In this document: positions 1 to 64,000 of the stretch, piece after piece
Position numbering within the stretch: the stretch's first letter is position 1
Layout of the letters: each line of letters opens with the position of its first letter
Assembly: GCF_006345805.1 (NCBI RefSeq)
Contig: NC_043014.1
Location: 14,074,001-14,138,000 of the forward strand
Source of the DNA: Octopus sinensis
Lineage: Eukaryota
DNA length: 64,000 nucleotides
Reading direction: 5' to 3'
Program-made: the position numbers and the translations under genes
Notes under the pieces: model-generated
Told to the model about the DNA's origin: nothing
The model's input: only the letters and a program-made list of their open reading frames with translations
The model's database searches: none

Positions 1-13074: not shown

Positions 13075-13500
13075 CTCATATCAGTTATCAATGTTCTCCA
13101 CCAGGCAGTTTTCAGTCTACCCTTTTTCTTTTCCCCTCTGGAGGTGTCCGTTTCAAAGCTGTTTTAGAATCACATTGTTCTGGTAGCCAGAGTCTATGAC
13201 CTGCTTGTTTTAATCTTCAGTCTGTAATGCTTTTGCTAAATAGTCTTGTGTTGGCTCTATGTAAAATATCTTCATTGGTTATGTGGCCTTGCCAGTATGT
13301 TCTGAGAATCCTTCCACCTGCAGGTTCTGCAATTAGTCTTCTTTTGATGCTTCTCTGTTGCTGTTCCTATTTAATGAAATTGGATTGCTGGTCCAGCACC
13401 CAACCTTCCATTTTTCTTTTTCTGGACTTAGGACTGACATGGTAGGACATACCCACCAGGGTAGAGTTAGTACTTTCTGGTACCAGTTTCTGGTACCACG
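13075..13500 (-). mobile_element. Degenerate RTE ORF2 C-terminal fragment
   Basis: Reverse strand gives GHRLWLPEQCDSKTALKRTPPEGKRKR, resembling the RTE GHVLRM..PKTAL.WTP.GKR motif. Confidence 0.55.
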
Positions 13501-13504
13501 CTGA

Positions 13505-13735
13505 GAGTTGCTGAAGCGTGGAACAAACTGCCGACATCGGTTGTTAGTTGTCGGAGCACTGCTTCCTTCAAGACTTCCATGCTTCCTGAGATTCGCCAAC
13601 ACTACACATGATTTTCTCCCCTCCATACACCCAGACATTTCTACACTACTGCATGTACTTTATATGCACTTTCTGACAAGTTGTGGTGCACCTGAGCACT
13701 GTATACAATAATTTCATTATTATTATTATTATATA
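13505..13735 (+). mobile_element. CR1/L2-like LINE 3' end with (TAT)n tail; further copies at ~28780-29080(+) and 10840-10935(-)
   Basis: VAEAWNKLPTSVVSCRSTASFK matches the CR1 ORF2 terminal WN.LP..VV motif; shared TGTGGTGCACCTGAGCACTGTATACAATAATTTCATTATT. Confidence 0.75.
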
Positions 13736-14676
13736 ATTAGGTGAACTGTGCCATTTGAAGGTTATACGTATTGGATAAGAAGGTAAGTCATAGACACAGA
13801 ATCCAGTGCCAGGTGACCAGATACAAGCTGGAGACATTCCTATTACCTCCTCTACAGACTTAACCACATTAACCAAGTCAGTGAGTAAGTTATATGCAGC
13901 TACTCACTCTGCTAGAAATAGCAACGAAATCTCTTCCAAATCACATCCCAACTATCTTGAGATAAGAGATACGTTAGATAATGGGGTCTTGGATACATAC
14001 TGTGCCTGAGAAAAAAAATAGATAAAATAATCAAGGCTAGATAACATTTAACATGTTAGCGCATGAATAACCTGGGGTCGATAATAAAAATGTCAATTAT
14101 ATGATCATCATACCACCTTCCTCAGCACTCTCTCTCCATAACAAAGTACTAGTAAAAAGACAATTATTATAAGCATTTCTCTCTTTAGCATTTATCATCA
14201 TAATTACTTACATGTATGACAAATAGTCTCCCCACCACCACCATCACCACCACCACCTCCACCACCATTCACTGGGTGATGAGTGTGGAGGTGGGGAGAG
14301 AAATGCTGAGTGAGATGGGATGACACAGTGAGGGATAGTGAAGATTCGTGGTACATACAATGTTCTTAAGTGTGAATGATGTGTTTACTTAAGAGGTGTC
14401 AGCCAGGCTGTGAATGATGTCAAGGACATCCATCATACACAGATATATTAGTGAATGTTTTCATTTAAGGACTTAATGGGAATGTCATAGGGCATTTATT
14501 AATAGTTCACACATGGCTATGTATGTGTGTGCATATTTATGTATATATGTATTCATAGAGAAGCCCCGCCACCTTATTCATATCTGTACACATATGACTA
14601 ATATCCATACAAACACATATATCTGTTGGTCTGGCTGTCCATCCATCTGGCCATCTATCAATCTGTTTATCTATCC

Positions 14677-14877
14677 CAGTGGTTTTCAACCAGGGTTCCG
14701 CCAGTACAGTCCAGGGGTTCCGCAAGAAGTTACAAAACTGCTAAAATCGGCAGTAATTTTTAATTCTCCTGTGCAGATATGTGTGCATAAGACTATTAAA
14801 TTATTGCACAGGGGTTCCTCGAGCCAGTGAAATGTTTCCTTGGGGTTCCGCTCCAGCAAAAAGTTTGAAAAGCACTG
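14677..14877. mobile_element. hAT-type MITE (201 bp)
   Basis: TIRs CAGTGGTTTTCAAC / TTTGAAAAGCACTG with a perfect 8-bp TSD ATCTATCC on both sides. Confidence 0.9.
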
Positions 14878-14939
14878 ATCTATCCTTTCTCTAATCAGGA
14901 AAAGATGCTTTCACTTCAAAGGCTTTCTACAAGGTACTT

Positions 14940-15375
14940 ACTCTCTTTACCCTTTACTCTTTTACTTGTTTCAGTCACTTGACTGCGGCCATGCTGGAGC
15001 ACCGCCTTTAGTCGAGCAAATTGACCCCAGGACTTATTCTATGTAAGCCTAGTACTTATTCTCTCGGCCTTTTTTGCTGAACCGCTAAGTTACGGGGACG
15101 TAAACACAGCAGCATCGGTTGTCAAGCGATGTTGGGGGGTGGGGCAAACACAGACACACAAACATACACACACACACATTCATACATACATACATACGTA
15201 TATATATATATATATATATATGCGACGGGCTTCTTTCAGCTTCCATCTACCAAATCCACTTATAAGGCTTTGGTCAGCCCGAGGCTATAGTAGAAGACAC
15301 TTGTCCAAGGTGCCACGCAGTGGGACTGAACCCGGAACCATGTGGTTTGTAAGCAAGCTACTTACCACACAGCCA
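14940..15375 (-). mobile_element. tRNA-derived SINE family A with internal (TA)n(TG)n
   Basis: Head GGAGTGGCTGTGTGGTAAGTAGCTTGCTTAC..GGTTCAGTCCC; tail GCAGTCAAATGACTGAAACAAGTAAAAGAG. Confidence 0.88.
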
Positions 15376-15541
15376 CTCCTATGCCTACTTGGGAATTTTC
15401 CGCCACAACATCAATTATTTTAATAATTATTTCAAATTTTATTTATTAAGTTATTTATTAAAATATGGTCAAAATCAAGCAGCTATCATAGTAGCCTCAA
15501 ATAGAGTTAAATTAAATCTATCAATCTGTTTATTTATCAAT

Positions 15542-15727
15542 ATAGGCGTAGGAGTGGCTGAGTGGTAAGTAGCTTGCTTACCAACCACATGGTTCTGGAT
15601 TCAGTCCCACTGTGTGGCACCTTGGGTAAGTGTCTTCTACTATAGCCTCAGGCTGACCGAAGCCTTGTGAGTGGATGTGGTAGATGGAAACTGAAAGAAG
15701 CCCGTTGTATATATGTATGTATATATG

Positions 15728-15772
<45 letters not shown>

Positions 15773-16010
15773 TTGTGTGTCTGTGTTTGTGTGTCTGTGT
15801 TTGTGTGTCTGTGTTTGTCCCCCACAACATCTCTTGACAACCGATGCTGGTGTTTTTACATTCCCGTAACTTAGTGGTTCAGCAAAAGAGACCAATAGAA
15901 TAAGTACTAGGCTTTCAAAGAATAAGTCCTGGGGTCGATTAGCTCGACTAAAGGTGGTGCTCCAACATGGCCACAGTCAAATGACTGAAACAAGTAAAAG
16001 AGTAAAAGAG
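15542..16010 (+). mobile_element. SINE family A; further copies at ~17150-17670(+), 24575-24970(-), 39108-39526(+), 55097-55490(-), 60802-61195(+), with partial copies at ~2805, 24100, 27190, 43370, 43640, 49130, 51020, 53770
   Basis: Same head and tail sequences as the adjacent copy. Confidence 0.88.
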
Positions 16011-17442
16011 AAAGAGAGAGTATATGTATGTATGTATGTATGCATGTATGTATGTGTGTGTGTATGTACATGTGTGTGCATGCATGCGCGTGTGTGTGCA
16101 TGCACATGTGCACATGTGTATGTATGCATGCATGCATGCATGTGTGTGTGGGGTGTGTGGGTATATTGTTGATGTCATCATTTTAATTTTTTGCTCATAA
16201 ACACACACATCGCCTGGTCTTAGACTCGAACCCACGATCCTTCTACTGCAAGTCCGCTGCTCCAACCACTAGGCCATGTGATGGCTCATATTGGTTAGCC
16301 ACATGCCACATAGCCATGGCAGATGTGGATATGTGTCACAGAGACAGGGACTAACAGGGTGACTGTTCACAGGGTTGCCTGGGTCAAACTGAACAAATAC
16401 TGACCAACAGTAGATGCGGTGATGTGCTGCAGCAATGCATGCCTTATATCTGGTCTGACCTGACTTGACCTATCTATTGTAATGTGGGAGTTGGTTTTCA
16501 AGATATGTTTATACAGATATTTCGTTTTTGGATTTGGTTTGCAAGATTCTTTATATGAGTTCGTGTGTTGAAGCATATTCTGTTGTGTCTGGGGAGAGTC
16601 ATTTTCTTTTTGTGCCTTATAATGTAACACACTCACCGGTAAAATTTCCACTTATTTCTTATTTTTATTCTCCTAAAATTTTTGTTGCGTCTTGCAACCT
16701 TTTCAATAGTCTTGACTATAGTGTGTTACATTATAAGGCACAAGAAGAAAATGACTCTCTCCAGACACAACAGTTTATACAGATAGATGTGACTTTAATA
16801 TCAGGAATCAGATTAAGGTGGAGTCCTGGCAGAATCATTAGCACACCAGACAAAATGCTTAGCAGCATTTCATCTGTCTTGTTCAAATGACACTGGGGGT
16901 GACTTTGCCCTTTATGCTTTTGGGGTTGATAAAATAAGTACCAGTTAAGTACTGGGGTTGACTGTAATTAATTTACTCCTTCCCTGAAATTGCTGGCCCG
17001 AGCCAAAATTTGAAATCAATATCAGGAATCATTGTTAAAGTTAGGGATGTGTTTCATGTTTATGAAGTAGTTGTTGTTTTTGGTTGGGTATAAACTATTA
17101 GCTGGACACTCTGTTGGTTATGATGACAAGCATTCCAGTTGATACAATCATAGGCGTAGGAGTGGCTGTGTGGTAAGTAGCTTGTTTACCAACCACATGG
17201 TTCCGGGTTCAGTCCCACTGCGTGGCACCTTGGGCAAGTGTCTTCTACTATAGCCTCGGGTCGACCAAAGCCTTGTGAGTGGATTTGGTAGATGGAAACT
17301 GAAAGAAGCCTGTCGTATATATGTATATATATATATATATGTGTGTGTATGTGTGTGTGTGTGTGTGTGTGTATGTTTGTGGATTTGGTATATATGAGTG
17401 GGTTTGGTAGATGGAAACTGAAAGAAGCCTGTCGTATATATG

Positions 17443-17473
<31 letters not shown>

Positions 17474-18034
17474 CTGTGTTTTTCCTCCCAACATCGCTTG
17501 ACAACTGATGCTAGTGTGTTTACGTCACCGTAACTTAGCAGTTCGGCAAAAGAGTCCAATAGAATAAGTACTAGGCTTACAAAGAATAAGTCCTGAGGTC
17601 GATTTGCTTGACTAAAGGCAGTGCTCCAGCATGGTCGCAGTCAAATGACTGAAACAAGTAAAAGAGTAAAAGAGTGACTGAGCTCTCTACAGACACATGT
17701 ACCCTTATTGTAGTTGTCAAGGAGATTCAGTGTGACACCCTGAATGCGACAAGGCTGACCCTTTGAACTCATTTTCGCCAGCTGAGTGGACTGGAGCAAT
17801 GTGAAACAAAGTGTCTTGCTTAAGGACACGATGTGCAGTTTGGAGTTGAACTCATTACCTTACTATTGTGTGACGATTTAGCTTAACCACTGAGCCACAT
17901 ACCCTAAAGACTTATTATTCATTCCGTGAATAGCATAACTTGAAAAATGTCAAGTAGAGAGATTCAGGTTTTGTTCCATGCAGTGACAGATAAGTCTAAT
18001 GATGGATATGTCATACATGCAAATATGATGTTTG

Positions 18035-18618
18035 TGTCATCATCATCGTCATTGTCGTCTTCGTAATATCATCGTCGTCATTATCATCGTCATTGTCATC
18101 ATCATCTTCATTATCGTCATCATTGTCATCATCATCATCATCATTGTCATCATCTTCATCGTCATTGTCATCATTGTCATCATTGTCATCATTGCCATCA
18201 TCATCATCATCATCATCATCATTGTCATCATCGTCATCATTGTCATCATCATCATCATCATTGTCATCATCATCATCATCATTATCATCATTGCCATCAT
18301 CATCATCATTGTCATCATCTTCATCATCATTGTCATCATTGTCATCATTGCCATCATCATCATCATCATCATCCTCATCATCATTGTCATCATCGTCATC
18401 ATTGTCATCATCATCATCATCATTGTCATCATTGCCATCATCATCATCATTGTCTTCATCATCATTGTCATCATCTTCATCATCATTGTCATCATTGCCA
18501 TCATCATCATCATTGTCATCATCATCATCTTCATCATCATCATCATTGTCATCATCGTCATCATTGTCATCATCATCATTGTCATTATCATCATCATCAT
18601 CTTCATCATCATCATCAT
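18035..18618. repeat. Long imperfect (CAT)n microsatellite with TGT/CTT/CGT/GCC interruptions
   Basis: Directly visible. Confidence 0.97.
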
Positions 18619-18659
18619 TATTTCACAGGCATTTTACTATACTCGCTTAAAGAAAGCCA

Positions 18660-19754
18660 TGGCCCTTCCACATGATCCTGTAATTACTTGTAAATTCCCA
18701 AGAACTCTGAAATGTCAGTTTCGACCTCCACCTGGCTTGCGAAAGTTATGTCCCCCAAATGATTCTGTAAACTACGAAACAAATGGTAGTATGAAGGAGC
18801 AAGGTCGGGAGAATAAGGCAGATGAGGAATTTTTTCCCAACCAAGCACTTCGATCTTCTGTGATGTGATCTTTGTAGTGTGGGGTCGCGCATTGTCCTGG
18901 TGAAACATCACTTCTTTTCGATTCACTAAAGCGGGTCTTTTTTCTTCAAAGCTTGGTTCAAATGCTCTAATTGCTGACAGTAGATTTGAGCATTGATTGT
19001 TGCATTTGGTGGTAACAATTCAAAGTGAATTACTCCTTTGCAGTCCCACTTCTCATGAAGTTCCCTTCTCAGTTGTAGTTGAGCTTTTTCCCTTTTACCA
19101 AGCCTCAGTTTATGACATTTAACATTTCAATAGAAGATCCATTTCTTGTAACCAGTCACAAGTCAATCCAAAAAGGGTGAAATGAGTTCACAAGAATGGA
19201 GAGAAGAGCAGATGTCAACTCGGGACTTGCGGTTGCTTTCGGAGGAACCTTTCCAAGTTGTTGAAGATGACAATGAACAGTTGTATGGTTTGAATTAAAC
19301 TTTATTGCCAATTCTTCAACTGATAATGCAGGATTTTCTTCAAGTAATGCCTCAAGGAGTTTATCATCAAACTTAACTGGACGTCCTGTTCGATCTTCAT
19401 CTTCAAGGCAGAAATCTCCACTTTTTTCAAACCATCTTCTGCAAGTTCTTTTATTCAAGCATTCTTTCCCATAAACTGAGTATATGTTTCGAGTCGCTTC
19501 GACTGCAGAGTTTCCTTTTTTGTACTCATAAAGCATTATGTGCCTCAAATGCTCTTTGGATACTTCCATGTTAGAAAAGGTATTAATCAAAGAAATTTTA
19601 ATTCTATTATTCTGTAAAATAATATTTAATTAATTTAAATGTACACAAATGCATAAAAATAATTTTAAATTCCATTAGACATTCTAAAATACTATTAAAT
19701 TTCTTTCAATTTTAAAAAAAGGTAAAATCGGACAAAACTTATGGGATGACCTGA
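18660..19754 (-). mobile_element. Internally deleted, 3'-truncated mariner element
   Basis: 5' TIR TCAGGTCATCCCATAAG with TA at 19755-19756; N-terminus LRHIMLYEYKKGNSAVEATRNI..Y (HTH); catalytic remnants HQDNARPH and HLPYSPDLAPS. Confidence 0.88.
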
Positions 19755-19859
19755 TACTTATTGCCAGCTCTCACCATGCTGACTGTATCTCTGTACATGG
19801 CTTGTATAGACCTCACATACCATTCATCTACCCCTAGTTTCCTTAGCAACTACTGTACT

Positions 19860-20500
19860 CAATAACTGCAACCAACAATGCAAGTTCCATTTTGATAGCT
19901 CTTCTTGACAATGAACACTCATTTGTAAAGTGTTGTATCTGGTCAGTGATTGGTAAGAAAAGTGATGATGTTGGCTCAGCTGTTGATACCAGTTTGTGTG
20001 AATTGATGAATGAGACGATGCATTAGTTCATTGATCTGAGAAAAAAAGATAACAATGCATCTGCTTATTGCTGTTGCCATGGAAGCAATAGCAGCTGTAA
20101 AGAAATTATAGGGTGTTTGGGCTAAATTTGATGATTTTTTTGTCTCCTTTCTTCAGGAGTAGCTTGATGTATTGATGAAGAGTCAATGATGTTGGAGAGC
20201 ATATGGATTAAGGTTATAGTTAGGTAAAAGTTAGTTGTCATGGAGGACTGGAAGCCCTCTTAATATTGGAAAAGAGTAACCTATATCATGATGATTCATG
20301 CTGTGTATCCCAATGCTGACATCATGACTGCTTCTCAATGCTCTGTGGACACTGTAAACGCTGTAAGATGTCACATGGACACTTGCAATGAAAACTATGA
20401 AGTTGTGACCAGCAGGAATGGATACAGCAGGCATTCTGATTGCCTATACGTCAGGAGTTCAACTGATGAACAGGGCTGTAACATGATGAAAGGTCTGTAC
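19860..20500 (-). mobile_element. Highly degenerate RT-encoding LINE fragment
   Basis: Reverse strand IKLLLKKGDKK resembles RT motif 1; the rest is decayed. Confidence 0.4.
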
Positions 20501-20851
20501 CATTGGAGGGTGCAGGGCTTATCCCTTCATCATCATCGTTTAACGTCCGTTTTCCATGCTAGCATGGGTTGGACGGTTCAACCGGGGTCTGGGAAGCCAG
20601 GAGGCTGCACCAGGCTCCAGTCTGATCTGGCAGTGTTTCTACAGCTGGATTCCCTTCTTAACGCCAACCACTCCATGACTGTAGTGGGTGCTTTTTACGT
20701 GCCACCGGCACAGATGCTGGGAGAGGCTGGCAACGGCCTCGATTGGTCGGTGCTTTTTACGTGCCACTCTTACATTAAATTATTTGTTGAAGGAAAAGCC
20801 AAGACTTCAAATATCTTCAACAGCATAAATAATTTTTATTTTTTGAATTCG

Positions 20852-20897
<46 letters not shown>

Positions 20898-20904
20898 ATA
20901 AAAT

Positions 20905-22026
20905 AATATAAGAGAGTGGTCACTATATGGCTCACTCTAGCACCAGTTAATCCAAAAGGTTTCAACCACTAAAAATACATGTTTCCCATGAAAGTCAGTA
21001 CGATTGTTAGCTCACACGGACAGGGCAAATAAAAAATAACAAAAATACAGATTATTTTGGGACAATTGTTTCGCTATTAATGAATTAAATGTAATTTTAC
21101 TTACAAAAAAATCCACTTGTAGCTCATCGGCCAAAACTATCTGGATGAAATCCACTCAATCACACGCCAGATTTTACCATAACGATAAATACGCGTGTGG
21201 TTCAATTGATTACATCCGACGTTATAATTCAAATGCCCCAACTAACAGCGCGCCAAACTTTCACGGAAAACAAATACAGCATTTAGAAATAAATGCAGCA
21301 TAATTATAATTAATTAATAAGGGTGAGAGAATTAGATACTAATTTAATAGTATATCCATTCAACACCAAGTGGCCTAGTGCTCCGAGAAACCTGGATTAT
21401 TATAATATTTTATAATATATTATAATATTTTTACAAAATAAATATAAGAGAGTGGTCACTATATGGCTCACTCTAGCACCAGTTAATCCAATTATAATTA
21501 TGCTGCATTTATTTCTAAATGCTGTATTTGTTTTCCGTGAAAGTTTGGCGCGCTGTTAGTTGGGGCATTTGAATTATAACGTCGGATGTAATCAATTGAA
21601 CCACACGCGTATTTATCGTTATGGTAAAATCTGGCGTGTGATTGAGTGGATTTCATCCAGATAGTTTTGGCCGATGAGCTACAAGTGGATTTTTTTGTAA
21701 GTAAAATTACATTTAATTCATTAATAGCGAAACAATTGTCCCAAAATAATCTGTATTTTTGTTATTTTTTATTTGCCCTGTCCGTGTGAGCTAACAATCG
21801 TACTGACTTTCATGGGAAACATGTATTTTTAGTGGTTGAAACCTTTTGGATTAACTGGTGCTAGAGTGAGCCATATAGTGACCACTCTCTTATATTTATT
21901 TTGTAAAAATATTATAATATATTATAAAATATTATAATAATCCAGGTTTCTCGGAGCACTAGGCCACTTGGTGTTGAATGGATATACTATTAAATTAGTA
22001 TCTAATTCTCTCACCCTTATTAATTA
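20905..22026. repeat. Permuted inverted repeat a-B-C-a-B'-a'-C' between (AT)n tracts
   Basis: a=20905-20954 and 21441-21490; B=20955-21310; C=21311-21440; 21491-22026 is the reverse complement of C-a-B. Confidence 0.9.
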
Positions 22027-22079
22027 ATTATATATATATATATATATATCATCAACATCGTCATCTTCTTCTTCTTCTA

Positions 22080-22510
22080 CTTCTCCACCTTCCACCCCTT
22101 AACCTTGTCACTAATGTCTTTCAGTATAACGCCTACGCAAATTCCATAAACAATTCCTGAATTGAACTGCGACTACTGTCAGCCACTGACCATTCAAAAT
22201 ACGACCATTAAGGCATTCCCAGATTTCCCCACCCCCTCTCCACATCAGCCTCATTATTCTTCACCTATCCTACCAAGAACTCAAAACGACCTCGAACACA
22301 CAAGTGCAAACAAGGGAGTCAGAGAAAGGCAGAATGCTACTTATATCTGAACACTACTACAGAAATATTCTTTTAAAAAAACTTTTCTTCTAATTTTTCT
22401 AAATCTAATTATTTAATCGTTACAGTTGAAAAGGTCTCAAAATGACCGAAACCGGTACTGAAAGATTCACTATAAAATCATCTTAGCATTTTCTATTTTT
22501 GACTTGTTTT
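22080..22510 (+). mobile_element. Possible Penelope-like element 3' remnant with a degenerate minimal hammerhead core
   Basis: cag-TTGAAAA-GGTC-tcaaaat-GACC-GAAA-CCGG-TA-ctg at 22423-22460. Confidence 0.45.
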
Positions 22511-25500
22511 TTCATATATATATATATATATATATATTTCCTTCTGTAGCCATGGAGCTAGTCACAGTAGTTAAATGGTTTGAACCAAATCCTGTCTCAT
22601 TGGGAAGTTTTGCTGCTGCTAGTTCTCTGCGTATGCGCATGAGGGAACTTCTGGCAGGCCTCGCGGAAGAATCCAATTTTGTACATGCGTACTGAAGACT
22701 TCCAAAATGGTCTCACTACAGAGCCTTAGGCTCAATTCAGATGGGTATGTGAAGCTGGGAGGGACTGTGGTCAAACCCTGGGGGATGAGGGTTGCTGCTG
22801 GAAGGGCACATATATGGTAGTAGGATTCGGCTCCTTGCTGTACCTCTGGAAAGAGTCAGAAGTGATTGTCATGGGGTATTGTGTTTTCTTTTCCTTTTAT
22901 GGAAACTGTCAAATTTAACCCAAGCATCATGTGTATGCACTAGCATTTGGTCTAGAAAGAGATGAGAAGGGTTGAGAAAGGATTGAACCAGTGCCAGCCA
23001 GTCTGAAGAAGGTAAACAACTTGAATAAAATCAAATTGTAAATCTGTGGATTAACACTCATTTCACAATTGCCACAAATATAGTGACATGTAATAATCAT
23101 CTTCTAAACAAAATAAAACTGAATTGAATTTCTTATTTCTTTATTGCCCACAAGGGGCTACACACAGAGGGGACAAACAAGGAGAGACAAACGGATTAAG
23201 TCGATTATATCAACCCCAGTGCGTAACTGGTACTTATTTAATCGATCCCAAAAGGATGAAAAGCAAAATCGACCTTGGCAGAATTTTAACTCAGAACGTA
23301 GCGGCAGATGAAATACCGCTAAACATTTCGCCTGGCGTGCTAATGATTCTGCATGCTCACTGCCTTATAAAACTGAACTGAATTTCTGGTGACAGGTATA
23401 TATTATAACAGGAAAGGTGGCGAGCTGGCAGAAACATTAGCATACTGGGCGAAATGTGTAGCCTTATTTCATCTGCCGTTACGTTCTGAGTTCAAATTCC
23501 GCCGAGGTCGACTTTGCCCTTCATCCTTTTGGAGTCGATTAAATAAGTATCAGTTATGCACTGGGGCCGATATAACCGACTTAATCCATTTGTCTGTCCT
23601 TGTTTGTCCTCTCTGCGTTTAGCCCCTTGTGGGTAGTACAGAAATAGGTATACATTATAACAGGAAGTCTGCAGTCTGCTGTCTGTTACTGCAACAATGA
23701 AGAATACGAAGATGGGTGACGACTGGTTGAAGACAGCTGTGAGACAGGGTGTTGTCTGGTCAATGGCAGCTGGTCCAAAGATGACAAAGAGTGGGAGAAA
23801 CTGGTGTTTATATAACCATGGCATGGCTCCATGGGCAAAGATGATTTTACCTGAGTTGGGGACAAACTGTTGCAAATACCCAATTGAACAGTTAAAATCA
23901 ACCAATACCTGCAACTAATTTGGTCAACAATGGGGTCATGTGACTTGATGATAAGAAAAGCTTTGGTGAGCCTCATTTCCAGTATTTAAGCTTAAACAGC
24001 CACATTGGCAAGATGTTTAATTTTACAATAAAATGAATGTATTAAACAGTTCTGCTACGTCATCATCAGATGGTTATCTGTAATATGGATTGTCATACAG
24101 ATGGCTTACCTTTTACTTGCTTCAGTCAGTGGACTGCAGTCATGCTGGGGGCACTATCTCAAAGGGTTTTAGTTGAACAAATTGACTCCAGTACTTATTT
24201 TTTAAAGCTAGGTATTTATTATATCAATCTCTTTTGTCAAACCTCTAAGTCACAGGAATGTAAACAAACCAATACCACCTGTCAAGTGGTGGTGTGGGAT
24301 GGGGGACCACACACGCGTACACACACGCACACACACACACATGCCCATACACTCGCACGATGGCCTTCTTTCAGCTTTCGTCTACCAAATTTCTTTTTGA
24401 GGCTTTAGTCAAGCTGGATCTATAGTAGAAGAGAATTGCCCAAGGTGACATGCAGTGGGATTGAACCCAAGACCACATGGTTGGGAAGCAAGCTCCTTTT
24501 CCTCCAGCCATGCCAGCGCCTACCTGTTATAAAAACCAAAAAAAGAAAGCAAACATTTGGCAGTTTATCATATCTATACTCTGTTACTTGTTTCAGTCAT
24601 TTGACTGCGGCTATGCTGGAGCACCGCCTTTAGTTGAGCAAATCGATTCCAGGATTTATTCTTTGGAAGCCTAGTACTTATTCTATCGGTCTCTCTTGCC
24701 GAATCGCTAAGTTACACGGACGTAAATACACCAGCATCGGTTGTCAAGCGATGTTGGGGGGACAGACACAGACACACAAACATATACACACACATACATA
24801 TATATACATATACGACAGGCTTCTTTCAGTTTCCGTCTACTAAATCCACTCACAAGGCTTTGGTCAGCCCGAGGCTATAGTAGAAAACACTTGCCCAAGG
24901 TGTCACGCAGTGGGACTGAACCTGAAACCATGTGGTTTGTAAGCAAGCAACTTACCACACAGCCACGCCTATCCCTATCACAGCCATTCTACTATTATAA
25001 TTCCATTCACATCTCGGACGCATTAGAAAATATAAATTGGTCATAGTAACTTGAATGGTGCTTTATTTTATCAGTTACAGAAGGACGAGAAAGATTGTGG
25101 TTTCGATTCCTGGACCGGGTGGTGCATTATATTCTTTAACAAAACCCATCATTTCACGTTGCTCCATGTTCACTCGGCAATAAATGAGTAACTCTGCGGT
25201 GAACTGGCGTCCCGTTCAAGTGCAGTGTTGTTATCTCGGGATACGTCGTGGAAAACGGGTGACTGGCCTATGAGTCCTATGCCTTGAAACGGTAATATCC
25301 AGGGGTTACCATCATATTTTACCTTTACAAAAAGACAAAAGGCAAGGTTCTGGCGGTTTTGTGTTAGAAAATTCTTTAAAGGCTAAATAACTTAGTTATA
25401 GATAATGATAACTTATTTGTTATATGAATACCTAACTATTAAGTTTTAATGTTGCAACAATGAAAATATGTAGCGAAAAAGAACGTCGATCAGATATATT

Positions 25501-26419
25501 GGGCATCAGTTATGTATGGGAGATAACTCTTCGTGACTTCATTGATTATGAGTGTGCATCTATTGATTTCCCTTGGCCAACCTTAAGAAGGAAGTGACAC
25601 AGCTGAAATAACAATCTAGATTCCCCTCTCCTTTACACACACACACACATCTATGTGTGTGTATATAAGTATATATCACACACACTCAAATAACATGGCA
25701 CATTTCTATCAATTTCTACTTACATTTCCAAGCACTATTTTATTGCATATTTATTCAATATTCCAGTATTATTTTATTGATATTAAAGTGACAAGCTGGC
25801 AGAATTGTTAGCATGCCGGATAAGATGCTTAGCGGCATATCACCTGTTTTTACATTGTGAGTTCAAGTTCCACCAAGGTCAACTTTGCCTTTTCTCCTTC
25901 CAGAGTCAATAAAAAAAGTACCGGTCTAGTGCTGAGGTTGATGTTGTAGCATGCCTGTACTAGCATTAGTTTAAAACATACATTTAAATCACAAAATAGG
26001 CTCAAATGACACTGTAAATTTACAGCTCTATTCGATCTGTGATTATCTGAATAAACAGGCTCCCTCTACTACATCCAAACAGTCTCCCTATTATGTCCAA
26101 TTGTCACTTATATAATGTGGCAGTGAGGTCGACTTTGCCTTTCATCCTTTCGGGGTTGATAATATAAAGCACCAGTTTCACACTGGAGTCGACTTAATCC
26201 CTTTGTCTGTCTTTGTTTGTCCCTTCTGTGTTTAGCACCTTGTGGGTAGTAAAGAAATTTATATAATGTGGCAGTGTCCATGTTTAATTGAGTTCCTTTC
26301 CTCTGTTTTTCTAAGGACTCCTGACTTGTAGTTTGGTGCTATCACATTTGGAAGGGAGGTGTGTAGCATGTGATCATCTCATCAATAGTGACTGAAAAAG
26401 ATGAGCGGAGAATCTGCAT

Positions 26420-27089
26420 CAAATTTTGCCAAAAGCTTGGCAGTATCTGCTCAGAGACCTACGTAAAATTTTCAAAAATTTTTCATAATTCTCGACAAAA
26501 TCAAGATCTTGTGCAACTGAAACCCGAGTGTCATTTTGGTCAGCTGAAAGCAGTTTTGGCACAAACTTGCCAGACAAGTGTCTCATACCCAAATCTTCCG
26601 TGACAATGGACTGAACTGAACCATAACTAATCTGCCCATCCTCTGATAACACACAGATGGTGATTTGATGATTTTCCCTCACAACCGCATGCATATCTGT
26701 GATGTTTTTCTCAGTTCTGCTGGTTGCGGATCTCCGAGAATGTTTGCCAATATCGACATTTTTTCAGCCATCTTGGAAAATCTGAACCATTGTATACACT
26801 TGTGTGCAGCTCATACATGCCACTCCATACATTTTCTGTAAGTTTGCGTAGGCCTGAGCAGATATTGCCATGACAACTTTCTCTGTCGTGGTCAATGCAA
26901 CAATCACATGCTACACACCTTCCTTCGAAGCACTATTGTAAACAGCGGAAGTGAGCTAGAATGTTAAAACTGACTCCACATGACATGCACAACAGAGTTC
27001 AAGGTCAATCTGTGCCAAGCAGCTTCACTCACCATGCTTTAGCTTCATTATTATAGCAACAGTCCGGATACTTGTTGATCAGACCTCAC
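26420..27089 (-). mobile_element. Mariner 5' half
   Basis: TIR GAGGTCTGATCAACAAGTATCCGGACT; peptide VRENHQITI..GQISYGSVQSIVTEDLGMRHLSGKFVPKLLS. Confidence 0.8.
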
Positions 27090-27138
27090 ATGTGTGTGTG
27101 TGTATATATATGTGTGTGTGTGTATGTGTATATATATA

Positions 27139-27177
<39 letters not shown>

Positions 27178-29450
27178 GTTTATGTGTGTATTTGTGAGTG
27201 TGTCTGTGTCCTCCCACCATCCGATGATGGTGTGTTTACATCCCTGTAAGTTAGCAGTTTGGCAAAAGAGGACCGACAGAATAAGTACTAGGTTTACAAA
27301 GAATAAGTCCTGGGCTCAATTTGTTTGACTAAAGGTGGTGCTCCTGCATAGCCGCAGTCAAATGATTACAACAAGTACAAAAAAAGAATATTGTTATATG
27401 CATAGCAACCAGTGAGATTTGAATGTTTGATTTTAATACGCTCCAACAGATTCTAACAAATACGCTAATTGCTGTTGGTCTCATCAAAGGAGAACAACTT
27501 ATCCTTTACGACGACTATCTGCTCATAACACACTCAATTCATTAGTACAAGTGATTCTAGGACATTGATGTTGTGTCTTGTCAGCTGGAAATACCCAGAT
27601 CAATGAATCATTAATTCACATGTTGAAACACTGGTCTCCAAGAATTCCTAGTACAATTGAATCAAATGTATTATAAACATATAGACATCATAAAGAAGCT
27701 GTTCTCCTGTGGCAGCCACAACGTTTATCATATTTGCATTCGAATCAACCAGAGCATACAACGAATAGTCATGCAAGTCAGCATTTCAGTTACATTCCTT
27801 TCTTGGGACTGGCATGAAGTTCTCAACTTCTCCATCAATAATGTCCCATTTGAAAAAGTCATTCTTTTACGCTTTTGCTTGTTTCAGTCATTTGACTGGC
27901 CATGCTGGAGCACCACCTTTAGTCGAGCAAATCGACCCCAGGACTTATTCTTTGTAAGCCTAGTACTTATTCTATCGGCTTTCTTTTGCCAAACTGCTAA
28001 GTTTGAGAGGAGTAGTTGGTTGGTTGGCTGGTTGGTTGGTTTGAGTAGTTTGTGAGGATAAGGCGGCGAGCTGGCAGAATCGTTAGCACGACGGGTGAAT
28101 TGCTTTGTGGTATTTTGTCTGCCGCTCTGTTCTGAGTTCAAATTCCGCTGAAGTCGACCTTGCCTTTCATCCTTTCAGGGTCGATAAATTAAGTACCAGT
28201 TACGCACTGAGGTCGATCCAATCGACTAAATCCCTTTGTCTGTCTTTGTTTTTCCCCTCTATGTTTAGCCCCTTGTGGGCAATAAAGAAATAACAAACTT
28301 CTCTCCGAGTTCCTAAGTTAAAAACAATTACTGTTGTTCAGTTTTATTTATTTATTTTATTTTTTGTATTTTTTTCTTATTGAATTTTAAATATTTTAAT
28401 AAATATTCTGATGGTAAATACAAGACATATTGGTGAAAAATCTGTTGGAATTCTGTTTTAAACAACAATGTTCTGTCGCTTTAGAAGACAAAACAGTTTT
28501 GTTCATATTTTAACAAGCAGAAATAATGAGTTCTTTTCTATCACTTGACAGAAATACAGAGTAGAACACTGATGCAAAGACAGACATCACACACACACAC
28601 AAACACACACATAAACATATTTGCAATCACACATGTATTTCCACGGAGAATGAGAGAGGGGGAGTCTGTGAATGTAAGAGACAGAGTAGTGACTAATAGA
28701 GAGTAGTTTGTAACTAAGGAAGAAAGAGTGTGTGAATGTAAGAGGAGAGTATAGTGTGTGAATGAGAGAGTAGGATAGCACAGGCCCCATGACTTTCGGA
28801 AACATTTTTTCATGCTAAGAGTTGCTGAAGCATGGAACAAACTGCCAGCATCAGTTGTTAGTTGTCGGAGCACTGCATCCTTCAAAACTTTCATGCTTCT
28901 TGAGATTCGCCAACACTACAGCTAATTTTCTCCCCTCCATACACACGCAAGCATGTATCTGACTCATACACTGTTCACTTCCCAGACATTTGTACATTAC
29001 TGCATATGCTTTATACGCACTTTTGACAAGTTGTGGGGTACCTGAGCACTGTATACAATAATTTCACTATTATTATTTTTTAAATAAGAGAGAGGGATTG
29101 AAAGTGTGTGAATGTATGTGTGTGTGAGAGAGAGAGAGAGATATCATGTCCAGCTCGGGACAGTGCAGGTAGGCAGAGCTGTTGGAGCTTAAGATGAGAT
29201 AACTTACTGTATCTGTGTTAACACTTTACATTCCGACAGCAACCCCTCTGACAACACCAGTGCCAAGCTATTTACTTGAATTTTTTGTTGAACAAGGTCA
29301 GTGTCATGGAAAGAGTAGGGGACTTGTATGTACAAGCAACTGTTCGTTTCCATTAAAAACAACCCCCCCCCCCTGCTGACCAGGTATTGGGAAAAGAACT
29401 TTTCAATGCTGATCTATGGACTCACAACACATATGAAACTTTGAAATATA

Positions 29451-29644
29451 TGAGGGGGTGCTGAAAAGTTCCTGGCTTTAAGGGTATTATGAAAGGCCTG
29501 GTTGGAGGCCCAACCTGCCAAGTTCTTTTACAGGGCTTAAAAAACTGAAGGGCCACTGCAATAAATGTGTGAATCAGAGGGGAATATGTTGAATAAAATC
29601 ATATTTTTTTTACCCAATGCCCAGAAATTTTCAGCAGCCCCTTG
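29451..29644 (+). mobile_element. Mariner deletion derivative (MITE, ~195 bp)
   Basis: TIRs TGAGGGGGTGCTGAAAAGTTCCTGG / CCAGAAATTTTCAGCAGCCCCTTG with TA flanks; transposase end KCVNQRGEYVE*. Confidence 0.8.
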
Positions 29645-29939
29645 TAAGTCAATTATTTGTTTGGATCTAAAGTTGGTAGTGTCATGTAGCTTCCTGATGT
29701 TGAAAAGGTTCCTCATTGACTCACATTTCCATTTCTATCCGTCTATATAGCAGTATAGTAAAAAAGATGAAAGAAGATATTGGAAAAGATGAGCCAGAAT
29801 GCAACCCATCTATCACCTGTATTTATGATGAAGGGCTTAGATTTCAGCTCTATAACAACCTGAGCCATCATTTTTGTAAATTACTGACTTTGTGGGCAAC
29901 CAAACTTTGAGAATAATCCACAAAAGATCCGTTTATGGT

Positions 29940-31640
29940 TCTAGATGCACAGAGTCACAAGTACAATAAATAGGTCCTGGCATAGCTCTCTCTATTTTTT
30001 CTGAAGACGTCTTGCAAAGATCATATTGCTTGTGCCTCAGTCCATGTCCAAGTTGCATTGTGACACAGACATGATAAGCCTGACAATCAACATCCAGAAA
30101 ATTGAAGTCATCTGCCAATAGCACACTTCATCTCTCTCTCTCTCTTTCTTTCTTTCTTTTTCTTTCTCCCTACTTTCTTAGTGCAATAGCAACAATTAGC
30201 CAGACCCTGCCAATTCAGATTCCCAAGCAGTGTCATTCCCAATGACTGTACACTAGACAAGAAGATTCTAAACTGCAACAAGCCTCTGTGCCTTTTGGGA
30301 GGCTCAACAGTCGAGTTTTATTTGCTTAGCAATCATCTCAGCCTCCATACCAAGAGTTCTTGTCATCATTTAACATCCATGTTCCATGCTGGTATAGGTT
30401 GGATGGTTTGACAGGATATGATGGACCCAAAGACTGGATTGTGCACCAGTGTCTGCTTTGGCATATTTTCCACAGACAGATGCCCTTTCTGGTGTCAACT
30501 ACTTTACAGCATGTACTGGGTTCTTTATTCATGCAACCCACACTACAGATGCTACCCTGCAGCTTGCAAAGGCATCCTGTATATCCATTTTTCTGTACAG
30601 ATGTGGGACATCGACCACATACAATCAGACACAATAACACTATGGAGCTCTTTAACAACCACTGATTCAAGAAGATCCTTTCAATTATCTAGCAAGATAT
30701 GATATTGAACTGTACTACCACTCCATTGGTTATGACAACAAAGGTTCCAATTGACCTGATCGATGGAACATTCTGCTTGTGAAATTAATGTGCTAGTGTC
30801 TGAGCACTCCATAGACATATATACCCTTAAAGGGTATACATGTTCTCTAAACAGGCCAAACAACATTATTATAACACAGGAAATTTCAAATAGTTAACAA
30901 CATATCCGACATCCATTTAAAGCAGTGATTCCCAAACTTTTCAGGCTGCTGCCCCCTTTAAGGGAGATCCAGCATGATACAGATTGTGACAAAGCCAGCC
31001 CTTAGATATACAGGTATAACTAATTTTTGTCGGCTGAGTGGACTGGAGTAAGGCATTTTACTTCATGTTGCTCCAGTCCCCTGAACAAGATATGATAAGC
31101 CTACAGAAATTTATCAGAATCAGCAATGAATCCAAACGATACAAGGCACCAGCTGAGATGGCATGGACATGAAGTACCTATGTGTGACTAATCTCTTCCT
31201 CACAGGATACCTTATATTTAGTTGCACCAAGGAAATGCCAGGTAGTGTGAAGCAATGAGGAGAATGAAAGAGCAGCTGTAAGACCACTCTGAAGAGAAAC
31301 AACATCAACTCTTTAAGAGTGGGAGATATTGCTACCTGCCGTTGACAATATTGAAGAGGATTGAAGATAATGAGTTGGAAAGGTTCCCCATTGACTCCCA
31401 CTTCCCTTTGCATCCTTCTGTACAGCAGAGAGATAACATGAATAAAAAATATATTGGAACCAGATGAGCCAGAATACAACCAAGTCTACCTCCTTTCTAT
31501 TTATGATGTGCTACAAGGAGAAGCAAGAAAAGAATCAAGCATGCAGGGTGGCACCTGACTCCCTTCAAATCAAACATTTACATGTCCCACCTATGACCAA
31601 AGCTGTACACAACAAAGAAACTGGGGTGCACAGTCATGAA
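29940..31640 (+). mobile_element. Fragmented old RTE (BovB-like) LINE interrupted by younger insertions
   Basis: ISLTINIQKIEVI and QLRWHGHEVPM remnants. Confidence 0.5.
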
Positions 31641-32360
31641 ATTATCCACAAATAAAAGATGCAATGGTCACCATCAGATTCAATGGACACCTATAAGTAC
31701 ATTATATCATCATCATCATCATCATCATCATCTTCATCATCATCATTTTGTGTCTGCTTTCCATGCTGGCAATGGTTAGACAGTTTGTCTGGAACTGGTA
31801 AGCTGGAGAGCTGCACCAGGTTCCAATCTTTCATGGTTTCTACAACTAAATGCCCTTCCTAATGCCATTCACTCCAAGAGTGTAATGTATGTATATAAAT
31901 ATATGTCTACAGAGTACTTCCATAGCATCAGTACCAGCATCCATTCGGTCAAGTTTAGTTATAACAGCCAAAGTAAATTGACCTTCAGGATCAACTTCAT
32001 AAATTGTAGGAAGTTAGATTTAGAGAATCCGGTAAAACTCATGGTAAGCACTCCAGCTGAGTAACGAGCTATCAGGTCACACAGTAATTAAATTACAATG
32101 TAATCTAATATGACTAAGTATCTGGAAATCCAGGATTCACAAATGGTAATATTTCCACTGTTGTGGAGAGTATATATGTAAAGAGAGAAAGGAGGAGGGG
32201 AGAGCAGTGAAATAAGTATACAAAGGGATTAGTTCCTTCCCCCCTACCTTATTTGACTATTCCCCTAATCATCCGCAGAGTTCCCTAAACAGGCCAAACA
32301 ACATTATTATAACACAGGAAATTTCAAATAGTTAACAACATATCCGACATCCATTTAAAG

Positions 32361-35300
32361 CAGTGGTTCCCAAACTTTTGCAGGCTGCTGCCCCTTTGAC
32401 ACTGAGGCAACATTCCTAGCGCCCCTGCCCAAACTAACCATCACAAACATAGACCTCTTTCTGAAGCAAATTCAAAGCAACTGTATTTCTCAAGTAAAAC
32501 CTAATGAACCCATTATTTTGCTCTTTTTACATGAATCGCCACCCTAATATCACCCCAATTTTTACATGAATTGCTACCCCATCATCGCCCCAATTGTCTT
32601 CGTATAATCATGTCCAATTTCACTAACGCCACCTTAGCGGGTATCACCTGTGTCAGGCTGTAGAACAGACTAGGCAGGTAATATTGTTGTAACATCAGAA
32701 GCTTCTGACGGGGCTTTAACGGTGTCCGGCATAGTTCATTTATGCATCGCGTTATGTCTTCATCTGATGTTTCTCTATTCTGCGTCGACCAGGGCCAAAC
32801 CCTAATCCCTAAGTATGGCACGCTTTCATCCGGCTCAACTCGTGGCAATGGGCATCCATCGAGCATCGGCGGCGATGATACATTGACAAGAAAAGATTTT
32901 CCCCAGTTCCGAATGGAGAACCACGCGCACTTGGAAACGTTAATGGAGAGCCCCATCGCTTGGTAGAACTCCAAACACCGATCTAAGAGGCACTGTAGAC
33001 CCCGGCTAGAGCCGGAGACTAGCACTAAGTCATCCGCGTATGCGAGGCCCGCCACAATCGCACCTCCGACCGGCAGACCCATATTTGCGGGCAGGATGTC
33101 CAGCAGTGGATCTGTAGCGATGTTAAAAAGGAGCGGTGATAGGGCGTCTCCTTGTCGGACACCGCGCTTTATCTCGATGGGCGTGCTACTCTCGGTCCCT
33201 ATCATGAAGGTAGTAGTACAGCCCTTGTATAGCTGTCCTACTAATCGAATCAGGTGGTAGCCGAGCCTCCTCATGCCTGCAAAAACGAGGGAATGCGAGA
33301 CAGTATCGAACGCTTTGGCTAGGTCGAAGAAGGCTATTTCTAGCCCCGGGAATTTCGGTCTAGAGTGCGTTGCCCCTCGGGCGCAGTACAGTAGCTGGCG
33401 GAGCAGAAAGGTATTCTCGGCGCATCCGTCGGCCTTGATGAAACCGCGCTGGGCGGGGTTGAGGGGCGTGGCCCTGAGCATCCTGGCGGCAAGCATCTTA
33501 GTGTATAAGTGATACACCGCGGAGCAGATCGTAAGGGGCCGCCAGTTGGACAGGTCATTCGGGCTTCCTACCTTTTTGCGAAGGAGGATCGACCTGCCAC
33601 GCAACAGAACCTTCGGAACGCATCCTGTTAGTAGTAGGCAGTTAAATATGTTGGCGAGGACCGCAGGGTCAACTGCCCTGACCTCTCGAGGTGTCAGGCC
33701 ATCGGGGCCGGCGGCGGAGGCCGGATTCATGCTTCTACGGGCGATCTTGATCTCCTCTACGGTAAATGGACGCAAAAGCGGAGCGTTGTCAACCCCCGAG
33801 GAGGCCAGATAGGCGCTTAGATCGACCTCTGGCCCCAGTCAAGAGAGCCTGTCCCGGTAGAGTGATTCAATTTCGCTCATCGGGACAGGGCATTCGCTCT
33901 CCGAATCCTCACCCAGTATTGCCGCCATAAGTTTTCTCCGGTTTCGAGCGAACAATCGCTGGAATCGCGCATAACGTACTTTCGCACGTCGTTTTGATGG
34001 TCCTGGTCCAGGCCCAGTTCCAGGGGCTCTACTCTTAGGCCTCTTACGAGCGCCCACTCGTCGCAATGCCATGTGGCCCACCCATTCCTCAATACAACTC
34101 TCGAACTCATTCCACTTCACATCCACACAATCCTCGCTGAGTGCCAAGAGGCAATCTGCAAAGGACTACGCCCAGCTGGTGTGTCCTGGTGATGCAGCTC
34201 CACTGAACGGCTCCCGCCAGTCCGAGACTTCGGGCTGTGCCGTAACCCTCGTAGCCGGTGTACTTTGTGCAGCTACAGGTACCTGTGGATTCTTCCTACG
34301 TTCACGGTGGCGAAGATCAGCACGCTTGTCGCTGATCTGTTTCGCCGTCTTATTCGGCAGCAAGGGAGCCACCGCCATGTTGATCTTTTTGCACCCAACC
34401 TCGAGCAACTCTTTCTCTTTCGCCAGGAGGACTTCGACTTCCTCCTCCGTCCAGCAACCTCACGATGCCCGGCCCGTAGCCCGTGCGAGTTGAGCGCGCT
34501 CTTCCTTCTTGCGCGCTATTTCTTCTCTGTGAAGTTCAATCCTGCACCTGTTGGCATGCACAGGATGCCGGTGCCTAAGATGCTGCGACAGTCCCGAGGG
34601 TGTTTGGAAGGACCGGCTACACCAGTCGCACTTGTGAGGCAGTTGCAGAGAGTCCAGTGCCATTGGAACAGCGTTCCCCCTGCACTTCGCTACGTGACAC
34701 CTAACTGAGTGGAGGTGGCCGCTTTCATGGCCGCAGCGACTACATCTGTAAACAGGCTTACGGTTATGCCTGTTAAGCACGTGAAGCCCCCATTCAATGG
34801 GGCTAGAGAAGTGACGAGGGCAAAGCGGGCACACTACGGAGATCGATGCACATGGAATCCCCAAGGCGAATGCCTCAGCCGATGGTTGGCAGGCCAGGTC
34901 ACCATCAATAGCCTCCTCCGCGGGCGATCCGTCCTTGGAGATGCGAGGGGGAACGGATAGGCGAAAGCTGGTGAGAGCGTCATGGTCCGCCGCGAGTTGC
35001 TCGCCATGGAGAACCAACGTGTGGAGCGCGCATTCGAGGAAAAAGCGGCTTGGTTTATCCCTAAAAACGGTAAGTGACCAGATGCCACTTTCGGCTGACA
35101 AAGTCAGGGGGTCTACTTGATCACATCAAGGAGGGCGAGACCTCGCACCCGCCTTGGGGGGAAGTAGCACTTCGCCACGGCGTGGGCGAATCCCACGTCG
35201 CAGCTGACCCTGAGGCCCTTCCCGGGACCTCGAGGCCATCAGTTTACCGGCGCCTGGCTGCCGTATGAGAATATCGTTTGGTTCTAACATCATGGGTTTT

Positions 35301-35442
35301 CGGCAGTTTTCTCCATGAGTCCGAACCGATATTCCAGACAGACACTAGTACACCCCAACCCCCAACGCACGCAGGGGCTGCCCCACCTTTGGAATTTTTC
35401 ACTGCCCTCAGAGGGCAATGCCACCCACTTTGGGAATCACTG
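32361..35442. mobile_element. hAT (Charlie-like) termini enclosing an R2-like retrotransposon fragment
   Basis: Left CAGTGGTTCCCAAAC at 32361; right CTTTGGGAATCACTG ending at 35442; flanks ATTTAAAG / GTTTAAAG (7/8 identical). Confidence 0.65.
32582..35101 (-). pseudogene. R2-like non-LTR retrotransposon ORF (CCHH-CCHC-CCHH zinc fingers, Myb domain, RT), 3'-truncated before the restriction-like endonuclease
   Basis: ORFs 34460..35101, 34166..34408, 33839..34147 and 32582..33775 share one frame, separated by three stops. Motifs: CPLCPRHF..HVLNRH, CSRC..H..C, CDWCSRSFQTPSGLSQHLRHRH, WTEEEVEVLL..INMAVA..LPNKTAKQISDKR, RYARFQRLF, SAAGPDGLT, WRPLTI, QRGF, DLAKAFDTVSH, GVRQGDALSP, YADD, YLG. Confidence 0.88.
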
Positions 35443-35554
35443 GTTTAAAGAATGCATTTACACTTCTAACAAGAGCCCCAAAAACACTTCTTAATTGTTG
35501 GAGCAAAATAGTTGAGGATCTGAAGTGTCCTCTGATTGGCAACCAAGGAACAGG

Positions 35555-35594
<40 letters not shown>

Positions 35595-35634
35595 AGTAAA
35601 TGGTGGGGTTGTGTTAACCGCACGTGGAGAAATG

Positions 35635-36087
35635 ATAGGAGAGGAAAAAATAAGGCAGAATGCTAAATTGAAAGTAAATTTTAATAAAAATGAGTGTATG
35701 AAAAATTAAAAAAGAAAAAAGAAATCTAACTGGCTTTCATTGCAAGGCAAATTTTCAAGATTTGGAAGGGGAAAAAAAAAATTTACAATGTTCTTTTCAA
35801 ATAAATAACAATACATATAAACAAAAATTAATAAATACGTATACCAATACATTGTAGTGTCTTTTTGTTTATATGTATTATTATTTTTTTGAAAAAACAT
35901 TGTAAATATCTTTTTTCCCCTTCCTCAATTTAAAAAAAATTTTTCCCCTTCCAAATCTTGAAAATTTGCCTTGAAATGAAAGCCGGTTAGATTTCTTTTT
36001 TCTTTTTTAATTTTTCATACACCCATTTTTGTTAAAATTTACTTTCAATTTAGCATTCTGCCTTATTATTATTTTTTCCTCTCCTAT
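35635..36087. repeat. AT-rich foldback (palindromic MITE-like) element just downstream of the ZNF341 stop codon
   Basis: ATAGGAGAGGAAAAAATAAGGCAGAATGCTAAATTG... mirrored by ...CAATTTAGCATTCTGCCTTA..TTTTTTCCTCTCCTAT; arms ~200 bp. Confidence 0.85.
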
Positions 36088-36348
36088 ATAAATATATGAG
36101 ATATATATATATATATATATATATATCAAGTCTACTTTGAATGTATTTCACATAAAAAAAGCATAGATACATTAACATGGTGTAGAAAGTTTCTTAACCA
36201 TTTGTTATTAAGAAAGCATGGCAGTATGATATGAAACGTTTTTCTTTTGATCCAAGTAGATAACAAGAACAAAACAGAGAGAGAGAGATACAGGGACATA
36301 GCAGAAAATAAAATCCTGAGGCATTGGTTTCCAATAGGTTGCCAATTA

Positions 36349-37427
36349 TCACATGACAGCATCTGTGTCTTTAAGCAGACTTTCGGTACCAAACTCTGCC
36401 AAGGTAGCAGAATGGGTGAACGTTTGTTGAGCATCTGTTGGCAGAGTTGCAGCTTGTATGGCAGGAGTGTCGGCCACTGCAGGTAATGCCACAGTTACTG
36501 GCTGTGCTTCAATAATGGTGATGGGTTGCAATGCCGATGTGTTAGCCGGCATCACAGAAGCTGCGGATGGGTACGCCGGGATGAGTTGGGCATGGATGGT
36601 AGTGCCATGCGAGTCTGTAGATTCTGTGAAGTGCACAACGTAATGGTCAATCACTGCATCTGTAGCTTTGGCCGACAGCTCGTTACCATTTACATTGACA
36701 TTTATGTTACCTGAACTGTCTATGGAGGTAGCAGTTGGAATGAGCTGCTGGAGAGAGGTGTCAGAAGATGGCTGGTGAACAGTAGCTGCCTGAGCTAAGA
36801 CTTGAGCCCCAGAAAGAGCAGTGGCCGTAACGGTTGTAGGATTAGTCTGTATGTCCAGTGCACCGGTCTTGTCAGAAATCCCATTCATGGCAGACGACGT
36901 GTCTAATACAATGGGTTCTGAATTCGGCAGTGTGTTGTTGTTGTTGTTGTTGTTGTTGCTGTTATTGTTGTTGGTAGTGTGATTGAATGCAACCTGCTGT
37001 ACTATGCTGTTTTCAGTAGGCCGAGTGGTCACCCCTGATGTTGCGTTGCTTCGAGGGCGTCCACGTCTCTTCGGAGCCACTCCTTTCCCACTGTTTTCCT
37101 TGTTCAATGACTCGGAGGTCACAGTGATCATGCGTTTGCGAGGTCGACCCAGTTTCCGTCGGTTACGTGGCCGGAATATTTGTGGATCTGCTCCCAACTT
37201 CACCGGATGGCATTTGTGGTCGTGGAAAAGTTTGGGCCTGAAAAACCCACGACCACATTTCTGGCACTGGAATCTGTAATCTGCTTTGTGTCCCCTTTCG
37301 TGTTCCACCAAGTGAGGACGACGACTGAACCCTTTGCCACATTCCTTACATTTAAATGGTTTCACTCCACTATGAGTAATGATGTGGGCTTTCAGCTTAT
37401 CTGGTCTGTTAAACTCTTTTGTACAAC
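36349..37427 (-). CDS. ZNF341: ZNF341 last coding exon: final C2H2 fingers, two AT-hook-like motifs, low-complexity tail, TGA stop
   Basis: Acceptor tttctttgcAG at 37428-37429; ORF 36349..37458. Confidence 0.92.
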
Positions 37428-40198
37428 CTGCAAAAGAAAATATATTGATGTGAGACATATATTGAAGTCAATGATCAAATTTATATTGAAATGACAGATC
37501 AAATACAGGCTGAAGGGAGTGATCAAATATTGACTGAAGGGAGTGATCAAATATTGATTGAAGGGAGTGATCAAATATTGACTGAAGGGAGTGATCAAAT
37601 ATTGACTGAAGGGAGTGATCAAATATTGACTGAAGGGAGTGATCAAATATTGACTGAAGGGAGTGATCAAATATTGAATGAAGAGAGTGATCAAATATTG
37701 ATTGAAGGAGCTTTGACAGAAAAAAAAAATAAAGACAAAAACAAAACAAATGACTTAATGTTTAACCAAGTTAAACAAACAATCAATTAGTTGGATATTT
37801 AACCAATTGACTAATGATAAAGAAGTGGAATTGGATCAGTGTGTGTGTTAATAATATTGGTATAATGACTCTCCTTGATGCAACAAAATGAAAAATCTTC
37901 TCACCTGTGAAACTTTTGAATGGGCATTTATGTTTCTTGACTGATTCATGAATAAGCATGTGTCTTTTCAGTTTGTCCTTCCTGTTAAAGGCTGCTGCAC
38001 AAGACTCGCATTGGAATGGCTTCTCCCCACTGTGAATGAGGGCATGCATCTTCAGATAATGTTCTGTCTTGAATCTTTTCTGACAAATGTTACAGGGAAA
38101 CTGACCTGAAAAGATTTGTAAGAAAAGGGGTTTCAACAATAACAGAAATAAATAGATATCTTTTATTCTTTTACTTGTTTCAGTTATTAGAATGTTGCCA
38201 TGTTGAGACACTACTTTGAAGGGTTTTAGTCAAGCAAATTGACACCAGGACTTATTTGGTCATGTACTACAGATGAATCAGGAGAGATGTGTGAAGAAGT
38301 GCCACTCCCAAACAGCTGAAGGAATCCGGGGTAGAGGTAGATCCAGGAAGACATGGGATGAGTGGTCAAGCATGACCTTCGAACGTTGGGCCTCACAGAG
38401 GCAATGATGAAAGACTGAAACCTCTGGAGATATACTGTGACTGTGAAAACCCAACAAATAAAGTGAGTTCATGGCTTGCAGGATGGCCTGCTATGCTTAC
38501 CTTGGATCATAGGGCAACCTGCAGTGCTTCAGGAGTCCTATTGAGTCAGGTACATCAACATCAAAATAAAAATCAATGGAAATTAAAGATGTGATACCTG
38601 TGCTGGTGGCACATAAAAAACACCATCCGAACGTGGCTGATGCCAGCGCTGCCTTGACTGGCATCCGTGCTGGTGGCACATAAAAAGCACCAACCGATCA
38701 TGGCCGTTGCCAGCCTCCTCTGGCCTGTGCCGGTGGCACGTAAAAAGCACCCACTACACACACAGAGTGGTTGGCGTTAGGAAGGGCATCCAGCTGTAGA
38801 AACACTGCCAGATCAGACTGGAGCCTGGTGCAGCCTCCTGGCTTCCCAGACCCCAGTCAAACCGTCCAACCCATGCCAGCATGGAAAGCAGACGTTACAC
38901 AATGATGATGATGATGATGATACTTATTCTATCAGTCTCTTTTGCTTAACTGCTAAGCTATGTGGACATAAACACATCAACACCAGTTGTCAAGCAGTAG
39001 TAGGAGGGAGGACAAACACAAAGATATACACAGACACTCCATATATATGTGTGTGTGTGTATTCAAAATTCAAATAAGTTATTATTAACTTTAAAAGAGT
39101 CTAAATATATAGGTGCAGGAGTGGCTGTGTGGTAAGTAGCTTGCTTACCAACCACATGGTTCTGGGTTCAGTCCCACTGCATGGTACCTTGGGTAAGTGT
39201 CTTCTACTATAACCTCGGGCCGACCAAAGCTTCATGAGTGGATTTGGTAGACGGAAACTGAAAGAAGCCTGTTGTATATATGTATGTATATATATATATA
39301 TATATGTGTATGTGTGTGTATATGTTTGTGTGTCTGTGTTTGTCCCCCCAACATTGCTTGACAACCAATGCTGGTGTGTTTATTTCCCCGTAACTTAGCG
39401 GTTCGGCAAAAGTGAGCGATAGAATAAGTACTAGGCTTACAAAGAATAAGTCCTGAGGTCGATTTGCTCGACTAAAGGCAGTGCTCCAGAATGGCCACAG
39501 TCAAATGACTGAAACAAGTAAAAGAGTATTGGCTTATTTGTCATTATTTAAACTCAGGTCAGCTCTAATCAACCAGATCTATGATCAAAAGCATTCCAGG
39601 CATGACCATCCCATCTTGTACATTTGTTTTTTCTCAATACAGTGAATCCAGGACCACATTATCTAATGTGTCCTTGGAAGATGGCAGAGTGTGATTTGAA
39701 GGAGGCTTAGCTGCTACTTCTAGCCGTTTCTCTTTGCTGATTCTGTTCGTCATTGTTATTGTCAGTGTAAACATTGCAGAAAAGAGAAATTGTAATTCAT
39801 AAATACAAATTTTACCTATACTTCCATGTGTTGGCAGGTGACGGCGAAGGTATCGTTCACAGGGGAATATTTTTTTACAATGTGGACAGGGAAATTCATG
39901 AGATGATGTGGTTAAATGGTGTTCCAGAGCTTCTGGTGTGGAATACTTGTTTAGACATTTGGTACACTGGAAATGCCTGCAGAAAGAAAAAAAGAAATGT
40001 TTATGTACATTAATATACAGTTCTGTATTTAAGAGATGAGGAATTATGCACATTGTTTACAACTGACGGATATTTGTCCTCGTCTTGTTTGTTGTTAACG
40101 TAACGTCTCAGCTGATATACCCTCCAGTCTTCATCAGGAGTCTTGGGGAAATTTCAAACCTGGGTTCTCATTCCTAAGGTATTTTTCAATGTTGTTGC

Positions 40199-40234
<36 letters not shown>

Positions 40235-43200
40235 AGTCACTGCCTGGAATTGAACTCGGAATCTTGGGGTTAGTAGCCCACGCTCTTAACCACTACACCA
40301 GATGCCAGTGGGCTTGGTAATTATTCACTCATTAATACATTATATTTTATAATAGTTTGATTCCAGTTCCAGGCAATGACCTTAACAACAACGATGACGA
40401 CACCACCACCAGGACTAGTTCTGTAGCGTGCCAACAGATGGCAGCACACAGTTACATGTGCAGTGAGAGCTAGCAGTGATCTTCATGAGGCGGTATGCTG
40501 AATGACATTGCTGAGTACTTTGCAAGTTGTAAAATTTCTGTTTTTGCGATCACTTGTATGCTGTAGTCTGCAATTTTTGTCATGGACAGGAAGTTGGAAC
40601 AAAGAACCACTGTGAAATTTTGTGTTAAACTTGGGAAGTCTGCTACAGAAACACTGAACATGCTTCGGCAAGCTTACAGCAACAAAGCAATGGGCAGCCT
40701 TCATCTTTTTCTACCATATGGGCTTTTTAAAACTCAATATTTACATGCCCTCATTTATAGCTTTAACTACTTTGAGTTCCACCATTAAAAAGAAAATATT
40801 TCACATTCTTCAAAGTTTCTAAATTCTAAATGAATTAAATATCACCTGAGAGGTGAGATATGTTTCTTTTATTTTCTTATAATTTTCCTAGATTTTTTAA
40901 GGTAGTAAGCCTTAAGAAATTGACTATCCCCTTTCCCCAAAATTTCAGGCCTTGTGTCTATAGTAAAAAGAATTATTATTCTAAATTTCTTTACGGCGGT
41001 GAGCTGGCAGAATCATTAGCATGCCAGACAAAATGCTTTGCAGCATTTCTTCCAGTTTAATGTTTTGAGTTCAAACTCCACCAAGGTCACCTTCGCCTTT
41101 CATCTTTTGGAGTCAATAAGATAAGTATCAGTTGGGTACTGGGGGTTAATGTAATCAACTAGCATCCTCCTTCAAAATTTCAGGCCTTGTGCCTATAGTA
41201 GAAAAGTTCATTATTTTAAGTTTTTCTCTGATACATACACATTTTTTCAGATCTTTACCTTTTGACCAGCAGATTTAGAAACTAATTTTTGTAACTAAAC
41301 ACTTTCAAACTTCGTATAGTGGTAGAATGTGTCATATAAAACATCTTTTACTCTTAGCATAACTAACTATCGGTAGTGTATTTTTTGTTTCTCGATCAGC
41401 CATTCAAAGGGAAAAGATCCATTTTTTCTGTTATTTCAAAGTCAAATTACAAGGGACCTACCTCGGACCATTTCGATTAATAGTATCCTCACAAACACTG
41501 TGGGAGAATTGATGCACTCCAAGATCATAAAGAGTAGCAAAATGCTTTGAACAGATATGACACCGGTAACTCATGTCTTCCTCGTGACTTTTCGTGTGAG
41601 TAAGGAAGAGTTCGAGTTCTTTAAATGTTAGTCCACACGTCTTCACAACACACTTGTAGACCTAAAAACAAAGAGTAGAAAACAAGATTACAAAGCAAGC
41701 TTATTAATAGGAAACACAACTTCATAAGACATTTCTCTAGTAAATGGCATAAACTATTGGTTTGAAATCCACAACAAACATTTAATACCAGAGATAGTGG
41801 TAGAAAACAGGGAAAGATAATTTCATTTTCTCATTTTGTTTCATCTTCACAAAATGTTTTTTAAATGCAAATGAATATCATAAATATATTAAACGAGCAA
41901 AACGCCATCCCCCCCCCCCGTCCAATGGACGGTGCTGAGTTGTCAAACATTTAAACCAAATTTTCTCAAAACAACTTGTACGACCATCCCATAGGCCTCC
42001 CCTTTGAGAAACACTGATTTAACCTAAATTTGAGACACCAGCAAAAGAAGAAATAAAGATAGACTATTATTCTATTCCAAAGAAAAATGATTTTATTCAC
42101 ACAAATATGCTTTATCGATCGCATTCTCACCTGGAATCGATTTTTGTAATTTTTTCAAGACTTATACATGCCCTGATATTGTCGGTATCTACATGTCAAA
42201 TTTGAGCGAAATCAGATGGAGGATTCCTGAGATCATAGAAGACACACAGACAGAACAGATTTTATATAATAGATAAGTTGGTGCAAGTGTGTGCTTTCCA
42301 ACCACATGATTTCAGGTTCAGTTCCATTGCATAGCACTTTGGACAAGTGTCTTCTAGTACAGCCCTGTACCAATTAAAGCTTTGGGAGTGGATTTGATAA
42401 CCGGAAACTGAAAGAAGTCCATCTTATTCTTATACACACACACATGTGAGTGTGTGTGGATGATGTATGTTTGTGTCTCTTTGTCTTCACATCTTGTGGT
42501 TGTTGTAAATGAATGTCATTCATTTCCAATATTCTGTGAAAAAAAGTTTGGCCATTTTGGAAAGACGGGAGGTTTGGCAACAGGAAGGGCATCTGATTTC
42601 AAAAAATCTGCCTTAAACTCTGACCCATCAGGCTTGGAAATCATTGAATGAAATGCCAACATGCATTTGTGTCTGTGTGTGTGATGATAATTGCATTCAT
42701 CTTGGTTTTGTTCTATCTGAATGAGTTGATATTTTTCATTCGTTTTCTTCCTTATTTTGACAAAGACGGAATAGGCTTTTGCTAAATTTAGACATTAGTT
42801 AAAATTTCAATGATGCCGGTACCCTCTTTAGTGATAAGTTTTCATGCAGAGGATGCTCCAAAGTAATTTTCCCCCAGTCATTCTTTTAAGTTATCCAACC
42901 TCTCAGTATTCACCCTCATTTTTATTTAGTTAACTGTCAAACTCATGCTGGCATGAGTTAGACAGTTTGACTGAAATTAGTAAACTATAAGGCAACACCT
43001 GGTTCCAATCTGATTTGGTATGGTCTCTCACACCTACCCTACGATGTCATTTTAATGATAAACAACTACATCATTGAAATCTCAATCACAAAATAATGCA
43101 GGATTAACTCAAAACAATATGCAATCTGAATGCTAAAGATTCAATAAAATAGTAATATGTTCTGAGTTGTCGTTCATCGTACAGATAAAAAAGTGAGACA

Positions 43201-43554
43201 CACTCCCTGACTGAATTCCATATCTAATTAATTTTAATTAACTAAAATTTCAGAGTTGTTTCCCTTGCATTTAATGATTAGCATTAGTCATTTGCATATA
43301 CTTATTGTCCTCATAACTAAGGGCGAAATTTTAATTATCTTTTTTTTTTATCTTCATCTTTTATTTGTTTCAGTCATTGGACTTTGGCCATGCTGGAGCA
43401 CTGCCTTCAAAGATTTTAGCCAAACAAATCAACCCAGTACTTATTCTATCAGTCTCTTTTGCCAAACCCATAGGACATAAACAAACCAACACTGGTTGTC
43501 ATGTGGTAGTGGTGGCATAATAAACATAGGCACAAAGACACACACACACACATA

Positions 43555-43598
<44 letters not shown>

Positions 43599-44920
43599 CA
43601 TATGTATATATGACAAGTAACCGAGACTGTTGGCAATATACTGTGCTTGACAAGATTTGCCTAGTGGTTTGGCAAAAGAGACCAACAGAATAATAAATAC
43701 CAGGATAATAAATTTAAAAAAAAATTTTAAATACTAGAATCAATTTGTTCCATTAAAACCCTGCAAGGCTATGCTCCAGCATGGCCACAGTTCAATGGCT
43801 GAAACAAGTAACAAATGCTAGTATCCACTTTACTTTTGAGCTGTCGACAGAAGCAAACTCCTGCTCATTCCTCCCCCACCCCCATAACACCTTAATTTTC
43901 AGTCATTTTTTGTAAATTACCTGCTGACTCTTGTGTTGGACCATATGAGATTTCAGTTGGAAGTAAGACTTGAACTTCTCAGGGCAATACTGGCACAGGT
44001 AGGAGTTGTCGACAACGACGTTTAGTTTTTGTTCTTCCTCTGTCATCTGAAGGAAAGAGAGCAGTTGAAAGGTGAAAAGAGAGAGAATGAGAGAGAGAGA
44101 GAGTGATTGGAAAAGACAGACAGACACACAGACAGAAAATAAATATAGCACTTGGCTATGATGATTGGTTTTCCAGTTGATCTGATCAACGGAACAGCCT
44201 GCTCATGAAATTAATATGCTGAGCATTCCACAGATACGCATAACCTTAACCCTTTTGTTACCAACCCGGCTGAAACTGGCTCTGGTTCTGTAGTACAAAT
44301 GTCCTGTTTTCATAAGTTTTGAATTAAAATCTTCCCCAAAACCTTAGTCACAATTTATGTTCCTAACACTAGCTTAATGATAAATTAATTAATTTACTAA
44401 ATTCTTTCTTATATTTAAAGTAATTGAAAGAAACACAGAGCATCTCAAAATAAATACAGTAGCGAAAGGGTTAATATAGTTCTCAGGGAGATTCGGTGTG
44501 ACTCAGAATGTGACTTGGCTGGCCCTTTGAAATACAGGTACTACTCATCATTGCCAGCTGAGTGGACTGGAGTAATGTGAAATAAGGTGCCTTGCTCAGG
44601 GACACAGTGCACCGGCGAGAATTGAACTCACGACCTTACAACTGTGAGCCGACTACCTTAACCACTAAGCCATGTGCCTTCAAAAAAGAAAAATATAGTT
44701 GTTTATAACATTTTGTTTCTGTTCTTCCTCTATAATCTGAAAGATGGAGAAAAGCAAGAGAAAGAGAGAAGGTAGTAACAGAAAGAAAGAAAGAAAGGAA
44801 AAGAGAAAGAAAGTTGTTGATATTAAGCTTTGGCTTTTTTTCCTCTTGTCTGAAGGACAACAGGAAGACGAACGAAATGCCACTAAGCATTTTGCCTGTG
44901 TTAACAACTCTACTAGCTTA

Positions 44921-44958
<38 letters not shown>

Positions 44959-46311
44959 TGATTTCTTTTATTTGCCACAAGGGCAAAGGATGAGGGGGAC
45001 AATACAAAGACAGACATAAGGTGTTGGGGTTTACATATAATGAAATGATATCGTTACCTGCATCACCTTACTAGCACTTGTGCTGGTGGCACGTGAAAAA
45101 AAACATTTGAGTGAGGTCATTGCCGGGGCCACTGGACTGACTCCTGTGCAGGTGGCACATAAAAAGCACCATTTGAGGGTGGCCGTTGCCAGTACCGCCT
45201 GACTGGCCCTTGCGTCGGTAGCATGTAAAAGCACCCACTACACTCTCGGAGTGGTTGGCATTAGGGAGAGCATCCACATGTAGAAACTCTGCCAGATCAC
45301 ATTGGAGCCTGGTGCAGCCATCTGGTTTGCCAGACCTCAGTCAAATCGTCCAACCCATGCTAGCATGGAAAACAGACGTTAAACAATGATGATGATGAAG
45401 AAGAAAAAAAAAGTATACATGGTTTATACTGAGAAAGAAGGGACATATGCATAACATACAAAGATTAAAAAAAAAAGTGGTTGGGAGGATGAAAGAGATG
45501 TGGCCCTCCTGAAATGAAAGAGAAACCAAATAAAATTGTAGAAGATGACTGAAATTTACCTCCTCACAAGTTGGATCAGGTTGAGGCATGGGTATAGTAG
45601 GTGGTTCGGGGATATCTGGTTCTGCCTCATCAGCAGATGATGCCTGTGGAGACGGTTGCTGAGGCAACGTGGAACCCATGCCACTTGGCCAGACCTGGAT
45701 GACAAAAGACATATTGAAATTGTGAAATGAAGAAGAGACTGACATAAAATACTGATGTCGATGATAATGATGATGATTATAAAATGACAGGTGCGGGCAT
45801 AGCTGTGTGGTTAGAAAGCTTACTCCCCAGCCATATGGTTTCAGGTTCAGTCCCACTGCGTGGCACCTTGGGCAAGTGTCTTCTACTATAACCTTGAGCT
45901 GACCGAAGTTATTGTGAGTGGATTTGTAAGGTGGAAGTTCTCATCATGTGTGTGTAAATGCTTGTGCCTCCTAACAGAGTGGAGGGAAATTATGATTATG
46001 GGTTTTTCTGAAATACGTATAAGGTCACAAGTTTACATAGAAGTAATAGTATAGTATGGTTGAGAGACTTGCTTCACAACCATGTGGTCTCATGATTAAT
46101 CCCACTACATGGTAGCAAGGGCAAGTGTCCCAGGTTGATCAAAGCCTTATGAATAAATATGATGGGAGACACATACAAGTGTGGCTGTGTGGTAAGAAGC
46201 TTGCTTCCCTACCACATGGTTCTGGGTTCAGTCCCACTGCTTGACACCTAGAGCAAGTGTCCTCTACTGTAGCCACAAACAAATACATACATACATATAT
46301 ATATATATATG

Positions 46312-46380
<69 letters not shown>

Positions 46381-46879
46381 ATGATAAATCTCAGAGCGAG
46401 TTATAAACAGTAGCGGCAACACATCGTGACGTATATGCCATTTGAATATGGCTAACCCCTAAGGGTGGATGCTACTGTAGTTTGTAGCCCCAGGAAGACA
46501 CCTCCTCCAGATGGCTATAGACACACTTTCTATGCCCTATCAGTATTTGTGATAGGGCACAGAAAGTGTGTCTATAGCCAGCTGGGAGGTGTTTCCTGGG
46601 GCTACAAACTACATACAGTCACACCCTTAGGGGTTAACCATATTCAAATGGCAAATATACCTCACTATATATATATATACTTTATTTAAAAGCAAAACTG
46701 TCAGACAAATGGAAACGTGAAACTCAGAGTAACAGCTTTTGTTAAATTCTGCTGCCTTTTAAATAAGCATATTACTTACTGTACCTCTGGTATTTGAGTA
46801 CTCTTTTCCACCTTGTTCCACATTTATGTGCTTAATCCGGTATATATTTATATACTCCGGTATATATATATATATATTA

Positions 46880-46923
<44 letters not shown>

Positions 46924-46926
46924 TCC

Positions 46927-47000
<74 letters not shown>

Positions 47001-47780
47001 TATATACATATATACATATTATATACATATATATATAATATATATACATATATAACTATATATATACATATATATAATATATATACATATACATATCTAT
47101 AACTATACATATATATACATATACATATATATACATATACATATATCATATATATATATATACATATACATATATATACATATATATATATATACATATA
47201 TATAGATATACATATATATTATATAATATATATATATATACATTATATATACATATATATACATGGTCAAAGGTAGGCTAACTGGGAAGATAGTTTTTGT
47301 ATGCGGTAGATGCTCGGGAGCATTAACCTCCGAAAATCTGCAGAAACAACTTCTGTCACTTTCCAGGGNNNNNNNNNNNNNNNNNNNNNNNNNNNNNNNN
47401 NNNNNNNNNNNNNNNNNNNNNNNNNNNNNNNNNNNNNNNNNNNNNNNNNNNNNNNNNNNNNNNNNNNNACGTCAAGACAGACAAAATGCCACTAAGCATG
47501 TTTCCCAGTGTGCTACTGATTCTGCCAGCTTACATGCCTTTGCAAAATAATAATAATGACTTCAAATGTTGGCACAAGGTCTGAAATTTTGGGGGAGGGG
47601 ACTAGTCAGTTACATCGACCCCAGTGTTTCACTGGTACTTAATTTATTGACCTTGAAAGGATAAAAGGCAAAGTCAAACTTGGCAGAATTTGAACACAGA
47701 ATGTAGCGATGAGCAAACTACCACTAAGCATTTTGCCTGGTATGCTAACAATTCTGCCAGCTTGCTGCTTTAATAATGAC

Positions 47781-47817
<37 letters not shown>

Positions 47818-50800
47818 TAATAATAATAATAATGTTTATTAATTGACATGAGTATTCCTTGCGATCACAATATATCAGCGAAAGAATTTAACAAGATCAG
47901 TTAATATAAAGACCTGCTAATAGAAATTGAAAAAATGTGGCATCTCAAGGCGACTACAGTACCAGTGATTGTAGGATCTCTAGGAATGATAAAAAAAGGT
48001 ACTGAAACCTATTTGAAAATGATACCAGGCTTACCATCCCTACAGGAAGTGCAAAAAATCGTATTAACTGGAACGGCTGATGTACTAAGAACAGCATTAT
48101 CGCTGTGAAAACAACATCCATTCATGAATTTGTTTATTAATTAATTTTTAAATACATATTTTACCTATGAATTTGCGTGTGTAATCTGGGAATGAGCTTC
48201 TCTGCCCTAGGTGTACGGAAAACACTCGGCGAGAAACGGAAGAAAATTTGAAGAAACAAGGAAAAAATAATAATAATAATAGGAACAAATGAAAATGTCT
48301 TAGTTGGCAAACCTTATGAGTAGACATATGCTTCTTGACATTCGACTTCTGGGCGAACGCTCGACCACAGACGATACACTGGAATGGTTTCTCACCCGTA
48401 TGAGAACGGATATGCTGCTGGAGATCAAAGTTCTTGGCAAAATACTTATTACAGAGCTCACACTGAAGTTTCTTCTTGTTCCAGTTTCCCGCACGATTAT
48501 CACTGCTCTCCGCAGCAGACATGATTGTCTCCTTCACACTGCGGAGTTTCAGTGGCTGCTGAAGGTCCACATCTTGTTGAACCGATGGCAAGATGGTGAT
48601 GATGTTGTTTGACTGTAATACCTTCCGACCTGTAAGAAAGCAAAAAGAGACTTTGTTCACAATTCTGACAACAGCCTGTCAAAGATTAACTCTATTGACC
48701 CTCACAATCATCATTTAACATGTTTTCCATGCTGGCATGGGTTGGACAGTTTGACAGGAGTTGGCAATCCAGAGGGTTGCACCAAGCTACACTGTTTCTT
48801 TTGGCATGGGTTTTACAGCTGGATACCCTTCCTAACACCAACTACTCTACAGAGTGGACTTGGTGGTTTTTATTTGGCACCATCATGAGTAAGGTCTGTT
48901 TTATCATGGTTTTCATGGCTGGATGCCCAACCCTACTCATATATAACCCTACTCCCATTTTAAAATTCTCTTAATTATATTTAAGATAAAACATGTCATC
49001 ATAATTCTAACACTAGCCTGTGTGAGATTAACTTCAATTACCTACTTATACATAAAAAAAATCTCACATTTTAAAATGTTCATATATAGGATAAAATCCT
49101 GTCATCATAATTTTCTATAAGACATGGCTGCATGTATGTATGTATGTGTGTGTGTGTGTGTGTGTATGTTTGTGTGTCTGTGTTTGTTCCCCCAACATCA
49201 CTTGTCAACTGATGCTGGTGTGTTTACATCCCTGTAACTTAGTGGTTTGGCGAAAGAGACCGATAGAATAAGTACTAGGCTTACAAAGAATAAGTCCTGG
49301 GGTCGATTTGCTCAACTAAAGGTGGTGCTCCAGCATGGCCACAGTCAAATGACTGAAACAAGTAAAAGAGTAAAAGATGATAATAATAATCCTTTCTACT
49401 ATAAGCACAGACCTGAAATTTGTGGAGAAGGGATTAGTCAATTATATCAACCCCAGTATTCAACTGGTACTTATTTTATCGACCCCAGTGAAATTTGAAC
49501 TCAGATCATGAAGACGGACAAAATGCTGCTACGCATTTTGCCCGGCATGTTAACAATTCTGCCAGCTCACCACTTTAATAATGACTATAATAATGAATTA
49601 GGGCGTCGAGCTGGCAGAAACGTTAGCACGCCGGGCGAAATGCTTAGCTGTATTTCGTCTGCCGTTACGTTCTGAGTTCAAATCTCGCCGAGGTCAACTT
49701 TGCCTGTCATCCTTTCGGGGCCGATTAAATAAGTACCAGTTACACACTGGGGTCAATATAATCAACTTAATCCCTTTGTCTGTCCTTGTTTGTGCTCTCT
49801 GTGTTTACTACCCTTGTGGGTAGTAAAGAAATAGGTATTTCGTCTGCTGTTATGTTCTGAGTTCAAATTCCGGCAAGGTCGACTTTGCCTTTCATCCTTT
49901 CAGGGTTGATAAATTAAGTACCAGTTACATACTGGGATCGATCTAATCGACTTAATCCCTTTGTCTGTCCCTGTTTGTCCCCTCTATGTTTAGCCCCTTG
50001 TGGGCAATAAAGAAATAAATATAATAATGAATATGAAAGGTGGTTGTGGTGGTGGTGGTGGTGGTTAAAGAGAATTTAGATTTTTACCTGACCGATGGAC
50101 CTGAGCTTTGTTAAGAACACCAATACTAGTTGCTGTAATAGTCACTGCATTGCCATTCTGGTGTTGTTGCACTTGCTGCAGTTGCTGCTGCTGCTGTTGT
50201 TGTTGTTGTTGTTGTTGCTGTTGTTGCTGCAGCTGGGCTTGTTGGTAGAATATTTTATCAGTGGTTTGAGTGGTCAAGGTAGTAGTGTTCATGCTTTGTT
50301 GTTGCTGTTGTTGTGACAGTTGCTGTTGTTGTTGCTGCTGTTGTTGTTGTTGTTGTTGTATTGGTTGCACTTGTTGCGTTATGGCCTGCAACTGCTGGCT
50401 GACAACAGGGTCGCTGGTGTAGACGGTGGCATTGTTGTTGTTGCCGTTGTTGTTGTTGGTGATGGCGGCGGAGGGGGTGACGTTGCTGAATATGGTGGTA
50501 ATGTTTGGTGTTGCGGAGTTTCGAGCCACAGCATTCGGAACTGACGACATCACCGGGGAGAGGAAAGAACCAGGTTGAACTGCTGCTGTTTGCTGAATAA
50601 AGGGATAAAACGAAAAGGCCATCATCATCATCATAATCATCATCATCGTGGAAATGAAATGAACTTTGACCCTTTCCATACCGACCCATCTGAGACCACC
50701 CCCACCCAGCTCACATGCTACCAACTTTCTGTTGCAAATAATCTCAATCAAAACTTCCCGTTAAAATTCCTTGGTAATTTATATTCCAAAAACCCCAGCT

Positions 50801-63160: not shown

Positions 63161-63499
63161 CATAATTATTTAGCATCAAAAGAAAGAAAACTATTGAATT
63201 TTACATTTTTGGATCTTTACAGTTGCTGTCACAGATTTCATATTTTGTCAATTGCGTTCCCATTGTTTTCATATTTGGTTGAACTGATTTAGTTATCATC
63301 ATCAGCATTTAACATCTGTTTTCCATGCTGGCATGGGTTAGACAGTTTGACTGGAACTGGTAAGATGGGGAGCTGCACCAGGTTCCAGTCTGATTTGGGA
63401 TGGTTTCTATAGCTGGATGCCTTTCCTAATGCCAAGAGTGCAATAGGAGTTTTTTAAGTACCACCAACAGAGATACCAGTTACGTGACACCAGCATCAG

Positions 63500-64000
63500 C
63501 CATGGTTTCTCTTGGCTTGATGGGTCTTCTCAAGTACGGCATATTGCCAAAAGTCTCGGTCACTTATTGCCTCCATGAGGCCCAACATTTGAAGGGTACT
63601 TTTTACATGCACCAGCATTGGCCACAACTATGGTTTCTCTTGGCTTGACGAATCTTCTCAAGCATGATATATTGTCAAATGGTCTTGGTCACTTATCACT
63701 GCCTCTGTGAGGCCCAACGTTTAAAGGGTAATTTTTATGTGCCACTGGCACAGGTGCCTGTTACATGCCACTGGTATCAGCCATGACTATGGTTTCTCTT
63801 GGCTTGATGGGTCTTCTCAAGGGTCTCAGTCACTTATTGCCTCCATGAGGCCCAACATTCGAAGGGTACTTTTCACATGCACCAGCATTGGTCACAATTA
63901 TGGTTTCTTGATGAGACTTCTCAAGCATGGCATATTGTCAAAAGGTCTCAGTCACTTATCATTGCTTCTGTGAGGCCCAACGTTCAAAGGGTAATTTTTA
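63500..64000. repeat. ~120-130-bp tandem repeat (GGTCACTTAT..GCCTC..TGAGGCCCAAC), ~4 copies, adjoining an RTE-type 3' end at 63295-63480
   Basis: Unit recurs at ~63505, 63630, 63790 and 63900 and runs off the window edge. Confidence 0.8.

What the first reader, a model, noticed from the sequence alone, without database searches (positions are those of the whole stretch)
32361..35442. R2-like site-specific retrotransposon outside rDNA, packaged between hAT termini
Seen: one 840-codon frame (32582-35101) with only three stops and no frameshifts encodes three N-terminal zinc fingers (CCHH/CCHC/CCHH), a Myb domain and a full RT. It is cut off before the endonuclease and is visibly much more GC-rich than its surroundings. 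No 28S target sequence is visible at either junction. It is bracketed by CAGTGGTTCCCAAAC...CTTTGGGAATCACTG, with flanking 8-mers ATTTAAAG/GTTTAAAG. Established: three fingers plus Myb is the R2-A architecture; R2 normally inserts at one 28S site, although non-specific R2 lineages are known; hAT elements make 8-bp TSDs. Inference: this is either a target-relaxed R2 that landed in a hAT non-autonomous element, or a Pack-hAT that captured and carries the DNA-binding and RT portion of R2, i.e. a DNA transposon mobilising a retrotransposon module.
Basis: partly seen in the sequence, partly recalled or inferred. Interest (0 to 1): 0.8.

Follow-up and report, generated by a model that had tools for sequence, protein, structure and literature searches.

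The report
Dead R2 fragment inside hAT-type MITE
A 2.75-kb broken piece of an rDNA-specific R2 retrotransposon, lacking its endonuclease and 3' end, sits inside a small hAT-type DNA transposon in an octopus-like genome, and nothing yet shows that the two ever moved together.

Summary
Minus strand 35101-32582 is one 840-codon frame with three internal stops. It aligns collinearly with solved R2 proteins (turtle R2 E=1e-102, zebra-finch R2Tg 2e-100, Bombyx R2 4e-61). The alignment covers three zinc fingers, Myb and the RT, and ends about 370 residues before the C-terminus. The linker, CCHC, RLE endonuclease and 3'UTR are therefore missing.

GC (0.56 vs 0.40) and CpG o/e (about 1.0 vs 0.1-0.5) mark roughly 32594-35345 as foreign and fairly young. 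No 28S sequence flanks it. The piece lies inside a ~325-bp hAT-type MITE with imperfect ~70-nt inverted arms, CAG...CTG tips and flanking ATTTAAAG/GTTTAAAG.

Its nearest relative (41-58% aa) is a full-length R2 at the canonical 28S site in Octopus vulgaris. This is therefore a stray piece of a cephalopod 3-finger R2, not a contaminant.

A copy lacking its 3' end cannot be a direct product of R2's target-primed reverse transcription. I favour one-step capture as repair filler (DNA or cDNA) inside the MITE. Nested insertion followed by deletion is the main rival.

Movement as a unit (Pack-hAT) could not be tested, because no second copy was available and the source genome was out of reach. Until copies with other TSDs are found, this is an ordinary composite TE.

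The parts
32353..32360 (.). Left flanking 8-mer ATTTAAAG (putative hAT target-site duplication)
   Evidence: It matches the right 8-mer at 7/8 and fits the hAT target consensus nTnnnnAn (from my own knowledge). Its TTTAAA core is palindromic, so the reading as a TSD is ambiguous.
32361..32429 (+). Left arm of the hAT-type MITE, with terminus CAGTGGTTCCCAAAC
   Evidence: The imperfect inverted repeat with 35371-35442 is significant beyond the first 15 nt (1 of 500 shuffles).
32430..32593 (+). MITE-internal, AT-rich, CpG-poor sequence, ending in two 35-nt tandem units (32524-32558 and 32559-32593, 83% alike) that abut the R2 piece
   Evidence: There is no protein similarity in any frame.
32594..35345 (-). 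R2-derived fragment: part of the 5'UTR plus the ORF up to the start of the thumb/linker. Breakpoints are uncertain by about +/-12 nt.
   Evidence: GC is 0.558, CpG o/e is about 1.0, and the alignment to R2 proteins is collinear.
32582..35101 (-). 840-codon frame with internal stops at 34460-34462, 34166-34168 and 33839-33841
34565..34831 (-). Three N-terminal zinc fingers: CCHH 34766-34831, CCHC 34682-34744, CCHH 34565-34630
   Evidence: (aligned to ZnF1-3 of the turtle R2 chain 9nl2_A).
34313..34453 (-). Myb-like domain (WTEEEVEVLL...KTAKQISDKRADL)
32801..33553 (-). Reverse-transcriptase core (Pfam RVT_1), with YADD at 33029-33040
35150..35268 (-). Structured 5'UTR element conserved with the O. 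vulgaris R2
   Evidence: It forms three hairpins, and 10 pairs carry compensatory changes between the two lineages.
35346..35442 (+). Right part of the MITE. The inverted arm is 35371-35442, with terminus ...CTTTGGGAATCACTG.
   Evidence: A related terminus occurs at 53742-53773.
35443..35450 (.). Right flanking 8-mer GTTTAAAG
30842..30958 (+). Local duplicate of the left flank plus the first ~37 nt of the MITE (copy of 32280-32397)
   Evidence: Identity is 98.8% over the 81-nt flank and 34/37 in the terminus.

Best explanation
The locus is one non-autonomous hAT-type element: a MITE of about 325 bp with ~70-nt imperfect inverted arms, inserted at a TTTAAA-containing site. Its interior carries a 2.75-kb dead piece of a cephalopod 3-zinc-finger (A-type) R2 retrotransposon.

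The piece comprises part of the 5'UTR, the DNA-binding N-terminus and the RT. It has no linker, no CCHC, no RLE endonuclease and no 3'UTR. It can therefore neither cut DNA nor be recognised and primed by R2 protein.

Inference: the piece entered the MITE in a single step as patch or filler during repair of a DNA break. The repair copied either R2 DNA from the rDNA or an R2 RNA/cDNA, and the junctions were made in a short repeated MITE motif, C(G/A)CCCCAA. It did not enter by R2's own site-specific target-primed reverse transcription.

Whether this happened at this locus, or earlier so that the composite then transposed here, is unresolved. Today it is inert cargo that could move only if a hAT transposase acts on the two ends.

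Shown: the anatomy, the R2 identity, the truncation, the matched arms, and the absence of 28S. Inferred: the repair-capture route and its timing.
For: - **R2 identity and extent:**
- **3' truncation with nothing further downstream:**. The O. vulgaris relative continues past this point into ...RMLHLP..., CCHC and RLE.
- **Nearest relative:** a full-length R2 at the canonical 28S site (...|TAGCCAAATGCCTCGTCATC) in O. vulgaris. The parent lineage is therefore probably site-specific.
- **Probable 5' truncation as well:** the O. vulgaris R2 has about 1.2 kb of 5'UTR upstream of the shared structured element. The window copy has only about 85 nt there.
- **No 28S-like target in or around the MITE:**
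- **Matched arms and hAT-like ends:**. An independent MITE in the window has a related terminus (12/15) and a perfect, non-palindromic 8-bp TSD.
- **Youth of the insert:** no frameshift in 2.5 kb, three stops, CpG o/e about 1. A separate large deletion is therefore a less economical explanation.
- **Junction motif:** the same 8-mer lies at both inner junctions, inside a MITE-internal repeat.
- **Precedent:** maize Ds2 and Ds-like elements carry filler from genes, LTR retrotransposons and other transposons (PMC3260210). Pack-TYPE elements include hAT (PMC8903248).
- **From my own knowledge:** endonuclease-independent LINE insertions at breaks are often 3'-truncated, and R2 RT readily jumps templates and extends DNA ends.
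Against: - Only one copy is available, so the parent R2 sequence is unknown. The exact breakpoints and any microhomology cannot be read.
- The 8-mer at the junctions is ambiguous. It may be MITE sequence on both sides, or R2-derived on the left.
- A full-length R2 insertion followed by one deletion ending near the R2/MITE border would give the same picture.
- Capture of kilobase-sized filler by hAT elements is rare.
- The TSD reading is weakened by the palindromic TTTAAA core.
Confidence: 0.5

Rival explanations
1. Ordinary nesting. An R2 retrotransposed by off-target or target-relaxed TPRT into a MITE already resident here. A later deletion then removed its 3' ~1.3-1.6 kb (rest of the ORF plus the 3'UTR).
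For: - Nested TEs and later deletions are the commonest source of TE fragments inside TEs.
- Non-specific R2 families exist (R2NS-1_SMed, R2NS-1_CSi; PMC5035012).
- The retained 5' portion and the matched MITE ends fit this as well.
Against: - It needs two events.
- The remaining 2.5 kb shows no frameshifting indel.
- No 28S-like target is present.
- The nearest relative is site-specific.
- The deletion would have to end at or very near the R2/MITE border, because a MITE repeat unit can be read on both sides.
Confidence: 0.27
2. True Pack-hAT. The R2 piece was captured earlier, and the composite has since been mobilised as a unit by a hAT transposase. This is one of several copies.
For: - Intact paired ends and a flanking 8-mer repeat bracket the whole composite.
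- hAT MITEs with 8-bp TSDs are present in the same window.
- hAT families, including recently active ones, are reported in O. vulgaris (PMC13282606, Table 1).
Against: - There is no second copy in 64 kb.
- No protein above 47% identity exists among 15 billion sequences, although O. vulgaris is included.
- A TSD is equally expected if R2 arrived after the MITE.
- At 3.1 kb it is ten times the size of the plain MITE.
- No hAT transposase is in the window.
Confidence: 0.13
3. The ends are incidental or come from two different elements, or the GC-rich block is an assembly chimera or contaminant.
For: - Chance expectation for a 13/15 TIR plus 7/8 TSD somewhere in 64 kb is not negligible (about 0.3 by my estimate).
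- The composition shift is abrupt.
Against: - The arms share significant inverted similarity over about 70 nt.
- They bracket the composition shift within about 100-230 nt.
- The terminus resembles other hAT-type ends in the window.
- The R2's nearest relative is an octopus R2 and shares a UTR element with it, which argues against contamination.
Confidence: 0.06

Closest known systems
R2 retrotransposons of the 3-zinc-finger branch (lineage/clade A), e.g. R2 of Platysternon megacephalum (PDB 9nl2) and R2Tg of zebra finch (PDB 9dou)
   Same: CCHH-CCHC-CCHH fingers, Myb and RT are collinear over query residues 89-834. The top full-length relatives mostly have three fingers. Mollusc R2s lie in this branch (PMC12247875).
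   Different: It lacks the last ~370 residues (linker, CCHC, RLE) and the 3'UTR. It has three stops and is not in 28S.
Canonical rDNA R2 of Octopus vulgaris (OX597831.1:79.80-79.85 Mb; locus L001)
   Same: It is the nearest relative found: 41-58% aa and about 63% nt. It shares a structured 5'UTR element.
   Different: The O. vulgaris copies reach the RLE domain. They sit at the canonical 28S site and form a 5.3-5.4-kb tandem array. They belong to a different lineage from the window copy.
[quoted passage not shown] 2016, PMC5035012)
   Same: R2-clade elements found outside 28S.
   Different: Those are multi-copy families with complete 3' ends and copies more than 98% identical to their consensus. 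They belong to clades D and C. Here there is one 3'-truncated copy whose nearest relative is site-specific.
Maize Ds2 / Ds-like-4 elements with filler DNA, and Pack-TYPE (Pack-hAT) elements (PMC3260210, PMC8903248)
   Same: hAT termini and an 8-bp TSD enclose unrelated DNA copied from elsewhere, including retrotransposon sequence.
   Different: Those are plant elements, and several of them are shown to be multi-copy or mobilised. Here the host is an animal, the cargo is an R2, only one copy is known, and mobilisation is not shown.
Endonuclease-independent LINE insertions at double-strand breaks (described for human L1; from my own knowledge)
   Same: Retroelement pieces lacking their 3' end are patched into a break without the element's normal target.
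   Different: This is described for L1, not R2. Those insertions usually lack TSDs. Whether the template here was RNA or DNA is unknown.

Membership tests
R2 (RLE-type site-specific non-LTR retrotransposon) | RT most similar to R2-clade RTs | tested here: met
   R2 proteins are the best PDB hits at 1e-102 to 4e-61, against L1 ORF2 at 1e-14. The top 150 of 1.84 billion representatives include the named R2 of Platysternon and many R2-length (about 1100-1400 aa) proteins; the full-length ones checked mostly carry three N-terminal fingers.
R2 (RLE-type site-specific non-LTR retrotransposon) | N-terminal zinc finger(s) plus Myb DNA-binding module | tested here: met
   Three fingers and Myb align to the 9nl2 chain.
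R2 (RLE-type site-specific non-LTR retrotransposon) | C-terminal CCHC motif and PD-(D/E)xK restriction-like endonuclease | tested here: not met
   Homology ends at chain residue 750 of 1121. There is no further similarity in any frame or elsewhere in the window. This copy is a fragment of an R2, not a complete member.
R2 (RLE-type site-specific non-LTR retrotransposon) | Insertion at the conserved 28S site (…TTAAGG|TAGCCAAATGCC…) | tested here: not met
   No 28S is present at either junction. The O. vulgaris relative does sit at that site.
R2 (RLE-type site-specific non-LTR retrotransposon) | 5' HDV-like self-cleaving ribozyme and 3'UTR protein-binding RNA | tested here: inconclusive
   There is no Rfam HDV-type or R2 RNA element hit. 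My structural descriptor gave only weak, chance-level candidates. The 3'UTR is absent by truncation. A different conserved 5'UTR structure is present.
hAT-superfamily non-autonomous element (MITE) | Short terminal inverted repeats with hAT-type tips (CAG…CTG) | tested here: met
   13/15 at the tips, and imperfect inverted arms of about 70 nt.
hAT-superfamily non-autonomous element (MITE) | 8-bp target-site duplication | tested here: inconclusive
   ATTTAAAG and GTTTAAAG match at 7/8, but the palindromic core also reads as an inverted repeat at 6/8. A related MITE at 14677-14877 has a perfect 8-bp TSD, ATCTATCC.
hAT-superfamily non-autonomous element (MITE) | Multiple family copies and an autonomous partner encoding a hAT transposase | not testable with these tools
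   Only a 32-nt third terminus at 53742-53773 was found. No transposase ORF is in the window.
Pack-TYPE (Pack-hAT) element | TIRs and TSD enclosing captured foreign sequence | tested here: met
   The cargo is transposon-derived, not a host gene.
Pack-TYPE (Pack-hAT) element | Two or more copies with the same internal junctions at different loci with different TSDs (mobilised as a unit) | not testable with these tools
   No second copy is in the window. The collections held nothing close.

The most novel reading that the evidence does not exclude
The composite is a mobilisable Pack-hAT, present at several loci with different 8-bp TSDs. It would spread the DNA-binding and RT half of an rDNA-specific R2 around an octopus genome. 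That would be a DNA transposon giving a site-locked retrotransposon module a route out of the rDNA, and a possible source of RT/ZnF-Myb sequence for host or TE innovation.
Probability: 0.12. Interest if true: 0.6.

Novelty: new member of a known kind. Interest (0 to 1): 0.3.

Why it matters
As it stands, this is a well-resolved example of a composite TE: a retroelement fragment used as filler in a cut-and-paste element. It is mainly useful for repeat annotation, which should not call it an active or "non-specific" R2.

It also shows that a second, divergent 3-finger R2 lineage exists or existed in octopods alongside the rDNA-resident one.

If further copies with identical inner junctions and different TSDs were found, it would be a rare animal case of hAT-mediated transduplication. 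It would also be the first case I know of in which R2 sequence is carried by a DNA transposon.

The 3'-truncated, target-less structure is a candidate natural example of R2 sequence being used in break repair. That bears on how R2-based gene-insertion tools may give off-target, truncated insertions.

Tried and rejected
- **HDV-like ribozyme.** Rfam in E-value mode on 31500-36500 and at gathering score on the whole window gave nothing. Two home-made double-pseudoknot descriptors gave only GU-rich, chance-level candidates. They gave no clear candidate at the O. vulgaris R2 5' end either. I left this inconclusive.
- **Other copies or the source genome.** An exact look-up of the 397-aa ORF found nothing. 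Exact look-ups of five window ORFs found nothing. The word-indexed protein search gave at best 26-32% identity.
- **Orthologous locus via the neighbouring host gene.** The last exon of the ZnF gene finds no protein above 43-67% identity over part of its length, and no octopus protein. No empty-site test was therefore possible.
- **Metagenome scans.** The R2 RT peptide patterns gave no relative. The MITE-arm pattern hit only what looks by eye like ordinary bacterial protein-coding sequence, a chance match that was not checked further.
- **"All O. vulgaris copies end at the same residue 834".** I briefly read this as a shared truncation. It was an artefact of my truncated query. Full-length R2 queries run on to residue 1165.
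- **Cryptic 28S-like target in the MITE.** The alignment scores fall below the shuffle mean.
- **Missing R2 3' half elsewhere in the window.** It is absent. The weak hit at 37210-37464 is a host C2H2 exon.
- **Homology of the ~85 nt upstream of the conserved UTR element to the O. vulgaris 5'UTR.** Not significant.
- **Exact inner breakpoints.** A split second MITE repeat unit and an intact second unit score almost equally, 24 vs 23. The breakpoints stay ambiguous by about 12 nt.
Full report

Yes. The minus strand of 32582-35101 reads as 840 codons, with internal stops only at codons 214, 312 and 421. Pfam finds RVT_1 at E=1e-26.

Against all PDB chain sequences the best matches are R2 proteins:
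- 9nl2_A (R2 of the turtle Platysternon megacephalum, identified through), E=1e-102, one collinear stretch from query 89-834 to chain 12-750 of 1121;
- R2Tg (9dou), 2e-100;
- Bombyx R2 (8gh6/8ibw), about 4e-61;
- LINE-1 ORF2, only about 1e-14.

The alignment covers three fingers (CCHH 34766-34831, CCHC 34682-34744, CCHH 34565-34630), the Myb domain (34313-34453) and the RT with YADD at 33029-33040. It stops about 370 residues before the C-terminus of a full R2. No frame downstream continues the homology. tblastn with full-length R2 proteins ends at 32591-32630 and finds no C-terminal half elsewhere in the window.

The block is compositionally foreign. GC is 0.558 against 0.40 and 0.36 in the flanks. 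CpG observed/expected is about 1.0 against 0.1-0.5 in the flanks.

No 28S is present. There is no LSU match even at E<5. Neither half of the canonical target is found with 3 mismatches allowed.

**2. The ends are a matched pair of a hAT-type MITE.**

Beyond the 15-nt tips (13/15 identical), the two ends share imperfect inverted similarity over about 70 nt (32361-32429 vs 35371-35442). This remains significant when the tips are left out: 1 of 500 shuffles reaches the score.

A 201-bp MITE at 14677-14877 has a related tip (CAGTGGTTTTCAACC) and a perfect, non-palindromic 8-bp duplication, ATCTATCC. A third copy of the right-arm tip lies at 53742-53773, cut by a SINE. CAGTGG-tipped elements that make 8-bp TSDs are therefore present in this genome, which is the hAT signature. 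hAT families are also reported in O. vulgaris (PMC13282606).

Two cautions apply:
- The TTTAAA core of the flanking 8-mers is palindromic. The flanks read 7/8 as a direct repeat and 6/8 as an inverted one.
- The left flank plus the first ~37 nt of the element is duplicated 1.4 kb upstream, at 30842-30958. That copy is not an independent family member.

Between the left arm and the R2 piece lie 164 nt of AT-rich, CpG-poor sequence. It ends in two 35-nt tandem units. The plain MITE would be about 325 bp.

**3. Where does the R2 come from?**

An exhaustive HMMER search of 1.84 billion representatives gave an Octopus vulgaris protein as nearest relative (P0010 = CAI9736399.1, 47% identity). Generic 3-finger R2 proteins followed at 33-40%.

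The DNA encoding P0010 (L001, OX597831.1:79.80-79.85 Mb) is a tandem array of R2 copies with a period of 5.34-5.40 kb. Their coding sequence runs on into the CCHC and RLE region. The array has canonical junctions:
- the 3' junction ...ATTACA|TAGCCAAATGCCTCGTCATCTAATTAG at L001 31571;
- 28S upstream sequence ...GACTCTCTT| at about 20966;
- 28S and 18S pieces detected by Rfam.

P0010 itself is a gene model stitched across these copies.

The window's R2 is only 41-58% (aa) and about 63% (nt) identical to that family, so it is a different lineage. The two nevertheless share a ~110-nt structured element in the 5'UTR, with three hairpins and 10 pairs carrying compensatory changes. The window also shares a SINE family with L001.

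Together this makes contamination unlikely. It also suggests the parent was a normal, 28S-specific cephalopod R2. R2s of both major branches are already known from molluscs (PMC5035012, PMC12247875).

In O. vulgaris about 1.2 kb of 5'UTR lies upstream of the shared element. In the window only about 85 nt of CpG-rich sequence does, with no significant similarity. The window piece is therefore probably 5'-truncated as well.

**4. How did it get there?**

R2 integrates by target-primed reverse transcription, which starts at the 3' end of its RNA (established knowledge). Direct products keep the 3'UTR and are, if anything, 5'-truncated. This copy has the opposite polarity of loss.

The MITE contains nothing resembling the 28S target. 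The remaining 2.5 kb has no frameshift and still has CpG o/e of about 1, so the piece is young. By my rough estimate, three stops correspond to a few per cent divergence.

The same 8-mer, C(G/A)CCCCAA, lies at both inner junctions (32586-32593 and 35352-35359). It is the tail of the 35-nt MITE repeat unit. A complete unit can be read either on the left alone or split across the insert, with scores of 23 vs 24. Little or no MITE sequence therefore seems to be missing.

I read this as a one-step insertion of an already truncated R2 segment at a break inside the MITE, joined through short homology. The template could have been R2 DNA, as in the filler DNA of maize Ds2 and Ds-like elements, which includes gene, LTR-retrotransposon and transposon pieces (PMC3260210; Pack-TYPE elements, PMC8903248). 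It could also have been R2 RNA/cDNA, as in endonuclease-independent LINE insertions, which I cite from my own knowledge. I put this explanation at about 0.5.

The main rival, at about 0.27, is a nested off-target R2 insertion followed by a deletion that happens to end at the border.

**5. Was the composite ever mobile?**

This could not be tested. A TSD around the whole element is expected whether R2 arrived before or after the MITE landed here.
- No second copy of any part of the composite exists in the 64 kb, apart from the local duplicate of the left junction.
- No hAT transposase is in the window.
- No close protein exists in the collections.
- Both metagenome scans drew blanks.
- The neighbouring host gene gave no octopus orthologue through which to fetch the orthologous locus.

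The O. vulgaris repeat survey lists R2 as one family with a single near-consensus insertion of 3,272 bp (PMC13282606, Table 1). That is compatible with R2-like sequence being rare outside the rDNA, but it cannot be tied to this locus. I give the Pack-hAT reading about 0.12-0.13.

**6. The suggested ribozyme.**

Rfam and two structural descriptor searches found no HDV-like fold in 35100-35442 on the minus strand. If the piece is 5'-truncated, that is expected. What is there instead is the conserved three-hairpin element described in section 3.

**7. Context.**

The composite lies 0.9 kb downstream of the stop codon (36349-36351) of a C2H2 zinc-finger gene, and on the same strand. The best named hits for that gene are ZNF341-like. 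Its exons are at 48148-48660, 37783-38211 and 37428-36349. The composite may lie in or just beyond the gene's 3'UTR.

**8. Verdict.**

The R2-A classification and the hAT-type ends are supported. The "landed by relaxed targeting" mechanism is not supported as stated, and the "Pack-hAT" reading is untested.

This is a new example of a known kind of thing, a non-autonomous DNA transposon with retroelement-derived filler, and it is of modest interest. It becomes interesting only if further copies with the same inner junctions and different TSDs turn up.

Noticed in passing
window 30842-30958 vs 32280-32397: A 117-bp direct duplication of the left flank plus the first ~37 nt of the MITE (98.8% identity in the flank, 34/37 in the terminus). 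It brackets 1321 bp of mosaic repeats that include a SINE copy at 31705-31887. It looks like an insertion with an unusually long target duplication, or a repair-associated duplication at the transposon end.
   Followed up: partly
window 14677-14877: A 201-bp hAT-type MITE with termini CAGTGGTTTTCAACC / GTTTGAAAAGCACTG and a perfect 8-bp TSD, ATCTATCC.
   Followed up: partly
window 35150-35268 (minus); L001 22154-22275, 27545-27665, 34961-35082, 40304-40425: A structured RNA-like element in the R2 5'UTR, about 90 nt upstream of the conserved ORF start. It is shared by two R2 lineages that are otherwise about 63% identical. It has three hairpins, and 10 pairs carry compensatory changes. It matches no Rfam family and does not look HDV-like.
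   Followed up: partly
L001 (O. vulgaris OX597831.1:79799823-79846370): A tandem array of at least 5 R2 copies (period 5.34-5.40 kb, one unit 7.4 kb) with canonical 28S junctions and 18S/28S fragments. The annotated protein CAI9736399.1 (811 aa, internally repetitive) is a gene model stitched across these R2 copies. Every copy examined has an interrupted ORF (longest 508-665 aa).
   Followed up: partly
window 36349-37428, 37783-38211, 48148-48660 (minus): Exons of a host C2H2 zinc-finger gene with AT-hook-like GRPRKR motifs (best named hits are ZNF341-like). No octopus orthologue appeared in the protein collection. The R2/MITE composite lies 0.9 kb downstream of its stop, on the same strand.
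   Followed up: partly
window 5478-8120 (minus): An uninterrupted 880-codon frame of a different non-LTR retrotransposon. It has RVT_1 at E=2e-32, a weak, sub-threshold PHD-finger match after the RT, and a GDFN..H motif at its N-terminus that I recognise as the tail of an AP-endonuclease domain. It is possibly a recently active LINE.
   Followed up: no
window 35635-36087: A ~450-bp palindrome with arms about 79% complementary, flanked by (TA)n tracts at 35556-35593 and 36101-36132. It lies immediately to the right of the composite and looks like a foldback-type element.
   Followed up: no
window 53742-53773: A third copy of the right-arm terminus (CAGAGGTTCCCAAAGTGGGCAGTATTGCCAC), interrupted after 32 nt by a SINE. 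It is the only independent evidence in the window that this MITE family is repeated.
   Followed up: partly
window, many sites (e.g. 49598-49753, 54565-54718, 12918-13070) and L001 6695-6862: A ~150-bp SINE-like family with more than 15 copies in the window. It is 70-87% identical to a copy in O. vulgaris, which supports an octopod origin for the window.
   Followed up: no
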